Assembly: GCF_053078305.1 (NCBI RefSeq)
Contig: NZ_CP166879.1
Reading direction: 5' to 3' (one strand)
Length of the DNA: 64,000 nt
In this document: piece after piece, positions 1 to 64,000 of the stretch
How positions within the stretch are numbered: the first letter of the stretch is position 1
Layout: every line of letters starts with the position of its first letter
Translations under genes and position numbers: made by a program
Notes under the pieces: model-generated
Databases searched by the model: none
What the model saw: the letters and a program-made list of their open reading frames with translations, nothing else
What the model was told of the DNA's origin: nothing

Positions 1-203
1 CTGGCGATGGGGGCCATAACGCCAATCGTCAGAATGATTATCCCGATACTTAGCCCCTGTTTTTCAATCCACGGGAAAAAGGTGCTTAACGGTGTGACGC
101 GGACAATGATCAACACCAGAATTGAAACGGCGACAGTGGTGTTATGACTGATAAAGCCCAGCGCAGCTAACCCGAGCAGGATCAGCAAAGTGACATCAAA
201 CAT
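1..203 (-). CDS. yeaL: UPF0756 inner-membrane protein YeaL, N-terminal part only; the gene runs off the window start
   Basis: Reverse-strand translation from the ATG at 203..201 reads [68 protein letters not shown], matching remembered YeaL. Absent from the ORF track because it is truncated. Confidence 0.8.
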
Positions 204-372
204 CGTGGTTTCCTTGCCAAAAAATAATAAGCCTGCTTACTTTACGCTTGCTGCAGGAAGGAAGTAGAAAATCTTTACGTTTTTTGCATAAAAAATCAGG
301 CGAACTGTCATCAAACTGCCATTTGTGCACGCTAACAATAACGTGAAAACAGCTATCTCCCGGGGGCATGCT

Positions 373-477
373 ATGAACGATCAAATGTTCGTCGAGACAC
401 TGATTATCACGTCATCGTTTTTTGCCATTGCTGTTGTGCTGGTTTTGTCCGTTCTGCTTATTGAACGGACAGGCTAG
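373..477 (+). CDS. yoaI: Small 34-aa membrane protein YoaI
   Basis: ATG at 373 to TAG at 475-477 translates to [34 protein letters not shown], a single hydrophobic helix. Below the ORF-track size cutoff; read directly from the sequence. Confidence 0.7.
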
Positions 478-981
478 TTACGCAGTGCGGCGGAAATTGA
501 CCAGTTCTGGTTGCGCAATGCGCAAATAATCCGCGGTTTTCAAAATAACGGATTTATCCAGCATGCCTGCATTGAAGGCGATTTCATCAAATCGTTCGAA
601 GAGTAGGGGGTCGGCAACCAGTTTGAGTTTTGGATGGAAGCTGAAAGGGGGGATCGCGCCGAAGACACAGCCTGTGAGTTCATCGACTTCCGCCGGGCTG
701 GCCAACGAAGCGCGTAATCCGCCTATATGGCTGGCGAGTTGGCTCAGATCGGCCTGTTGATCGGCAGCGAGGATCGCCAGAACATGTTGATTTACGCCAT
801 TGCCTTTGACTTTACATACCAGTGCCTTAGCCCCCTGGCCTAAAGCGGTGCCACGAATTTCTGACACCGCTTCACATTTACCTACCGCTTCATGGGTAAC
901 GACGCGGAAGTCTGCACCTTCTTGTGATAATAAAGCGATTAACCGCTGATGCGTCACGCTTCCTTTAGCCATTTCAGTCAT
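478..981 (-). CDS. yeaK: YbaK/ProX-family aminoacyl-tRNA deacylase (167 aa)
   Basis: 167-aa ORF recognised as YeaK; length matches. Confidence 0.9.
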   Translation of the reverse strand: MTEMAKGSVTHQRLIALLSQEGADFRVVTHEAVGKCEAVSEIRGTALGQGAKALVCKVKGNGVNQHVLAILAADQQADLSQLASHIGGLRASLASPAEVDELTGCVFGAIPPFSFHPKLKLVADPLLFERFDEIAFNAGMLDKSVILKTADYLRIAQPELVNFRRTA

Positions 982-1023
982 TTCATGCTCCTGAGATTAC
1001 AAGCAAACAACCACAGAAGGTTA

Positions 1024-2514
1024 TCATGAACGGCTGTTTTTGTTCTGCTTATTGACATATAAACGCTCATCGGAAGCTTTATACGCATCATGTAACGTAT
1101 CGTTTTCTTTCATCGCGTAAATACCGGAAGAGAAGCCGATCTCTTTCTGCGGCGCGATATGTTGCAGACGTTTTTCGATACGTTCAGGCAGTTGTGATGC
1201 AATTTGCGGCGTCGAATCGACAAGAATGATGCAGAATTCATCGCCACCGAGTCGGATGGCATAATCACTTTTACGAATCGATTGTTTAATCGCCTGAGCT
1301 AACAACGTAATCGCTAAATCCCCTTCCTGATGACCGAGGGTGTCATTTATTAGCTTTAACTTGTCCATGTCAATTGCAATAAACATCACCGAAGAACCGG
1401 ATTGCACCAGTTTCTGCAACCGCTGCTCCAGTTCAGGGGTTAAAATTTTGCGATTATACAGTCCAGTCATCGCATCACTAATATTTTCTCGCGACACATT
1501 TTGGTATAAGCGGAAGTGCATCCGCACCATATTCAGCAAAATTAACGCCGTCAAAATCCAGAACAGAACGCTTTTCCACGAAGACGTGATAAAGTAAAGA
1601 ATATCAATGGATAACGAGACACGAATGCCGCCCGGTAAGTCATGGACGTAACTGACATACTGGAACAGATTATCTTCGCTCTGGTTGATGATAATGTCGC
1701 GCCCCGAATCTGTATCGGTTAGCGTGACATTGAGAAAACGCCAGAGGAGAGGGCGGTCATGAGTGTAAAAGATATTCCGCAGATTGTTTTTGTTAATATC
1801 CAGCAGCACAATCCCTTTTAGCTGCCCTGCAACATACACCGGCGTCAGCAAACTCATCACGTTCTGTTTAGTACGCTGATCCTGGTAAATGCTCGACAAT
1901 ACGGTACGCCCGGTAAATACCTTTTCAATATCTTTGCGATCGATGCCAATACTTCCTGACTGCAGGAAGGACCAGTTATTCATCGCAAAGTATTCAACAT
2001 TAACCGGCTCATAAAAATAGACATAGCGGTCATTGAGATCGAGATAATAGTGAAATTTCTCTTCGGCCATCCCAAGACCTGAACCGTAATCATCCTGGTG
2101 GCGGTTGCCTTCCACTGCCTGATCAAAAGCGGGTAATAGTGCTGCAGCTTCCACAATTGTGTCGCAGTCAGTGGATGCGGTTTGTAGTGTGCCGCGTAAG
2201 CCCGGGTATTTATGGGCAGTCAGGTTTAAGCCATGGGTATTATTGGCAGACTCAAAAGCCTCGCAGATGGCGCGCCGCTGTTCTGGCGACACTTCCGACT
2301 GCTCAGCAGCGAGAGCGCGCATCACATGCGCGGCAATACTCTGATTCTGATACTTATCATAAAGAAAGGAGGAGTCTGCTTTCTGCACGATATAGCGCAG
2401 ATAGGCACTCATTGCTCTGTCGCTGGCGACAAGTTCAAAAATAAGGAAGGAAGATGTCAGCACAATGACACTTGCGGCGATAAAATGCCGGAGCATTCTA
2501 TGGTGCAATTTCAT
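1024..2514 (-). CDS. dgcJ: Diguanylate cyclase DgcJ (496 aa) with canonical GGDEF motif
   Basis: The track ORF (1024..2694) contains RLGGDEF near its C-terminus. Start chosen at the internal ATG (MKLHHRMLRHF...) at 2514, giving the 496 aa remembered for YeaJ. Confidence 0.9.
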   Translation of the reverse strand: MKLHHRMLRHFIAASVIVLTSSFLIFELVASDRAMSAYLRYIVQKADSSFLYDKYQNQSIAAHVMRALAAEQSEVSPEQRRAICEAFESANNTHGLNLTAHKYPGLRGTLQTASTDCDTIVEAAALLPAFDQAVEGNRHQDDYGSGLGMAEEKFHYYLDLNDRYVYFYEPVNVEYFAMNNWSFLQSGSIGIDRKDIEKVFTGRTVLSSIYQDQRTKQNVMSLLTPVYVAGQLKGIVLLDINKNNLRNIFYTHDRPLLWRFLNVTLTDTDSGRDIIINQSEDNLFQYVSYVHDLPGGIRVSLSIDILYFITSSWKSVLFWILTALILLNMVRMHFRLYQNVSRENISDAMTGLYNRKILTPELEQRLQKLVQSGSSVMFIAIDMDKLKLINDTLGHQEGDLAITLLAQAIKQSIRKSDYAIRLGGDEFCIILVDSTPQIASQLPERIEKRLQHIAPQKEIGFSSGIYAMKENDTLHDAYKASDERLYVNKQNKNSRS

Positions 2515-2694
2515 GATAAATGGCACTCCTTCGGTTAGTGAAACGAGAAAACCAGATAAAGTTCGATTGCGGCCTGGCACAGGGGCGCTAATTATACTCA
2601 TCTCTGCGCCGCTGGGGAGGGGAAATTTAGGGGTAATAGTAATAAATTGTATGCAAAAGCCACGCAAAAAGCATGGCTCTGAATATTTTTGCAC

Positions 2695-4170
2695 TTAAAT
2701 ATGATGAATAATCACTTTGTTGCCCCCCTCGCTTTTCGCTTCGCGTAAGGCTTTATCTGCTTCCGTCATGACAAGCGAGATATTACGCGTGTCACCCGTT
2801 GAAAAAACCGTGCCAATACTGATGGTCATTTGTTCAGGAACATCATATCTGTTACTAAAGCCGGTCAGGAGTTCGACATTTTTACGCATACGTTCCGCAA
2901 TGATTTTTGCCTGGGCACTATTGAGTTCGGTAAATAGCAAGCCAAACACCTCACCCTCCAGTCGCGCTAAAATATCATCGGGGCGGATGCTTTGCTGGAT
3001 AATATCGACAATTGAAACCAGCACTTTATCACCCACACGATGTCCCCATTGGGCATTGATGCGTTTGAACTGATTAATATCAACCAGCATGACACAGAAG
3101 TCCTTAACAACAGGTCGCGACAATAATGACTCTACGCTGTTGAAAAAGTAGCGCCGATTGTAAATATTGGTCAGCACATCATGAACTGCCAGTTTGCTGG
3201 AGAGTTGCAGCTCCTGAAAAATGTTATAAATCAGAAAAGACACAACAAACAGTTTACTGGAGACTTCAATCCCGCGACTGATATACCAGATGGTATAATT
3301 ATACTCATCCAGAGTCAGTAGAAGTAAGTTGCAGCATAGCGATGCCAGACATAATAATGCTATTAACGGCCATAGTTCGCTGGCTAATCGTGTACGCATG
3401 ATAATAAAGAACAGTAAAAATGCCCACAGACAAACCAATATTTTTGTATAGTTGATTCCCCAGGTCGCAGTATGGTTGTCCGGACAGTAATCGACGACAT
3501 ACAAAGAATAGTCAGCGTTATAACTGCTCAGATTGTGTGCCAGAAGGGGAAAAACTAAAAAAGGAATCAGCGCCAGCAACAGAATGCCAGTTTTTTTCTT
3601 ATTGTTGTCAAGGATGTTGTCTTTTCCATAACAAAAGAGCGCCAGCGAGGTTAAACAAATAAAACTGAGTTGGCGGAAAATATAGAAAATAGAAACATCA
3701 TTCGACTTTGTCTGGATCAGTGTACTGCCGTTAATTGGTTTATGGATAATTACAATGGTTTCAACTAAATAGATAAGGCCACTTAAAAATGCAAGGCTTA
3801 AAATGAGTGTTGGTAAAATTTGTTTGTTAGTGAAATATTTCATTAACATGAAAAGAAAAATGACGGCGTTAAGGAAAAACAAAGCCACAACAACCATCAG
3901 GTAATTCATCTGTGGGATGAGTTTTACATTTGTGTTTTCGTTATATAAGGTAGTAATGCAAAATAAAATTAACGTCAGCAATAAACTGAAAATAAAAAAG
4001 CTTTGAGCTTTTAATTTTTGTGTACCCATAGAAACCATAAAAAGGAGAGCAATGTGAGTGCTGGATTTTATTGATGGCAGAGATATATAGTTTTGACCAA
4101 GATCAATTTTCGTTAACGATAAAAAATATTTAAAGAATAACCCCAGGGAAATACGTGTTGACAGAATAAT
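2695..4170 (-). CDS. dgcI: GGDEF-domain protein DgcI/YeaI with degenerate active-site motif (EGEVF); membrane N-terminal domain
   Basis: The ATG-initiated ORF is 2695..4038 (447 aa) and carries RLEGEVF in place of GGDEF. The frame stays open upstream to 4284 with no in-frame ATG/GTG/TTG. The remembered 491-aa length would put the first codon at 4168-4170, which here reads ATT. The start coordinate is therefore uncertain; the stop at 2695 is firm. Confidence 0.8.
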   Translation of the reverse strand: MILSTRISLGLFFKYFLSLTKIDLGQNYISLPSIKSSTHIALLFMVSMGTQKLKAQSFFIFSLLLTLILFCITTLYNENTNVKLIPQMNYLMVVVALFFLNAVIFLFMLMKYFTNKQILPTLILSLAFLSGLIYLVETIVIIHKPINGSTLIQTKSNDVSIFYIFRQLSFICLTSLALFCYGKDNILDNNKKKTGILLLALIPFLVFPLLAHNLSSYNADYSLYVVDYCPDNHTATWGINYTKILVCLWAFLLFFIIMRTRLASELWPLIALLCLASLCCNLLLLTLDEYNYTIWYISRGIEVSSKLFVVSFLIYNIFQELQLSSKLAVHDVLTNIYNRRYFFNSVESLLSRPVVKDFCVMLVDINQFKRINAQWGHRVGDKVLVSIVDIIQQSIRPDDILARLEGEVFGLLFTELNSAQAKIIAERMRKNVELLTGFSNRYDVPEQMTISIGTVFSTGDTRNISLVMTEADKALREAKSEGGNKVIIHHI

Positions 4171-4316
4171 TTTTCCGAATGATTGTTTTCTGGAACTAAA
4201 TTGTGTAAAGGTTATGCTGTCATATTTAAAGCGATTGTAAGCTAATGTATGTAATAAATGAGATAATTTACAGTGAGCTAAAAATCAGCCAGGCGATAAT
4301 GACCCGGCTGATAGTT

Positions 4317-5612
<1,296 letters not shown>

Positions 5613-5712
5613 CTACATTTGCCAACTGTATGCTACGCCTGTGTTGCCATTTCTCTGGCCCACGGTTCGCTGTCGTTGTAGGCCCGGTAGCATGTGTACC
5701 GGGCCAGGGTTG

Positions 5713-7647
5713 TTAAGACGATTTACGTACGCGCAAATACCATTCGCACAGTAAACGCACCTGTTTACGGGTGTAGCCTTTTTCCATCATACGGTCGACA
5801 AAGTCGTCGTGTTTCTTCTGCTCGTCGGTTGACGTTTTGGCGTTAAACGAGATAACCGGCAACAGCTCCTCGGTATTGGAGAACATTTTCTTCTCGATAA
5901 CCGTGCGCAGTTTTTCATAGCTGGTCCAGTTCGGATTGCGTCCGCTGTTATTGGCTCTGGCGCGCAGTACGAAGTTAACAATCTCGTTGCGGAAATCTTT
6001 TGGATTACTGATCCCCGCCGGTTTCTCGATTTTCTCCAGCTCGGCGTTAAGAGACTCGCGGTCAAACAGCTGCCCGGTATCCGGATCGCGATACTCCTGA
6101 TCCTGAATCCAGAAATCCGCGTAGGTAACATAACGGTCGAAAATGTTTTGCCCATATTCGGAATAGGATTCAAGGTAGGCCGTCTGGATCTCTTTGCCAA
6201 TAAACTCGGCATATTTCGGGATCAGATAACCTTTCAGGAACTCCAGATAGCGTTCTGCCTGCTCTTGTGGGAACTGCTCGCGCTCGATCTGCTGTTCCAG
6301 GACGTAGAACAGATGGACCGGGTTTGCCGCCACTTCTACATGATCGAAGTTGAACACGCGGGAGAGGATCTTAAACGCAAAACGCGTCGACAGACCGTTC
6401 ATCCCTTCATCGACACCGGCGTAGTCACGATATTCCTGATACGACTTGGCTTTGGGATCGGTGTCTTTCAGACTTTCGCCATCATAAACCCGCATCTTTG
6501 AATAAATGCTGGAGTTTTCTGGCTCTTTCAGGCGCGAAAGAATGGAAAAACGTGACAGTGTTTCGAGCGTGCCAGGGGCGCATGGGGCGTGAGTCAATTC
6601 ACTGTGATTAAGCAATTTCTCGTAGATTTTTATCTCTTCGGAAATGCGCAAGCAATACGGCACCTTCACGATGTAAACACGATCGAGGAAGGCTTCGTTG
6701 TTTTTGTTATTACGGAAAGTGACCCATTCGGACTCGTTCGAGTGGGCAAGAATAATCCCGTTGAACGGCAGGGCGGAGATACCTTCCGTCCCGTTGTAGT
6801 TACCTTCCTGAGTGGCGGTTAACAGCGGATGCAGCACTTTAATCGGTGCTTTAAACATCTCAACGAATTCCATGATCCCCTGGTTGGCGCGGCACAGTGC
6901 GCCGGAATAGCCATAGGCGTCTGGGTCATTCTGCGCGTAGTGTTCGAGTTTACGAATATCGACTTTCCCTACCAGCGCGGAGATGTCCTGGTTGTTCTCA
7001 TCACCGGGCTCTGTTTTGGCGATAGCAATTTGTTGCAGAATGGACGGCCAGACCTTCACTACCCGGAACTTAGTAATATCGCCACCAAATTCATGCAGAC
7101 GTTTTGCCGCCCACGGCGACATGATGGTGCCGAGATAGCGGCGAGGAATGCCATACTCTTTTTCCAGAATCTGCGCATCTTCCTGCGGATTGAAAAGACA
7201 GAACGGATGATCGTTGACCGGGCTACGCTCACCGTTGGCGCTCAATACATAAATCGGTACGAGCTGCATTAATGATTTCAGTCGCTCAGCAAGCGATGAT
7301 TTACCCCCACCCACAGGCCCCAGCAGATACAGGATTTGTTTCTTCTCTTCCAGCCCCTGAGCCGCGTGTTTCAGATAAGAGACAATCTGTTCAATCGCGT
7401 CTTCCATGCCGTAAAACTCTTCAAATGCCGGATAACGTGCAATGACCCGGTTAGAAAAGAGTCGAGAAAGTCTGGGTTCCTGGGCTGTATCGACCATGAC
7501 AGGCTCACCGATAGCCATCAATAGCCGCTCAGCCGCGTTGGCATAAGCACTGCGATCTTGCCGACAAGTGGTAAGAAACTCCTGCAGTGTGAACTCTTCG
7601 TCCTTGGCAGCTTCATATCGCTGGCGATAGTGATCGAATATATTCAT
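5713..7647 (-). CDS. yeaG: PrkA-family serine protein kinase YeaG (644 aa)
   Basis: 644-aa ORF with a Walker-A-like GPVGGGKSS motif; recognised as YeaG. Confidence 0.95.
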   Translation of the reverse strand: MNIFDHYRQRYEAAKDEEFTLQEFLTTCRQDRSAYANAAERLLMAIGEPVMVDTAQEPRLSRLFSNRVIARYPAFEEFYGMEDAIEQIVSYLKHAAQGLEEKKQILYLLGPVGGGKSSLAERLKSLMQLVPIYVLSANGERSPVNDHPFCLFNPQEDAQILEKEYGIPRRYLGTIMSPWAAKRLHEFGGDITKFRVVKVWPSILQQIAIAKTEPGDENNQDISALVGKVDIRKLEHYAQNDPDAYGYSGALCRANQGIMEFVEMFKAPIKVLHPLLTATQEGNYNGTEGISALPFNGIILAHSNESEWVTFRNNKNNEAFLDRVYIVKVPYCLRISEEIKIYEKLLNHSELTHAPCAPGTLETLSRFSILSRLKEPENSSIYSKMRVYDGESLKDTDPKAKSYQEYRDYAGVDEGMNGLSTRFAFKILSRVFNFDHVEVAANPVHLFYVLEQQIEREQFPQEQAERYLEFLKGYLIPKYAEFIGKEIQTAYLESYSEYGQNIFDRYVTYADFWIQDQEYRDPDTGQLFDRESLNAELEKIEKPAGISNPKDFRNEIVNFVLRARANNSGRNPNWTSYEKLRTVIEKKMFSNTEELLPVISFNAKTSTDEQKKHDDFVDRMMEKGYTRKQVRLLCEWYLRVRKSS

Positions 7648-8082
7648 GGTATGCCGTCCTTTCGTTTTTTAGCACAGGTTAAGAGCCGTTCATATGAATA
7701 GTAGAGGCTCCCGGAAGAGGTAAACTGAACGACGTCTCTTGCTAAAACACAGCAACTCTCATGCCATTTTATCGACGATGAGAACAACGTGCCCGGTGAT
7801 ACACCTTCAAAATTAAGCGTAGATGGCAAATGGAAAACTTGCCTGCACGGCTTTCTTAATTTCAATGGCATATCAACAACTCATCCATAAATTTTGCATA
7901 ATTAATGTAAAGACCAGGGTCGCCAGTAACGTTAAATTCATTTGGCTGTAAGCGCGGTGTCATCCGCGTCAGGAAAATTAAACAGTTACTTTAAAAAATG
8001 AAAACGTAAAAAGGTTGGGTTTCGATGTATTGACGGGTAAACTTTGTCGCCCGCTAAACATTTGTTTAAGGAATGATTAATT

Positions 8083-8829
8083 GTGACCAAACTCAAACTT
8101 CTGGCACTTGGAGTGCTTATCGCAACGTCTGCAGGCGTAGCGCACGCTGAAGGTAAATTTTCCCTGGGCGCAGGCGTAGGTGTCGTTGAACACCCATATA
8201 AAGATTACGATACCGATGTTTACCCAGTACCGGTAATCAACTATGAAGGCGATAACTTCTGGTTCCGTGGCTTAGGTGGTGGTTACTACCTGTGGAATGA
8301 CGCAACGGATAAACTTTCAATTACCGCTTACTGGTCGCCGCTTTACTTCAAAGCTAAAGACAGTGGCGATCACCAAATGCGTCACCTGGATGACCGTAAG
8401 AGCACCATGATGGCTGGTCTGTCTTATGCTCACTTTACCCAGTACGGTTACCTGCGTACCACCCTGGCTGGCGATACCCTGGATAACAGCAACGGCATCG
8501 TCTGGGATATGGCCTGGTTGTATCGTTACACCAACGGTGGCCTGACCGTGACTCCGGGTATTGGTGTGCAGTGGAACAGCGAAAACCAGAACGAATACTA
8601 TTATGGCGTATCGCGCAAAGAGTCCGCTCGCAGCGGTCTGCGTGGCTATAACCCGAACGACAGCTGGAGCCCTTACCTGGAGCTGAGCGCCAGCTACAAC
8701 TTCCTCGGCGACTGGAGTGTTTACGGTACCGCGCGCTACACCCGTCTGTCTGATGAAGTTACTGACAGCCCGATGGTGGATAAATCCTGGACTGGCCTGA
8801 TTTCTACCGGGATCACCTACAAATTCTGA
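8083..8829 (+). CDS. mipA: MltA-interacting outer-membrane scaffold protein MipA (248 aa)
   Basis: GTG-initiated 248-aa ORF with an N-terminal signal peptide (MTKLKLLALGVLIATSAGVAHA) and beta-barrel-like composition ending in aromatic F. Confidence 0.9.
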   Translation: MTKLKLLALGVLIATSAGVAHAEGKFSLGAGVGVVEHPYKDYDTDVYPVPVINYEGDNFWFRGLGGGYYLWNDATDKLSITAYWSPLYFKAKDSGDHQMRHLDDRKSTMMAGLSYAHFTQYGYLRTTLAGDTLDNSNGIVWDMAWLYRYTNGGLTVTPGIGVQWNSENQNEYYYGVSRKESARSGLRGYNPNDSWSPYLELSASYNFLGDWSVYGTARYTRLSDEVTDSPMVDKSWTGLISTGITYKF

Positions 8830-8860
8830 TAATGCATCTTTCCAGGGCATTTTGTGCATA

Positions 8861-8886
8861 AAAACAGGGCGTCACGCCCTGTTTTG
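8861..8886 (+). terminator. Rho-independent terminator downstream of mipA
   Basis: Stem aacagggcg / cgccctgtt with loop tca, flanked by an A-run and a T-run; 32 nt after the mipA stop. Confidence 0.65.
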
Positions 8887-8918
8887 CATTACGGTGGTGC
8901 AATACCTGGGAGGAAACA

Positions 8919-9773
8919 ATGCAACAAAAAATGATTCAATTTAGTGGCGATGTCTCACTGCCAGCCATAGGGCAGGGAACATGGTATATGGGCGAAGATG
9001 CCAGTAAGTGTAAAACAGAAGTTGCTGCACTACGCGCGGGCATTGAGCTCGGTTTAACCCTCATTGATACCGCCGAAATGTATGCCGATGGTGGTGCCGA
9101 AAAGGTGGTTGGGGAAGCATTAACCGGTCTGCGTGATAACGTCTTTCTCGTCTCTAAAGTCTATCCGTGGAATGCTGGCGGGCAAAAAGCGATAAATGCA
9201 TGCGAAGCCAGTTTACGCCGTCTCAATACTGATTATCTCGATCTCTACTTATTACACTGGTCTGGCAGTTTCGCTTTTGAAGAGACTGTCGCAGCGATGG
9301 AAAAATTGATCGCCCAAGGAAAAATCCGCCGCTGGGGCGTTTCGAACCTTGATTATGCTGATATGCAGGAACTCTGGCAGCTGACGGGGGGAAATCAGTG
9401 TGCCACTAATCAGGTGCTTTACCATCTCGGTTCACGAGGGATTGAGTACGATCTACTCCCCTGGTGCCAGCAACAGCAGATGCCGGTGATGGCTTACAGT
9501 CCGTTAGCCCAGGCCGGGCGGTTGCGCAATGGACTGTTAAAAAACGCGGTAGTCAACGAAATTGCACATGCTCACAATATCAGCGCGGCACAAGTATTGT
9601 TGGCGTGGGTAATCAGCCATCAGGGTGTGATGGCGATTCCAAAAGCGGCCACGATTGCCCATGTCCAACAGAATGCGGCTGTGCTTGAGGTCGAACTTTC
9701 GTCAGCGGAATTAGCCATGCTGGACAAAGCATATCCGGCACCAAAAGGAAAAACTGCGCTGGATATGGTGTGA
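8919..9773 (+). CDS. yeaE: Aldo-keto reductase YeaE (284 aa)
   Basis: 284-aa ORF of the aldo-keto reductase family, recognised as YeaE. Confidence 0.9.
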   Translation: MQQKMIQFSGDVSLPAIGQGTWYMGEDASKCKTEVAALRAGIELGLTLIDTAEMYADGGAEKVVGEALTGLRDNVFLVSKVYPWNAGGQKAINACEASLRRLNTDYLDLYLLHWSGSFAFEETVAAMEKLIAQGKIRRWGVSNLDYADMQELWQLTGGNQCATNQVLYHLGSRGIEYDLLPWCQQQQMPVMAYSPLAQAGRLRNGLLKNAVVNEIAHAHNISAAQVLLAWVISHQGVMAIPKAATIAHVQQNAAVLEVELSSAELAMLDKAYPAPKGKTALDMV

Positions 9774-9823
9774 TGTTGATACGTGCCGGATGCATCGCAC
9801 CCGGCACACAACATTAACGTAAA

Positions 9824-10708
9824 TTAACGTTTCGCAACGCGAATGGATTGCGCCAGATGTGCAGGTTTTTCTTTGGTCACTTTTTGCGTTTCTGAAGCGT
9901 AAGCCGTTTCTACACAAACAAAGGTCTTGTAGCCATCGTCCGGCATATCGCCCATGCTAACTGAAAGCGCCGGTCCCGGGTTCCAGCCTACAACGTTCAG
10001 ATGATGCTGGTGGCCTACGGCGATAATACGATTCAGCGCTTCATCATTAATCACGCTGCAATCTTGCGGATTCAGATATACGCGATCGGTACGGTCAGGG
10101 AAGGTCTGAATACCGTCGATCAGTACATCTTCTTTCGCGTCATTTACTTTATCAATGAAGCGATCGCCCAGCCCACTGACGCTTACCTTAGCGATATCAC
10201 CCACGTTAAAGTAGGTATGCAGGGCAGAGGTGGTTTCAAATTCGCCGTGTGCTTCAAGATCGATTTCACAGGTTTTACCCACGCGGAAATGCGCTAACAG
10301 CGTAAAGTCGTGCGGCCAGAATTTTTTCGTCTCTTCGCTTTGTGTCAATTCAAAAGTCAGCGCTACGCCATCAGCATCTTCACGATGTGATTTCAGCGTC
10401 CACGGCAGGTTGCGGGCAAAACCGTGCGCAGGCAGGCCTTGTTGTGCCGCCGGACCAAACCACGGCCAGCAAACCGGTACGCCACCGCGAATAGCGACGC
10501 CATTTTTGAACGGTGTGTTGTTGCTCAACCACAGAACTTCTTCTTCACCCGCAGGTTTCCACGAGAGAAGGTGTGCGCCCTGTAATGCAAAAGAGGCTTT
10601 TACCTGGGGATGATCGACCACAATGAGGTCCAGTTCATCCAGTTTACGACGGGAGAGGACAGGGGAGATTTGTTCGATGACCGGAAGGGCAAAAATTTTC
10701 TTAATCAT
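9824..10708 (-). CDS. yeaD: Putative glucose-6-phosphate 1-epimerase YeaD (294 aa)
   Basis: Track ORF 9824..10729; start chosen at the internal ATG (MIKKIFALPV...) at 10708 to give 294 aa. Confidence 0.85.
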   Translation of the reverse strand: MIKKIFALPVIEQISPVLSRRKLDELDLIVVDHPQVKASFALQGAHLLSWKPAGEEEVLWLSNNTPFKNGVAIRGGVPVCWPWFGPAAQQGLPAHGFARNLPWTLKSHREDADGVALTFELTQSEETKKFWPHDFTLLAHFRVGKTCEIDLEAHGEFETTSALHTYFNVGDIAKVSVSGLGDRFIDKVNDAKEDVLIDGIQTFPDRTDRVYLNPQDCSVINDEALNRIIAVGHQHHLNVVGWNPGPALSVSMGDMPDDGYKTFVCVETAYASETQKVTKEKPAHLAQSIRVAKR

Positions 10709-10738
10709 GACGCAGTCCTTTAACTTCATTTTATCAGG

Positions 10739-10771
10739 TAAAAAAAAGAGCGACCGAAGTCGCTCTTTTTA
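10739..10771 (-). terminator. Intrinsic terminator hairpin immediately downstream of gapA, bidirectional in shape
   Basis: aaaaaaaaGAGCGACcgaaGTCGCTCttttt; on the gapA strand the hairpin is followed by a T8 run. Confidence 0.7.
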
Positions 10772-10791
10772 GATCACAGTGTCATCTCAAC

Positions 10792-11799
<1,008 letters not shown>

Positions 11800-12128
11800 C
11801 TATTTGTTAGTGAATAAAAGGTTGCCTGTAAAATTACAAAAACCTTACGCAGCGTCAAGCGGAATCGTGTCAATCATTGCGACAAATCAATCCTGTGCCT
11901 AAGCATTACGCGACTGACTCGCCTCACTCTTCCTTTGGGCTTGAGACCACATGGGGTCGGCGCCCCGAATTTTAAAGGGCAATTACGATAAAAATGTGAT
12001 TTTCATCACGATTTAGGTGCAGCCATTTCGTCGAGATCAAGTTTAGGACAAAATTTTGCCAGTTGGTGTTAATGTTTTGTTAGAATCAGTCACGTAATGT
12101 GAGCACGATTAAAGTGAGATGTGAGCAA

Positions 12129-12542
12129 ATGGCTAATAAACCTTCGGCAGAAGAACTGAAAAAAAATTTGTCCGAGATGCAGTTTTACGTGACGCAGAAT
12201 CATGGGACAGAGCCGCCATTTACGGGTCGTTTACTCCATAACAAGCGTGACGGCGTATATCACTGTTTGATCTGCGATGCCCCGCTGTTTCATTCCCAAA
12301 CCAAGTATGATTCCGGCTGTGGCTGGCCCAGTTTCTACGAACCGGTGAGTGAAGAATCCATTCGTTATATCAAAGACTTGTCACATGGAATGCAGCGCAT
12401 AGAAATTCGTTGCGGTAACTGTGATGCCCATCTGGGGCATGTCTTCCCTGACGGGCCGCAGCCAACGGGCGAACGTTATTGTGTTAACTCTGCTTCTTTA
12501 CGCTTCACTGATGGTGAAAACGGCGAAGAAATCAACGGTTGA
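12129..12542 (+). CDS. msrB: Peptide methionine-R-sulfoxide reductase MsrB (137 aa)
   Basis: Internal ATG at 12129 gives [12 protein letters not shown]... with the two CxxC zinc motifs (CLICDAP, CGNCDAH). Confidence 0.9.
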
Positions 12543-12583
12543 AAAAACGATTCAGCAACTTATTCCACAGGAGCGGAAAAATT

Positions 12584-12856
12584 ATGAATCTTGATGACAT
12601 TATCAACAGCATGACGCCTGAGGTATACCAGCGTTTGTCGACCGCTGTTGAACTGGGGAAATGGCCTGATGGCGTTGCGTTGACCGAGGAACAAAAAGAG
12701 AACTGCCTGCAACTGGTAATGCTGTGGCAAGCCCGCAATAATACCGAAGCACAGCATATGACAATTGACACAAATGGTCAGATGGTCATGAAGAGCAAAC
12801 AGCAGTTAAAAGAAGATTTTGGTATCTCAGCAAAGCCTATTGCCATGTTTAAGTAA
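12584..12856 (+). CDS. yeaC: DUF1315 protein YeaC (90 aa)
   Basis: ATG at 12584 preceded by a CAGGAG Shine-Dalgarno; MNLDDIINSMTPEVYQ... Confidence 0.8.
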   Translation: MNLDDIINSMTPEVYQRLSTAVELGKWPDGVALTEEQKENCLQLVMLWQARNNTEAQHMTIDTNGQMVMKSKQQLKEDFGISAKPIAMFK

Positions 12857-13225
12857 GTGGTTCATCCCCTTTTTGCCGCGGCTATGAAGGGGATAGCCAA
12901 CAATGACCCCACGACTCATCTCAATTATCTCGCCATGACCTGGCTAAGTCCCAGTCCGATCTCTTGCCGTCGCGTTCACGCCTGAATGACTTCTCCTGAA
13001 CTTAAGTCTCAGACCTATTTGGCCGGTAATCCCTCTCAAATTTGCTCCTTTTGCGTTCCGCCTTCCATCAACCTGTAACAGAACCAGCCATTTTTTGCGT
13101 AATTGTGATCTGAGTTGTAAAACGCAGATCATTATCTGTGTTTTACAGATTTAATGTTGACCTCAAAAATCATGTGGGTAAGTATGATGACCATCTAAGC
13201 AAAACAAAACACAGAGGATGACGCA

Positions 13226-14302
13226 ATGAAAGCACTGGCTCGGTTTGGCAAGGCCTTTGGCAGCTACAAGATGATTGATGTCCCACAACCCATGTGTGGC
13301 CCGGAAGATGTAGTGATTGAAATTAAAGCCGCGGCAATCTGCGGCGCAGACATGAAGCACTACAATGTCGATAGCGGTTCTGATGAGTTTAACTCTATCC
13401 GCGGCCATGAGTTCGCAGGTTGTATTGCGCAGGTTGGTGAAAAAGTCAAAGACTGGAAAGTGGGGCAACGCGTCGTGTCGGATAACAGCGGTCACGTTTG
13501 CGGCGTTTGTCCGGCCTGTGAACAGGGTGATTTTCTGTGTTGTACAGAAAAAGTAAACCTTGGTCTGGATAACAATACCTGGGGCGGTGGTTTTTCCAAA
13601 TATTGTCTGGTTCCTGGTGAAATTCTCAAAATTCATCGTCATGCCTTGTGGGAAATCCCTGATGGTGTTGATTATGAGGACGCAGCCGTACTTGACCCTA
13701 TCTGTAATGCCTACAAATCCATCGCGCAGCAATCGAAATTCCTTCCTGGTCAGGATGTGGTCGTCATCGGCACTGGCCCACTCGGGTTGTTCTCCGTACA
13801 AATGGCGCGGATTATGGGGGCGGTAAATATCGTCGTCGTTGGTCTGCAAGAAGATGTGGCGGTCCGCTTCCCGGTTGCAAAAGAACTGGGTGCGACGGCA
13901 GTAGTAAATGGTTCTACCGAAAATGTGGTGGCGCGCTGCCAGCAAATATGTGGCAAAGACAATCTGGGACTGGTGATTGAATGCTCCGGTGCCAATATCG
14001 CATTGAAACAAGCCATCGAAATGCTCCGCCCGAACGGGGAAGTGGTACGCGTTGGAATGGGCTTCAAACCTCTTGATTTCTCGATTAATGACATTACCGC
14101 CTGGAACAAAAGCATCATTGGGCATATGGCCTATGACTCAACCTCATGGCGTAACGCTATCAGGCTATTAGCCAGCGGCGCTATCAAAGTCAAACCGATG
14201 ATCACGCATCGTATCGGCCTGTCGCAATGGCGCGAAGGGTTTGATGCGATGGTCGATAAAACCGCAATCAAAGTGATCATGACTTACGACTTTGATGAAT
14301 AA
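13226..14302 (+). CDS. ydjL: Zn-dependent medium-chain alcohol/polyol dehydrogenase YdjL (358 aa)
   Basis: 358-aa ORF with a GHEFAG zinc-binding motif and a GTGPLG Rossmann motif. Confidence 0.9.
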   Translation: MKALARFGKAFGSYKMIDVPQPMCGPEDVVIEIKAAAICGADMKHYNVDSGSDEFNSIRGHEFAGCIAQVGEKVKDWKVGQRVVSDNSGHVCGVCPACEQGDFLCCTEKVNLGLDNNTWGGGFSKYCLVPGEILKIHRHALWEIPDGVDYEDAAVLDPICNAYKSIAQQSKFLPGQDVVVIGTGPLGLFSVQMARIMGAVNIVVVGLQEDVAVRFPVAKELGATAVVNGSTENVVARCQQICGKDNLGLVIECSGANIALKQAIEMLRPNGEVVRVGMGFKPLDFSINDITAWNKSIIGHMAYDSTSWRNAIRLLASGAIKVKPMITHRIGLSQWREGFDAMVDKTAIKVIMTYDFDE

Positions 14303-14328
14303 CAACTTTCCTGAAGGAACGTTATCGC

Positions 14329-15708
14329 ATGGAACAGATAACAAAACCGCATTGTGGTGCACGGCTGGATCGCTTACCGGATTGCCGCTGGCATTCATCA
14401 ATGTTTGCCATCGTCGCGTTTGGCTTGCTTGTCTGCTGGAGTAATGCCGTTGGTGGCTTGATCCTCGCGCAGCTGAAAGCGTTGGGCTGGACAGATAATT
14501 CCACCACAGCCACATTCTCAGCAATCACGACCGCCGGAATGTTTCTCGGTGCGCTGGTGGGCGGCATCATTGGCGACAAAACCGGTCGCAGAAATGCGTT
14601 CATCCTCTATGAGGCCATTCATATTGCCTCGATGGTTGTCGGTGCTTTCTCACCGAATATGGATTTCCTTATTGCCTGCCGTTTTGTGATGGGAGTTGGG
14701 CTGGGAGCTTTACTGGTTACGCTGTTTGCTGGTTTCACCGAATATATGCCCGGTAGAAATCGTGGAACGTGGTCAAGTCGGGTTTCCTTTATTGGCAACT
14801 GGTCATATCCGCTCTGTTCATTGATAGCGATGGGACTCACGCCGCTGATTAGTGCAGAGTGGAACTGGCGGGTACAACTGCTTATCCCTGCAATATTGTC
14901 GCTTATCGCTACGGCGCTGGCCTGGCGCTACTTTCCTGAATCCCCGCGCTGGCTGGAATCGCGCGGACGGTATCAGGAAGCCGAGAAAGTCATGCGGAGT
15001 ATAGAAGAAGGCGTCATACGCCAGACAGGTAAACCTTTGCCGCCCGTGGTTATTGCTGATGACGGTAAAGCACCACAAGCGGTGCCATATTCAGCCTTAC
15101 TGACAGGAGTATTACTGAAACGCGTGATATTAGGCTCTTGTGTGCTGATTGCCATGAACGTTGTGCAGTACACACTAATTAACTGGTTGCCAACGATATT
15201 CATGACCCAGGGGATTAATTTAAAAGACTCGATTGTTTTAAATACCATGAGTATGTTTGGCGCGCCATTTGGCATTTTTATTGCCATGCTGGTGATGGAT
15301 AAAATTCCGCGTAAAACAATGGGTGTGGGGCTATTAATCCTGATTGCGGTGCTCGGATATATCTATTCACTGCAAACCAGCATGTTGCTCATAACGTTGA
15401 TTGGTTTCTTCCTGATTACTTTCGTCTATATGTACGTTTGCTATGCCTCGGCAGTGTATGTCCCTGAGATCTGGCCGACAGAGGCCAAACTCCGTGGCTC
15501 CGGTCTGGCGAATGCGGTAGGGCGAGTCAGTGGTATTGCCGCACCTTATGCCGTTGCAGTGCTGCTCAGTAGTTATGGCGTTACGGGAGTCTTTATTCTT
15601 CTGGGGGCGGTTTCAATTATTGTCGCAATTGCTATCGCCACCATTGGAATCGAAACCAAAGGTGTCTCCGTTGAAAGTTTAAGTATTGATGCAGTAGCCA
15701 ATAAATAA
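14329..15708 (+). CDS. ydjK: MFS-family sugar transporter YdjK (459 aa)
   Basis: 459-aa polytopic membrane protein, recognised as YdjK. Confidence 0.9.
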   Translation: MEQITKPHCGARLDRLPDCRWHSSMFAIVAFGLLVCWSNAVGGLILAQLKALGWTDNSTTATFSAITTAGMFLGALVGGIIGDKTGRRNAFILYEAIHIASMVVGAFSPNMDFLIACRFVMGVGLGALLVTLFAGFTEYMPGRNRGTWSSRVSFIGNWSYPLCSLIAMGLTPLISAEWNWRVQLLIPAILSLIATALAWRYFPESPRWLESRGRYQEAEKVMRSIEEGVIRQTGKPLPPVVIADDGKAPQAVPYSALLTGVLLKRVILGSCVLIAMNVVQYTLINWLPTIFMTQGINLKDSIVLNTMSMFGAPFGIFIAMLVMDKIPRKTMGVGLLILIAVLGYIYSLQTSMLLITLIGFFLITFVYMYVCYASAVYVPEIWPTEAKLRGSGLANAVGRVSGIAAPYAVAVLLSSYGVTGVFILLGAVSIIVAIAIATIGIETKGVSVESLSIDAVANK

Positions 15709-15724
15709 TACGGGTGGATTCAAA

Positions 15725-16768
15725 ATGAAAAATTCAAAAGCAATATTGCAGGTGCCGGGCACAATGAAAATTATTTCAGCAGAAATACCAGTGCCTAAAG
15801 AAGATGAAGTTTTGATTAAAGTAGAATATGTCGGTATTTGTGGTTCAGATGTACATGGTTTTGAATCAGGTCCGTTTATTCCGCCTAAAGACCCAAATCA
15901 AGAAATTGGCCTGGGTCATGAATGCGCCGGGACGGTTGTGGCTGTGGGAAGCCGCGTGCGCAAATTTAAACCGGGGGATCGGGTAAATATCGAACCTGGC
16001 GTTCCTTGCGGTCACTGTCGTTACTGTCTGGAAGGCAAATATAACATCTGCCCGGACGTTGATTTTATGGCGACACAACCCAACTACCGCGGCGCATTAA
16101 CGCACTATCTGTGTCATCCGGAGAGCTTTACTTACAAACTGCCCGACAATATGGACACGATGGAAGGGGCGCTGGTGGAGCCTGCCGCAGTCGGGATGCA
16201 TGCCGCGATGCTGGCAGATGTTAAACCGGGTAAGAAGATAATTATTCTGGGAGCGGGTTGTATTGGTTTGATGACGTTGCAAGCGTGCAAATGCCTGGGA
16301 GCAACGGAAATTGCCGTCGTTGATGTGCTGGAAAAACGTCTGACAATGGCGGAACAGCTTGGTGCGACAGTGGTTATTAACGGCGCAAAAGAAGACACTA
16401 TTGCACGCTGTCAGCAATTTACCGAAGACATGGGCGCAGATATTGTTTTCGAAACAGCGGGTTCTGCGGTCACCGTTAAACAGGCACCTTATCTGGTAAT
16501 GCGCGGCGGTAAAATTATGATTGTTGGTACTGTACCCGGCGATTCGGCAATCAATTTCCTCAAAATCAATCGCGAAGTCACTATCCAGACGGTATTCCGC
16601 TATGCCAATCGTTATCCGGTCACGATTGAAGCTATTTCTTCAGGGCGATTCGATGTGAAATCGATGGTGACACATATTTACGATTACCGTGATGTACAAC
16701 AGGCATTTGAAGAGTCGGTTAACAACAAACGCGACATTATTAAAGGCGTTATTAAAATTAGCGATTAA
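15725..16768 (+). CDS. ydjJ: Zn-dependent alcohol dehydrogenase YdjJ (347 aa)
   Basis: 347-aa ORF with GHECAG and GAGCIG motifs. Confidence 0.9.
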   Translation: MKNSKAILQVPGTMKIISAEIPVPKEDEVLIKVEYVGICGSDVHGFESGPFIPPKDPNQEIGLGHECAGTVVAVGSRVRKFKPGDRVNIEPGVPCGHCRYCLEGKYNICPDVDFMATQPNYRGALTHYLCHPESFTYKLPDNMDTMEGALVEPAAVGMHAAMLADVKPGKKIIILGAGCIGLMTLQACKCLGATEIAVVDVLEKRLTMAEQLGATVVINGAKEDTIARCQQFTEDMGADIVFETAGSAVTVKQAPYLVMRGGKIMIVGTVPGDSAINFLKINREVTIQTVFRYANRYPVTIEAISSGRFDVKSMVTHIYDYRDVQQAFEESVNNKRDIIKGVIKISD

Positions 16769-16788
16769 TTAATACGGGAGAACAGAAC

Positions 16789-17625
16789 ATGCTCGCAGAT
16801 ATCAGATATTGGGAAAACGATGCCACAAATAAACATTATGCAATTGCCCATTTTAACGTATGGAATGCAGAAATGTTGATGGGCGTTATCGACGCAGCCG
16901 AAGAAGCGAAATCCCCGGTTATTATTTCTTTTGGTACAGGTTTTGTCGGCAACACCTCATTTGAAGATTTCTCTCACATGATGGTATCAATGGCACGAAA
17001 AGCAACTGTGCCGGTAATAACTCATTGGGATCATGGTCGGAGTATGGAGATTATTCATAACGCCTGGACTCATGGTATGAATTCATTAATGCGTGATGCT
17101 TCCGCATTTGATTTCGAAGAAAATATTCGTTTAACCAAAGAGGCTGTTGATTTCTTCCATCCGCTGGGTATTCCGGTAGAGGCGGAATTAGGGCATGTCG
17201 GTAATGAAACCGTTTATGAGGAAGCTCTGGCGGGCTATCACTATACCGATCCTGACCAGGCGGCTGAATTTGTTGAACGTACGGGCTGTGACTCATTGGC
17301 TGTCGCCATCGGCAACCAGCATGGGGTTTATACGTCAGAGCCACAATTGAACTTTGAGGTCGTCAAACGCGTACGCGATGCCGTGTCTGTTCCGCTGGTT
17401 TTGCATGGCGCATCGGGGATCAGTGATGCCGACATTAAAACTGCAATTTCGTTAGGTATCGCGAAAATCAACATCCATACGGAGCTCTGTCAGGCCGCAA
17501 TGGTCGCAGTGAAAGAAAACCAGGATCAGCCTTTCCTGCATTTAGAACGTGAAGTACGTAAAGCTGTAAAAGAACGGGCATTGGAAAAAATTAAACTGTT
17601 CGGTTCTGATGGCAAAGCGGAATAA
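16789..17625 (+). CDS. ydjI: Class II ketose-bisphosphate aldolase family protein YdjI (278 aa)
   Basis: 278-aa ORF, recognised as YdjI. Confidence 0.9.
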   Translation: MLADIRYWENDATNKHYAIAHFNVWNAEMLMGVIDAAEEAKSPVIISFGTGFVGNTSFEDFSHMMVSMARKATVPVITHWDHGRSMEIIHNAWTHGMNSLMRDASAFDFEENIRLTKEAVDFFHPLGIPVEAELGHVGNETVYEEALAGYHYTDPDQAAEFVERTGCDSLAVAIGNQHGVYTSEPQLNFEVVKRVRDAVSVPLVLHGASGISDADIKTAISLGIAKINIHTELCQAAMVAVKENQDQPFLHLEREVRKAVKERALEKIKLFGSDGKAE

Positions 17626-17629
17626 TGAT

Positions 17630-18577
17630 ATGGATAATCTCGACGTTATTTGTATAGGTGCCGCTATTGTTGATATTCCATTGCAACCGGTCAGTAAAAA
17701 TATCTTTGATGTGGATTCTTATCCTCTTGAAAGAATCGCAATGACCACCGGGGGTGATGCAATAAATGAAGCAACAATTATTTCTCGTCTGGGCCATCGT
17801 ACAGCATTAATGAGTCGTGTTGGTAAAGATGCCGCAGGACAATTTATTCTCGACCATTGCCGCAAAGAGAATATTGATATTCAAAGCCTGAAACAGGACG
17901 TCAGCATAGATACCTCTATTAACGTTGGACTGGTGACGGAGGATGGCGAGCGGACGTTTGTCACAAACCGTAACGGCAGTCTGTGGAAATTGAATATTGA
18001 CGATGTTGATTTTTCGCGGTTTTCTCAGGCGAAATTATTATCACTGGCCAGTATTTTCAACAGTCCTCTATTGGATGGTAGAGCGCTAACAGAAATTTTT
18101 ACGCAAGCTAAAGCCCGGCAGATGATTATCTGTGCCGATATGATCAAACCGCGGTTGAATGAAACGCTGGATGATATTTGCGAAGCATTGAGTTATGTCG
18201 ATTATCTGTTTCCTAATTTTGCCGAGGCAAAATTACTCACCGGGAAAGAGAGACTGGATGAAATTGCTGACTGCTTTCTTGCGTGCGGCGTAAAAACGGT
18301 GGTGATTAAAACGGGTAAAGACGGCTGCTTTATCAAGCGTGGTGACATGACGATAAAGGTGCCAGCGGTCGCAGGAATAACCGCCATCGACACCATTGGC
18401 GCGGGCGATAACTTTGCTTCAGGTTTTATTGCGGCACTGTTAGAAGGCAAAAATCTGCGTGAATGCGCACGCTTTGCCAATGCAACGGCGGCTATCTCAG
18501 TTCTAAGCGTCGGTGCCACCACCGGTGTAAAAAACAGAAAGCTGGTCGAACAATTGCTGGAAGAATACGAAGGATAA
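17630..18577 (+). CDS. ydjH: PfkB-family sugar kinase YdjH (315 aa)
   Basis: Start at the ATG at 17630 (MDNLDVICIGAA...), 4 nt after the ydjI stop; GAGD motif near the C-terminus. Confidence 0.9.
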   Translation: MDNLDVICIGAAIVDIPLQPVSKNIFDVDSYPLERIAMTTGGDAINEATIISRLGHRTALMSRVGKDAAGQFILDHCRKENIDIQSLKQDVSIDTSINVGLVTEDGERTFVTNRNGSLWKLNIDDVDFSRFSQAKLLSLASIFNSPLLDGRALTEIFTQAKARQMIICADMIKPRLNETLDDICEALSYVDYLFPNFAEAKLLTGKERLDEIADCFLACGVKTVVIKTGKDGCFIKRGDMTIKVPAVAGITAIDTIGAGDNFASGFIAALLEGKNLRECARFANATAAISVLSVGATTGVKNRKLVEQLLEEYEG

Positions 18578-18586
18578 TGAAGGCAA

Positions 18587-19567
18587 ATGAAAAAGATACC
18601 TTTAGGCACAACGGATATAACGCTTTCGCGAATGGGTTTGGGGACATGGGCCATTGGCGGCGGTCCTGCATGGAATGGCGATCTCGATCGGCAAATATGT
18701 ATTGATACGATTCTTGAAGCCCATCGTTGCGGCATTAATCTGATTGATACTGCACCAGGATATAACTTTGGCAATAGTGAAGTTATCGTCGGTCAGGCGT
18801 TAAAAAAACTGCCCCGTGAACAGGTTGTAGTAGAAACCAAATGCGGCATTGTCTGGGAACGAAAAGGAAGTTTATTCAACAAAGTTGGCGATCGGCAGTT
18901 GTATAAAAACCTTTCCCCGGAATCTATCCGCGAAGAGGTAGAAGCCAGCTTGCAACGTCTGGGTATTGATTACATCGATATCTACATGACGCACTGGCAG
19001 TCGGTGCCGCCATTTTATACGCCGATCGCTGAAACTGTCGCAGTGCTTAATGAGTTAAAGGCTGAAGGGAAAATTCGCGCTATAGGCGCTGCTAACGTCG
19101 ATGCTGACCATATCCGCGAGTATCTGCAATATGGTGAACTGGATATTATTCAGGCGAAATACAGTATCCTCGACCGGGCAATGGAAAACGAACTGCTGCC
19201 GCTATGTCGTGATAATGGCATTGTGGTTCAGGTTTATTCCCCGCTAGAGCAGGGATTGTTGACCGGCACCATCACTCGTGATTACGTTCCGGGCGGCGCT
19301 CGGGCAAATAAAGTCTGGTTCCAGCGTGAAAACATGCTGAAAGTGATTGATATGCTTGAACAGTGGCAGCCACTTTGTGCTCGTTATCAGTGCACAATTC
19401 CCACTCTGGCACTGGCGTGGATATTAAAACAGAGTGATTTAATCTCCATTCTTAGTGGGGCTACTGCACCGGAACAGGTACGCGAAAATGTCGCGGCACT
19501 GAATATCAACTTATCGGATGCAGACGCAACATTGATGAGGGAAATGGCAGAGGCCCTGGAGCGTTAA
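18587..19567 (+). CDS. ydjG: Aldo-keto reductase YdjG (326 aa)
   Basis: 326-aa ORF of the aldo-keto reductase family, recognised as YdjG. Confidence 0.9.
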   Translation: MKKIPLGTTDITLSRMGLGTWAIGGGPAWNGDLDRQICIDTILEAHRCGINLIDTAPGYNFGNSEVIVGQALKKLPREQVVVETKCGIVWERKGSLFNKVGDRQLYKNLSPESIREEVEASLQRLGIDYIDIYMTHWQSVPPFYTPIAETVAVLNELKAEGKIRAIGAANVDADHIREYLQYGELDIIQAKYSILDRAMENELLPLCRDNGIVVQVYSPLEQGLLTGTITRDYVPGGARANKVWFQRENMLKVIDMLEQWQPLCARYQCTIPTLALAWILKQSDLISILSGATAPEQVRENVAALNINLSDADATLMREMAEALER

Positions 19568-19703
19568 ATACTCAACACGATTCACCTCTGTTTCTGTGAA
19601 AACTGTGATGAAAATCTGTGATTCAAACAGGTTATTTTGAAAGTAAACATCGGTTATGCGATAATCGCGCTAATGTGATGTAAAAAGATACAGGGGTGTA
19701 ATC

Positions 19704-20462
19704 GTGGCGGCAAAAGACAGGATTCAGGCAATTAAGCAAATGGTTGCCAACGATAAAAAGGTGACAGTCTCAAATTTGAGTGGGATTTTTCAGGTAACCG
19801 AAGAAACCATTCGCCGCGATCTTGAGAAGCTGGAAGATGAAGGCTTTTTGACCAGAACCTATGGTGGTGCTGTTTTAAATACAGCGATGTTGACGGAGAA
19901 TATCCATTTTTATAAGCGCGCTTCATCGTTTTATGAAGAGAAGCAGCTTATTGCACGCAAGGCACTACCCTTTATCGACAATAAAACCACCATGGCAGCC
20001 GATTCCAGTAGTACCGTAATGGAATTGCTCAAATTGTTACAGGACCGTAGTGACCTGACGTTGCTAACCAACTCGGCGGAAGCGATTCATGTTCTGGCTC
20101 AGTCAGAAATTAAAGTCGTTTCAACGGGTGGGGAACTAAACAAAAATACACTTTCACTGCAAGGAAGAATTACTAAAGAGATCATCAGCCGCTATCATGT
20201 CGATATCATGGTAATGAGTTGTAAAGGTCTTGATATTAACAGCGGCGCGCTGGACTCTAATGAAGCGGAAGCTGAAATCAAAAAGACAATGATCCGTCAG
20301 GCGACAGAAGTTGCGTTATTGGTTGATCACTCTAAGTTTGATCGCAAAGCTTTTGTCCAGTTAGCTGACTTTAGTCATATTAATTACATAATAACTGATA
20401 AATCACCGGGTGCAGAGTGGATAGCATTTTGCAAAGACAATAATATCCAGCTGGTGTGGTAA
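19704..20462 (+). CDS. ydjF: DeoR-family transcriptional regulator YdjF (252 aa)
   Basis: GTG-initiated 252-aa ORF; an N-terminal helix-turn-helix region followed by a sugar-binding domain. Confidence 0.9.
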   Translation: MAAKDRIQAIKQMVANDKKVTVSNLSGIFQVTEETIRRDLEKLEDEGFLTRTYGGAVLNTAMLTENIHFYKRASSFYEEKQLIARKALPFIDNKTTMAADSSSTVMELLKLLQDRSDLTLLTNSAEAIHVLAQSEIKVVSTGGELNKNTLSLQGRITKEIISRYHVDIMVMSCKGLDINSGALDSNEAEAEIKKTMIRQATEVALLVDHSKFDRKAFVQLADFSHINYIITDKSPGAEWIAFCKDNNIQLVW

Positions 20463-20579
20463 TTTAAGCACACGTTGTCAATATTATTTGTTCCTGCGCC
20501 TGGAAATAAAATGATGATAAAGATGCGGCAAGTGAATTTGCCGCAATTGCTACCTTTTTTAGCAAATCCGAGGCACCCA

Positions 20580-21938
20580 ATGGAACAATATGATCAAATT
20601 GGCGCAAGACTGGACCGCTTGCCTTTGGCCCGGTTTCATTATCGTATATTTGGTATTATAAGCTTTAGTCTGTTATTAACAGGGTTTTTGAGTTACTCCG
20701 GTAATGTCGTCTTAGCAAAGCTGGTAAGCAATGGATGGTCAAATAATTTCCTCAATGCCGCCTTTACCTCGGCATTAATGTTTGGTTATTTCATCGGCTC
20801 TCTTACCGGTGGGTTCATCGGTGATTACTTTGGGCGGCGCAGGGCGTTTCGCATAAATCTTCTCATCGTCGGTATTGCTGCAACAGGGGCCACTTTTGTC
20901 CCTGATATGTACTGGCTCATCTTCTTTCGCTTCCTGATGGGAACAGGAATGGGTGCGCTGATTATGGTTGGCTATGCCTCATTTACGGAGTTTATCCCCG
21001 CGACGGTGCGTGGAAAATGGTCCGCGCGGCTCTCATTTGTTGGTAACTGGTCGCCCATGCTGTCTGCGGCGATAGGTGTGGTGGTTATCGCTTTTTTTAG
21101 TTGGCGGATAATGTTTCTGCTGGGTGGTATTGGCATACTGTTAGCCTGGTTTCTTTCAGGTAAATACTTTATTGAGTCGCCACGATGGCTGGCAGGGAAA
21201 GGGCAAATCGCAGGTGCAGAAAGCCAACTTCGTGAAGTAGAGCAGCAAATTGAAAGAGAGAAGAGTATTCGTTTACCCCCGCTTACTTCGTATCAGAGCA
21301 ACAGCAAGGTTAAAGTAATCAAGGGTACTTTCTGGCTCCTGTTTAAAGGTGAAATGTTACGACGTACATTAGTCGCGATTACTGTTTTAATTGCAATGAA
21401 CATTTCGCTTTATACCATCACCGTATGGATACCGACCATATTTGTTAACTCCGGCATTGATGTCGATAAATCAATATTAATGACCGCTGTTATTATGATT
21501 GGCGCTCCGGTAGGAATATTTATTGCGGCATTAATTATTGATCATTTTCCTCGTCGGTTATTTGGCTCCACCTTACTTATTATTATTGCCGTGTTAGGCT
21601 ATATCTATTCAATTCAGACTACAGAGTGGGCGATTTTAATCTATGGCCTGGTGATGATCTTCTTTTTATACATGTATGTTTGCTTCGCGTCGGCGGTTTA
21701 TATCCCGGAGCTTTGGCCAACGCATTTACGCCTGCGCGGTTCGGGTTTCGTTAATGCCGTCGGACGGATCGTCGCAGTCTTCACGCCCTATGGCGTTGCG
21801 GCATTATTAACACATTATGGGTCGATCACGGTGTTTATGGTACTTGGTGTCATGTTATTGCTCTGTGCGCTGGTTCTCTCCATTTTTGGCATCGAAACGC
21901 GGAAGGTGTCGTTGGAAGAGATTTCTGAGGTGAATTAA
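20580..21938 (+). CDS. ydjE: MFS-family transporter YdjE (452 aa)
   Basis: Track ORF 20475..21938; start chosen at the ATG at 20580 (MEQYDQIGARLDRLP...) to give 452 aa. Confidence 0.85.
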   Translation: MEQYDQIGARLDRLPLARFHYRIFGIISFSLLLTGFLSYSGNVVLAKLVSNGWSNNFLNAAFTSALMFGYFIGSLTGGFIGDYFGRRRAFRINLLIVGIAATGATFVPDMYWLIFFRFLMGTGMGALIMVGYASFTEFIPATVRGKWSARLSFVGNWSPMLSAAIGVVVIAFFSWRIMFLLGGIGILLAWFLSGKYFIESPRWLAGKGQIAGAESQLREVEQQIEREKSIRLPPLTSYQSNSKVKVIKGTFWLLFKGEMLRRTLVAITVLIAMNISLYTITVWIPTIFVNSGIDVDKSILMTAVIMIGAPVGIFIAALIIDHFPRRLFGSTLLIIIAVLGYIYSIQTTEWAILIYGLVMIFFLYMYVCFASAVYIPELWPTHLRLRGSGFVNAVGRIVAVFTPYGVAALLTHYGSITVFMVLGVMLLLCALVLSIFGIETRKVSLEEISEVN

Positions 21939-21990
21939 ATCTTTCGTTGATGGCATCAATTGCCAGATGTGCCACTGACGTGTTTTATTT

Positions 21991-22021
21991 GGCCTACAAT
22001 GCCAGTACAGAATTGTAGGCC
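21991..22021. terminator. Hairpin between the convergent ydjE and pncA genes
   Basis: Perfect 10-bp inverted repeat GGCCTACAAT ... ATTGTAGGCC with an 11-nt loop, lying between the two stop codons. Confidence 0.45.
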
Positions 22022-22030
22022 AGCGTAAAA

Positions 22031-22528
22031 TTACCCCTGTGTCTCTTCCCAGTCTGCCAGCGTATATAGCGTTGCCCCAGCAGCTGACATCTCCATAAAC
22101 GCGTGCGCACTGTCCTGTGGCTGGATATTCACGCCACGACAACCATCGGTAATCACGTTTACCTTATAACCTAACTGTAACGCGTCCAGCACGGTAAACT
22201 TCACGCAATAGTCAGTAGCCAGGCCCATAACGATCAATTCATCGATTTCATGATCGCGTAACCAGTCATCGAGAGAGGTTTTCTGCCGACGGCCGTTATC
22301 AAAAAAGGCACTGTAACTGTCAACTAAAGGATTTTCGCCTTTATGGAACACCGCTGCGATCGCTTTTTGGTGCAGTAACGGATGTAATACCGCTTCACCG
22401 CGCGACTGGCACCAGTCAATCAGGCGGTTAGCGACATCCACCGTACTGTCACCTTCCGGCACGGCGAGCGCGCCACCAGCACAGAAATCATTTTGTAAAT
22501 CGACCAGTAACAGGGCGCGAGGGGGCAT
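22031..22528 (-). CDS. pncA: Nicotinamidase/pyrazinamidase PncA, shortened allele of 165 codons that lacks the central metal-binding loop
   Basis: Starts MPPRALLLVDLQNDFCAGG... and is preceded by an AGGAGA Shine-Dalgarno. The ORF jumps from ...QSRGEAV directly to LHPLLHQKAIAAVFHKG..., so the roughly 48-residue segment of the remembered 213-aa PncA is absent. See findings. Confidence 0.85.
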   Translation of the reverse strand: MPPRALLLVDLQNDFCAGGALAVPEGDSTVDVANRLIDWCQSRGEAVLHPLLHQKAIAAVFHKGENPLVDSYSAFFDNGRRQKTSLDDWLRDHEIDELIVMGLATDYCVKFTVLDALQLGYKVNVITDGCRGVNIQPQDSAHAFMEMSAAGATLYTLADWEETQG

Positions 22529-22538
22529 TGCAGTCTCC

Positions 22539-23555
22539 TTAATCATCCGGCGTCAGTTCGCCGCGCAGGTTTTGGCTCATGGCCTTGCGAATGGTTTCAG
22601 TATCCAGTTCCTGGCTAAGCAGGTAATGCAGTTTGGTTAGCGTGGCTTCTACAGTCATATCTGCACCGCCAATAACGCCAGCATGGGCGAGGGCGTTACC
22701 GGTGGCATAACCACCCATATTCACTTTACCGGACATACATTGTGTCAGGTTGACCACCACAATACCGCGATCGCTGGCTTCTTGTAATTCCTGCAGGAAG
22801 GCTTTGTTTTGTGGCGCATTACCCACGCCATATGAGCGCAGAATCAATGCTTTCACCGGTTGGCGCAGAAAATTGCGCACGACGTCAGCAGAAATCCCTG
22901 GATAAATCGTCACTACGCCAATTGGTTGTGGGGTGATTGGATGAACGATTAATTCCCCTTCACCGTGCGGGGCGGGTGGCGTATTCAAACGACGAATATG
23001 GATACCTGCTTCCAGTAACGGAGGAAGGTTTGGAGAGGCAAACGCATCAAAACCATCGGCATGGGCTTTGGTAGTGCGGTTGCCGCGATACAATCGGTTA
23101 TTGAAAAAGAGCGTTACTTCGTTGATCGGATAATTCGCCGCAACGTACAACGCATTCAGGAGATTAATTTGTCCGTCAGAGCGTAACTCAGCTAGCGGGA
23201 TTTGTGACCCTGTCACAATGACCGGTTTACCGAGATTTTCGAGCATGAACGACAGCGCAGAGGCGGTATACGCCATCGTGTCGGTGCCGTGCAGAATGAC
23301 AAAACCATCATAGTCGTCATAGTGCGCTTTAATATCTTCAGCAATATGCTGCCAGTCTTCCGGCGTCATATCTGAAGAATCCATCAGCGGCGTATATTCA
23401 TGAATGGTGAAATCTGGCATCTCCGGGCGATGGAATTCCGGCATCAGCGCCAGTTGGCGTTGTAGATGACCTGACACCGGAATATAACCCTGCTCGGAAC
23501 GCTGCATCCCGATGGTCCCGCCCGTGTAGGCAACGTAAATTGATTTCTTTTGCAT
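22539..23555 (-). CDS. ansA: Cytoplasmic L-asparaginase I (338 aa)
   Basis: Start at the internal ATG at 23555 (MQKKSIYVAYTGGTIGM...). Confidence 0.95.
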   Translation of the reverse strand: MQKKSIYVAYTGGTIGMQRSEQGYIPVSGHLQRQLALMPEFHRPEMPDFTIHEYTPLMDSSDMTPEDWQHIAEDIKAHYDDYDGFVILHGTDTMAYTASALSFMLENLGKPVIVTGSQIPLAELRSDGQINLLNALYVAANYPINEVTLFFNNRLYRGNRTTKAHADGFDAFASPNLPPLLEAGIHIRRLNTPPAPHGEGELIVHPITPQPIGVVTIYPGISADVVRNFLRQPVKALILRSYGVGNAPQNKAFLQELQEASDRGIVVVNLTQCMSGKVNMGGYATGNALAHAGVIGGADMTVEATLTKLHYLLSQELDTETIRKAMSQNLRGELTPDD

Positions 23556-23708
23556 GATATTGATATGAATGATATCGAAAGAGCAAAAGTATATACGTGA
23601 GGCAGGGGGAGCGCACCTGATACTATGCGGATAAGGAAATATGGGGCGAGACAGCGGGAAGAGGATTAAAAATATGGCCGACGATCTGTCGGCCACTCAG
23701 TACAAGAC

Positions 23709-25565
23709 TTAACGCACGTTGGCGCAGGTCAGGCAAAACGCATAACGGTTTTGTGGGTCGTTAAACGCGGCCAGCTTGTCACTTTCACTTTTAACGATAG
23801 AGGCTACCGAGGCAAGCGGTGCAGGTAACATGGCCTGGAACGCATCTGGCAACATTGCCCGGACAGAACCAGACATGTTGTCCATCACTTTGTCGAAGAA
23901 GGTCGGTTCATCAACGTAATATTCCAGATGCCACTGTTTCACTTTTGCCAGCTCTGCTGCTTTGGCGACCGCATCATCGAAATCCCCGAGACTATCGACC
24001 AGCCCATTAGCTTTTGCATCCTGACCGGTCCAGACGTGGCCCTGGGCGATTTTATCAATCTGCTCCGGCGTCGAATGACGCGCATCAGCAACCAGCGTGA
24101 TAAAGCGTTTATAGCCATTCTCAATGCTTAACTGCATCATCTGCTGCGCTTCCGGCGGCAGTGCCCTGGTGATAGAAACATCTGCCAGCGGTGAAGTTGA
24201 GACACCATCAGTATGAACACCAATCGAATCCAGACTATTTTCTACGGTGGTGATCACGCCGAAGATACCGATAGAACCGGTCAGGGTGCTGGGGTTAGCC
24301 ACAATGTAATTAGCTGGCGTAGAAATCCAGTAACCACCAGATGCCGCCATGCCGCCCATCGATACAACCACAGGCTTACCCGCTGCCCGGGCTGCTGCCA
24401 GTTCAGCGCGAATCACTTCAGACGCGGTAACGCTGCCGCCTGGGCTATTAACACGCAGGACAATCGCTTTCACTTTCGGGTCAAGGCGAGCGTCGCGGAT
24501 TTGTGCCGCAGTGGTATCACCGCCAACATTCCCCTGAGTTTCCTCGCCATCCATAATTGCGCCATTAGCGAAGACGACACCGATGCTGTCACCGGTATCT
24601 GCCGGCGTTTTCAATGCGTAATCGTAATAACTGATGGCGCGATAATTTTTATCAGTCTTACTCCAGCCGAACTCTTTGGTCAGTGCTTTTTCGATTTCCG
24701 CACTCGATGCCAGTGCATCGACCAGCTTGTTTTCCAGTGCATATTTCGCGGTATCGCCACCGGTTTTGGTTAAACCCTCAAGCAACCCTTGCGCGCCAGG
24801 GAATACCTGCTGAGCAGGGATCTGCCGGTTAGCGGCAACAGTATTCAGATAGTTTTGCCACAGCTCACCAATCCAGCGGCTGTCAGCTTCGCGGGCTGCC
24901 GGTGACATGTCATCACGAATAAACGGTTCAACGGCAGATTTATACGTACCCACGCGGAACACATGGGTGGAAACTTTCAGCTTATCCAGCAACGATTTGT
25001 AGTACAGACCGTTGGTAGCAAAACCGTGCAAATCCACCACGCCTTGCGGTGACAGCCAAATTTTATTGGCGAAACTGGCGAGATAATATTGCCCCTGGCT
25101 GTAGTTCTCGCCAACGGCATAAACCGGTTTCCCGCTGTCACGAAACTCTTTCAGGGCTTTGCCGATGTACTGCATAGACGGCTGGTCGCCGCCTGCGAAG
25201 TTTTTCAGATCCATCACGATACCGGTGATATTGCGGTCGTCCTTCGCCTGGCGAATGGTGTTGACGATATCAAACAGTGAGTTTTCCTGCAGACGATCGG
25301 AACTGGCACCAAGTAGTTGGCGGCTTAATTTACTAAACCGCTGAGAACTGTCGGGTTTATCGACGATTACACCAGAAATGTCCAGCAGCAGTGCACCACG
25401 ACTGGCCGTTTCTTTCGAATCACCACCACTGACCTGCATCCAGATCCCCACACCAACCAGCACGAGAAAAATAAAGAACAGGTTAAGTACCATTTCACGG
25501 ACGAAATTCAGCAGACGCCACGTCCATTTAAAAAATCCGGCAATAAATCGCCAAAGGGTTCGCAT
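23709..25565 (-). CDS. sppA: Signal peptide peptidase A / protease IV (618 aa)
   Basis: Start at the internal ATG at 25565 ([14 protein letters not shown]...). Confidence 0.95.
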
Positions 25566-25725
25566 GTATTCTCCCAACTTAAGGTCACACCTGTCACAGG
25601 CGCAATAGATGTGGTTATCGTAATGACCCAACCGACACTTGTCAGCAGGAATTGCGGACTGTGCTGTAACAAAATCCACTCTCGTGTTAATTTTGTGAAT
25701 AAATATCATGACAGGAGTTAATCAA

Positions 25726-26277
25726 ATGGATGCACTCGAACTATTGATCAATCGCCGTAGCGCCTCCCGCCTGGCTGAACCCGCGCCAACGGGTGAACAA
25801 CTGCAAAACATCCTGCGTGCGGGTATGCGTGCGCCGGACCATAAGTCCATGCAACCGTGGCATTTTTTTGTGATTGAAGGGGAAGGGCGCGAGCGTTTCA
25901 GCGCCGTACTGGAGCAGGGGGCGATTGCTGCCGGTAGTGATGACAAAGCCATCGACAAAGCGCGTAATGCGCCGTTCCGCGCACCGCTCATCATCACGGT
26001 GGTGGCGAAATGCGAAGAAAATCATAAAGTCCCGCGCTGGGAACAGGAAATGTCTGCCGGATGCGCGGTCATGGCGATGCAAATGGCAGCCGTTGCCCAG
26101 GGTTTTGGCGGCATCTGGCGCAGTGGCGCATTAACTGAAAGCCCGGTAGTGCGTGAAGCATTCGGTTGCCGTGAGCAGGATAAAATTGTCGGTTTTCTCT
26201 ACCTCGGTACGCCGCAGTTGAAAGCATCTACGTCGATAAACGTCCCGGACCCGACGCCGTTTGTGACTTATTTCTGA
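25726..26277 (+). CDS. ydjA: Nitroreductase-family protein YdjA (183 aa)
   Basis: ATG at 25726 preceded by an ACAGGAG Shine-Dalgarno; [15 protein letters not shown]... Confidence 0.9.
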
Positions 26278-26393
26278 TAATTGTCGCGAAACTGTCTGGA
26301 TTGTGAGCAAAGGCGCAGGAATTCAGACACTCTCACTTATCACTTCACGGAATGAGGGTTACCATACCCGGATTGCATTGACAGGAGATGTCC

Positions 26394-27437
26394 ATGAGCG
26401 AGAACTCGATTCGTTTGACCCAATACAGCCACGGAGCTGGTTGCGGCTGTAAAATTTCCCCAAAAGTGTTGGAAACCATCCTGCACAGTGAGCAGGCGAA
26501 GTTTGTTGATCCGAATTTGCTTGTGGGTAATGAAACCCGCGACGATGCGGCGGTGTACGATCTGGGCAATGGCACCAGCGTTATCAGTACCACCGACTTC
26601 TTTATGCCGATCGTTGATAATCCTTTCGATTTTGGCCGCATTGCGGCGACTAACGCCATCAGCGATATCTTCGCGATGGGGGGCAAACCGATTATGGCGA
26701 TTGCGATCCTCGGCTGGCCGATTAACAAACTTTCCCCAGAAATTGCCCGCGAAGTAACCGAAGGTGGACGCTATGCATGCCGTCAGGCGGGTATTGCGCT
26801 GGCTGGCGGTCACTCCATCGATGCGCCGGAGCCGATTTTTGGTCTGGCGGTAACGGGGATCGTACCGACCGAGCGGGTGAAGAAAAACAGTACCGCACAA
26901 GCCGGATGCAAACTGTTCCTGACGAAACCGCTGGGGATCGGCGTTCTTACCACGGCTGAGAAAAAATCACTGTTGAAACCAGAACATCAGGGACTGGCGA
27001 CGGAAGTGATGTGCCGGATGAACATCGCAGGTGCGTCCTTTGCCAACATCGAAGGCGTAAAAGCGATGACCGACGTTACTGGTTTTGGTCTGCTGGGCCA
27101 TTTGAGCGAAATGTGTCAGGGCGCAGGTGTGCAGGCGCGCGTTGACTATGACGCGATCCCGAAATTGCCGGGGGTTGAAGAGTACATTAAGTTGGGCGCA
27201 GTGCCTGGCGGCACCGAACGTAACTTTGCCAGCTACGGTCATCTGATGGGTGAAATGCCGCGTGAAGTGCGCGATTTGCTGTGCGATCCGCAAACTTCTG
27301 GCGGTTTGCTGCTGGCGGTCATGCCGGGAGCAGAAAATGAGGTTAAAACTACAGCCGCCGAGTTTGGCATTGAACTGACGGCGATTGGCGAACTGGTGCC
27401 AGCGCGCGGCGGTCGTGCCATGGTTGAGATCCGTTAA
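26394..27437 (+). CDS. selD: Selenide, water dikinase / selenophosphate synthetase (347 aa)
   Basis: [25 protein letters not shown]...; a Cys codon at the active-site position, with no in-frame TGA. Confidence 0.95.
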
Positions 27438-27441
27438 TTCA

Positions 27442-29403
27442 ATGCGGTTGTTTATTGCCGAAAAACCGAGTCTGGCGCGCGCCATTGCGGATGTCCTGCC
27501 CAAACCGCACCGTAAAGGCGATGGCTTTATCGAGTGCGGTAATGGTCAGGTGGTGACCTGGTGTATCGGTCACCTGCTTGAGCAGGCGCAGCCAGACGCC
27601 TACGACAGCCGCTATGCGCGCTGGAATCTTGCGGATTTGCCGATTGTCCCGGAAAAGTGGCAATTACAGCCCCGACCCTCCGTGACCAAACAACTTAACG
27701 TCATCAAACGGTACCTGCATGAAGCCAGCGAAATCGTTCACGCCGGGGACCCGGATCGCGAAGGGCAACTGCTGGTGGATGAAGTGCTGGACTATCTACA
27801 ACTGGCACCGGAAAAGCGCCAGCAGGTGCAGCGTTGCTTGATAAACGACCTGAACCCGCAGGCGGTTGAGCGGGCGATCGACCGTCTTCGTTCCAACAGT
27901 GAGTTTGTACCGCTGTGCGTTTCTGCGCTGGCGCGAGCGCGTGCCGACTGGCTATACGGCATCAACATGACCCGTGCGTATACCATTCTCGGTCGCAATG
28001 CCGGTTATCAGGGCGTACTTTCCGTGGGACGCGTGCAGACACCCGTGCTCGGGCTGGTGGTGCGCCGCGATGAAGAGATTGAAAACTTCGTGGCGAAAGA
28101 CTTCTTTGAAGTCAAAGCGCATATCGTGACACCTGCCGATGAGCGGTTTACCGCTATCTGGCAACCGAGCGAAGCGTGTGAACCGTACCAGGATGAAGAA
28201 GGGCGCTTGTTACATCGTCCACTGGCGGAGCATGTGGTTAACCGCATTAGTGGTCAACCGGCTATAGTCACTAGCTATAACGATAAACGGGAATCAGAAT
28301 CCGCGCCGCTGCCTTTTTCGCTTTCGGCGTTGCAGATTGAAGCGGCAAAACGTTTTGCTCTGAGTGCGCAGAACGTGCTTGATATCTGCCAGAAGCTGTA
28401 CGAAACACACAAGCTAATCACTTATCCGCGTTCCGATTGTCGCTATTTGCCAGAAGAACATTTTGCCGGACGCCACGCGGTGATGAATGCCATCAGCGTT
28501 CATGCACCAGATCTGTTGCCGCAGCCAGTGGTAGATCCAGATATACGCAACCGCTGTTGGGATGACAAAAAGGTCGATGCGCACCACGCCATCATCCCGA
28601 CCGCACGGAGTTCTGCGATCAACCTGACGGAGAACGAAGCGAAGGTCTATAACCTTATTGCCCGTCAGTACTTGATGCAGTTCTGCCCGGATGCGGTGTT
28701 CCGCAAGTGTGTTATCGAACTGGACATTGCCAAAGGCAAATTTGTCGCTAAAGCGCGTTTTCTTGCTGAAGCAGGTTGGCGCGCGCTGTTAGGCAGCAAA
28801 GAGCGCGATGAAGAAAACGACGGCACGCCACTGCCTGTGGTGGCGAAAGGCGATGAGTTGCTGTGTGAAAAAGGTGAAGTGGTAGAGCGGCAAACCCAGC
28901 CGCCTCGCCATTTTACCGATGCAACACTGCTTTCGGCGATGACCGGGATCGCGCGCTTTGTGCAGGACAAAGATCTGAAAAAGATCCTTCGTGCGACCGA
29001 TGGTCTGGGGACAGAAGCAACGCGTGCCGGGATTATTGAACTGTTGTTCAAGCGTGGTTTCCTCACCAAAAAAGGGCGCTATATCCACTCCACCGACGCC
29101 GGAAAAGCGTTATTCCATTCGCTGCCAGAAATGGCTACGCGACCGGACATGACCGCGCACTGGGAATCGGTGCTGACGCAAATCAGCGAAAAGCAGTGTC
29201 GCTATCAGGACTTTATGCAGCCGCTGGTGGGGACGCTATATCAGCTTATTGATCAAGCCAAACGTACTCCGGTGCGGCAGTTTCGCGGCATTGTGGCTCC
29301 GGGCAGTGGTGGCAGTGCTGATAAGAAAAAGGCTGCACCGCGTAAACGTAGTGCGAAAAAAAGTCCGCCAGCAGATGAAGCCGGAAGCGGGGCGATAGCG
29401 TAA
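27442..29403 (+). CDS. topB: DNA topoisomerase III (653 aa)
   Basis: Start at the ATG at 27442 ([19 protein letters not shown]...), 4 nt after the selD stop. Confidence 0.95.
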
Positions 29404-29530
29404 GCGAGCGAATCTTTCGTGCTATTCGAGTCATATTCTGAAATATCCAGCGGATCAAGAAAATTCGTTGGATATTTTTTTTGCATGGATAAAATTATCG
29501 CCTCTAAAGTATGTAATAACAGGGAATGTG

Positions 29531-30571
29531 ATGAAAAAAGTTTTATTACAAAACCATCCTGGGAGCGAGAAGTATTCTTTTAATGGCTGGGAAATATTTA
29601 ATAGTAATTTTGAACGGATGATTAAAGAAAATAAGACCATGCTGCTTTGTAAGTGGGGGTTTTATTTAACATGTGTTGTCGCTGTAATGTTTGTATTCGC
29701 AGCGATAACATCCAACGGTTTGAATGAAAGAGGCCTGATTACCGCGGGATGCTCTTTTCTTTATCTATTAATTATGATGGGGCTTATTGTTCGGGCCGGT
29801 TTTAAAGCAAAAAAAGAACAGCTGCATTATTATCAGGCTAAAGGTATTGAGCCGCTCAGTATCGAGAAATTACAGGCGCTACAATTGATCGCACCTTATC
29901 GATTCTATCATAAGCAATGGTCTGAAACGCTGGAGTTCTGGCCGCGAAAGCCTGAACCTGGCAAAGATACCTTCCAATATCATGTGCTTCCTTTTGACTC
30001 GATCGATATCATAAGTAAAAGACGCGAGTCTTTAGAGGATCAATGGGGTATCGAAGATAGCGAAAGTTATTGTGCCTTAATGGAGCATTTTCTTTCTGGC
30101 GACCATGGAGCCAATACCTTTAAAGCAAACATGGAGGAAGCCCCAGAGCAGGTTATCGCCTTGTTGAATAAATTTGCTGTTTTTCCCTCAGACTATATCT
30201 CTGATTGCGCTAATAATCGCTCCGGTAAATCCTCGGCGAAGCTAATATGGGCGGCGGAATTATCATGGATGATCTCGATATCAAGCACAGCTTTTCAAAA
30301 CGGGACAATTGAAGAAGAACTGGCCTGGCATTATATAATGCTTGCTTCTCGAAAGGCGCACGAGTTGTTCGAAAGCGAAGAAGATGATCAAAAAAATAGT
30401 CTAATGGGATTTCTTTACTGGCATATCTGCTGCTATCGCAGAAAGTTAACGGATGCTGAACTTGAAGCGTGTTATCATTACGATAAGCAGTTTTGGGAGC
30501 ACTACAGTAAGAAATGCCGTTGGCCCATAAGAAATGTTCCCTGGGGAGCATCATCTGTTAAATACTCATAA
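29531..30571 (+). CDS. ynjI: DUF1266-family inner-membrane protein YnjI (346 aa)
   Basis: ATG at 29531 (MKKVLLQNHP...); visibly AT-rich coding sequence. Confidence 0.8.
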   Translation: MKKVLLQNHPGSEKYSFNGWEIFNSNFERMIKENKTMLLCKWGFYLTCVVAVMFVFAAITSNGLNERGLITAGCSFLYLLIMMGLIVRAGFKAKKEQLHYYQAKGIEPLSIEKLQALQLIAPYRFYHKQWSETLEFWPRKPEPGKDTFQYHVLPFDSIDIISKRRESLEDQWGIEDSESYCALMEHFLSGDHGANTFKANMEEAPEQVIALLNKFAVFPSDYISDCANNRSGKSSAKLIWAAELSWMISISSTAFQNGTIEEELAWHYIMLASRKAHELFESEEDDQKNSLMGFLYWHICCYRRKLTDAELEACYHYDKQFWEHYSKKCRWPIRNVPWGASSVKYS

Positions 30572-30585
30572 ACGCCTGAAATTTT

Positions 30586-30679
30586 GCCGGGGGCGCTGCG
30601 CTTGCCCGGCCTACATTAGAGCGTAACTGCAATGAATTGTGCCCATTTGTAGGCCTGATAAGCGTAGCGCCATCAGGCA
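30586..30679. repeat. REP/BIME-type palindromic repeats in the ynjI-gdhA intergenic region
   Basis: Two GC-rich imperfect palindromes of REP type: gccgggggcgctgcgcttgcccggcctaca and gtaggcctgataagcgtagcgccatcaggc. Confidence 0.6.
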
Positions 30680-30687
30680 TTTACAAC

Positions 30688-32031
30688 TTAAATCACACCC
30701 TGCGCCAGCATCGCATCGGCAACCTTCACAAAACCGGCAATGTTCGCGCCCTGAACGTAGTTGGTTTGCTCACCTTCACCACCATGCTCAACACAGGCAT
30801 GGTGGATATCCAGCATGATGTGATGCAAACGTGCATCAACTTTCTCGGCTTTCCAGCCCAGGCGCGCAGCGTTTTGTGCCATTTCCAGGCCTGACGTTGC
30901 TACACCGCCAGCATTAGCCGCTTTACCCGGTGCAAACAGTACGCCTGCCTGCTGGAACAGTTCAGTCGCTTCGATGGTGGTCGGCATATTTGCCCCTTCG
31001 GCGACGGCTTTAACGCCATTAGCGATAAGCTGATGCGCGGCGTCAACATCCAGTTCGTTCTGGGTAGCGCAAGGCAGGGCGATATCAACCGGTACAGACC
31101 ACGGCTGTTGGCCTTCGAGATAGACCAGACCAAATTCTTTGGCGTAATCTGCCACTCGACCATCGCGGCTGGCTTTGATTTCGATAAGACGTGCCAGTTT
31201 CTCTTTCGTGAATCCGCTTTCATCAACTACAGTGCCGCTGGAGTCTGACGCAGTGATCACACGAGCACCAAATTCCATCGCTTTTTCGATAGCGTACTGG
31301 GCGACGTTGCCGGAGCCAGAAACGGAAACGCGCATCCCTTCAAAACCCATACCGTGGCGTTTTAGCATTGCTTCTGTGAAATAAACCAGACCGTAGCCGG
31401 TAGCTTCCGGGCGAATAAGACTGCCGCCAAATGAAAGGCCCTTACCGGTGAAGACGCAGGCGGTATTGTTGGAGAGCTTTTTCATCATCCCCGCCATAAA
31501 GCCGACTTCACGACCACCAACCCCGATATCACCTGCCGGAACGTCGGTATCCGCGCCCAGGTGGCGATACAGTTCAGTCATCAGCGCCTGGCAAAAACGC
31601 ATCACTTCACCTTCGCTTTTTCCTTTCGGATCGAAATCGCTGCCGCCTTTACCACCGCCCATCGGCAGAGTAGTCAGGGCATTTTTGAAGGTTTGTTCAA
31701 AGCCGAGGAATTTGAGAATGGAAAGGTTAACTGACGGATGGAAGCGCATACCGCCTTTGTACGGGCCGATGGCAGAGCTGAACTGCACACGCCATGCACG
31801 GTTGACCTGTACCTGATTGCGATCATCAACCCATACCACGCGAAACTGGATCACGCGCTCCGGTTCAACCAGACGCTCCAGTAATGACATCTGGCGATAT
31901 TTTGGATTTTGTTCAAGAAAAGGCCAGAGTGTGGTCATTACTTCACGAACGGCTTGCGCGAACTCGGTTTGATTCGGGTCGCGCTTTTGGACATGGTTGA
32001 GGAATGACTCCAGAGAATATGTCTGATCCAT
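30688..32031 (-). CDS. gdhA: NADP-specific glutamate dehydrogenase (447 aa)
   Basis: MDQTYSLESFLNHVQKRDPNQTEFAQAVREV...; 447 aa. Confidence 0.97.
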   Translation of the reverse strand: MDQTYSLESFLNHVQKRDPNQTEFAQAVREVMTTLWPFLEQNPKYRQMSLLERLVEPERVIQFRVVWVDDRNQVQVNRAWRVQFSSAIGPYKGGMRFHPSVNLSILKFLGFEQTFKNALTTLPMGGGKGGSDFDPKGKSEGEVMRFCQALMTELYRHLGADTDVPAGDIGVGGREVGFMAGMMKKLSNNTACVFTGKGLSFGGSLIRPEATGYGLVYFTEAMLKRHGMGFEGMRVSVSGSGNVAQYAIEKAMEFGARVITASDSSGTVVDESGFTKEKLARLIEIKASRDGRVADYAKEFGLVYLEGQQPWSVPVDIALPCATQNELDVDAAHQLIANGVKAVAEGANMPTTIEATELFQQAGVLFAPGKAANAGGVATSGLEMAQNAARLGWKAEKVDARLHHIMLDIHHACVEHGGEGEQTNYVQGANIAGFVKVADAMLAQGVI

Positions 32032-32266
32032 AGATATAAAACCCTTATATATTAATACGATTGTGCTTATGTTGTTTATGTGATGTGCTTTTGCAGTTTT
32101 CGACTATACCATCAAGAATGTGACGGTAAGCAAGAAAAAAATGACCCAGGAAAGCAAATTAATAACGAGAGTAATCTCATAACCAAATGCGATAACTCAG
32201 ACGCTAAAGTTTTGCCACCCGGCTACCGTTATCAGTAGCAGAGACAATAACGTTAAGGAGTTCCCT

Positions 32267-32539
32267 GTGAGTCGAGCATTGTTCGCCGTAGTATTAGCAT
32301 TTCCATTAATTGCACTGGCTAACCCGCATTATCGTCCGGACGTGGAGGTAAACGTACCGCCAGAAGTGTTCAGTTCAGGCGGGCAGTCAGCGCAGCCCTG
32401 TACTCAGTGCTGCGTTTATCAGGATAAAAATTATTCTGAAGGGGCGGTAATTAAAGCCGAAGGAATACTGCTGCAATGCCAGCGGGATGACAAAACCCTT
32501 AGCACTAATCCGCTGGTCTGGCGGCGCGTAAAGCCATAA
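32267..32539 (+). CDS. ynjH: DUF1496 secreted small protein YnjH (90 aa)
   Basis: 90-aa ORF with a signal peptide (MSRALFAVVLAFPLIALA); its 3' end overlaps nudG. Confidence 0.75.
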   Translation: MSRALFAVVLAFPLIALANPHYRPDVEVNVPPEVFSSGGQSAQPCTQCCVYQDKNYSEGAVIKAEGILLQCQRDDKTLSTNPLVWRRVKP

Positions 32540-32912
32540 ACGCCTCTAATAATGGAATGTCAGCAGGGGCCAGCGGATATTGCTGCGCCTCTTCAGGTGA
32601 GCACCAGACCAGCGCCTGATGTTCATGTGCCTGTAACGTCCCGTGGAAGTCGGGTACGTGCCAGGCATGAAGATGGATAATCCGGCCCGAAACTTCTCGC
32701 TGATGGCTGGCAACATACTCACCCACAGTTGCTTCGATGCCCAGTTCTTCGCGTAACTCACGCACCAGCGCCTGCCGCTGGCTTTCATCCGGCTCGACTT
32801 TACCACCGGCAAACTCCCATAATCCCGCCTGATCGCTCTGGGCGGGGCGTTGCGCGAGTAAAATTTTGCCATCACGTTCAATGATGGCGGCAACAACTTC
32901 AATCATTTTCAT
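32505..32912 (-). CDS. nudG: Nudix hydrolase NudG, CTP/8-oxo-dGTP pyrophosphohydrolase (135 aa)
   Basis: Nudix box GGKVEPDESQRQALVRELREELGIE present. Confidence 0.9.
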   Translation of the reverse strand: MKMIEVVAAIIERDGKILLAQRPAQSDQAGLWEFAGGKVEPDESQRQALVRELREELGIEATVGEYVASHQREVSGRIIHLHAWHVPDFHGTLQAHEHQALVWCSPEEAQQYPLAPADIPLLEAFMALRAARPAD

Positions 32913-32998
32913 AAATTACACACGGGCAGATAAGCGAAAAATGCCATAATATCCGCACTGTTGCTCAATCAGAAAGGCTTTATATTTAAGGAGTGCCT

Positions 32999-33619
32999 GT
33001 GCTAGACCGCCATCTTCATCCCCGGATTAAACCGTTGTTGCATCAGTGCGTGCGGGTTCTTGATAAACCGGGCATTACGCCAGATGGTTTAACATTAGTG
33101 GGATTTGCCATCGGCGTGCTGGCACTGCCGTTTCTGGCACTGGGCTGGTATCTGGCGGCGCTAATCGTCATTTTGTTGAACAGGCTGCTTGATGGTCTGG
33201 ATGGCGCACTGGCGCGGCGCAGAGGGCTTACCGACGCGGGCGGCTTTCTCGATATTTCTCTCGATTTTCTCTTTTACGCGCTGGTGCCGTTTGGTTTTAT
33301 TCTTGCTGCACCGGAGCAAAATGCGCTGGCAGGCGGCTGGCTGCTGTTTGCGTTTATCGGCACGGGTAGCAGTTTTCTAGCTTTTGCTGCGCTGGCGGCG
33401 AAACATCAGATTGATAATCCCGGTTATGCGCATAAATCGTTTTATTATCTGGGGGGATTAACCGAAGGCACAGAAACGATCTTACTGTTTGTGCTGGGAT
33501 GTTTATTCCCTGCATGGTTTGCGTGGTTTGCGTGGATCTTCGGTGCGTTGTGCTGGATGACGACCTTTACGCGGGTGTGGAGTGGGTATCTGACGCTGAA
33601 GTCGCTCCAGCGTCAGTAA
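32999..33619 (+). CDS. ynjF: CDP-alcohol phosphatidyltransferase family membrane protein YnjF (about 206 aa)
   Basis: GTG starts at 32993 and 32999 are both possible; contains DGLDGALAR, the CDP-alcohol transferase signature. Confidence 0.8.
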   Translation: MLDRHLHPRIKPLLHQCVRVLDKPGITPDGLTLVGFAIGVLALPFLALGWYLAALIVILLNRLLDGLDGALARRRGLTDAGGFLDISLDFLFYALVPFGFILAAPEQNALAGGWLLFAFIGTGSSFLAFAALAAKHQIDNPGYAHKSFYYLGGLTEGTETILLFVLGCLFPAWFAWFAWIFGALCWMTTFTRVWSGYLTLKSLQRQ

Positions 33620-33627
33620 TTGCAATG

Positions 33628-34935
33628 TTATTTGCTGCTGTCCGGGCCGCGTTCACCGGTTGCTACCGGATTTTTTGGATCGCTGCTCCATTCGTACCAG
33701 CCGCCGTCGTAAACGGAGACGTTATTCCAGCCCATTGCTCGTGCGTACATAAAGGTTTCGGACGCGCGCCAGCCGGTGCCGCAGTAGAATGAAACTTGCT
33801 GATCTGGTTTGATATTCCATGCTTTCCACATAGCGGTAATATCATCGGCGCTACGCATGGTGCCATCCGGATTATGGAAATCTTCCATATGCGTCGAGTC
33901 GCTACCAGCGTGTCCCCAACGTGCTCCGGCTATTTCACCTTTTGGTTTAATATAGCTGTAACCGCTGGTCGTACCGATAAATTCTGGCCACGAACGAATG
34001 CTCACCAGCGATGCATCCTGGCGATGCAGCAGTCCACGGGCCTGTTCCATATCGAGCATCAGTTGCGGTTGTGCCGGGATCTTCACGCCGAAATCCGGTT
34101 CCGCTTTCACTTTCGGTGGCGTTCCTCGCTCAACAGGCAGTCCCGCGTCGGACCAGGTTTGCCAGCCGCCATCCAGCAGGCGCACATCTTTCACGCCTGC
34201 ATACAGCATAATCTGCGCCACACGCGCTGCAGCGTATACGTCACGCCCGTACAGAATGACCGTGGTGTCATGGCGAATGCCGTGTTTTGCCAGCATCGCT
34301 TTTAGTTGTTCATCAGAAACTTTGTTCCACAGCGGTTCGCTTTCCACTTCGTTGGTATCGATGTAGTCAGCACCGGGAATATGGCTGATAAGGTAAAGCT
34401 TAGGAGCGCCCCAGGCCGCTTCAATGACTTTCCAGTCACCGGCAGGTTTCGCCGTAACCTCTTTACCTTGTTGCAGGTCATGCAGCCATTGCGGATAAAC
34501 CAGCTGCTCAAAATGCGGCAGTTTTTGCAGACGGGAAGGTTCGCTTAGCGCGTCACTCAGAATGGAGATATGCGTAAAACCTGCTTTTTGCAGTCGCGTT
34601 TTGACGGCGTCGACATCTTTGTCATTACCGTACAGCGCCACCGGGGCATCGGCTTTCAGGTTATGTTGCTTGATCCACTCGTTGAGCTGTTCGGTGCTCA
34701 TTTTGTCGAGCCAGTTAGCAGAGAGGTTTAAGGCGGCAGGTTCATGACCAGAAGGGCCATTTAAGGTTTGTGGCCAGCCGTTATAAAACGCGCTGGGGCG
34801 AGTATCTAGCGCTTTGCCATTTTGTTGTTGAAGCTGGTCAAGTGTAAGAGGCTTCGCCAGTTCAGCGGCCCACGAAGAAGCGCAAGCCAGCCCTAAAGCC
34901 ATTGCCAGCGCGGTCATTTGAGAAACACGTTTCAT
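33628..34935 (-). CDS. ynjE: Periplasmic three-domain rhodanese, thiosulfate sulfurtransferase YnjE (435 aa)
   Basis: Start at the ATG at 34935 (MKRVSQMTALAMALGLACASSWA signal peptide); CGTGWR rhodanese active-site motif. Confidence 0.9.
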   Translation of the reverse strand: MKRVSQMTALAMALGLACASSWAAELAKPLTLDQLQQQNGKALDTRPSAFYNGWPQTLNGPSGHEPAALNLSANWLDKMSTEQLNEWIKQHNLKADAPVALYGNDKDVDAVKTRLQKAGFTHISILSDALSEPSRLQKLPHFEQLVYPQWLHDLQQGKEVTAKPAGDWKVIEAAWGAPKLYLISHIPGADYIDTNEVESEPLWNKVSDEQLKAMLAKHGIRHDTTVILYGRDVYAAARVAQIMLYAGVKDVRLLDGGWQTWSDAGLPVERGTPPKVKAEPDFGVKIPAQPQLMLDMEQARGLLHRQDASLVSIRSWPEFIGTTSGYSYIKPKGEIAGARWGHAGSDSTHMEDFHNPDGTMRSADDITAMWKAWNIKPDQQVSFYCGTGWRASETFMYARAMGWNNVSVYDGGWYEWSSDPKNPVATGERGPDSSK

Positions 34936-35001
34936 CGAAAATCCCGACATTGTAGTTTTGAGTGCGCCATTCTGAACTGACGCATTGGGAAAAACTTTGC
35001 G

Positions 35002-35655
35002 TTATCGCAGTTTGTTGTAATTTTCTGACCACTGAGCCATATCCAGAACAGAGCTATCAGCAGGAACATCCTGGAGATCGTGCGTTACCTGAACGACGGG
35101 GATCGCCAGTTCGCGAACTTCGCTGAACACCCACTGGCGAAAATTATCGCGCAGAGCCACATCAAGACGGCTGAATGGCTCATCCAGTAGCAACGCTTTT
35201 GGCTGAGCGAGAAGGGCGCGAAGCAGAGCAACGCGCGCTCGCTGACCGCCAGACAAAGTGGCAGGATCCTGATGGAAAGCTCCGTCGAGGCCTGAACGCT
35301 CAAGTGCATCATTCACGGCATTACGTCGGGCATTCCCTTTAAGTGTCGCCGGTAGCGCCAGCAGTAAATTTTGCCCGACGCTGAACTGGTCAAATAACAG
35401 TGCATCCTGGAAAAGAATGCCAATCTGACGTTGTGCGGTGGATAGCATGTCAATCCGTTGCTCATTGAGCCATAGCTCACCTGTACAAGAAAACTGTCCA
35501 GCCAGTGCACCAATCATCCATGAAAACAGAGTGGATTTTCCACAGCCAGACGGCCCCATTAACGTGACAATGTCACCTTTATCCACCGTAAAGTTAACGT
35601 TTGTCAGCAAGCAACTTTCTGGTAAACGTAGCGAAACATTTTTCACGCAGAGCAT
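35002..35655 (-). CDS. ynjD: ABC transporter ATP-binding protein YnjD (217 aa)
   Basis: Walker A GPSGCGKST and signature LSGGQRARV; start at the ATG at 35655, overlapping the ynjC stop by 1 nt. Confidence 0.85.
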   Translation of the reverse strand: MLCVKNVSLRLPESCLLTNVNFTVDKGDIVTLMGPSGCGKSTLFSWMIGALAGQFSCTGELWLNEQRIDMLSTAQRQIGILFQDALLFDQFSVGQNLLLALPATLKGNARRNAVNDALERSGLDGAFHQDPATLSGGQRARVALLRALLAQPKALLLDEPFSRLDVALRDNFRQWVFSEVRELAIPVVQVTHDLQDVPADSSVLDMAQWSENYNKLR

Positions 35656-37190
35656 TAGCGGAGTCCTTGTCTGACATAACCTACCCATTTTGCGACTAAC
35701 GCGGTCAGGGCAAAAATAATAAGCGGTAATAGCAGTTGCCATAAAGCCTGGGCGGCGAGAATACCGTTGCTGCCGCCGCTGCTTAATGCCACCGCCTCAG
35801 TGGTGAGCGTCGGAAAACGCCCCGCGCCCAGCCACAGCGTCGGCATATACTGCGCAATACTGACTGAAAATCCCACTGCGAAGGCAATCAGCGTAGGGCG
35901 TAGCATAAGCGGACATTTCACGTAAAAGAAGATTTTGACACGCGACCAGCCCAGCGTTTGCGCAATCAAAATTAACCGTGAATCAATGCGCTGCCAGGCG
36001 GGTTGCAGGATAAACAGCATCCACGGTATTACCCACAGCAGATGCCCCCAGACCACCGCCGTCCAGCTCCCATCCAGGTTCAGCCAGAGCGCCAGCGTGT
36101 ACTGGCCCGCCACCAGCGGCAGTGCCGGTAATAAAATGGGCAACCATAACCACAACTGGCGACGCTGTGGCCCCCATTCCAGCCACAGCAGTAACAGGAG
36201 CAAAGCGATGAATGTCGCCACCAGCCCCATTGTCAGGCTGTTGAGCAGCGCCTCGTGATTGATCGTTGATTGATCCGCGAGGATCGCCAGCAGAACCACA
36301 CACAGCACACCGGTCAAGGGTAAAAAACTCGCCAGCGTAATGCCTGGCAATAAAGGCGTGGCAAGCTTGCGAACGCCATCTACGCGGGGAATAGTACGCC
36401 GCCAGCTACGCCATAGCAGATAGCCCAGCAAAACGTAGGCGGCGAGTAACAGCATCAGCAGCAGGCTGGCGAGTGCGCCTTTAATCTGTTGATCGGTATC
36501 GCCCTGGGTTAACCACTGCCAGCTAATTACCGCAAGCGTCGGTGGATTACCTGGCCCAAGAATAATCGCCACATCCACGACCGACAGCGACCAGGCAACA
36601 ATCGCCAGCATCGCCATTGCAAGTGCAGGAGCAACGGAGGGCAACAGCAGCCAGTTCAAACATTGCCAACGGCTGTAACCCAGCGAATCCAACACGATGA
36701 CCTGTTGCAAAAGCCGTTTTTCACTCAGTACCGCCGCTAAGATCCACAGCAGAAATGCGCTTTCTTTTACCGCCAGGGTGAAACCCAGACCGATGCCAAA
36801 TCGGTCCATCGGTGGGGTGAGAAAAGGAAAACAGTCATACAGCAACCCTCCGTCAGCAAAGAGCAGAAGGGTGCTGGTGGCAAAAGCCACATGGGGAATG
36901 GCGAGCAGCCACGGCAGACGGGCGCACATACGCTGCCATTTCGGCCCAGGCCACAGCGCCACAATCACCAGCAGGGCAATCAACAACGCCCCGACCGCCG
37001 CGATGGTTGTCGACACCAGCGTTGCCAGTAATGCCTGCGGTAACTGTGGATCGGCAAATAACGCCTGCCAGTGTGTCAACGACAAAGCAGGCGATATCAG
37101 CGTGAGAGCTGCCGGGATCAGCGGTGCATAAATCACCGCCACCATCGCCCACAGCAAAAAGATTAATGCGTACCGTAACGGTGTAGCCAT
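35655..37190 (-). CDS. ynjC: ABC transporter permease YnjC (511 aa, duplicated permease fold)
   Basis: Start at the ATG at 37190 (MATPLRYALIF...); polytopic membrane protein. Confidence 0.85.
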   Translation of the reverse strand: MATPLRYALIFLLWAMVAVIYAPLIPAALTLISPALSLTHWQALFADPQLPQALLATLVSTTIAAVGALLIALLVIVALWPGPKWQRMCARLPWLLAIPHVAFATSTLLLFADGGLLYDCFPFLTPPMDRFGIGLGFTLAVKESAFLLWILAAVLSEKRLLQQVIVLDSLGYSRWQCLNWLLLPSVAPALAMAMLAIVAWSLSVVDVAIILGPGNPPTLAVISWQWLTQGDTDQQIKGALASLLLMLLLAAYVLLGYLLWRSWRRTIPRVDGVRKLATPLLPGITLASFLPLTGVLCVVLLAILADQSTINHEALLNSLTMGLVATFIALLLLLLWLEWGPQRRQLWLWLPILLPALPLVAGQYTLALWLNLDGSWTAVVWGHLLWVIPWMLFILQPAWQRIDSRLILIAQTLGWSRVKIFFYVKCPLMLRPTLIAFAVGFSVSIAQYMPTLWLGAGRFPTLTTEAVALSSGGSNGILAAQALWQLLLPLIIFALTALVAKWVGYVRQGLR

Positions 37191-38329
37191 TCTTGTTCCA
37201 GCGCATTTACCCATCCTGCGTGCGGTTCAGCCAGTACCGGCGGCAGATCTTGCGGCATTCTTGATTGCAATGTTTCGCGCTGCCCATCAGGCAGTTTTTG
37301 CGGATCGAGAACAGAAGGATCGCCCCAGACAGCGGGATCTGCTTTACGCAATTGCGCATCGGGTGAGAGCAAGAAATTGGCAACTACCTTCGCCGCAGCA
37401 CTGGCATTCGCGTTGGCAGGAATGGTGACGAAATGCACGTTGCCAATCATCCCCTCGCGAAAGCCAAAACTGTAACTGCTTGCAGGCAAATCGCCGCTAG
37501 CGATTTTTTGCTGCGCATGCGCGGGGTTAAAGGTCAGCGACAGGCGCAATGTGCCGGATTTCAGCAGAGCATCCATCCGCGCGGGCGAAGGCGGGAAATC
37601 CTTTCCTTCGCGCCACAAATACGGATGCAGCGCATCAAGATATTGCCACAAGGGAGCAGTGACACGGGCGAAAGTCGCATCGTCCGGCGCTTCTTTTAAT
37701 GCGGCGGGATCGGGCGTCAGCATAATCAGCAACTGTTCAAGAAACGCCGTGCCGGTAAAGTCCGGTGGGCGCGGATAGGTAACCGTGCCGGGATTGGCTT
37801 TAGCAAACTCCAGTAAGGCTTGCGGCGTTTGTGGTGGCTGTGGCGTAACATCGCGGCGGGCGATAAATGTCAGTTGTGCGCCCCCCCAGGGCGATTCAGC
37901 CCCTTCTGTAGGCACTGAAAAATCTTCCCGCACCGGCAGCTGTGTGTCGACATAGCGCCAGTTGGGCAGAGTCTCTGCCCAGTCGGTTTGCAGTAAATTG
38001 GCCTCTTTTAAGGTGCGGAAGTTTTCGCCGTTCACCCAGAGCAGATCCACCGAGCCGCCCGTTTTACGTCCGGCTGCGGCTTCGGTCTGAATGCGCTTCA
38101 CCGCGTCTGCGGCATCCGCCAGACGGACAATCTTCAGGTTTATAGCGTAATGGGTTTTCATCTCGCCGCTCACCCAGTCGAGATAGCGGTTAATTGCGGT
38201 ATCGCCGCCCCAGGCGTTAAACCAGACAGTTTGCCCTTTGGCCTCATTTTTAATTTCTTGCCAGTCACTGGCATGTGTTGCCAGAGAAAACAGCGATAAC
38301 AATCCCAGCAACCACCCACAATGGCGCAT
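37163..38329 (-). CDS. ynjB: ABC transporter periplasmic substrate-binding protein YnjB (388 aa)
   Basis: Start at the ATG at 38329, with an AAGGAG Shine-Dalgarno 5 nt upstream; signal peptide MRHCGWLLGLLSLFSLATHA. Confidence 0.85.
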   Translation of the reverse strand: MRHCGWLLGLLSLFSLATHASDWQEIKNEAKGQTVWFNAWGGDTAINRYLDWVSGEMKTHYAINLKIVRLADAADAVKRIQTEAAAGRKTGGSVDLLWVNGENFRTLKEANLLQTDWAETLPNWRYVDTQLPVREDFSVPTEGAESPWGGAQLTFIARRDVTPQPPQTPQALLEFAKANPGTVTYPRPPDFTGTAFLEQLLIMLTPDPAALKEAPDDATFARVTAPLWQYLDALHPYLWREGKDFPPSPARMDALLKSGTLRLSLTFNPAHAQQKIASGDLPASSYSFGFREGMIGNVHFVTIPANANASAAAKVVANFLLSPDAQLRKADPAVWGDPSVLDPQKLPDGQRETLQSRMPQDLPPVLAEPHAGWVNALEQEWLHRYGTH

Positions 38330-38338
38330 CATCTCTCC

Positions 38339-38887
38339 TTAAGAACGTTTTTCCGGAATACGGCACAGCCCCTGAGCGGGAATGTCCATGGCAGAATTAA
38401 AACGGGCTGACAGATTTTGCAAGCCGATCAATGCCGTCAGTTCGGTGAGCGCCTGAGCGTCAAAATGCGTAGCCAGTCGGGTGCGCAGGGCATCATCGAC
38501 CGTAGGCGGTGTGACGCTTGCGGCTTCGGCGTACTCCAGCGCCAGCCGTTCTTCATCGCTGAAGAGCGGGCTTTGCCGCCAGTCAGCCACTGCCAGCAGT
38601 TTATCGCTGCTGCCGGTGCGCTCGGCGACTTTCATACTGGTGATATCCACGCAAAACTCACACAGGCACATTTGCGCAATGCGCGCGCTGACAAGCGATC
38701 GTACTACCGGATCGAGCGGTGAGCGTTTGCGCTCCAGCCAGCCAACAAACATCGACACCAGATAAAAGATAAACGGGATCCGCCCCCACCAGCGAATGGG
38801 GCTTAGCACCTCGCCGTAATGGCGACGATGCAGCCACGCCTGCGGACGTAAAATGAAAGGAATTTTGCTAAGCGGCGGTAAACCCAT
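38339..38887 (-). CDS. ynjA: Carboxymuconolactone decarboxylase / AhpD-like family protein YnjA (182 aa)
   Basis: 182-aa ORF, recognised as YnjA. Confidence 0.85.
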   Translation of the reverse strand: MGLPPLSKIPFILRPQAWLHRRHYGEVLSPIRWWGRIPFIFYLVSMFVGWLERKRSPLDPVVRSLVSARIAQMCLCEFCVDITSMKVAERTGSSDKLLAVADWRQSPLFSDEERLALEYAEAASVTPPTVDDALRTRLATHFDAQALTELTALIGLQNLSARFNSAMDIPAQGLCRIPEKRS

Positions 38888-39594
38888 CAGGCATTCCTCT
38901 TCTGGCGCTCAAGCCATATTTTCTTCGCCATAAAAATCACCACGGTCAGGGCAAACAGAATAAACAGTCCGGTGACAAACCAGAAGGTACCGCCTGTTAA
39001 CATGCTGCCCGCCCAGGAATAAACAATAGTCGCCGGTAACTGACCAAGCCCGGTGGCGATAAAAAACGAGCGAAAACGGATTGAAGTCAAACCGGCAGCA
39101 TAGCTGATTGGATCGAAAGGGACAAAAGGCAATAACCGACAGACCAGGATAGTGTGATTGCCGTAGCGAGTGAAAAAGCCGTCCATACTGTCAAGTACGG
39201 TTTTGCCGGTTAATTTTTCCACCACTTCGCGGCCCATCACTCTGGCGATAAAAAAGCACAGCGCCGCGCCGGCCATCGAACTGGTCCACGACAGCAAGCC
39301 GCCCCAGAACGCGCCAAACAGCGACGCATTGGCAAAGGTGATCAAAAACGCAGGTAGCGGTGCAGCAATGGCCTGTAAAATCATCAACAAGAACGAGACA
39401 ACTGCCGCCAGTGCGCCGTAAGACTGAATAAAGCGTTCTATACCCTGTTGGTCCACGGCGGCAAACGCCGCAACGCTGCGATTGATAAACTCATGGACGC
39501 CGGGAAGCAGCGCCCATGCCAGCAGCATAGCGAACAACAGGATGATGAGGGTTATACGGTAGTACCAGATTTTACGCGATTGCATCTTCATCAT
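38887..39594 (-). CDS. ydjZ: DedA/TVP38-family inner-membrane protein YdjZ (235 aa)
   Basis: 235-aa polytopic membrane ORF, recognised as YdjZ. Confidence 0.85.
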   Translation of the reverse strand: MMKMQSRKIWYYRITLIILLFAMLLAWALLPGVHEFINRSVAAFAAVDQQGIERFIQSYGALAAVVSFLLMILQAIAAPLPAFLITFANASLFGAFWGGLLSWTSSMAGAALCFFIARVMGREVVEKLTGKTVLDSMDGFFTRYGNHTILVCRLLPFVPFDPISYAAGLTSIRFRSFFIATGLGQLPATIVYSWAGSMLTGGTFWFVTGLFILFALTVVIFMAKKIWLERQKRNA

Positions 39595-39608
39595 CCTTTA
39601 TCCTGGCT

Positions 39609-40286
39609 TTATTCGGTGATTTTAAAGGTAACCGTTGCCAGCGTGTTATCCGCCGGGAGAACCGAGGCATTGCCTTTGAATTTAACTTCACCTCGTTTTT
39701 CAACCGCACCATAAGTGTATGTTGCATTGCTGACGATGCCGACCGGGCAGCTATCCAGACACACCAGGCAACCCGTTTTCTTCTCTTCTGCTGCCGTTAA
39801 ATTACCGCCAAAGCGCATGTCCAGTTTCTTGCCATTACTGTCAACAATCACTTCATCGAAGGAATACGTTTTTGCCGCCCCTTGCCAGTTGACCGAAATA
39901 TCCAGTTTGCTGCCCGTGACATGAGTCGTTTCTTTATTATCCATCGTCATGTTTTCGCCCGGCGTACCACCTGCCTCTTTCAGGGCTTCATAAAATGCTT
40001 TCGGGGTCGCATAACCCATAAACAGCGATTTATGTCCGTTGGAGCCATCTTTAAACACAATACCGTGACGAGTGTCGTCGGTGAGGAAACGACCATTAAT
40101 TTGCACCAGCATGGTTACCGTATGGTTATTGGCATCGACGCGCAGCGGTTGGCTGTTCGAAAGTCCGTCGTATTCCACTTTTGCCGCCGCATTCTCTTTT
40201 TGATCACAGCCGCTAAGCCCAGCAACAGCCAGTAAGCAGAGTGCAGTCAGTCCTTTTTTCCATGACACTGAATAATGTTGCAACAT
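39609..40286 (-). CDS. ydjY: Lipoprotein-like Cys-rich protein YdjY (225 aa)
   Basis: Start at the ATG at 40286 (MLQHYSVSWKKGLTALCLLAVAGLSGC, lipobox-like); CLVCLDSCPVG Cys cluster. Confidence 0.8.
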   Translation of the reverse strand: MLQHYSVSWKKGLTALCLLAVAGLSGCDQKENAAAKVEYDGLSNSQPLRVDANNHTVTMLVQINGRFLTDDTRHGIVFKDGSNGHKSLFMGYATPKAFYEALKEAGGTPGENMTMDNKETTHVTGSKLDISVNWQGAAKTYSFDEVIVDSNGKKLDMRFGGNLTAAEEKKTGCLVCLDSCPVGIVSNATYTYGAVEKRGEVKFKGNASVLPADNTLATVTFKITE

Positions 40287-40290
40287 CGTT

Positions 40291-41001
40291 CTATCCTTCA
40301 TTTTTTGGGTGAGTAAGTGGGTTGCGGCGCGAAGCAGACAGATCCACATGTTTGTGTCGGGCGTAGAGTTTGGCGAGCTGGACGAGAATAAACAGCGCCA
40401 GGCCCGCCAGACAGAGTTGTAAAATAAAGCGCAGCGTAATGCCTTCATTGGCGAGATCGCTCGCCATCACGGTATAAATAACAATACCGGGCAGGGTCGT
40501 GAGTGCCGAAATAAGGGTATAAGGCCAGAAGGCGATTGTGGTTAATCCGTAAGCGTAATTTTGAATATTGTAAGGAAACAACGGGATTAAGCGGGTCAGA
40601 ATAAGAAAATCAATACCGTTACGCGCAATGCCTTTTTCAATGGCCTGGAAGGTATGGCTATGGCCAACGTATTTCAGCAGTAAATCACGTCCCAGCCAGC
40701 GCGCCAGCAGGAATGAGCACGAGGAGGCCAGCGTGGCGGCAATTAATGAGAGTAGTGTCCCTAAGAGCGGGCCAAAAACTATTCCTCCCGCGATCACCAG
40801 TATGCTTCCTGGTAACAGAAAGAGGGTGGCAATGATGAATAACAGAATATAGAGGCTATAACCGAACAATCCGCTCTGGCGGATGAGTGTCTGTAAGTGG
40901 GATAAATCGGTGAGCAGATCGAATAAACCGAAAGCGTGGATAGCGTAAATGGCCAGCGCAAAAATAAGACAGGCAAAAAGAAATTTACGCTCAGCGTTCA
41001 T
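40291..41001 (-). CDS. ydjX: TVP38/TMEM64 (DedA-related) inner-membrane protein YdjX (236 aa)
   Basis: Start at the ATG at 41001 (MNAERKFLFACLIFALAIYA...). Confidence 0.85.
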   Translation of the reverse strand: MNAERKFLFACLIFALAIYAIHAFGLFDLLTDLSHLQTLIRQSGLFGYSLYILLFIIATLFLLPGSILVIAGGIVFGPLLGTLLSLIAATLASSCSFLLARWLGRDLLLKYVGHSHTFQAIEKGIARNGIDFLILTRLIPLFPYNIQNYAYGLTTIAFWPYTLISALTTLPGIVIYTVMASDLANEGITLRFILQLCLAGLALFILVQLAKLYARHKHVDLSASRRNPLTHPKNEG

Positions 41002-41167
41002 CGTGGAGTTTCCTATATCAAACTTGATAATAGAGAAGTGGTCAGACAACTAAAAACGCAGTGACGGTATAACAAAGGACGGCAGGCAACAAATCATTAC
41101 TGACAGTTTGTTGATTTTTCTCAAGGTTAATTCTCCTGACCCAGTTTGAGCCAGGAGAGCTGCTAAA

Positions 41168-41974
41168 TTAGCGGCGGAAGGTCGCCCAGACGGGGGCGTG
41201 ATCGGACGGTTTTTCCATGCTGCGGATTTCATAGTCGATGCCGGTTTCTACGCAACATTCTGCCAGCGGTTGGCTGGCGAGCAGCAGGTCGATGCGCAGA
41301 CCACGGTTATCGTCAAAACCTTTTGAGCGGTAATCAAACCATGAGAAACGATCTGCTGTTTGCGGATTCGCATGGCGGAAGGTATCAACCAATCCCCAGC
41401 TCATCAGTCTCTCCATCCATTCGCGTTCCTCCGGAAGGAAAGAACATTTTCCGGTACGCAGCCAGCGCTTACGGTTCTCTTCGCCAATGCCAATATCCAG
41501 GTCGCCAGGACTGATATTCATATCGCCCATAATCAGCACCGGATTTTCACGCTTGAGTTCGGTTTCCAGGTAGTTTTGCAGGTTCTGATAAAACTGCGCT
41601 TTTGCCGGGAATTTTATCGGATGGTCGCGGCTTTCACCCTGCGGGAAGTAACCGTTGATCACGGTGACATTACCCAGCGGTGAGGGGATTTCCGCCATAA
41701 TAATCCGCCGCTGCGCCTCTTCGTCGTCACCGGGAAAGCCGCGACGCACGGCAATCGGCGTCTCTTTGGTCAGCAGCGCCACGCCATAATGGCCTTTCTG
41801 CCCGTGATAAAACACGTTGTAGCCGAGCTTCGCCACCTCTTCGAGCGGAAACATATCGTCATGAACTTTTGTCTCCTGCAGGCCAATCACATCCGGTTGG
41901 TGCTTTTCGACGATGGCTTCAAGCTGGTGAGGTCTGGCGCGCAGGCCGTTGATATTAAAAGAGACAAATTTCAT
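41168..41974 (-). CDS. xthA: Exodeoxyribonuclease III (268 aa)
   Basis: Start at the ATG at 41974 ([21 protein letters not shown]...). Confidence 0.95.
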
Positions 41975-42214
41975 AGTCGCTGCCATTTATTCAGATAAAG
42001 AGTGCGTGGATGGTAGCAGAATTTCGCTTTGCTTACCGCCTGTTGTTAAGTGATTTGATCGATGGTTGTTAATGATGTCAACGATGGAGCAAAAAATGCC
42101 CGCTGTTGGTGCGCGCTGCGTCAGAATGGCGCAGTAATTTCCAGTAAATTTCGTCAATGATCACAATTCCAGAATTATATTTTACTTCTGCATAACATTG
42201 CGTTTTTTATTCTT

Positions 42215-42290
42215 TTTATTCACCCACATCGCAAACGTATTCACTTAATATGCACTTTAAATGCATATGGTTTGGTTATAACTCCTTGAT
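42215..42290 (+). promoter_or_regulatory. AT-rich upstream activator region of astC with ARG-box-like and NtrC-like palindromic motifs
   Basis: Motifs cgtATTCActtaatATGCActttaaaTGCATat lie upstream of the sigma-54 promoter. Assignment rests on established ast-operon regulation; exact site boundaries are not resolved. Confidence 0.35.
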
Positions 42291-42331
42291 TTCCAATTAG
42301 CCTCCGCCGTTTATGCACTTTTATCACTGGC

Positions 42332-42347
42332 TGGCACGAACCCTGCA
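42332..42347 (+). promoter_or_regulatory. Sigma-54 (-24/-12) promoter of the ast operon
   Basis: TGGCAC-N5-CTGCA at 42332..42347, about 73 nt upstream of the astC ATG; matches the GG-N10-GC spacing of the sigma-54 consensus. Confidence 0.6.
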
Positions 42348-42383
42348 ATCTACATTTACAGCGAAAACATTACTTATTATTAA

Positions 42384-48447
<6,064 letters not shown>

Positions 48448-48776
48448 TACTTACCCGCAGAAATCATTCTGCGGGTATTAAGTTGCTTTCTTATAAATTA
48501 ATACAGATTAATCCTGGTTATTTGCTTTATTTATCACCAGTCATCCGGTATAGTTCTTCATAATCTCTGCAAAATCATCGTGTTGTAATATTCGCTCATC
48601 ACTCTCCATCAAATTTTCTTTTTTTCTCCATAATTGGCGCAAAAGTGTTTTTTACACTTTCATTGTTTTACCGTTGCTCTGATTAATTGACGCTAAAGTC
48701 AGTAAAGTTAATCTCGTCAACACGGCACGCTACTTAAGAAAGCCGTAATAAATAACTGAAAGGAAGGATATAGAAT

Positions 48777-49262
48777 ATGCGTAAATTAACTGCACTGTTT
48801 GTTGCCTCTACCCTGGCTCTTGGCGCGGCTAACCTGGCCCATGCCGCAGACACCACTACCGCAGCACCGGCTGACGCGAAGCCGATGATGCACCACAAAG
48901 GCAAGTTCGGTCCGCATCAGGACATGATGTTCAAAGACCTGAACCTGACCGACGCGCAGAAACAGCAGATCCGCGAAATCATGAAAGGCCAGCGTGACCA
49001 GATGAAACGTCCGCCGCTGGAAGAACGCCGCGCAATGCATGACATCATTGCCAGCGATACCTTCGATAAAGCAAAAGCTGAAGCGCAGATCGCAAAAATG
49101 GAAGAACAGCGCAAAGCTAACATGCTGGCGCACATGGAAACCCAGAACAAAATTTACAACATCCTGACGCCGGAACAGAAAAAGCAATTTAATGCTAATT
49201 TTGAGAAGCGTCTGACAGAACGTCCAGCGGCAAAAGGTAAAATGCCTGCAACTGCTGAATAA
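48777..49262 (+). CDS. spy: Periplasmic ATP-independent chaperone Spy (161 aa)
   Basis: Signal peptide followed by a charged, helix-rich repeat sequence, recognised as Spy. Confidence 0.95.
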   Translation: MRKLTALFVASTLALGAANLAHAADTTTAAPADAKPMMHHKGKFGPHQDMMFKDLNLTDAQKQQIREIMKGQRDQMKRPPLEERRAMHDIIASDTFDKAKAEAQIAKMEEQRKANMLAHMETQNKIYNILTPEQKKQFNANFEKRLTERPAAKGKMPATAE

Positions 49263-49281
49263 TCTTTCAGCCAAAAAACTT

Positions 49282-49345
49282 AAGACCGCCGGTCTTGTCC
49301 ACTACCTTGCAGTAATGCGGTGGACAGGATCGGCGGTTTTCTTTT
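49282..49345 (+). terminator. Rho-independent terminator downstream of spy
   Basis: Long imperfect inverted repeat (aagaccgccggtcttgtccac ... gtggacaggatcggcggt) followed by ttttcttttc. Confidence 0.6.
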
Positions 49346-49386
49346 CTCTTCTCAAACAGTTGTAAAAAAAGCCTGATCACCACTAA

Positions 49387-50887
<1,501 letters not shown>

Positions 50888-50900
50888 TGTTGACTCCGAA

Positions 50901-50920
50901 TGCTGGTTATCTATCCAGTG
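50901..50920 (-). promoter_or_regulatory. Candidate non-canonical LexA (SOS) box upstream of cho
   Basis: CTGG-N8-CCAG palindrome (ctggatagataaccag on the cho strand), 15-35 nt upstream of the cho start. Resembles, but deviates from, the CTGT-N8-ACAG consensus. Confidence 0.4.
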
Positions 50921-50970
50921 TAACAGGCGGGAAGCGATTAAAAAAGAGGCGGGTCGATGACAAAGGTTAC

Positions 50971-51075
50971 ACCGTCTGACGTGCTACGCCTGTCAGGCCT
51001 ATTCGACTCCTGCAATGTATTGAATTTGCATAGTTTTGTAGGTCGAATAAGGCGTTCACGCCGCATCCGGCGTGA
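50971..51075. repeat. REP/BIME-type palindromic repeats between cho and nadE
   Basis: REP-like units acgcctgtcaggcctat and gtaggtcgaataaggcgttcacgccgcatccggcgtgaac. Confidence 0.6.
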
Positions 51076-51116
51076 ACAAATTACTCTTTTTCGCACAATC
51101 CAATATGTGCAAATTA

Positions 51117-51944
51117 TTACTTTTTCCAGAAATCATCGAAAACGGTAATTGGCGGACGGCGTTTATGTTCGGTTTTCAGATACCAGTTCTCTATTGTTCT
51201 GGCGACCTGTTCAGGTACGTTTTTCCCTTCCAGATAGTCGTCGATATTGTCATAGGTCACGCCGAGTGCCACTTCATCTGGCAGAGAAGGGCGATCATCT
51301 TCCAGATCGGCCGTTGGCGCTTTCTTATAAAGGTGTTCCGGGCAACCTAATGCCGCCAGTAACTGTTTACCCTGACGTTTGTTGAGACGATACAGCGGAT
51401 TAATGTCCGTACCGCCGTCACCATATTTAGTGAAGAATCCGGTAATGGCTTCTGCTGCATGATCGGTGCCCACCACGACACCGCTGGTCATACCCGCAAT
51501 GCTATATTGTGCTTTCATCCGCTCACGCGCTTTTTCATTGCCACGGACAAAATCGCTCAGTTCAATGCCTGCTTCCCGCAATGCCTGCTCGCTAGCCAAT
51601 ACCGCGCCCTTGATATTAACGGTTAATACGCGATCCGGTTGAATAAAGGCAATGGCATCCTGGCAATCTTGTTCGTCGGCCTGAACACCATAGGGCAGGC
51701 GTACGGCAATAAATTGCAGTGATTCGTTGTCGGTTTCCTGGCGCAGCTCATTAATCGCCATCTGGCACAGCTTTCCGGCAAGCGTGGAGTCCTGACCGCC
51801 GCTGATCCCGAGCACCAGTGATTTAATGAACGGATAAGTTTGCAGGTAGCTTTTCAGAAAATCGATACTACGACGAATTTCCTCTTCAGCATTAATCTGC
51901 GGTTTTGCGCCCAGCGCCTTTATTATTTGTTGTTGCAATGTCAT
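51117..51944 (-). CDS. nadE: NH3-dependent NAD+ synthetase (275 aa)
   Basis: 275-aa ORF with the SGGQDS PP-loop motif. Confidence 0.95.
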
Positions 51945-52145
51945 TGAACCCCTCCAGACAGAAAAGACAAAACTTCCTTAAAGCTAACCCGTTGCTACTG
52001 AAACGACAAGCGACAGCGGGCTGAATGGTGGTTAAAACGTCATACAGGAATCCTCTGAAAGCGGAGCCGTTTCGTTCACGGGCTTGAAAAAGCGCCCAAT
52101 GTATTCCAGGCTTATCTAACACGCTGATAAACAAGAGGACGGAAT

Positions 52146-52484
52146 ATGAACAAGAATATGGCAGGAATTCTGAGTGCAGCGGCGGTATTAACCATGCTGG
52201 CGGGTTGTACGGCTTATGATCGTACCAAAGACCAGTTTGTACAGCCTGTGGTGAAAGACGTCAAAAAAGGCATGAGCCGGGCGCAGGTTGCACAAATTGC
52301 GGGTAAACCTTCGTCTGAAGTGAGCATGATCCATGCTCGTGGTACTTGCCAGACCTACATCCTGGGTCAACGTGATGGTAAAGCAGAAACCTACTTTGTC
52401 GCGTTAGATGATACCGGACATGTCATCAACTCCGGTTATCAGACCTGTGCTGAATACGACACTGATCCACAGGCTGCGAAGTAA
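52146..52484 (+). CDS. osmE: Osmotically inducible lipoprotein OsmE (112 aa)
   Basis: Lipoprotein signal peptide with lipobox (LAGC); 112 aa. Confidence 0.9.
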
Positions 52485-52514
52485 TCACTTCGTCTGAAAG
52501 CTTGAGTAACAACG

Positions 52515-52543
52515 GAAACCGGCCATTGCGCCGGTTTTTTTTG
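52515..52543 (+). terminator. Rho-independent terminator downstream of osmE
   Basis: Stem accggc / gccggt with loop cattgc, followed by a T8 run. Confidence 0.65.
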
Positions 52544-52582
52544 GTCTGAGTTCTTAATTATCTTCGCGAATTATTTGCCCGA

Positions 52583-52602
52583 AATGTGAAGAGGGTCATA
52601 AC
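52583..52602 (+). promoter_or_regulatory. Candidate CRP site in the chb operon control region
   Basis: TGTGA-N6-TCATA, about 180 nt upstream of chbB; consistent with known CRP dependence of the chb promoter, but not verified. Confidence 0.35.
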
Positions 52603-52782
52603 CGCAGGTCAAGGAGAGACAATTTATAAGGTCAAAGAAATACTATTGCTCAGGTCTATACCGTATACTCCTTTCAGCCACAAAAAAAGTCATGTTGGTT
52701 TCGCAAGTTACCCAGAGCATGGAAGCAGGTTAAGGCTTGCGGAGTGTCTGGCTGACAGATAATCGTCGATGAGGGCAGTTTT

Positions 52783-53103
52783 ATGGAAAAGAAACACATT
52801 TATCTGTTTTGTTCTGCGGGCATGTCTACCTCTTTACTGGTATCAAAAATGCGCGCACAGGCAGAAAAATATGAAGTTCCGGTCATTATTGAAGCATTTC
52901 CGGAAACACTGGCTGGTGAAAAAGGTCAGAATGCCGATGTCGTGTTATTAGGGCCGCAGATTGCTTATATGTTGCCCGAAATCCAGCGTTTGTTACCCAA
53001 CAAACCGGTTGAAGTAATTGACTCGCTGCTTTATGGCAAAGTCGATGGTTTAGGCGTGCTTAAGGCTGCGGTTGCAGCGATTAAAAAAGCCGCAGCAAAT
53101 TAA
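52783..53103 (+). CDS. chbB: PTS chitobiose-specific EIIB component (106 aa)
   Basis: 106-aa ORF with the phospho-Cys site near the N-terminus ([10 protein letters not shown]). Confidence 0.95.
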
Positions 53104-53187
53104 TTTATTTTAAATTTTCCCGTCAAAGAGTTATTTCATAAATCAATACCGCAATATTTAAATTGCGGTTTTTAAGGGTATTTTTCT

Positions 53188-54546
53188 ATGAGTAATGTTA
53201 TTGCATCGCTTGAAAAGGTACTCCTCCCTTTTGCAGTTAAAATAGGAAAGCAACCACACGTTAATGCAATCAAAAATGGCTTTATTCGCTTAATGCCGTT
53301 AACCCTTGCGGGGGCCATGTTTGTATTAATTAACAACGTTTTTCTAAGCTTTGGGGAGGGGGCGTTTTTTTATTCCTTAGGTATTCGCCTCGACGCCTCA
53401 ACCATTGAAACACTTAATGGTCTGAAAGGTATTGGCGGCAACGTATATAACGGAACATTAGGGATAATGTCTTTAATGGCACCGTTCTTTATTGGCATGG
53501 CGCTGGCAGAAGAGCGTAAAGTCGATGCGCTGGCGGCTGGGTTGTTATCCGTTGCAGCATTTATGACCGTCACCCCATATAGTGTCGGTGAGGCCTATGC
53601 GGTTGGCGCAAACTGGTTAGGTGGGGCGAATATCATCTCCGGGATTATTATTGGCCTGGTGGTGGCAGAAATGTTTACCTTTATTGTCCGCCGCAATTGG
53701 GTCATTAAACTGCCCGACAGCGTACCTGCTTCAGTATCGCGTTCCTTCTCGGCATTAATTCCCGGCTTTATTATTCTTTCCGTGATGGGGATTATTGCCT
53801 GGGCGTTGAATACCTGGGGCACCAACTTCCATCAGATCATTATGGATACCATCTCAACCCCACTTGCATCGTTGGGTAGCGTGGTGGGCTGGGCCTATGT
53901 GATCTTTGTTCCACTGCTCTGGTTCTTCGGTATTCATGGCGCGCTGGCGCTGACCGCACTGGACAACGGCATTATGACGCCGTGGGCGCTGGAAAATATC
54001 GCGACCTATCAGCAATATGGTTCCGTCGAAGCGGCGCTGGCAGCCGGTAAGACCTTCCATATTTGGGCCAAGCCGATGCTGGACTCCTTTATTTTCCTTG
54101 GGGGCAGTGGTGCGACTTTAGGCCTGATCCTGGCTATCTTTATCGCCTCTCGCCGTGCTGATTATCGTCAGGTGGCAAAACTGGCGCTGCCGTCCGGCAT
54201 CTTCCAGATTAACGAACCGATTCTGTTTGGTCTGCCAATTATCATGAACCCGGTGATGTTTATCCCGTTTGTACTGGTACAACCGATTCTGGCGGCAATC
54301 ACCCTCGCAGCGTACTACATGGGCATTATTCCTCCGGTGACCAATATTGCACCGTGGACCATGCCAACCGGTCTGGGAGCCTTCTTTAACACCAACGGTA
54401 GCGTCGCCGCATTGCTGGTTGCACTCTTCAACCTTGGTATCGCAACGTTAATTTATCTGCCCTTTGTTGTGGTGGCTAACAAAGCACAAAACGCGATTGA
54501 TAAAGAAGAGAGCGAAGAAGATATCGCTAACGCCCTGAAATTTTAA
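53188..54546 (+). CDS. chbC: PTS chitobiose-specific EIIC permease (452 aa)
   Basis: 452-aa polytopic membrane protein, recognised as ChbC. Confidence 0.95.
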
Positions 54547-54596
54547 TCGATGCCGGTACGGGTAATCGTGCCGGTAAGAAAAGAGAGGAACGATGT

Positions 54597-54947
54597 ATGA
54601 TGGATCTCGATAACATTCCCGATACGCAAACGGAAGCTGAAGAGCTGGAAGAAGTGGTGATGGGGCTTATCATCAACTCCGGACAAGCGCGCAGCCTGGC
54701 GTATGCGGCACTGAAACAGGCGAAGCAGGGCGATTTTGCCGCAGCAAAAGCCATGATGGATCAGTCACGGATGGCATTGAATGAAGCGCATCTGGTACAG
54801 ACGAAACTGATTGAAGGCGATGCGGGCGAAGGTAAGATGAAAGTGAGTCTGGTGCTGGTCCACGCTCAGGATCATTTAATGACGTCCATGCTTGCGCGTG
54901 AACTGATTACCGAATTAATTGAGCTTCATGAAAAACTGAAGGCATAA
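54597..54947 (+). CDS. chbA: PTS chitobiose-specific EIIA component (116 aa)
   Basis: 116-aa helical ORF, recognised as ChbA. Confidence 0.95.
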
Positions 54948-54954
54948 GGAGTCG

Positions 54955-55797
54955 ATGATGCAGCCAGTGATTAACGCGCCGGAAATTGCCACTGCCCGAG
55001 AACAGCAGTTGTTTAATGGCAAAAACTTCCATGTGTTTATCTATAACAAAACTGAGAGTATCAGCGGACTGCATCAGCACGACTATTATGAATTTACTCT
55101 GGTATTAACCGGGCGTTATTTCCAGGAGATTAACGGTAAGCGCGTGTTACTGGAACGGGGCGATTTTGTTTTTATTCCGTTAGGTTCGCACCATCAAAGT
55201 TTTTATGAGTTTGGTGCCACGCGTATATTGAACGTTGGGATCAGTAAACGCTTTTTTGAGCAGCATTACCTGCCGTTGTTGCCTTATTGCTTTGTAGCTT
55301 CGCAGGTATACCGGACCAATAACGCTTTTCTCACCTATGTGGAAACAGTGATTTCTTCATTGAATTTCCGCGAAACAGGGCTGGAAGAGTTTGTTGAGAT
55401 GGTTACTTTTTATGTCATTAACCGTTTACGTCATTACCGCGAAGAACAGGTGATTGATGATGTACCGCAGTGGCTGAAAAGTACGGTAGAAAAGATGCAT
55501 GATAAAGAGCAGTTTAGTGAATCGGCGCTGGAGAATATGGTGACGTTGTCAGCCAAATCACAGGAATATTTGACGCGGGCGACTCAACGATATTATGGCA
55601 AAACGCCAATGCAGATTATTAATGAAATCCGTATTAATTTTGCCAAAAAACAACTGGAAATGACCAACTATTCAGTGACGGATATTGCGTTTGAGGCCGG
55701 TTATAGTAGCCCGAGTTTGTTTATTAAAACGTTTAAGAAATTAACGTCCTTTACGCCTAAGAGCTATCGTAAGAAATTGACTGAATTTAATCAGTAA
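54955..55797 (+). CDS. chbR: AraC-family dual regulator of the chb operon (280 aa)
   Basis: 280-aa ORF with a C-terminal AraC-type helix-turn-helix. Confidence 0.9.
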
Positions 55798-55902
55798 GTC
55801 GTTATACCTGACAATTCACATATCTGTCCTGTTGCTGGATTATTTATGTCCGGGGGGGGCAGATATGCCAGATATCAGTATTCTGTACTGAAGGGAGAAA
55901 TT

Positions 55903-57255
55903 ATGAGCCAGAAATTAAAAGTCGTCACTATTGGTGGCGGGAGCAGCTATACCCCGGAGTTACTGGAAGGATTTATTAAGCGTTATCACGAATTGCCGGT
56001 CAGCGAATTATGGCTGGTGGATGTCGAAGGTGGCAAAGCTAAACTGGATATTATTTTCGATCTCTGCCAACGGATGATTGATAACGCTGGCATCCCGATG
56101 AAGCTTTATAAAACGCTGGATCGCCGCGAAGCATTGAAAGATGCTGATTTCGTTACTACCCAACTGCGCGTAGGCCAATTACCGGCGCGCGAACTGGATG
56201 AACGTATTCCATTAAGTCATGGTTATCTTGGTCAGGAAACCAACGGCGCGGGCGGTCTGTTTAAAGGTCTGCGTACCATTCCGGTGATTTTTGACATCGT
56301 AAAAGATGTCGAAGAACTTTGTCCGAATGCATGGGTGATTAACTTCACTAACCCGGCGGGAATGGTCACTGAAGCCGTTTATCGTCATACCGGATTTAAA
56401 CGCTTTATCGGCGTGTGTAATATTCCGATCGGCATGAAGATGTTTATTCGCGATGTTCTGATGCTGAAAGACAGCGATGATTTATCTATCGATCTGTTCG
56501 GCCTCAACCATATGGTGTTCATTAAGGATGTGCTGGTAAATGGCAAATCTCGCTTTGCCGAATTACTTGATGGTGTGGCATCCGGGCAGTTAAAAGCATC
56601 TGGCGTTAAAAATATTTTCGATCTGCCATTTAGCGAAGGCTTAATTCGTTCTCTGAATCTGTTGCCGTGTTCTTATTTGCTTTATTACTTCAAGCAAAAA
56701 GAGATGCTGGCTATTGAAATGGGCGAATACTACAAAGGCGGCGCACGAGCGCAGGTAGTACAGAAAGTCGAGAAACAACTTTTTGAGCTGTATAAAAACC
56801 CGGAGTTGAAAGTTAAGCCGAAAGAACTGGAACAGCGCGGTGGGGCTTATTACTCTGATGCAGCGTGCGAAGTGATCAACGCTATCTACAACGATAAGCA
56901 AGCAGAACATTACGTTAATATCCCGCATCATGGGCATATTGATAATATTCCGGCAGACTGGGCGGTAGAAATGACCTGTACGCTGGGGCGCGATGGCGCG
57001 ACGCCACATCCGCGCATTACGCATTTCGATGATAAAGTGATGGGGCTGATTCACACCATTAAAGGCTTCGAGATTGCTGCCAGCAACGCCGCACTTAGCG
57101 GAGAATTTAACGATGTGTTACTGGCGCTAAACCTTAGTCCGTTGGTGCATTCCGATCGCGATGCTGAGCTGCTGGCACGCGAGATGATTCTGGCGCACGA
57201 GAAATGGCTGCCAAATTTTGCCGACTGCATCGCAGAGCTTAAAAAAGCACATTAA
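55903..57255 (+). CDS. chbF: Family-4 6-phospho-beta-glucosidase / chitobiose-6P hydrolase (450 aa)
   Basis: Start at the ATG at 55903, preceded by an AAGGGAG Shine-Dalgarno (MSQKLKVVTIGGGSSYTPE, NAD-binding motif). Confidence 0.9.
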   Translation: MSQKLKVVTIGGGSSYTPELLEGFIKRYHELPVSELWLVDVEGGKAKLDIIFDLCQRMIDNAGIPMKLYKTLDRREALKDADFVTTQLRVGQLPARELDERIPLSHGYLGQETNGAGGLFKGLRTIPVIFDIVKDVEELCPNAWVINFTNPAGMVTEAVYRHTGFKRFIGVCNIPIGMKMFIRDVLMLKDSDDLSIDLFGLNHMVFIKDVLVNGKSRFAELLDGVASGQLKASGVKNIFDLPFSEGLIRSLNLLPCSYLLYYFKQKEMLAIEMGEYYKGGARAQVVQKVEKQLFELYKNPELKVKPKELEQRGGAYYSDAACEVINAIYNDKQAEHYVNIPHHGHIDNIPADWAVEMTCTLGRDGATPHPRITHFDDKVMGLIHTIKGFEIAASNAALSGEFNDVLLALNLSPLVHSDRDAELLAREMILAHEKWLPNFADCIAELKKAH

Positions 57256-58026
<771 letters not shown>

Positions 58027-58036
58027 GTAAGGTGGT

Positions 58037-58064
58037 AAGGTCACTCCCCAGGGGACGTGACCTT
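58037..58064. terminator. Bidirectional hairpin between the convergent chbG and katE genes
   Basis: Inverted repeat aaggtcactcccc / ggggacgtgacctt placed between the two stop codons. Confidence 0.5.
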
Positions 58065-58072
58065 ATCCATAT

Positions 58073-60334
58073 TTACGCCGGAATTTTGTCAATCTTAGGA
58101 ATGCGTGACCACACGCGGTGTGCTGCCATCAGCGTTAACAGTTCATCCATAAAACTACCGTCGGCGCTGTCAGCTTCCACAATCCCTTCTTCACCCTGGT
58201 CAGCGACCTTGATTGTTGCTTTAAACTTGCGCGCGTCTCCCGCCAGCGCAATCGGTTTAAGGTGTTTGTAGGCTTCCATCAGGTAGTAGTTGGCATCGCC
58301 GTTGTCAGCGATATCCGCGATATTGCCGCAAGGGACAATGACCGCATCGACCGTCAGCGAAGGCGCACCGGCAAAGGTAGCGGCTATAGGCAACACCGTA
58401 CCGTCATCCGCAGTCACTTCACCCATTCGGGAGTAGAGCAGTTTGGCATGAACGCCTTTGGCCTTCAGGGCCTTGAGAATGGCCAGAAGGTCTGCCGATC
58501 TCACTTCATCATTAAGTAAAATCGCTACCACGCGACCTTTCACATCACCGTCAGGAATGGCGTACAAACTTAAGGATGGATCCTTTTTCAGACCGTTGAC
58601 GTCCGGAGGTGGGGTGATATTCAGCTGGTCATCAGTCAGTTCGATACCGAGATTTTTCGCCACCGCCTGGGCCAGAGTGAGATCAATATGCGCCAGCTGG
58701 TCAACAACGCGCTCACGAATATAGGGACGAACGACTTTGCTTAACTCAAAACTGAAGCCATCGACAATATGACGCTGCTCGAATGGCGTCTGACTTAGCC
58801 AGAACAGACGCGGATGGGAATAATATTCGCCAAAAGATGGACTGCGCTCGCGAACTTTATTTCCTTCCACGCGTTCCTGATATGATTCAAAACCGCCGCG
58901 TTTCGGTCCCGGCGGTGTTTCGCGCGGCCAGTTATCGTTGATCGAGTTCGGTTCGTAATTCGCCGGGTTAGTGTCGATCCCCATACGATGCATGCCATCA
59001 CGCTGGTAGTTGTGGTAAGGGCAGGTCGGACGGTTAATCGGAATCTCATGGAAATTCGGCCCACCAAGACGACTGATTTGTGTATCGGTATAGGAGAACA
59101 AACGTCCCTGCAACAGCGGATCGTTGGTGAAGTCCAGTCCCGGCACGATATGCCCAGGATGGAAAGCCGCCTGTTCGTTTTCAGCAAAGAAGTTATCCGG
59201 GTTGCGATTGAGCACCATTTTGCCGACACGCTGAACGGGCACCAGTTCTTCCGGGATAAGTTTGGTTGGATCGAGAAGATCGAAGTCGAACTTGAATTCA
59301 TCTTCTTCAGGAATCAACTGGAAGCCCAGTTCGTATTCCGGAAAATCACCTGCTTCAATGGCTTCCCACAACTCGCGGCGGTGGAAGTCCGGGTCACGTC
59401 CGGTTAGTTTTTGTGCTTCATCCCAAACGAGTGAGGCTTTACCTGCCAGTGGTTTCCAGTGGAAACGTACAAACGTTGCCTTCCCTTCGGCATTAATCAG
59501 GCGGAAGGTATGAATACCAAAGCCTTCCATGGTGCGGTAACTGCGGGGGATGCCGCGATCCGACATCGCCCACATCACGTTGTGCAGAGTTTCAGGTTGC
59601 AGAGAAACATAATCCCAGAAAGTATCGTGGGCGCTTTGCCCTTGTGGAATTGCCCAGTGTGGTTCTGGTTTTACCGCATGAACAAAATCGGGGAATTTAT
59701 GCGCATCCTGGATAAAGAAGATTGGCGTGTTATTGCCAACAAGGTCAAAAATACCCTCTTCGGTATAGAATTTGGTGGCAAAGCCACGGATATCACGCAC
59801 GGTATCGGCAGAGCCAGCACCACCCTGAACGGTAGAGAAACGTACAAATACTGGGGTGATTTTGTTCGGATCTGAGAGGAAATCCGCTTTGGTGATATCG
59901 CTTAAGCTTTTATATGGCTGGAAATAACCGTGAGCGGCTGATCCACGTGCATGAACAATACGTTCCGGGATGCGCTCATGGTCAAAGTGGGTGATTTTCT
60001 CGCGCAGAATAAAATCTTCCAGCAGCGTTGGACCACGGCTACCGGCACGCAGTGAGTTTTGATCGTCGGCGATGCGCACGCCCTGATTAGTGGTCAGCGC
60101 ATAATTTTCACTGCCTTTGCGTACGTCTTCCAGAGAATTAAGTTTTTCGTTACGCGTATCAGGGGCTTTCAGGCTCCCTGGGGCGGTAGGTTGTGCACCT
60201 GGCGGTGTTGGTTCAGCCGCTGGACGATGAGAGCCGTCCTCAGGTGCCAGTGAGTCCATCCCCGGTTTCGCTTCGCTGGAATCGTGTAGTGGTGACTGGT
60301 GCTGATGTGGGTTCTTTTCGTTTTGTTGCGACAT
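58073..60334 (-). CDS. katE: Catalase HPII (753 aa)
   Basis: 753-aa ORF, recognised as the large-subunit catalase KatE. Confidence 0.97.
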
Positions 60335-60537
60335 TGAACTCGTCTCCTTAATTTATTACTGAAAGGGCCGCTGTTTTGGTCAAAAAACTCTCTAACTATA
60401 GACCACCAGCCAGACCCCGCTTCGGAGACTATTCTGGAAACGGTGTTATGAAATACACGCAAAGCGGGACGTACAGGGGCTAAATCGGCTAAACTACAGT
60501 TTTTCTGATTTTTAATATGCGTTTAGTGAAGCCAGTA

Positions 60538-60780
60538 ATGAAGAAACCGCTCCGCCAGCAAAACCGCCAGATTATTAGCTATGTCCCACGCACGGAACCC
60601 GCGCCGCCAGAACATGCGATAAAGATGGATTCGTTTCGTGATGTCTGGATGCTGCGTGGCAAATATGTTGCGTTTGTACTGATGGGAGAGTCATTTCTGC
60701 GCTCACCGGCGTTTACTGTGCCTGAATCCGCCCAGCGTTGGGCAAATCAGATCCGCCAGGAAGGGGAAGTGACTGAGTAA
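60538..60780 (+). CDS. cedA: Cell-division modulator CedA (80 aa)
   Basis: Internal ATG at 60538 gives MKKPLRQQNRQIISYVPRTEP...; the track ORF starts 21 nt upstream. Confidence 0.8.
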   Translation: MKKPLRQQNRQIISYVPRTEPAPPEHAIKMDSFRDVWMLRGKYVAFVLMGESFLRSPAFTVPESAQRWANQIRQEGEVTE

Positions 60781-61068
60781 GGATTACGTACCTCCCGGTT
60801 TTGCCGGGAGTTACATGGCCTGAAATTTTGTATTTCATTGCTACATTCATTCAAACCACCTGTAACAAAAAGCTGCCTTTGACGATCTATTGCTATAAAT
60901 AAGTGATCTTTTTTCTTTAATTGTTTATTTATTTTAAAATGGTTAAGTTTTGCTAATCATGATGAGCTATTTTTGATAGTTCATCCTGTGGCGTCGCTCT
61001 TAAACTTATATTGTAAATGACTTAGATTTAAATGAGATAATAATTTTGTTAACAATATGAGGCGGGAG

Positions 61069-61872
61069 ATGTTTTCTACAAACTTAATACAGAGTAATTA
61101 TGGTGATTTAAATATTAAAAGCCTGGCTTTCGACTCTTTTAAAGAAAGGCTGCAGTCTACCATGGCGGCACTCACTTTCTTTATATCAACGGGTCAATGT
61201 GACTGCGATGAAATAGCAGAATCAAATTTTAATTATATGATTGCCTATATGTCTAACATTAACTATGATGCCTCAAAGCCAGGAGCGCCAGCACTTAGTT
61301 TTGATACATATCTGCAGGACAATGTTAAATATAGAGTAATAATTAATAATCTTTATGGTAGTGAAATTCGGATAAGAGGTATAAATAAAGATTTTATTGG
61401 AATGGATGTTACTTCTGTATTTCGCCCAGAAAAAATGACCAATTTGATCAGTATAAAAAACAGGTTGGTTATTCACTATTTAAGGACTATATACTATGAA
61501 CAAAATTATATACATCCTGTCGGGAGCATTTTTGCTGCGATTCAAAAAAATGAGAGTCTCCTAAAGTTTCCTTCGATAATATCAATGCTTAATATCAATC
61601 TTCTTTTTAATCCACTAAATCTTCCGGGAATGGGAAGTGGTATACTTGAAGATATTATGAGTATTCCAGATAGTTCACTTAGAAAACGTCTCGGGTATGA
61701 GGTTTTAAGCTTCTCGCTACAGGCACATTCATTGAGCCAGGAATGTATTGATAAGTTGGACATTTTTTTCGCTGACGATCTGTTTAAATATGAGTCAGTA
61801 TGCATCGCCGCGATGGAACATTTAAAAAGTAAGGCAACGGCCCCTATACAAAACGGACCGTTGCCAGCATAA
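61069..61872 (+). CDS. ydjO: Uncharacterized protein YdjO (about 267 aa), AT-rich orphan gene
   Basis: ATG at 61069 preceded by a GGCGGGAG Shine-Dalgarno (the track ORF starts at 61057); very AT-rich coding sequence. Confidence 0.75.
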   Translation: MFSTNLIQSNYGDLNIKSLAFDSFKERLQSTMAALTFFISTGQCDCDEIAESNFNYMIAYMSNINYDASKPGAPALSFDTYLQDNVKYRVIINNLYGSEIRIRGINKDFIGMDVTSVFRPEKMTNLISIKNRLVIHYLRTIYYEQNYIHPVGSIFAAIQKNESLLKFPSIISMLNINLLFNPLNLPGMGSGILEDIMSIPDSSLRKRLGYEVLSFSLQAHSLSQECIDKLDIFFADDLFKYESVCIAAMEHLKSKATAPIQNGPLPA

Positions 61873-61875
61873 GAA

Positions 61876-63267
61876 TTAATGGTGTGCCAGTTCGGCGTCG
61901 TCTTCGCTATCCAGAATGGCTTTATCGGTTTGCTTCAGCCACTGGCTGGTCAGCGTGCCAGCTGTCATCGAGCCACTAACGTTTAGCGCCGTACGGCCCA
62001 TGTCGATAAGCGGTTCAACGGAGATTAACAGCGCCACCAGGGTTACTGGCAGGCCCATCGCAGGCAGCACAATCAGTGCGGCGAAAGTTGCACCACCACC
62101 GACACCGGCAACGCCTGCGGAGCTAACGGTAACAATACCGACCAGCGTCGCAATCCACATCGGGTCCAGCGGGTTAATGCCAACCGTAGGCGCAACCATC
62201 ACCGCCAGCATTGCCGGATACAAACCGGCGCAGCCGTTCTGACCAATGGTCGCACCGAAAGAGGCGGCGAAACTGGCGATGGATTCAGGAACGCCCAGAC
62301 GACGCGTTTGTGCTTCCACATTCAGTGGGATAGACGCAGCACTGGAACGGCTGGTAAAGGCAAACGTCAGCACAGGCCATACCTTACGGAAGTACTTCAG
62401 CGGACTCACGCCATTAATGCCCAGCAGAATGCCATGCACTGCAAACATAATCAGCAGACCGAGGTAGGACGCGACAACGAAACTTCCCAGTTTGATGATG
62501 TCTTGCAGGTTAGAACCTGCAACCACTTTGGTCATTAGTGCCAGAACGCCGTAAGGGGTCAACTGCATGACCAGGCGAACTAGTTTCATCACCCAGCTTT
62601 GCAGGGTATCGATAGCGGTTAAGACGCGTTCACCTTTCGGCGCATCATCCTTCAGCAGTTTCAGCGCAGCTACACCGAGGAATGCGGCAAAAATTACCAC
62701 GCTGATAATTGACGTCGGATTGGCTCCGGTCAGATCGGCAAACGGGTTTTTCGGGATAAAGGACAAGACCAGCTGCGGAACGCTCAGGTCAGAGACTTTA
62801 CCAACATAGTTACTTTCGATGGCGTTCAGACGTGCAGTTTCTGCACCACCCTGAACCAGACCTTCAGCCGTCAAACCAAACAGGTTGGTGACCAGCACAC
62901 CGACCAGCGCCGCAATCAGCGTGGTAAACAAAAGCGTACCGATGGTCAGAAAACTGATTTTACCTAACTGAGATGCGTTATGCAGACGGGCAACCGCGCT
63001 CAGAATAGAGGCGAAGACTAACGGCATAACGATCATTTGCAGCAGTTGAACATAGCCGTTACCAACGATGTTAAACCACTGTACAGAATCTTTAAGTACC
63101 TGGCTGTCAGAACCATAAATGGTATGCAGGGCAAGGCCAAAAACCACACCCATCACCAGACCCACCAGCACTTTTTTCGCCAGACTCCACTGTTTATGGC
63201 GGGTCTGAGCCAGCGCAAACAGCAGTACAACGAACACCACGATGTTCGCAATTAATGGAAAGTTCAT
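61876..63267 (-). CDS. tcyP: L-cystine/H+ symporter TcyP (YdjN), dicarboxylate/amino-acid:cation symporter family (463 aa)
   Basis: 463-aa polytopic membrane ORF, recognised as YdjN/TcyP. Confidence 0.95.
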
Positions 63268-63399
63268 CCCCGTTCTCCTGATCTTATTATTTCTATCACT
63301 GCGTAGCAGTCATAGTGTTGGCGCAAGATTAACAGAACTGTGAGTTGGCTCTTATATTCAAATGGAATTGCTTATTCCAGAAAGGTGATTTTTGCCTTT

Positions 63400-63990
63400 T
63401 TAGTATTCAACCTGATGCTTAATAAGCCGATGAAACTGGATCTGCAAGGTATTGATCATTTGCGATGACCAACGAACAGCGCTGTTCTCGGGTAATGAAT
63501 GGGGCATCCATACCGACCAGACAAATAGTGCCATGCAGATAAAACGTTCCAGTTGGTTACCCTTTTGGGGAACCAGGATAGGCAAGCGGAAACGCCAGCG
63601 GCATGGCCAGAGCAGGGGAACACCGGCGGGTGTCAGCATATCGGCAAGTATGTGGCTTAAATAACCCAGCACCATTCCTTGTAGCGCATCAGCCGGAATG
63701 AACCAGCTTTCAGGAACCTTAAGGTAAAAGGTTGCCAGCAGCGCAAATACCGCCAGCAGACTGTGGGTAAAACCACGATGCCCAAAAGCGCGGGCGATCG
63801 GTTTTGATATCCACTTTAATCGCTGCCCAAGAAACGACTTTGGGTGATCGATGTCCGGTAACAAACACGTCAGGATTGCGGAAGGGACAATATGCCACCA
63901 GTCACCCTGTGCCAGCACGGGCGTCAGCTCGGCATTTTTGGCAAATACCGCACAAGCAATAGAAAAGAGAAGGTGACCTTCCGCCGTCAT
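63400..63990 (-). CDS. ydjM: LexA-regulated inner-membrane metal-dependent hydrolase-like protein YdjM (196 aa)
   Basis: 196-aa ORF; its promoter region is cut off by the window end. Confidence 0.85.
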   Translation of the reverse strand: MTAEGHLLFSIACAVFAKNAELTPVLAQGDWWHIVPSAILTCLLPDIDHPKSFLGQRLKWISKPIARAFGHRGFTHSLLAVFALLATFYLKVPESWFIPADALQGMVLGYLSHILADMLTPAGVPLLWPCRWRFRLPILVPQKGNQLERFICMALFVWSVWMPHSLPENSAVRWSSQMINTLQIQFHRLIKHQVEY

Positions 63991-64000
63991 GATAAAACTC

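Follow-up and report, generated by a model that had tools for sequence, protein, structure and literature searches.

The convergent genes ynjH and nudG lie tail to tail in the window, by which we mean the whole stretch of 64,000 nucleotides that was analysed (contig NZ_CP166879.1 of assembly GCF_053078305.1), a segment of the Escherichia coli chromosome in inverted orientation relative to K-12. On the plus strand, ynjH (32267..32539) begins with a GTG start codon and encodes 90 amino acids according to both the list of open reading frames and the RefSeq annotation. On the minus strand, nudG (32505..32912) encodes a Nudix hydrolase of 135 amino acids that is annotated as a CTP / 5-hydroxy-CTP diphosphatase. 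The pair is flanked by gdhA (30688..32031, minus strand) on the one side and by ynjF (32993..33619, plus strand) and ynjE (33628..34950, minus strand) on the other. The two coding sequences share 35 nt at their 3' ends on opposite strands (32505..32539), both stop codons included: the TAA of ynjH occupies 32537-32539 (plus strand), the TAG of nudG 32505-32507 (minus strand). This convergent overlap of 35 bp, first pointed out in an earlier note on the same DNA, is borne out by the list of open reading frames and by the RefSeq annotation of K-12, in which an identical 35-nt overlap is annotated (nudG 1841490..1841897, plus strand; ynjH 1841863..1842135, minus strand). The accompanying statement that the last 11 codons of each gene are shared is roughly right; the exact content, for each gene, is the stop codon, ten full sense codons (N81-P90 of ynjH, M126-D135 of nudG) and two bases of an eleventh. 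The frames are arranged in such a way that the first codon positions of the two genes face each other, and the second positions of ynjH lie opposite the third positions of nudG and vice versa.

The overlap as such is already known: apart from its annotation, one paper shows it as an example and another includes it in a catalogue. The "overlapping genes nudG and ynjH" served as a display example for strand-specific Ribo-seq data (GWIPS-viz 2018), and nudG-ynjH belongs to the 165 convergent excludons of E. coli that were detected in half or more of 58 MG1655 transcriptomes (ExcludonFinder, NAR 2025, PMC12288877). The 791-nt locus is present at a coverage of at least 80% in 5,418 of 5,426 complete E. 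coli genomes, and nudG and ynjH are both annotated in all 12 E. coli rows among the matches listed.

Both reading frames are genuine protein-coding sequences, as documented by their DUF1496 and NUDIX domains, the solved structure 2RRK, orthologues in 77-80 loci and the Ribo-seq example figure. YnjH has a signal-peptide-like N-terminus, followed by a DUF1496 domain (Pfam) that covers residues 33-89 of 90 (E=1.7e-24). In NudG the NUDIX domain (Pfam) covers residues 4-125 of 135. The structure of the 135-residue K-12 protein (PDB 2RRK) matches the protein of the window over its full length with one residue different, and alignments with other Nudix structures reach NudG residues ~122-127 at most. 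An AlphaFold2 model of NudG (31 orthologues) has a mean pLDDT of 92.9, with a C-terminal helix at residues 118-130 and values below 50 at residues 133-135. The last conserved columns in the alignment of NudG orthologues are P120, L121, L122 and A124. What the overlap encodes is the conserved end of DUF1496 on one strand, and the last helix turns and the floppy tail of NudG on the other.

Distribution and age of the pair

The comparison set comprised 80 loci encoding NudG relatives from a one-genome-per-species collection, and the length of each overlap was counted from the first in-frame stop codon. In 77 of these 80 Enterobacterales loci, nudG has the gene of a YnjH homologue as its tail-to-tail neighbour. 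All 61 Enterobacteriaceae-type loci with a ynjH match possess an overlap of 23-44 nt, and the overlap is not specific to a strain: the most frequent length is 41 nt (31 loci), followed by 35 nt (20 loci), with 26, 38 and 44 nt in three loci each and 23 nt in a single one. In the 18 loci from Serratia, Yersinia and Erwinia, the genes are separated by gaps of 4-100 nt (12 loci) or overlap by 8-12 nt (four), and no ynjH match was found in two. NudG is shorter in most loci of these three genera, with 130-133 aa in 15 of the 18.

The genes flanking the pair differ between genera on both sides. Among the fetched loci, ynjF abuts nudG only in Escherichia, and Citrobacter and several other genera possess an additional ORF of 189 aa between ynjF and nudG. 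A match to ynjF or ynjE was not found in the fetched flank of Salmonella and others, and gdhA is absent beside ynjH in Buttiauxella as well as in Serratia, Yersinia and Erwinia. Changed neighbours of nudG/ynjH can be seen at 1852-2421 of locus L010 and in loci L009, L020, L022 and others. Taken together, the near-universal synteny, the gaps or short overlaps in the outgroup and the fluid flanks indicate that the tight tail-to-tail pair is old, and they date the overlap of 23-44 nt to the base of the Enterobacteriaceae.

When measured from the conserved PLL motif of NudG and compared with Yersinia, the ynjH stop lies ~24 nt closer and NudG is ~5 residues longer. Reconstructed from these present-day sequences, a small deletion at the junction probably took out the spacer together with the old nudG stop. 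Following such a loss, a random antisense frame would remain open for 10 codons with a probability of ~(61/64)^10 = 0.6, and the length of the overlap is therefore unremarkable. The part that goes beyond chance, as judged from the compared loci, is its conservation across genera.

Convergent overlaps account for 7% of the well-characterised prokaryotic overlaps and typically originate by 3' extension after the loss of a stop codon (Palleja 2008, PMC2478687). The nudG/ynjH pair resembles this class in possessing two genuine coding sequences on opposite strands with common 3' ends (Rogozin 2002; Palleja 2008, PMC2478687). It is likewise similar to the cases in PMC2478687 in that one partner, here nudG, is extended into the other, in that its length lies below the 60-bp range dominated by artefacts, and in that it is kept in orthologues. 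However, long convergent overlaps have mostly been reported as kept in very close species only, and this one extends over many genera. It also differs in the tail of nudG, which is demonstrably unconstrained and ends earlier or later depending on a synonymous site of ynjH.

Two entries in the comparison set look like mislabelled or chimeric assemblies. Locus L037 is labelled Chryseobacterium, yet contains a typical Enterobacteriaceae nudG/ynjH/gdhA locus, and one 'Citrobacter' MAG contributes two nudG loci (L003 and L012), one of which is 97% identical to E. coli.

Constraint on the shared sequence

Column entropies over 57 orthologous sequences differ between the three codon positions. Within the overlap, position 1 of the ynjH codons (position 1 of nudG) has a mean entropy of 0.28 bits, compared to 0.66 elsewhere in ynjH and 0.52 elsewhere in nudG. 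The corresponding values are 0.18 bits at ynjH position 2 (nudG position 3; 0.51 and 1.40 elsewhere) and 0.88 bits at ynjH position 3 (nudG position 2; 1.32 and 0.39 elsewhere). Judged by these columns, the substitution pattern within the overlap is that of the ynjH frame. The protein sequences agree: the end of YnjH, STNPLVWRRVKP, is nearly invariant across orthologues, and the tail of NudG after LAPADIPLLEAFM varies freely (ALRAARPAD, ASRAARPAGL, SLRDATLKGSC, ASPAATSAGLFP) and shifts in its stop position. Beyond residue ~126, this tail is variable and partly disordered.

The most variable column in the region is 32506, with G in 22, T in 18, C in 11 and A in 6 of the 57 sequences. In ynjH, this base is the third of the Thr80 codon, where changes are synonymous; in nudG, it forms the middle of the stop codon. 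With a T, nudG ends at TAG and the overlap is 35 nt long; with G, C or A the codon is read as Ser, Trp or Leu, followed by Cys and TAA, which results in an overlap of 41 nt. The NudG proteins end in PAD in the former case and in PADSC, or with WC or LC in place of SC, in the latter. At the inner edge of the overlap (32534..32539), P90 and the stop codon of ynjH face F125/M126 of nudG. Any base at position 32536 would leave ynjH P90 unchanged, the site being four-fold degenerate, but 56 of the 57 sequences have an A there; the same base forms the middle of the NudG codon for Met/Ile126, which accounts for its conservation. Constraint by both proteins appears to be limited to these ~6 nt, and since a constraint by NudG is visible only at this edge, the rest of its tail would be carried along by ynjH.

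Two other explanations for the overlap and its conservation have to be weighed against these data. One frame might have been mis-called, or extended by sequencing or by a strain-specific stop loss, so that the overlap would be an artefact of annotation. Misannotated 3' extensions are indeed frequent in databases, where they account for 124 of the 178 overlaps longer than 60 bp (PMC2478687), but for nudG/ynjH this explanation has next to no chance of being correct. Both frames are intact in the 61 Enterobacteriaceae-type loci, the Pfam domain of YnjH reaches the last-but-one residue, the structure of NudG has been solved at full length, K-12 carries the same annotation as the 12 E. coli rows among the matches listed, and the pair serves as a Ribo-seq display example; an artefact is ruled out by the comparative data. 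Alternatively, the nucleotide conservation could really be due to a conserved structure in the shared stretch, for instance a hairpin acting as a bidirectional terminator, given that the overlap is far more conserved than the flanking nudG sequence. E. coli possesses an 11-nt perfect inverted repeat with arms at 32511-32521 (CGCTGGTCTGG) and 32604-32614 (CCAGACCAGCG), and a 9-nt perfect inverted repeat that has the left arm, located within the overlap, in common with it; the plus-strand fold of 32495-32630 has a z-score of -1.9. The 11-nt repeat, however, is explained by its coding content: each of its arms specifies the tripeptide Leu-Val-Trp, as part of PLVWRR in YnjH and, on the opposite strand, as part of QALVWCS in NudG. 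This repeat is limited to Escherichia and a few close relatives. Overall, 70.6% of cells are paired for the 11-nt repeat, and 76.4% for the other, and pairing decays beyond the close relatives, with broken stems in many lineages; no compensatory changes in the stems were found outside the close relatives of Escherichia. The minus-strand fold has a z-score of -0.6 only, a U-tract terminator is missing, as is a conserved GC-rich hairpin between an A-tract and a U-tract that would mark a bidirectional intrinsic terminator, and the Rfam 15 covariance models gave 0 matches at E<=1 over 31900-33200. Moreover, the three-base periodicity fits the coding constraint of ynjH, which accounts for the conservation. 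A structured element is thus extremely improbable as the cause, and a conserved hairpin in the overlap was rejected on the ground that the E. coli stems fail in other genera without compensatory changes.

Transcription across the pair

Transcription of ynjH starts from a sigma-28-type promoter at 32205..32239 (plus strand), which consists of TAAAGTTT (32205-32212), an N12 spacer, ACCGTTAT (32225-32232) and a start at C32239. This promoter scores 13/16 in the motif scan of the window and matches the sequence and start site of ynjHp in RegulonDB (reproduced in the supplement of PMC4183435). The gene belongs to the sigma-28 (FliA) regulon and its expression is FliA-dependent, with a fall of ~15-50 fold in delta-fliA (RNA-seq 29 vs 2, qRT-PCR 1 vs 0.02; PMC4183435), and the Salmonella homologue STM1300 is likewise transcribed by FliA. 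Roughly one half of the Enterobacteriaceae loci have a motif of at least 12/16 at the equivalent position, and in Serratia, Yersinia and Erwinia no consistent sigma-28 motif could be detected in the region upstream of ynjH.

When reverse-complemented, 32228-32255 gives the FliA motif printed for ynjH in Table 2 of Fitzgerald 2014 (TAACGTTATTGTCTCTGCTACTGATAAC), which is therefore on the other strand than ynjH and directed towards gdhA. The motif conserved across genera is the one on the ynjH strand, TAAAGTTT-N12-ACCGTTAT at 32205-32232. RegulonDB (supplement of PMC4183435) further contains "ynjFp6", a purely computational sigma-28 promoter with a start at ~32791 (plus strand), inside antisense nudG. 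An intragenic FliA site assigned to nudG was not found in the available parts of the text and supplements of PMC4183435.

Transcripts from both strands cover the shared stretch in vivo. Table S1c of Huang 2020, which holds one RPM value per strain, gives for the wild type 80.0 RPM for ynjH sense, 45.4 for nudG antisense, 9.0 for nudG sense and 2.7 for ynjH antisense. The values in the same order are 79.0, 29.2, 3.8 and 0.9 in rnc-14, and 27.4, 17.0, 5.6 and 2.5 in rnc-38. Together with the entry in ExcludonFinder (Table 1), the antisense reads confirm the proposal of the earlier note that transcripts of each gene are antisense to the 3' end of the other; the geometry described there is right, and even understated. 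If both proteins are to be full length, each mRNA must hold the 35 nt, so an arrangement in which both transcripts end before the overlap cannot apply to functional mRNAs.

The antisense signal is strongly asymmetric. The antisense to sense ratio of nudG is 5 in the wild type, the highest among the ~20 genes listed in the available part of the Huang 2020 table. At the read density of ynjH (0.29 RPM per nt), 45 RPM correspond to ~155 nt of nudG. If ynjH transcripts stopped at the stop codon, ~10-13 RPM of nudG antisense would be expected (assuming ~50-nt reads); the observed 45.4 RPM exceed this value, and ynjH transcription therefore runs well past the 35 nt. From this, we infer that the nudG antisense reads derive from ynjH read-through rather than from an internal promoter. 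Per kb, the Huang 2020 values amount to ~293 RPM for ynjH sense, ~111 RPM for nudG antisense and ~30 RPM for ynjF sense, which would fit either a read-through that decays with distance or a promoter of its own for ynjF. In Escherichia, nudG is located on the opposite strand between the codirectional genes ynjH and ynjF, as in a noncontiguous operon (Saenz-Lahoya 2019; ExcludonFinder Table 1 has three cases from E. coli), and the read-through could in principle reach ynjF. In contrast to such operons, nudG/ynjH is absent from the published list (ExcludonFinder Table 1) and ynjF directly adjoins nudG only in Escherichia. A noncontiguous operon ynjH-[nudG]-ynjF was rejected as the cause of the conserved pair because its geometry is confined to this genus.

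No intrinsic terminator was found near ynjH/nudG in the consensus scan, and a relaxed RNAfold scan yielded only weak and irregular candidates, none of them canonical. On the minus strand, an irregular hairpin of -8.9 kcal/mol followed by UUUUG is located immediately 3' of the nudG stop (32490-32533); on the plus strand, two hairpins and AAAATTTT are found near the 5' end of nudG (32826-32870). A C-rich, G-poor stretch on the plus strand (ynjH-sense, inside antisense nudG) at 32680..32840, with a GC skew of -0.27 to -0.39 in 80-nt windows, is a plausible candidate for a Rho entry site in ynjH read-through transcripts; upstream of it, neither the consensus nor the relaxed scan found an intrinsic terminator. 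In the available parts of the supplements of Adams 2021 (Term-seq) and SMRT-Cappable-seq 2018, neither gene is named. A second terminator-less convergent pair is located next door: ynjF (plus strand) and ynjE (minus strand) end 8 nt apart (33619-33628) and are also listed by ExcludonFinder. An intragenic sigma-54 binding site (IS23) was reported in ynjE (~33628-34950) in sense orientation by Bonocora 2015, and the nearest downstream gene on the same strand is nudG, 1,309 nt away.

Overlapping 3' ends are frequent in E. coli. Complementary 3' ends were described from 276 of 370 convergent operons (75%), with a mean overlap of 286 nt (Conway 2014, PMC4161252); such behaviour is therefore the norm, and an overlap alone is no sign of regulation. 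The nudG/ynjH pair is similar to other convergent units that lack an efficient terminator and have complementary 3' ends, for which collision-assisted or bidirectional termination has been described (Conway 2014, PMC4161252; Wang 2022, bioRxiv 10.1101/2022.10.23.513370). The collision model of Wang 2022, however, needs a stem-loop between the gene boundaries, and nudG/ynjH has neither intergenic space nor a conserved stem-loop. The pair also shares features with excludons (Sesto 2013; PMC12288877), namely neighbouring genes on opposite strands with overlapping transcripts, a place on the published E. coli list and one partner that dominates the antisense signal. Unlike classical excludons, which overlap in UTRs via a long transcript and have reciprocal expression, the coding sequences of nudG and ynjH themselves overlap, so that an overlap of the transcripts is unavoidable; neither reciprocal expression nor RNase III dependence is seen in the nudG/ynjH data, which comprise a single value per strain.

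The earlier note had suggested an RNase III-dependent co-degradation, in which the complementary 3' ends pair, the duplex is cleaved and both mRNAs are destabilised, and had proposed a comparison of abundance in an rnc mutant. RNase III-type short dsRNAs captured by p19 are present at nudG (34.7, 16.4, 7.4, 6.0, 7.6 and 26.5 RPM) and, in smaller amounts, at ynjH (0.8-12.9 RPM), and some duplex is therefore formed and cut. On the other hand, the p19 signal at nudG, with 6-35 RPM, is modest and differs from sample to sample, and the mRNAs do not behave as co-degradation would predict: relative to the wild type, nudG reaches 0.42x / 0.62x and ynjH 0.99x / 0.34x in the null mutants rnc-14 / rnc-38, that is, neither rises (Huang 2020, one value per strain). 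These data argue against RNase III co-degradation, and against the role of RNase III in the repression expected of an excludon, without disproving them. In addition, the pair appears in the all-gene tables of Huang 2020 but not in the available parts of its other supplement files, and convergent excludons were not validated by p19 data in ExcludonFinder (PMC12288877). We consider co-degradation very unlikely. A regulatory excludon would be a different case: the arrangement itself would have been selected, and sigma-28-driven transcription of ynjH would switch nudG down in motile cells through head-on collision of polymerases and/or antisense pairing, thereby tying the amount of NudG, a Nudix enzyme that cleans up nucleotides and (p)ppGpp, to the expression of the flagellar class-3 genes. 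This hypothesis is supported by the listing of the pair as a convergent excludon, by nudG antisense at five times sense when ynjH is expressed, by the conservation of the sigma-28 promoter of ynjH in many genera and in Salmonella, by the persistence of the pair while its flanks change, and by the lack of a terminator between the two genes. Less favourable to it are the absence of an anticorrelation over the three samples, with one value each (ynjH 80/79/27 vs nudG 9.0/3.8/5.6 RPM), and the loci of Serratia, Yersinia and Erwinia, in which the sigma-28 motif is undetectable upstream of ynjH and the pair is adjacent too. Furthermore, nudG is unmentioned in the available text and supplements of the delta-fliA study (PMC4183435), and overlapping 3' transcripts occur at 75% of convergent operons (PMC4161252). 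On balance, a selected regulatory arrangement appears rather unlikely.

Transcriptional interference between ynjH and nudG, the other consequence raised in the earlier note, may plausibly occur. Hydrolysis of both 5-hydroxy-CTP and (p)ppGpp has been reported for the Nudix enzyme NudG. In its most far-reaching form such interference would amount to a conserved, sigma-28-timed antisense switch, by which terminator-less ynjH transcription, on activation of the flagellar class-3 genes, sweeps nudG, lowers NudG and links motility to nucleotide/alarmone housekeeping. We regard such a switch as distinctly doubtful; if true, it might also be a confounding factor in the low-c-di-GMP phenotype described for ynjH mutants.

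Origin and meaning of the overlap

The explanation we favour, with a probability of roughly 0.6, is that the overlap is a conserved but essentially passive by-product of genome compaction: its sequence would be set by ynjH, and nudG would be covered incidentally by a sigma-28-driven ynjH transcript that lacks a terminator. The ancestral Enterobacteriaceae would have lost a few bases between the convergent nudG and ynjH together with the old nudG stop. The nudG frame would then have continued through the antisense of the conserved last ynjH codons until it met a chance stop. Selection in the shared stretch would act on ynjH, and NudG beyond residue ~126 would be a tolerated, partly disordered tail, the length of which flips between lineages with one synonymous ynjH base.

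The consequences for transcription would follow from the same compaction. With no room for a terminator and no convincing one present, each transcript would end inside the other gene, termination probably taking place via Rho and/or the collision of polymerases. The outcome is strongly asymmetric: with FliA active, ynjH transcripts run well into nudG as antisense RNA. The effect on nudG, if any, would most likely be a head-on transcriptional interference, and it would probably be small.

Several observations are less comfortable for compaction as a sufficient explanation. The adjacency of the two genes has been kept across three families despite changing flanks, which could mean selection for the arrangement, and excludon pairs in general have a higher synteny (ExcludonFinder, PMC12288877). 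The antisense to sense ratio of 5 at nudG leaves room for an effect on nudG output. Moreover, the origin of the nudG antisense reads, the 3' ends and the junction deletion are inferred or reconstructed.

The overlap points to no new mechanism and touches no long-standing question; its value is mainly practical. Knock-outs of ynjH or nudG must spare 32505-32539, and the primer of a published ynjH::thyA deletion ends inside the overlap. In a 2026 screen, mutations in ynjH were enriched among mutants with reduced c-di-GMP, and YnjH was linked to the RdcA/RdcB-DgcE system. Phenotypes of ynjH such as reduced c-di-GMP may be confounded, because the dominant antisense RNA over nudG disappears together with ynjH transcription. 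Beyond this, the locus provides a clean teaching example of how convergent overlaps evolve: ynjH determines the sequence, the tail of nudG is a free rider, and the place of the nudG stop depends on a base that is synonymous in ynjH.

Follow-up and report, generated by a model that had tools for sequence, protein, structure and literature searches.

The Escherichia coli genes ydjXYZ, ynjABCD, ynjE, and ynjF form one module around a YdjY-VTT pair, possibly a chalcogen relay at the inner membrane

The YeeE/YeeD (TsuA/TsuB) pair, like YedE/YedF, is a chalcogen uptake pair, and the TIGR03527 family of YedF has been tied to SelD by phylogenetic profiling. Mercury uptake and reduction follow the MerP-MerT-MerA logic. 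UptA, TMEM41B, and VMP1 move lipids or lipid-linked substrates across membranes. Here we compare with these systems a long-known, unexplained set of nine genes in E. coli, turned on when oxygen is absent, that judging by its relatives in other bacteria resembles machinery passing selenium or sulfur across the membrane; if this is true, the old question of by what route bacterial selenoenzymes receive their selenium becomes testable.

The window analyzed is a stretch of 64,000 nucleotides from contig NZ_CP166879.1 (RefSeq assembly GCF_053078305.1). All eight genes named in a sequence-only reading were found intact on the minus strand (33628-41001), and the families assigned to them there were borne out by domain and model matches (Table 1). 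RefSeq annotates the block as ydjX-ydjY-ydjZ-ynjA-ynjB-ynjC-ynjD, ynjE, and all but two of 5,426 complete E. coli genomes (5,424) carry it; the arrangement is no product of chance. While ydjXYZ-ynjABCD is already known as an annotated, FNR-activated operon, it is new that ynjE and the opposite-strand ynjF belong to the same conserved module, so that ydjX, ydjY, ydjZ, and ynjA to ynjF would be one unit induced without oxygen. The sequence-only reading, which had the eight genes right, missed ynjF, though comparative data put it in the module; its interpretation as a periplasmic sulfur, thiosulfate, or chalcogen handling and import system is partly supported, but it overlooked the YdjY-VTT core, the likeness of YnjE to EanB, and the placement of some relatives in ArsS-type radical-SAM clusters.

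Table 1. Features of the block and its surroundings in the window
Feature	Position	Strand	Description
ydjX	40291-41001	-	VTT/DedA inner-membrane protein, COG0398 type, 236 aa; PF09335, E 9.6e-27
ydjY	39609-40286	-	lipoprotein, NF040466
ydjZ	38887-39594	-	VTT/DedA protein, 235 aa; PF09335; conserved partner of YdjY
ynjA	38339-38887	-	AhpD/CMD-fold protein, PF02627
ynjB	37163-38329	-	periplasmic substrate-binding protein (SBP_bac_8), PRK11622 subfamily
ynjC	35655-37190	-	fused double permease of ABC importer, 511 aa; PF00528 on C-terminal half
ynjD	35002-35655	-	ABC ATPase, 217 aa; PF00005, E 1.9e-29
ynjE	33628-34935	-	exported triple-domain rhodanese, catalytic Cys385, EanB-like
ynjF	32999-33619	+	CDP-alcohol phosphatidyltransferase, PF01066; converges on ynjE
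selD (selenide, water dikinase)	26388-27437	+	NF002098, 615 bits; context, outside operon
FNR-like site TTGAGAAAAATCAA	41111-41124	-	1 mismatch vs TTGAT-N4-ATCAA

The module is centered on YdjY and its VTT partner: across several phyla, 76 of 79 loci have a VTT gene next to that of the rare three-cysteine lipoprotein YdjY. YdjY scores 146 bits against NF040466 (cut-off 50), has Asp28 directly after the lipobox LSGC27, and is predicted from Cys27 and Asp28 to be retained at the inner membrane. No solved structure is related to its fold, and the three cysteines of its motif C173-x2-C176-x3-C180 are invariant. YdjX and YdjZ both match VTT_dom (PF09335), and YdjZ orthologs stand beside YdjY across phyla (E 1e-59 to 1e-83); among 52 YdjZ sequences, conservation reaches 90% or more at about 85 positions, all 52 have C113, and 46 have C152. 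An assignment of either protein as an UptA equivalog was rejected (27-37 bits against a cut-off of 250, YdjX scoring 27). Desulfobacterota have VTT domains joined to HdrD-like CCG domains, and in one protein a fatty-acid hydroxylase domain is fused to YdjY. Rhodanese and YdjY domains are joined in four divergent lipoproteins of three different architectures, all of which retain both the rhodanese catalytic cysteine and the YdjY triad, and these proteins couple rhodanese to YdjY. The YdjY triad, C113 of YdjZ, the CxxC of YnjA, and the CCG-VTT fusions point to thiol chemistry.

Orthologs of YnjB, YnjC, YnjD, YnjF, and YnjE recur in YdjY clusters of Clostridia, Bacillus benzoevorans, Catonella, Campylobacter, and Peptostreptococcaceae, and one metagenome-assembled genome (L172) holds the entire E. 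coli gene set together with YedF (TIGR03527) and DUF3343. The block is syntenic in Enterobacteriaceae, but ynjA is relocated and coupled to ynjF, translationally in Salmonella/Citrobacter, Kluyvera, and Buttiauxella; ydjY is absent in related genera. The selenoprotein formate dehydrogenases of E. coli are made under anaerobiosis, and this timing, with the activation of both transcription units by FNR, fits a selenium function. FNR directly activates ydjXYZ-ynjABCD from a site at -60.5, and K-12 ynjE has its own FNR-dependent promoter, also directly activated (Myers et al., 2013; PMC3688515); the FNR-like site of the window lies 110-123 bp 5' of the ydjX start codon. A functional link of ynjE with the operon, as proposed in the sequence-only reading, is supported by co-localization across phyla, the YdjY-rhodanese fusions, and the FNR activation of both units (PMC3688515).

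YnjE, which has a signal peptide, three rhodanese stretches, and the active site FYC385GTGWR, is identical to PDB 3ipo/2wlr. The next-best structure matches are the sulfurtransferases 6kvw/6ktv/6h98 (E 1e-86 to 1e-88), and we take the 6h98 and 6ktv series to be EanB, the anaerobic ergothioneine synthase. EanB is the nearest solved relative of YnjE (~300 bits over residues 33-427), with an identical CGTGWR loop and the equivalents of Tyr353 and Tyr411 kept, but YnjE is exported and has Thr348 where EanB has Tyr375. YnjE has indeed been listed among the EanB-like enzymes, and the sulfur donor of EanB is polysulfide (PMC9516567). Thiosulfate, once suggested from the sequence as a substrate, is not supported: the activity of YnjE on it is poor or absent; activity with 3-mercaptopyruvate is little (PMC10215317).

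YnjA, presumed cytoplasmic because it lacks a signal peptide, bears the motif C74-L-C76-E-F-C79 (C74-x-C76-x2-C79), of which the CxxC aligns with those of PDB 2ijc and 7xw1; its best NCBIfam match, under the cut-off, is "YciW-related (seleno)protein" (E 5e-29). YnjB scores 563 bits against PRK11622 (NF008633), a model that its orthologs in YdjY clusters of Firmicutes and the metagenome genome also pass (381-509 bits). Its AlphaFold2 model (pLDDT 86.5) is closest in fold to PhnS, PotD, FbpA, and TbpA (TM-score 0.55-0.65, 12-17% identity). A sulfate/thiosulfate-type binder was rejected, as YnjB groups with the PotD/TbpA/PhnS/FbpA structural cluster instead. YnjC, the counterpart of two separate genes in Firmicutes, has weak matches only, to PhnU2, ModB, and CysT models, and YnjD best matches PhnT2, sulfate, and ThiQ models. 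The importer falls well short of the cut-off of every model with a named substrate, and with the grouping of YnjB this tells against the earlier view that it imports a chalcogen.

Selenium markers accompany the module in other genomes. YedF-long (TIGR03527) scores 185-218 bits (cut-off 110) in loci L172, L051, L074, L075, L076, and L079, and DUF3343 is found in L172, L051, L075, and L079; selD (TIGR00476; 325-369 bits, cut-off 125) directly adjoins YdjY in L076 and L024 and is ~2 kb off in L075 and L079, against a chance expectation of roughly 0.5% per locus. In Desulfobacterota, selD and yedF lie within or beside YdjY-VTT clusters. It counts against a selenium role that the markers were seen in Desulfobacterota loci and L172 only, and that the majority of Firmicutes YdjY loci (Gemella, Finegoldia, Peptostreptococcus) have none within 10 kb. 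In the window selD lies 5.5 kb from ynjF, and in Enterobacteriaceae, Klebsiella and Buttiauxella among them, 2.6-7 kb from the block; this proximity could be ordinary synteny. YedF-long, DUF3343, and selD in YdjY loci link the module to selenium and sulfur trafficking, and, with the TusA/DsrE domains of related clusters, favor the chalcogen part of the sequence-only reading.

From gene content, conservation, fusions, and the regulation described in the literature, we tentatively infer a thiol-based chalcogen relay at the inner membrane, together with its element (selenium somewhat favored over sulfane sulfur), its direction, and every transfer step. The exported YnjE would take zero-valent Se or S onto Cys385 and hand it to C173/C176/C180 of YdjY; the YdjZ/YdjX pair, with the invariant membrane Cys113 of YdjZ, would move the chalcogen into or across the membrane; and the CxxC of YnjA would free it reductively for enzymes such as SelD, a position that HdrD-like CCG proteins, YedF, and DUF3343 would fill in other phyla. 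YnjBCD and YnjF clearly travel with the YdjY-VTT core; at a guess, and as the simplest one, they might provide or recover the head group for a special phospholipid flipped by the VTT proteins, so that a lipid-linked carrier may take part. The relay is weakened because an importer of the polyamine/thiamine/phosphonate/iron class and a phospholipid synthase, both conserved partners, are not accounted for. Against it also count the other candidate routes of selenium entry in E. coli, CysPUWA and YedE. COG0398 DedA proteins are otherwise considered lipid scramblases (Todor et al.), a further point against the relay, and in an aerobic transposon screen selA, selB, and selD mattered while ydjX and ydjZ had no effect (PMC8803141), which speaks against selenium.

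The same machinery might serve sulfur only, capturing polysulfide or sulfane sulfur from the periplasm when oxygen is absent, to assimilate it, detoxify it, or attach it to an organic acceptor; in the fashion of EanB, YnjE would sulfurize a molecule that YnjBCD would afterwards import. We regard this as possible but rather unlikely. Rhodanese, TusA/DsrE, and DUF3343 primarily carry sulfur, and none of them is specific to selenium (PMC5322559), which also counts against the selenium relay; the hosts include the sulfur/polysulfide respirers Sulfurospirillum, Campylobacter, and Desulfobacterota. EanB-like enzymes have been suggested to sulfurize heterocycles with polysulfide (PMC9516567), YnjE retains the 6kvw-type active loop with both tyrosine equivalents, and YnjB, with invariant residues that are aromatic and acidic, could well accommodate a cationic heterocycle or amine. 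However, selD and TIGR03527 YedF point specifically to selenium, and the replacement of the EanB tyrosine by Thr348, the little activity with thiosulfate or 3-mercaptopyruvate, and the lack of an EanA/EgtD-type methyltransferase near YnjE-like genes all argue against a sulfur-only role.

It is unlikely that the block is a membrane-lipid pathway, in which YnjBCD would import a polar head-group alcohol, YnjF join it to CDP-diacylglycerol, and YdjX/YdjZ scramble or flip the phospholipid, with YdjY, YnjE, and YnjA as accessories. The CDP-alcohol phosphatidyltransferase motif of YnjF, D-G-x2-A-R-x7-G-x3-D-x3-D, reads intact in its sequence, and YnjB-type genes directly adjoin YnjF-type genes in seven loci (L026, L035, L042, L052, L058, L066, and L172). 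Related clusters contain MprF-like flippase domains (PF03706), choline-kinase-like kinases, CofC-like nucleotidyltransferases (TIGR04282), and GT2 glycosyltransferases (TIGR04283), a set resembling Kennedy-type head-group activation; the resemblance of COG0398 DedA proteins to the eukaryotic scramblases TMEM41B and VMP1 and the hydroxylase-YdjY fusion fit as well. A lipid pathway nevertheless leaves unexplained the rhodanese-YdjY and CCG/HdrD-VTT fusions, the invariant cysteines, and the selD, YedF, and DUF3343 neighbors, and the literature searched held no report of an unusual E. coli phospholipid attributable to YnjF.

Quite improbable is the handling of arsenic, either as trivalent arsenicals or as arsenosugar-type compounds from other microbes, with the YdjY triad as the As(III) site. 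Three-cysteine sites are typical As(III) ligands, and some "arsenosugar" clusters include relatives of ydjX, ydjY, and ydjZ: ArsS (TIGR04167; 450 bits, cut-off 300), TIGR04282, and TIGR04283 lie inside YdjY-VTT clusters of Campylobacter, Parvimonas, Thermincola, and Syntrophus, and 16 of the 80 metagenomic ArsS loci sampled have a YdjX-type VTT gene no more than 5 kb from ArsS. Some relatives sitting with these genes, annotated as arsenosugar biosynthesis, count against a chalcogen relay. The E. coli block, however, lacks all three signature enzymes; YdjY, YnjB, and YnjE occur in none of the 80 ArsS loci and YnjF in one; and regulation is by FNR, no ArsR link having been found. ArsS adjoins YedF and DUF3343 in L051 and L074, so that the radical-SAM clusters may concern selenium, not arsenic. 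Least credible is a set of unrelated neighbors (a DedA pair, an orphan ABC importer, a rhodanese of molybdenum-cofactor sulfuration, and a phospholipid enzyme) held together by enterobacterial synteny only: ynjE has its own promoter, ynjF is on the opposite strand, ydjY is lost and ynjA relocated in related genera, and YnjE is reported, in work cited in PMC3831636, to assist MoaD sulfuration, but the same families co-localize in different gene orders in Firmicutes, Campylobacterota, and an unrelated metagenome-assembled genome, YdjY-rhodanese fusions exist, YnjE is exported while MoaD and IscS are cytoplasmic, and deletion of ynjE left molybdenum-cofactor phenotypes normal (PMC3831636).

With UptA, TMEM41B, and VMP1, YdjX and YdjZ share PF09335 with its re-entrant loops, but YdjZ differs in its invariant cysteine and in having a lipoprotein as dedicated partner, and COG0398 proteins such as these lack the residues linked to undecaprenyl-phosphate flipping in UptA (Todor et al.). 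COG0398 proteins fused to pyridine-nucleotide disulfide oxidoreductases have been described (Todor et al.), and CCG-VTT fusions were seen here. The proposed chalcogen relay recalls, by analogy only and with sequence or fold kinship absent, the MerP-MerT-MerA order of a periplasmic cysteine protein, a membrane protein with cysteines, and a cytoplasmic disulfide-type reductase. YedE/YedF and YeeE/YeeD likewise combine a membrane protein with small thiol-active carriers (TusA-like, DsrE-like, DUF3343) near selD (PMC5322559). Here, in contrast, the membrane part is VTT/DedA, an extracytoplasmic three-cysteine lipoprotein and an exported rhodanese are added, and the E. coli block has an AhpD-like protein in place of its own YedF/DUF3343; in L172 and Desulfobacterota, YedF-long and DUF3343 adjoin YdjY-VTT, which stands in the usual position of YedE.

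The block that runs from ydjX to the convergent ynjF is real and already annotated; the gene coordinates in the table were obtained by mapping the RefSeq annotation of the best genome match onto the ORFs of the window. The window is chromosomal DNA of Escherichia: of 5,426 complete E. coli genomes, 5,424 matched the region 33000-43000, the closest of them at 98.8% identity, a value that points to a somewhat divergent Escherichia lineage. Base composition gave no sign of foreign origin, the G+C content of ydjX and ydjY being 48% against a window mean of 49.5%. The intergenic gaps from ydjX to ynjE are 4, 14, -1, 9, -28, -1, and 66 nt, and thus genes do overlap as the sequence-only reading had stated, but by 1 nt at two junctions only rather than at several. 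The families it had named (two VTT/DedA proteins, YdjY, a CMD/AhpD protein, an ABC importer, and a triple rhodanese) were upheld by Pfam and NCBIfam, while its gene set was incomplete because ynjF had been overlooked. Two apparent fusions, P0362 (VTT-YdjY) and P0122 (CMD-SBP, with SBP for substrate-binding protein), were rejected as read-through artefacts of public E. coli gene calls.

Features of the ydjX-ynjF block and its surroundings in the window
Feature	Coordinates	Strand	Description
selD	26388-27437	+	615 bits (NF002098); followed by a topB-like ORF (both within 26388-29403)
ynjF	32999-33619	+	CDP-alcohol phosphatidyltransferase; convergent with ynjE
ynjE	33628-34935	-	triple rhodanese
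promoter match	34949-34976	-	sigma-70-like, TTCAGA-16-TACAAT
ynjD	35002-35655	-	ABC ATPase
ynjC	35655-37190	-	ABC permease
ynjB	37163-38329	-	ABC importer SBP
ynjA	38339-38887	-	CMD/AhpD
ydjZ	38887-39594	-	VTT/DedA
ydjY	39609-40286	-	YdjY-domain lipoprotein
ydjX	40291-41001	-	VTT/DedA
FNR box	41111-41124		one mismatch, 5' of ydjX

Direct activation by FNR was reported for ydjXYZ-ynjABCD (site at -60.5) and, separately, for ynjE (site at -41.5), on the evidence of ChIP and RNA-seq in K-12 (Myers et al., 2013; PMC3688515). With the box TTGAGAAAAATCAA upstream of ydjX in the window and FNR-dependent expression in K-12, the block belongs to the FNR regulon. A scan of the ynjD-ynjE intergenic region of the window gave no FNR box at up to two mismatches. 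The sigma-70-like promoter match just 5' of ynjE was the sole such match in the 8 kb region, and the annotated start is so near that a leader would be almost absent. Expression of ynjABCD is also mildly induced on BaeR overexpression.

YdjY scored 146.4 bits against its family model (NF040466/PF27149; cut-off 50) and carries the motif TGC-x2-C-LDSC-PVG, whose three cysteines (C173-x2-C176-x3-C180 in the window sequence) are invariant in 20 diverse members. Its lipobox, LSGC27, is followed by Asp28. Because Asp at position +2 leads to retention of lipoproteins in the inner membrane, YdjY is predicted to be an inner-membrane lipoprotein. Some sources name it a 4Fe-4S ferredoxin, which is unlikely because it has three Cys only and gave no ferredoxin fold match; its signal, of the Sec lipoprotein type without a twin-arginine motif, was also counted against that name. 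The family is small and rare (393 representatives in 1.84 billion clustered proteins; about 120 of roughly 100,000 species genomes). The enterobacterial members found are from Escherichia, one Citrobacter, and [Enterobacter] lignolyticus, and the hosts outside this family are anaerobes and microaerophiles (Finegoldia, Peptostreptococcus, Gemella, Catonella, Clostridium, Sulfurospirillum, Campylobacter concisus, Syntrophus and other Desulfobacterota, and one spirochaete).

When the proteins of the window were searched against six-frame ORFs of YdjY loci from other genomes and metagenomes (L numbers), a VTT gene adjoined YdjY in 76 of the 79 loci, mostly as a YdjZ orthologue (E 1e-59 to 1e-83), and the core of the module is YdjY with a VTT protein. 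YdjZ is unusually constrained: about 85 of its 235 positions are at least 90% identical among orthologues, and of 52 sequences all have the invariant Cys113 and 46 have Cys152. In Desulfobacterota, an HdrD-like Fe-S/CCG domain and the VTT domain are joined in one protein. Many loci have a small four-helix membrane protein between YdjY and YdjZ that is absent from E. coli, and in Finegoldia, Gemella, and Peptostreptococcus it forms the N-terminal part of a fusion with YdjZ. This protein of ~125-150 aa with a W-L-E/D-M-R motif accompanies YdjY in L024, L026, L052, L058, L061, L172, and other loci, and no family model matched it.

Four divergent lipoproteins among the family representatives have YdjY fused to one rhodanese domain, as rhodanese-YdjY (P0392 and P0397), YdjY-rhodanese (P0391), or YdjY-rhodanese-YdjY (P0467), and all four retain the catalytic rhodanese Cys and the YdjY Cys triad. 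Quite apart from gene order, these fusions support the earlier proposal that ynjE and the operon work together. In two further representatives the partner of the YdjY domain is a membrane fatty-acid hydroxylase domain (P0484) or DUF5719 with a cytochrome-c-like region (P0405).

The other genes of the block recur around YdjY as well. YnjB orthologues, which scored 381-509 bits with the PRK11622 model (cut-off 203), are accompanied by an ATPase and split YnjC permeases in the YdjY clusters of Clostridium sp. CX1, C. punense, Bacillus benzoevorans, Catonella, and several Bacillota metagenome-assembled genomes; YnjF-type genes directly adjoin YnjB-type importer genes in six loci (L026, L035, L042, L052, L058, and L066); and YnjE-type triple rhodaneses (E 1e-57 to 1e-78) are found in the clusters of Catonella, Campylobacter, and one Peptostreptococcaceae genome. 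No other locus makes the case as strongly as L172 of a metagenome-assembled genome, in which one strand encodes a YdjZ-type VTT protein, a rhodanese-YdjY fusion, the small membrane protein, a YdjX-type VTT protein, YedF, and DUF3343, and the other a CCG protein, a YnjF-type transferase, YnjB (430 bits), two permeases, and an ATPase. Synteny in Enterobacteriaceae follows the order xthA-VTT-VTT-(CMD)-SBP-permease-ATPase-rhodanese/ynjF. The blocks of Salmonella/Citrobacter, Kluyvera, Klebsiella, and Buttiauxella (L087, L088, L169, and L170) are without ydjY, and in three of the four the ynjA-like CMD gene stands upstream of ynjF in translational coupling with it, the alternative place being ahead of ynjB; the Buttiauxella block has one VTT gene only. 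In Campylobacter (L061, 11460-13300), the YnjE-like gene is followed by genes for a C_GCAxxG_C_C redox protein and a sodium:solute symporter-family transporter, which occupy the position of the ABC importer in E. coli. These data support the view that the nine genes are one cross-phylum module around the YdjY-VTT pair, with rhodanese and thiol-redox partners.

Selenium markers accompany several of these clusters. The TusA/DsrE fusion of L172, which is followed by DUF3343, scored 189 bits with TIGR03527 (cut-off 110) and so has full membership of this family, the "sulfurtransferase-like selenium metabolism protein YedF"; five more YdjY loci carry YedF homologues, at 185-218 bits. SelD (TIGR00476) was matched with 325-369 bits (cut-off 125) in four YdjY loci: SelD, YedF, and YdjY are contiguous in L076, as are CCG-VTT, YdjY, the small membrane protein, and SelD in L024, while YedF, DUF3343, and SelD lie ~2 kb from CCG-VTT and YdjY in L075 and ~2 kb from YdjY in L079. 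The order in L051 is CCG-VTT, YdjY, YdjY, small membrane protein, ArsS, YedF, and DUF3343. Within 10 kb of YdjY, selD was found in 4 and YedF in 6 of 73 loci, where chance would give ~0.5% per locus for a single-copy gene; the loci concerned, being all from Desulfobacterota, lack phylogenetic independence. Neither DedA, VTT, nor YdjY is mentioned in PMC5322559, and we believe that the link of YdjY/VTT to selenium is unreported within the literature searched.

Our preferred reading, which we hold tentatively, is that the block is an FNR-induced chalcogen relay with selenium favored over sulfur, and we infer each of its steps. YnjE, the exported rhodanese, would hand the chalcogen to YdjY, YdjZ/YdjX would then move it across the membrane, and YnjA would take it as the endpoint of the relay. 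YnjA has the AhpD/CMD fold (PF02627, 36.7 bits against a cut-off of 23) and carries C74-L-C76-E-F-C79, of which C76-x2-C79 falls, in sequence alignment, on the CxxC of the solved members 2ijc and 7xw1. A relay for sulfur only is a somewhat doubtful explanation. The E. coli block contains no YedF or DUF3343 and is separated from selD-topB by 5.5 kb (2.6 kb in Buttiauxella, L170, and 7 kb in Klebsiella, L169); related clusters carry the selenium markers above their cut-offs.

YnjE is a rhodanese sulfurtransferase with a signal peptide, three PF00581 stretches, and the six-residue loop C385-G-T-G-W-R in the active site FYC385GTGWR. Despite its RefSeq name, thiosulfate sulfurtransferase, it was reported to act on thiosulfate and 3-mercaptopyruvate poorly or not at all (PMC10215317), and molybdenum-cofactor phenotypes were normal in a ynjE deletion strain (PMC3831636). 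YnjBCD is a type I ABC importer, whose SBP (YnjB, SBP_bac_8/PRK11622), two permease domains (YnjC, 511 aa, BPD_transp_1), and ATPase (YnjD, an ABC_tran match) are encoded together. All models with a named substrate (ThiBPQ, 2-aminoethylphosphonate, CysPUWA, molybdate, polyamine, and ferric iron) scored far under their cut-offs. The KEGG-style assignment to thiamine, phosphonate, or polyamine was rejected because no equivalog was matched and the PotD ligand residues Trp255 and Asp257 are replaced by Asn297 and His299 in the alignment with YnjB. Because the CysP/CysT/CysA models fell short and YnjE is poorly active with thiosulfate, a thiosulfate importer was rejected too, so that of the sulfur, thiosulfate, or chalcogen system first proposed, the thiosulfate part falls and the chalcogen part is the one tentatively favored. 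A single-sequence search gave no relative of YnjB in the PDB, and a profile search matched 4edp and PotD weakly. The folds nearest to its AlphaFold2 model (pLDDT 86.5) were PhnS (4r6y), a Campylobacter binding protein, PotD, FbpA, and TbpA (TM-score 0.55-0.65, identity 12-17%). The invariant residues of YnjB are mostly aromatic and acidic and include no arginine, and an oxyanion ligand such as thiosulfate seems unlikely.

A lipid pathway without any chalcogen is improbable in our judgment. YnjF is a CDP-alcohol phosphatidyltransferase (PF01066, 43.4 bits against a cut-off of 22) whose motif DGALARRRGLTDAGGFLDISLD fits D-G-x2-A-R-x(7-8)-G-x3-D-x3-D; it scored 64 and 42 bits against its nearest equivalogs, archaetidylinositol-phosphate synthase and PIP synthase (cut-offs 180 and 170). 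Recurrent neighbors in YdjY loci include MprF-like flippase domains (PF03706), MacB/FtsX exporters, C_GCAxxG_C_C redox proteins, and HdrD-like CCG proteins (top match NF045663). The kinase, nucleotidyltransferase, and CDP-alcohol transferase of such loci resemble a Kennedy-type head-group pathway, and because of this set and the flippase-like partners a lipid-linked carrier was considered as a possible component of the preferred relay. YdjX and YdjZ belong to the VTT superfamily (PF09335, 94.3 and 87.8 bits against a cut-off of 33.9). They were compared with UptA by equivalog score and by the acidic and basic residues at the re-entrant loop tips (COG0586 type), and scored 27 and 37 bits against NF052604 (cut-off 250). 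YdjZ was assigned to the COG0398 subfamily, without UptA-type loop-tip residues; in this subfamily, which is sometimes fused to pyridine-nucleotide disulfide oxidoreductases, undecaprenyl phosphate flipping is unlikely and scramblase activity possible (Todor et al.). Their identification as undecaprenyl-phosphate flippases is unsupported by these scores and this placement.

An arsenic function, suggested by the arsenosugar-type ArsS clusters of some distant relatives, is very unlikely. In Campylobacter, Catonella, Parvimonas, Thermincola, and Syntrophus, ArsS (TIGR04167, 450 bits against a cut-off of 300) occurs with TIGR04283 and with TIGR04282, which in some cases forms a fusion with a choline-kinase-like kinase. 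The trio is restricted to some distant relatives of this kind; none of the three was found in the ynjF-ydjX scan of the window or in the enterobacterial loci. A VTT gene lies within 5 kb of ArsS in 16 of 80 sampled metagenomic loci (9 of 35 among loci of at least 10 kb); because YdjY, YnjB, and YnjE were found in none of the 80 (YnjF once), VTT is the common element and the ArsS link stops short of the E. coli-specific parts. YnjA as an ArsS-associated AhpD-like protein was rejected, since YnjA-like genes numbered none in non-enterobacterial YdjY loci and one in ArsS loci (L138). ArsS adjoins YedF (TIGR03527) and DUF3343 in two Desulfobacterota loci (L051, 11248-13479; L074, 10824-18940), and the arsenic-based name of the family may misdescribe its role in anaerobes. 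That the genes are unrelated neighbors is scarcely credible beside their recurrence in other phyla and the fusions of YdjY to rhodanese.

If the chalcogen reading is wrong, a nine-gene module conserved across phyla still stands. The block provides a specific candidate, amenable to genetics in E. coli K-12, both for selenium acquisition and handover to selenophosphate synthetase and for the question of which substrate is used by the second-largest DedA subfamily (COG0398, to which human TMEM41B and VMP1 are related). It gives context to four orphan proteins, YdjY, YnjA, YnjE, and YnjF, the last a phospholipid-type synthase without characterization in the best-studied bacterium; the literature searched held no function papers for ydjY, ynjA, ynjB, ynjC, ynjD, or ynjF, and incidental mentions only of phenotypes of the block genes. 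A bolder and rather unlikely version is that the block is the missing dedicated route by which E. coli and many anaerobes bring environmental selenium to SelD, through a mechanism unrecognized so far. The exported rhodanese and the novel-fold Cys3 lipoprotein would load chalcogen onto a carrier moved by the DedA/VTT pair; YnjF may synthesize this carrier as a special phospholipid, with YnjBCD recycling the head group. If true, this would define the first bacterial substrate for COG0398 DedA proteins and tie the "arsenosugar" ArsS clusters of anaerobes to selenium instead.

The sequence of YnjE is identical to the solved structures 3ipo and 2wlr, and beyond these the solved proteins nearest to it, at about 300 bits, are three sulfurtransferase entries (6kvw, 6ktv, and 6h98), which we take to be EanB, the anaerobic ergothioneine synthase. 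YnjE was listed among "EanB-like enzymes", which may attach sulfur to heterocycles via polysulfide (PMC9516567, Seebeck laboratory). No EanA-type methyltransferase was found near YnjE-like genes. YnjE keeps the Cys, the active loop, and the equivalents of Tyr353 (Y326) and Tyr411 (Y384), but has T348 in place of Tyr375, the three tyrosines presumably being functional residues of EanB.

Follow-up and report, generated by a model that had tools for sequence, protein, structure and literature searches.

A palindromic element of the form CTGG-N8-CCAG lies just upstream of the E. coli gene cho (ydjQ), and the question raised by this locus is whether it is the LexA operator of the gene and, if so, what its outer G and C bases mean for the strength of the operator and for the moment at which cho is induced. 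The locus was analyzed within a window of 64,000 nucleotides (the whole stretch of DNA under study, to which all positions given below refer). The window is E. coli DNA: at least 80% of the 1951-bp stretch 50000..51950 is matched in 5424 of 5426 complete E. coli genomes, the promoter region is identical to that of MG1655, and the differences from K-12 are confined to the cho coding sequence, near its 5' end. In the RefSeq annotation of identical DNA the gene order at the locus is ves, cho and nadE. The features discussed here are listed in Table 1.

Table 1 Features of the nadE-cho region, in order from nadE to cho (window coordinates).
Feature	Position	Strand	Basis or remark
nadE	51117..51944	-	ORF and annotation; same strand as cho and upstream of it
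TTGTCA-15-TTTAAT, alternative promoter	50937..50963	-	RpoD holoenzyme genomic SELEX (PMC3946193)
CCGCCTCTTTTTT with T-run	50940..50952	-	T-run (50945..50940) at the -35 position, 17 bp upstream of TAYACT
TGtTACACT, candidate extended -10 (TGn + TAYACT)	50917..50925	-	Suggested by conservation
LexA operator (SOS box) of cho, 20-mer CACTGGATAGATAACCAGCA	50901..50920	-	Sequence, matrix score and published identity
Shine-Dalgarno sequence GGAG	50894..50897	-	6 nt before the cho GTG; GGAG conserved across loci
cho (ydjQ) coding sequence	50887..50000	-	ORF, GTG start, 295 aa; RefSeq "excinuclease Cho"

The identity of the gene product was taken from NCBIfam, because a Pfam-A scan of the protein (50003..50887, minus strand) returned no family at E ≤ 1e-3. 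Against the "excinuclease Cho" equivalog NF007833 the protein scored 577.7 bits (cut-off 367), and the UvrC models of the same collection matched it at residues ~24–205 only (E 1e-24); Cho reads as a homologue of the N-terminal half of UvrC. The gene has belonged to the textbook LexA regulon of E. coli since 2000–2002. Its box is said to have been catalogued by Fernandez de Henestrosa et al. in 2000 and by Courcelle et al. in 2001 (see PMC6590174, PMC11228462 and PMC3009722). Reportedly, the former authors placed ydjQ in the regulon on the strength of Northern data from lexA+, lexA(Def) and lexA(Ind-) strains, and the name cho is said to have been given by Moolenaar et al. in 2002.

In the cho sense, the DNA upstream of the gene reads ...TTTGTCATCGACCCGCCTCTTTTTTAATCGCTTCCCGCCTGTTACACTGGATAGATAACCAGCATTCGGAGTCAACAGTG. 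The palindrome that the sequence-only reading had placed upstream of cho, within 50888..50960, was found there as the 16-mer CTGGATAGATAACCAG at 50918..50903 (plus strand 50903..50918, CTGGTTATCTATCCAG), and it does lie upstream, since cho runs on the minus strand from its GTG start (Table 1). The palindrome is imperfect: the outer 4+4 bases pair perfectly and the central ATAGATAA is without self-complementarity. The CTG and CAG triplets are spaced by exactly 10 bp, as in an E. coli-type LexA operator. Between the end of the 20-mer that encloses this core and the GTG lie 13 nt, which include the Shine-Dalgarno sequence.

Because the bare CTGG-N8-CCAG pattern is uninformative (three matches in the window where 0.59 would be expected, with 3 of 100 shuffles also reaching three), 20-mers were scored with a full matrix; the looser CTG-N10-CAG occurs 27 times in the window. 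The score was the heterology index (HI) of Berg-von Hippel and Lewis, the E. coli LexA boxes of PMC3009722 (Table 4) other than that of cho, 17 in number, served to build the matrix, and sites were accepted at an HI below 15 and inside the range of proven LexA sites. The cho box has an HI of 7.93 (leave-one-out) or 8.02 (symmetrised matrix), which is within that range. It is the best LexA-matrix site of the entire window, and 64 kb of random sequence from a Markov-1 model would contain on average 0.025 sites of this quality. That it is the only SOS-box-like element upstream of cho was borne out as well, with the next best 20-mer of the nadE-cho spacer at an HI of 25. The runner-up in the window as a whole is TGCTTTATTTATCACCAGTC at 48523..48542 (HI 12.4–13.6), ~235 nt upstream of spy; it is without CTG and probably matches the LexA matrix by chance. 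A Dcm site (CCWGG) is present in one lexA operator (PMC9210283); such a site inside the cho box was ruled out, the sequence there being CCAGC.

A second short palindrome, CCAGtgtaACAG, had been described as lying adjacent to the first. This sequence (CCAGTGTAACAG on the plus strand at 50915..50926; in the cho sense CTGTTACACTGG, containing TGtTACACT) overlaps the box rather than adjoining it, because CCAG is common to both, and it fails as a palindrome: CCAG would need CTGG, its reverse complement, at the other end, where ACAG stands instead; only TGT-n-ACA, with arms of 3 bp, is self-complementary. As a possible LexA box overlapping the first at an offset of 8 bp it was rejected too, as the 20-mer in that register has an HI of 27.

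Conservation of the element was followed across the Enterobacteriaceae. Scanning species-representative genomes with the Cho protein gave 80 loci (70–98% protein identity), 78 of them with usable upstream sequence, from the genera Escherichia, Salmonella, Citrobacter, Enterobacter, Klebsiella, Raoultella, Kosakonia, Phytobacter, Lelliottia, Franconibacter, Pluralibacter, Cedecea and Buttiauxella. In 78 of 78 loci the best LexA-matrix site within 150 nt upstream had an HI of 4.2–10.9 and ended 11–16 nt before the start codon, and CTG-N10-CAG was kept at the same position in every one. In the site-anchored alignment, A/T at positions 7–8 and 13–15 was invariant or nearly so. The half-sites read CTGT and ACAG in 26 loci, CTGG and CCAG in 24, CTGG and ACAG in another 24, and CTGT and CCAG in 2. 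Conservation follows the LexA pattern, with CTG and CAG fixed, the spacer A/T-rich, and positions 6 and 15 toggling only between T and G and between A and C, respectively. The fourth base of the half-site (T or G; A or C on the other strand) is thus a position at which change is tolerated and which evolution has left free.

Within E. coli, at least 28 of the 30 bases that make up the -10-like element and the box are exactly kept in 5078 of 5426 genomes. The upstream pattern, compared across loci, has the look of a textbook phylogenetic footprint, that of an operator fused to a putative promoter element. A rare allele, in which the left CTG is changed to CTT (reading CACTTGATAGATAACCAGCA; window position 50914, G on the minus strand), occurs in 4 of the 5426 genomes: NZ_OW967795.1 (L081), NZ_CP014111.1, NZ_CP028754.1 and NZ_CM142663.1. 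This allele is predicted to be an operator-down variant that partly derepresses cho. In L081, the sole CTT strain that was aligned, one T is missing from the upstream T-run.

Score, conservation and published catalogues agree in identifying the element as the LexA (SOS) operator of cho, as the sequence-only reading had supposed, and we hold it very probable that 50901..50920 is the single LexA operator of E. coli cho, an SOS box that was already documented. The LexA motif given for cho in Table 4 of PMC3009722, among UV-induced genes, is the 25-mer TACACTGGATAGATAACCAGCATTC, identical to the sequence of the window, and in Table 1 of PMC6590174 the gene is entered under "Known SOS box". The element itself is therefore already known, the exact cho box being in published catalogues.

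How would this operator act? A simple sigma-70 scan of 50700..51300 gave no -35/-10 promoter pair, and a terminator scan of the same region returned one irrelevant terminator-like site only, inside cho. The alignment points to a candidate extended -10 element (Table 1), the last four bases of which are the first four of the LexA 20-mer. TGnTAnACT occurs once each in 77 of 81 sequences (the 80 loci and the window), and in the 78 loci there is little or no variation in the TA and ACT of TAnACT or in the G of the TG before it. The candidate promoter would consist of this extended -10, TGnTAYACT, and of a T-run at -35 across a 17-bp spacer, and its start site would be expected at ~50905..50912, within the operator. 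A LexA dimer would bind the 20-mer through the invariant CTG and CAG triplets 10 bp apart, and bound LexA would block the binding of RNA polymerase or the formation of the open complex, until, upon DNA damage, RecA*-stimulated self-cleavage of LexA relieved the block. Occlusion of the promoter is likely, because the operator begins in the -10-like element, covers the expected start and stops 13 nt short of the GTG. This step, like the -10 and the start site themselves, is inferred, and it is conservation that suggests the overlap of operator and promoter.

The T-run has a history of its own. Information content in the alignment of cho loci is high at -24..-18 relative to the candidate -10, and CCGCCTCTTTTTT, which is the same string as "motif 2" of PMC3009722, corresponds to the 3' arm and T-tract of the intrinsic terminator of nadE in other genera. 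A GC-rich hairpin followed by a T-run is present in the loci of Enterobacter, Kosakonia, Phytobacter, Klebsiella and Raoultella; in Escherichia, Salmonella and Citrobacter the 5' arm of the terminator is gone and CCGCCTCTTTTTT is retained. The region is treated here as a terminator relic in the clade of the latter three genera. A functional nadE terminator at the T-run was also considered for E. coli and rejected, since folding gives a REP hairpin and another stem and no GC hairpin abutting the T-run. As a separate observation, the nadE-cho spacer contains a REP-type hairpin, GTTCACGCCGGATGCGGCGTGAAC (51054..51077, minus strand), and its 191-nt RNA folds far better than shuffled sequences (z -4.4).

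The hairpin of the terminator decayed, yet its 3' arm and T-run were retained, which suggests that the T-run was kept for promoter function. On this basis a composite shared across the Enterobacteriaceae may be proposed, although only tentatively, in which the T-tract of nadE at -35, the extended -10 (TGnTAYACT) and the LexA operator form one unit; in the clade of Escherichia, Salmonella and Citrobacter the T-run would have been kept for its role in the promoter, and some read-through from nadE into cho would be checked only by LexA.

Another arrangement, which we regard as unlikely, is that transcription starts further upstream, near 50930, from TTGTCA-15-TTTAAT, or reads through from nadE, so that the box would lie at about +10 to +30 and LexA would act as a roadblock or prevent promoter escape. 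An RpoD holoenzyme SELEX peak lies in the nadE-cho spacer, and this pair of hexamers was proposed to be a "constitutive promoter" of RpoD at that place (PMC3946193). TTTAAT agrees with TATAAT at 5 of 6 positions, and the terminator hairpin of nadE has apparently been lost in E. coli, so that read-through into cho is conceivable. However, the hexamers are sequence picks within the SELEX peak and not mapped start sites (PMC3946193), and the 15-bp distance between them is suboptimal. TTGTCA is absent outside Escherichia, and TTTAAT turns into TTTAAC or vanishes in Enterobacter and Klebsiella; TGnTAYACT, by contrast, is kept in ~95% of loci.

With regard to strength, the cho box takes rank 12 of 18 verified boxes by its leave-one-out HI, i.e. 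it belongs to the weaker half, and the operator is of middle strength (HI ~7.5–8), like those of ruvA, uvrD and lexA. The outer bases had been read as standing "instead of" a consensus LexA box and as the source of weak binding. The first of these points does not hold, for CTG-N10-CAG is intact, CCAG is found in 7 of the 18 verified boxes and CTGG in 3, and the ruvA box has the same form. Position 15 of the 18 published boxes is held by A (11 boxes) or C (7), and position 6 by T (15) or G (3, namely ruvA, cho and dinG). The second point stands only in part: the box is indeed weaker than the tightest ones, but the outer G and C are not the main cause of its middle strength. The largest share of the HI of 7.9 comes from the G at spacer position 10 (3.14), followed by G at position 6 (1.82), C at position 1 (1.44), C at position 19 (0.82) and C at position 15 (0.57). 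Mutagenesis of operator positions 14 and 15 has shown that A or C at position 15 gives slow dissociation of LexA and that G or T weakens the site, the best base at position 14 being T (PMC5999292). As G6 is equivalent to C15 of the opposite half-site, both half-sites of the cho box hold a base that is second-best but tolerated, and the left one has, in addition, the optimum, T, at the equivalent of position 14.

It had further been argued that G or C at the fourth base of the half-site makes a poor LexA site and that cho therefore responds late or needs heavy damage to be induced, which we consider very improbable. The cho box is in fact less consensus-like than those of umuDC, sulA, recN and dinD (HI 7.5 versus 2–5), and the amplitude of cho induction is small. 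The C at position 15, however, belongs with A to the favourable bases (PMC5999292), the ruvA box again shares the CTGG...CCAG form, and the expected direction is reversed: operators that LexA leaves slowly tend to peak later and to have a higher UV ED50 (PMC5999292), and lower affinity for LexA gives earlier derepression (reviewed in PMC9578287).

A published time course points the same way. Under ciprofloxacin the log2 fold change of cho was 0.21, 0.92, 0.93, 1.14, 1.59 and 1.49 at 1, 10, 25, 50, 75 and 120 min (PMC11002266). Most SOS genes, cho among them, were up at 10 min, and HI correlated with the amplitude of induction and not with its onset (PMC11002266). These data speak against late induction, and cho, with an HI of 7.5–8 and an onset at 10 min, is outside the late, high-threshold class of SOS genes. 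From the middle strength of the operator, incomplete repression, an early response to low damage and a small induction ratio are expected; early onset, some basal expression and a small ratio, as predicted by a mid-HI box, match the reported 2- to 3-fold changes. In Salmonella, ydjQ, with one box of HI 6.69, was induced 3.3-fold by nalidixic acid, and the fluorescence of a ydjQ gfp fusion was undetectable (PMC8072944). In E. coli, expression of cho was lexA-dependent, being 5.1-fold lower in lexA3(Ind-) after AZT, yet AZT itself did not induce the gene (0.77-fold) (PMC11228462, Table 1).

A match arising by chance, or a site for another dimeric regulator, with LexA controlling cho indirectly, can hardly be maintained as the explanation of the palindrome: the bare CTGG-N8-CCAG, seen three times in the window, is not rare, but the score of the full 20-mer is, its conservation across loci matches the LexA pattern exactly, and in the literature it is a known SOS box with lexA3-dependent expression (PMC6590174, PMC11228462).

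The value of the analysis is in the first place corrective. The fourth base of the half-site is free to vary, the CTGG...CCAG form is common to cho and ruvA, and what a weaker operator leads one to expect is expression that is early, leaky and low in amplitude, not late induction. In addition, the footprint across genera leads to a testable proposal for the unmapped promoter of cho, namely a putative extended -10 fused to the operator.

Set beside known operators, the element is the LexA box of cho (ydjQ) of E. coli K-12 itself, identical in sequence and without any difference. The nearest likeness is to the ruvAB box, CGCTGGATATCTATCCAGCA, which shares with the cho box the CTGG-N8-CCAG outer form and the ...GCA 3' flank. 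The two are close in HI as well, with 7.6 for ruvA and 7.5 for cho as published (PMC11228462), and 8.5 and 7.9, respectively, by leave-one-out in this study. They differ in the spacer, which in ruvA (ATATCTAT) is all A/T except for one C, whereas that of cho has G10, its largest penalty. The tight, "late" boxes of umuDC, sulA and dinD and box 1 of recN share with cho CTG-N10-CAG and an A/T-rich spacer; they have an HI of ~2–5, a high induction ratio and slow dissociation of LexA, in contrast to the cho box with its HI of 7.5–8.

Follow-up and report, generated by a model that had tools for sequence, protein, structure and literature searches.

The ydjO locus of Escherichia coli: a fast-evolving, often-lost orphan gene on an inserted AT-rich cassette bound by H-NS

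Promoter islands of E. coli have been described, using the program PlatProm, as regions of at least 300 bp with an abnormally dense arrangement of overlapping promoter-like sites, and the intergenic region ydjO/cedA is listed among them as island 1811053_320 (PMC3661553, Table 1). In the same table this island is recorded as bound by H-NS in the ChIP data of Kahramanoglou (MG1655) and of Oshima (W3110), the occupancy being derived from ChIP-chip datasets (code K), and ydjO is classified as foreign by two composition-based methods, the Nakamura 2004 and the Lawrence-Ochman 1998 predictions (PMC3661553). Within the cedA-ydjO spacer, an H-NS site was identified by genomic SELEX, and an in vitro site of the RpoD holoenzyme was assigned to the promoter ATGACT-16-AATAAT (PMC3946193), so that a total of three genome-wide datasets list H-NS binding at this spacer (PMC3661553, PMC3946193). 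A peak of the RpoS holoenzyme was also located at the start of ydjO (PMC5493296). The protein has been proposed as a 'conserved signature protein' exclusive to E. coli and Shigella and present in all of them, and a qPCR assay was built on it (PMC11057252). The view of ydjO as an AT-rich, H-NS-bound and probably foreign orphan gene is, in other words, largely published already; what we add, on the basis of genome comparison, is evidence for insertion of the gene as part of a cassette, for coding constraint and for decay.

We analyzed the locus in a window of 64 kb, the whole stretch of DNA under study, which derives from a non-K-12 strain of E. coli (for the features see Table 1). The gene order in this window, katE, cedA, ydjO, tcyP and ydjM, is that of the K-12 locus of ydjO (b1730, uncharacterised protein YdjO), and the two show no material difference, the DNA being 99% identical and the proteins differing at 2 residues. 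Strain YZMc3-1 carries the segment 60781-61872 at 100% identity, K-12-type strains carry it at 99% under the annotation ydjO, and of the 5426 complete E. coli genomes 4300 have a match of 99-100% to annotated ydjO.

Table 1. Features of the ydjO locus (positions within the 64-kb window).
Feature	Position	Strand	Remarks
katE	58073-60334	-	
cedA	60517-60780	+	
Variant cedA tail QEGEVTE plus stop, left junction	60760-60780	+	Always with the cassette
Stable hairpin after cedA, without U-tract	60781-60820 (core 60792-60810)	+	-19.2 kcal/mol, z = -3.8 against shuffles
cedA-ydjO spacer, 288 bp, AT-rich; published 'promoter island' and H-NS/RNAP binding region	60781-61068		GC 32.6%; PMC3661553 Table 1, PMC3946193 Table 2
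9-bp direct repeat TGACGATCT, first copy	60880-60888	+	Second copy at 61773-61781
Conserved 20-nt imperfect palindrome ATGAGCTATTTTTGATAGTT	60962-60981	+	No other block of the spacer is invariant across all E. coli alleles plus E. albertii
Sigma-70 promoter-like site ATGACT-16-AATAAT	61017-61044	+	Consensus scan; listed as ydjO constitutive RpoD promoter in PMC3946193
Shine-Dalgarno sequence GAGG of ydjO	61059-61062	+	6 nt 5' of ATG 61069
ydjO CDS, 267 codons plus stop	61069-61872	+	RefSeq annotation
9-bp direct repeat TGACGATCT, second copy	61773-61781	+	Pairs with 60880-60888
tcyP intrinsic terminator in ydjO codons ~255-266	61820-61865	-	Stem GGCAACGG/CCGUUGCC at 61833-61865, tail UUACUUUUUAAAU at 61832-61820
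tcyP (ydjN), convergent neighbour, right junction	61876-63267	-	Stop codons of tcyP and ydjO 3 nt apart

An earlier note, prepared from the sequence alone, had described ydjO and its upstream region as strongly AT-biased, and this was borne out by computation: the GC content over 60781-61872 is 34.3%, against 49.5% for the whole window and 52-53% for cedA, tcyP and katE. This is the lowest value among 1092-bp stretches of the 64 kb, since only 3 of 2517 sliding windows of this size (mean GC 0.495, sd 0.045) showed an equal or lower value, each of them overlapping the ydjO locus. The bias covers both parts of the segment, the ydjO CDS having 35.0% GC, with a GC3 of 31% vs 58% for tcyP, and the spacer falling to 29.2% within 60829-61068; the AT run quoted in that note, ttttttctttaattgtttatttattttaaaatgg, was located at 60909-60942. 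The length of the upstream region, given there as 276 bp, had to be corrected to 288 bp, because the 267-aa product starts at ATG 61069, the RefSeq start, and the figure of 276 bp fits another in-frame ATG, further upstream at 61057, from which a product of 271 aa would result. The same region had been called a long AT-rich leader, of which the AT-richness stands and the RNA leader probably does not: since the single promoter candidate that has been mapped is 25-52 nt 5' of the ATG, most of the region is probably untranscribed upstream DNA.

In AT-richness, restricted distribution, H-NS occupancy and prediction as foreign, the ydjO locus resembles the known targets of H-NS silencing and the promoter islands. 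It differs from them in that a simple sigma-70 scan and a count of the H-NS motif do not single the spacer out. The high-affinity H-NS motif TCGATAAATT was not enriched, with 3 matches at up to 2 mismatches where the window average predicts 1.8, and the spacer contained no match at this threshold; the sigma-70 scan, which employs a simple consensus and an algorithm unlike PlatProm, gave 4 promoter-like sites in 1.8 kb vs 4.8 expected, and given the difference in algorithm this does not refute the published island. A search of the spacer against Rfam returned only a chance match to a snoRNA (E = 0.096). In the literature mentioning ydjO we found no report of its derepression in an hns (or hns stpA) mutant, and a literature search for b1730 returned nothing relevant. 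As to the proposal that ydjO is an H-NS-silenced, horizontally acquired gene, binding of H-NS is upheld by the published data and insertion by the genome comparison described below, and a foreign donor was not found. From the published binding we infer that ydjO is kept transcriptionally silent by H-NS under ordinary growth.

The borders of the inserted DNA were set by comparison with B2 strains. On the left side, sharp divergence of the window from B2 is limited to the final ~20 nt of cedA, which encode QEGEVTE in place of the ancestral-type QENEVEE, and on the right side identity returns at the tcyP stop codon, the outer flanks showing 1-2% divergence. Because the divergence spans the cedA tail to the tcyP stop, we place the cassette at approximately 60760-61875. 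The comparison shows that this ydjO cassette of ~1.1 kb is an insertion relative to an ancestral arrangement in which cedA and tcyP converge directly, and that it took the place of the last ~20 nt of cedA together with a spacer of ~50 bp carrying a shared two-way terminator. The tail QENE(V/I)EE is present at this junction in B2 E. coli, E. whittamii and other Escherichia, and other genera carry related QENE-type tails; the variant tail (GAAGGGGAAGT...) is common to the window, other ydjO-positive E. coli and E. albertii. The B2-type spacer of 46 bp, which contains a single hairpin between an A-run and a T-run, was found in 1124 of the 5426 complete E. coli genomes (~21% without ydjO), and these together with the 4300 ydjO-positive genomes make up 5424 of the 5426. 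Examples of the empty site are the ST131 strain CU568-3, strain 83972 and BEN2908, all of which we take to be B2 strains. Strain HH97 appeared to offer another 'empty site' with a 100-nt C-rich filler; this form, limited to 2 genomes, probably arose through faulty assembly or as a private event and does not represent the general empty allele.

Outside Escherichia, no relative of YdjO was found at the cedA loci of Citrobacter, Salmonella, Enterobacter, Kluyvera, Leclercia, Atlantibacter and other genera. The distance between cedA and tcyP is 50-110 bp in nearly all of these loci, and a bidirectional terminator composed of an A-run, a GC hairpin and a T-run was seen at every locus inspected. The short arrangement is also found in E. 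whittamii and three other Escherichia lineages, again with the ancestral terminator intact, and because of this intact terminator the empty sites cannot represent deletions of the cassette. The phylogenetic distribution, a check called for in the earlier note, thus proved to be restricted to Escherichia and patchy within the genus, as expected for a xenogeneic gene: the cassette is missing from every cedA locus examined outside Escherichia, from four Escherichia lineages and from 1124 E. coli genomes, and its carriers are E. albertii, with the left junction seen in E. coli, the non-B2 E. coli, and one cryptic lineage that retains a remnant. A single simple gain does not fit this pattern, because the cassette occurs in E. 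albertii, non-B2 strains and the cryptic remnant and is missing from B2, E. whittamii and the three other lineages. Either the cassette moved among Escherichia lineages through recombination in its flanks, or its presence and absence represent a very old polymorphism. The term 'horizontally acquired' is supported in the sense of inserted DNA of anomalous composition, and no source for it was found.

Within the cassette, ydjO is a real protein-coding gene under weak constraint, and it is confined to Escherichia. When ten other alleles were each compared with the window sequence, pN/pS was 0.26 in the annotated ydjO frame and 0.93-1.35 in four of the five other frames, with about 1 in three of these, and the fifth, the antisense frame that shares third codon positions with ydjO, gave 0.36. 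Substitutions in ydjO favour third codon positions (22/36, 25/44 and 64/129), and its pairwise omega (NG86) ranges from 0.14 to 0.34, with 0.03-0.06 for cedA and tcyP. An open frame of 267 codons is expected by chance with a probability of ~1e-9 at a per-codon stop probability of 0.074; not one in 200000 shuffles remained open, and 11-33 stops interrupt the other five frames across ydjO.

At the same time the gene is often broken. Among 17 complete genomes, 10 carry an intact ydjO (267 aa), 5 an annotated pseudogene and 2 a stop at codon 261, and 38 metagenome contigs comprised 24 intact copies, 8 disrupted ones and 6 with the stop at codon 261; altogether, disruption affects ~24% of the sampled copies, and the stop at codon 261 shortens another 15%. 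Insertions of IS elements into ydjO have also been reported (PMC10044804, PMC3486847). In Escherichia sp. MOD1-EC7003 (locus L004), ydjO is gone through an 893-bp deletion exactly between the two copies of TGACGATCT, a microhomology deletion. Because it is lost or broken in many lineages, ydjO must be regarded as dispensable. These disrupted and truncated copies, the tolerated IS insertions and the absence from 21% of genomes would also suit a functionless relic, whose decaying ORF is still open in many strains only for want of time, and so would the comparison between species: from E. coli to E. albertii, dN of ydjO is 0.68, close to the dS of 0.58-0.69 in the flanking genes, of which dN is 0.01-0.03, and protein identity is 34% for YdjO vs 93-98% for the neighbours. 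Since its dN is about the dS of the flanks, the protein has changed about as fast as neutral sites in the neighbouring genes, with the frame open in both species. We nevertheless consider a relic unlikely, because low pN/pS is confined to the annotated frame and its mirror frame, substitutions are biased to third positions, and full-length ORFs have been kept in both species through near-saturated divergence in stop-prone DNA of 34% GC.

With respect to its relatives, the claim that the 267-aa product has no recognisable domain held, as YdjO, a 30-kDa cytoplasmic protein, matched nothing significantly when Pfam, NCBIfam, PHROGs and PADLOC were searched for domains and profiles with E = 1 as the cut-off, PADLOC giving no match at all and the best match in PHROGs being at chance level (E = 0.37). 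HMMER search of 1.84 billion cluster representatives and two word-indexed searches of 5.8 billion clusters returned sequences from E. coli and Shigella only, except for two, P0034 and P0074. P0034, which aligns without gaps over 254 residues at 27% identity, was examined as a distant homolog and rejected, since in silico A-to-G conversion of ydjO raises the identity to 66%; it is an artefact of sequencing after chemical or enzymatic conversion. P0074 is the E. albertii ortholog (hypothetical protein, 257 aa; 34% identity, BLASTP E = 2e-42), a member of a cluster of 125 sequences. It agrees with ydjO in its position between cedA and tcyP, the variant cedA tail, the conserved 20-mer, the embedded tcyP terminator and a GC content of 34%, and differs not only in amino acid sequence but also in a spacer that is unalignable except for the 20-mer and in a different hairpin after cedA. 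No allele of E. albertii type was detected by blastn in E. coli genomes. The designation of ydjO as an orphan accordingly stands at the level of the genus, homologs being confined to E. coli/Shigella and E. albertii and the frame being under coding constraint, and fails as exclusivity to E. coli and Shigella.

No donor or outside homolog of YdjO was found in 50,697 phage records, 72,556 plasmid records, IMG/VR, the 1.84 billion representatives and the 5.8 billion clusters; three apparent 'plasmid' matches to ydjO turned out to be mislabelled chromosomes of 4.8-4.9 Mb. YahL and YjfZ, products of orphan marker genes of similar length, were tried as paralogs and showed no similarity (BLASTP E = 0.22 and 2.2), and sequence and profile searches of the PDB gave chance matches only. 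The structure prediction proposed in the earlier note was carried out: the AlphaFold model, built on an alignment of 5 sequences, has a pLDDT of 62 overall and a moderately confident alpha+beta N-terminal domain (residues 18-143, pLDDT 70-84), and no convincing structural neighbour of the model was found. This lack of homologs outside Escherichia could point to origin de novo, or by heavy remodelling in place, from AT-rich non-genic DNA within the genus, the AT-richness then arising because mutation is biased in DNA that is silent and bound by H-NS; stalled promoter complexes have been proposed to accumulate AT (PMC3661553), and the hairpin of the tcyP terminator codes for the C-terminal 13 residues, as if the ORF ran on to the next stop. 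We hold such an origin to be quite unlikely: the 1.1 kb of extra DNA needs a source that an ancestral spacer of only ~50 bp does not offer, the cedA tail changed along with the insertion, and an alpha+beta domain of the predicted kind, even from 5 sequences, would be unusual for a young de novo protein.

Variation among alleles bears on the kind of selection. Nucleotide diversity is 6.3% for ydjO and 4.9% for the spacer, 4-8 times that of the flanks, and the ydjO alleles are mosaic, with a mean allelic dS of 0.19 vs 0.03-0.05 in the flanks and a dS of 0.87 over codons 1-165 in allele P0006 (locus L058). Such values, with the patchy distribution in Escherichia, could be produced by diversifying or balancing selection on a conflict-type gene, for instance one for phage defence, abortive infection or a toxin, and many defence islands are, like this locus, AT-rich and bound by H-NS. 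This reading is in our view very unlikely, because YdjO matches nothing in PADLOC or PHROGs and is encoded by a single gene without a partner, the divergent tracts are high in pS and pN alike with no sign of omega above 1, and the raised dS can be explained by absence of constraint on codon usage.

At the ends of the cassette, two hairpins were found. The hairpin that the earlier note had seen after cedA is present, its core consisting of CUCCCGGU (60792-60799), the loop UUU and GCCGGGAG (60803-60810), and among the E. coli alleles the stems are invariant and the loop is variable. Its 3' flank, UUACAUGG, contains no U-tract and the terminator scan made no call on it; it is not a canonical intrinsic terminator. 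The hairpin inside the end of ydjO has the properties of a rho-independent terminator on the tcyP-sense strand, a GC-rich stem-loop followed by the U-rich tail UUACUUUUUAAAU, and a sub-hairpin of it was called terminator-like by the scan. In E. coli its folding energy is -22.4 kcal/mol (z = -4.4) in tcyP sense vs -16.4 in ydjO sense. It is conserved in E. albertii (-20.4 in tcyP sense vs -16.3 in ydjO sense), where the sole difference within the stem allows G.U pairing only in the tcyP sense. That the DNA of the cassette matters mainly in cis, serving between the convergent genes cedA and tcyP as a buffer that is coated with H-NS and holds two separate terminators, with an incidental ORF, is highly improbable, for even though a shared bidirectional terminator was exchanged for the cedA hairpin plus a separate tcyP terminator, and in serum the ydjO signal drops along with those of tcyP and the CysB regulon (PMC4145685; this could be read-through from tcyP if the assay was not strand-specific), it leaves the frame-specific purifying selection unexplained, and B2 strains and all other genera manage with a 50-bp terminator.

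Taken together, we consider it probable, with good confidence, that ydjO is a fast-evolving and often-lost gene which resides on an inserted AT-rich cassette (~60760-61875) and is subject to xenogeneic silencing. According to this model, the cassette brought a new cedA tail with the hairpin behind it, 288 bp of AT-rich DNA in which a weak sigma-70 promoter (61017-61044) precedes ydjO, the ORF of 267 codons, and a replacement terminator for tcyP within the last ydjO codons. H-NS would nucleate and spread on the AT-rich region, and ydjO would be silent in ordinary growth as a consequence. The source of the cassette is probably one not yet sampled, and within Escherichia the cassette probably spread or persisted by recombination via the conserved flanks.

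The conserved palindrome ATGAGCTATTTTTGATAGTT, ~100 nt 5' of the ydjO start codon, is shared with a second orphan gene. It recurs without mismatch 81 nt 5' of yneK (b1527), where it overlaps the ptrR (yneJ) stop codon; yneK lies between ptrR and ydeA, at a chromosomal site distinct from that of ydjO. Like ydjO, yneK is AT-rich (39.8% GC), without a Pfam domain and restricted to E. coli and Shigella. Among the 120 metagenome contigs with ATGAGCTATTTTTGATAGTT, 43 have it in the ydjO context and 66 in the ptrR-yneK context, and the remainder comprises one ydjO of E. albertii, one unrelated AT-rich sequence and otherwise short or chimeric contigs; no copy was found in phage, plasmid and viral-contig collections. 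The gene yneK is cut to a stub of 102 nt in ~1128 genomes, a number near the 1124 genomes without ydjO, although only the totals were compared, and both genes are missing in the one strain checked, the B2 strain 83972. YneK was rejected as a paralog of YdjO, since BLASTP, hhalign and a Smith-Waterman shuffle test were all non-significant, and so was a wider homology of the two promoter regions, because the blastn value of 4e-6 is driven by an exact 21-mer and the remainder gives z = 1.0. The shared ATGAGCTATTTTTGATAGTT could be a common operator or a recombination scar. It is possible, and we suggest it tentatively, that ydjO and yneK form a small hidden regulon, or have a shared origin, marked by this element 81-107 nt 5' of their start codons, with a putative DNA-binding protein countering H-NS there.

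The distribution of ydjO bears on its use as a marker as well. The proposal that YdjO is present in all E. coli and Shigella is at variance with the empty site in 1124 of 5426 complete genomes, and its exclusivity to them with the syntenic ortholog of E. albertii (E = 2e-42). The sites of the qPCR primers and probe (window positions 61711-61809) are missing from B2 loci. B2 strains include major extraintestinal pathogens. The marker will under-count, because ~21% of complete genomes, including ST131 and other B2 strains, lack ydjO.

As the core reading of the locus was already published, little changes with our analysis, and the ydjO locus is largely ordinary. It is nonetheless a clean natural case in which an insertion displaced a shared bidirectional terminator and the terminator of the neighbour ended up within a coding sequence. 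The element ATGAGCTATTTTTGATAGTT shared with yneK offers a concrete handle on the inducing conditions of two uncharacterised genes, and if it is a common operator, the conditions under which ydjO and yneK are induced would become testable.

One and the same 20-nt imperfect palindrome, identical at every position, lies upstream both of ydjO and of yneK, a second AT-rich orphan gene of E. coli and Shigella located downstream of ptrR (yneJ) (see Table for coordinates). This palindrome is also kept ahead of the ydjO ortholog in E. albertii and of a 68%-identical yneK-like gene in locus L081. A 4-codon mini-ORF, ATG AGC TAT TTT TGA, can also be read within the 20-nt sequence. Among complete E. coli genomes, about 1128 have yneK cut down to a 102-nt stub, a total almost equal to that of the genomes missing ydjO (1124), the comparison being of totals only; in the B2 strain 83972, both ydjO and yneK are missing.

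Coordinates of the shared palindrome, the deletion-flanking repeats and the yneK stubs
Feature	Sequence	Position
20-nt imperfect palindrome, ydjO copy	window	60962-60981
20-nt imperfect palindrome, yneK copy	L201 (K-12 ptrR/yneK)	1925-1944
9-bp direct repeat TGACGATCT, two copies	window	60880-60888 and 61773-61781
yneK 102-nt stub	L204 (strain 83972)	2471-2572
yneK 102-nt stub	L202	3006-3107

Individual variants were also identified at and next to the ydjO site. In Escherichia sp. MOD1-EC7003 (L004 5300-5460), an 893-bp deletion between the two 9-bp TGACGATCT repeats removed ydjO, leaving the tcyP terminator together with the final 32 ydjO codons. Strain HH97 (L001 4047-4165) carries, where ydjO is expected, about 100 nt of unusual C-rich filler (ccctccccacccccccacccgtccccccc...), which was detected in 2 genomes only and is possibly an assembly artefact. 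In E. albertii (L071 1-2840), katE is absent upstream of cedA, and a chb-type gene (YdjC family) adjoins cedA in its place.

The top promoter-like match of the ydjO region, TAGACA-18-TAAAAT (10/12; window 61226-61255, minus strand), is intragenic and antisense to ydjO. Spurious intragenic promoters are a known tendency of H-NS-bound AT-rich genes, and the location of this match is consistent with such an origin. The stretch ranking second in AT-richness within the window (2695-4038, about 34.7% GC) is cdgI (yeaI), a diguanylate-cyclase-like gene, which is likewise included in the promoter-island list of PMC3661553 but, unlike ydjO, was found in 5409 of 5426 genomes. PMC4145685 reports that ydjO is down-regulated in serum along with its convergent neighbour tcyP (ydjN; both genes within window 61069-63267) and the CysB regulon; since the two stop codons are separated by 3 nt, the ydjO signal could represent tcyP read-through antisense to ydjO, and not ydjO mRNA.

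The YdjO qPCR primers and probe published in PMC11057252 map to window 61711-61809. Primer and probe sites were found neither in the B2-type loci L002 and L003 nor in the E. albertii locus L071, and their lack in B2 makes this assay blind to roughly 21% of complete E. coli genomes. Three PLSDB plasmid records (NZ_CP134663.1, NZ_OL790696.1 and NZ_CP141089.1) turned out to be E. coli chromosomes of 4.8-4.9 Mb, all with ydjO at its usual locus. The candidate distant homolog P0034, a 299-aa 'protein' of a public cluster, was rejected, as it is ydjO translated from A-to-G-converted reads; conversion artefacts of this kind can be mistaken for distant homologs.
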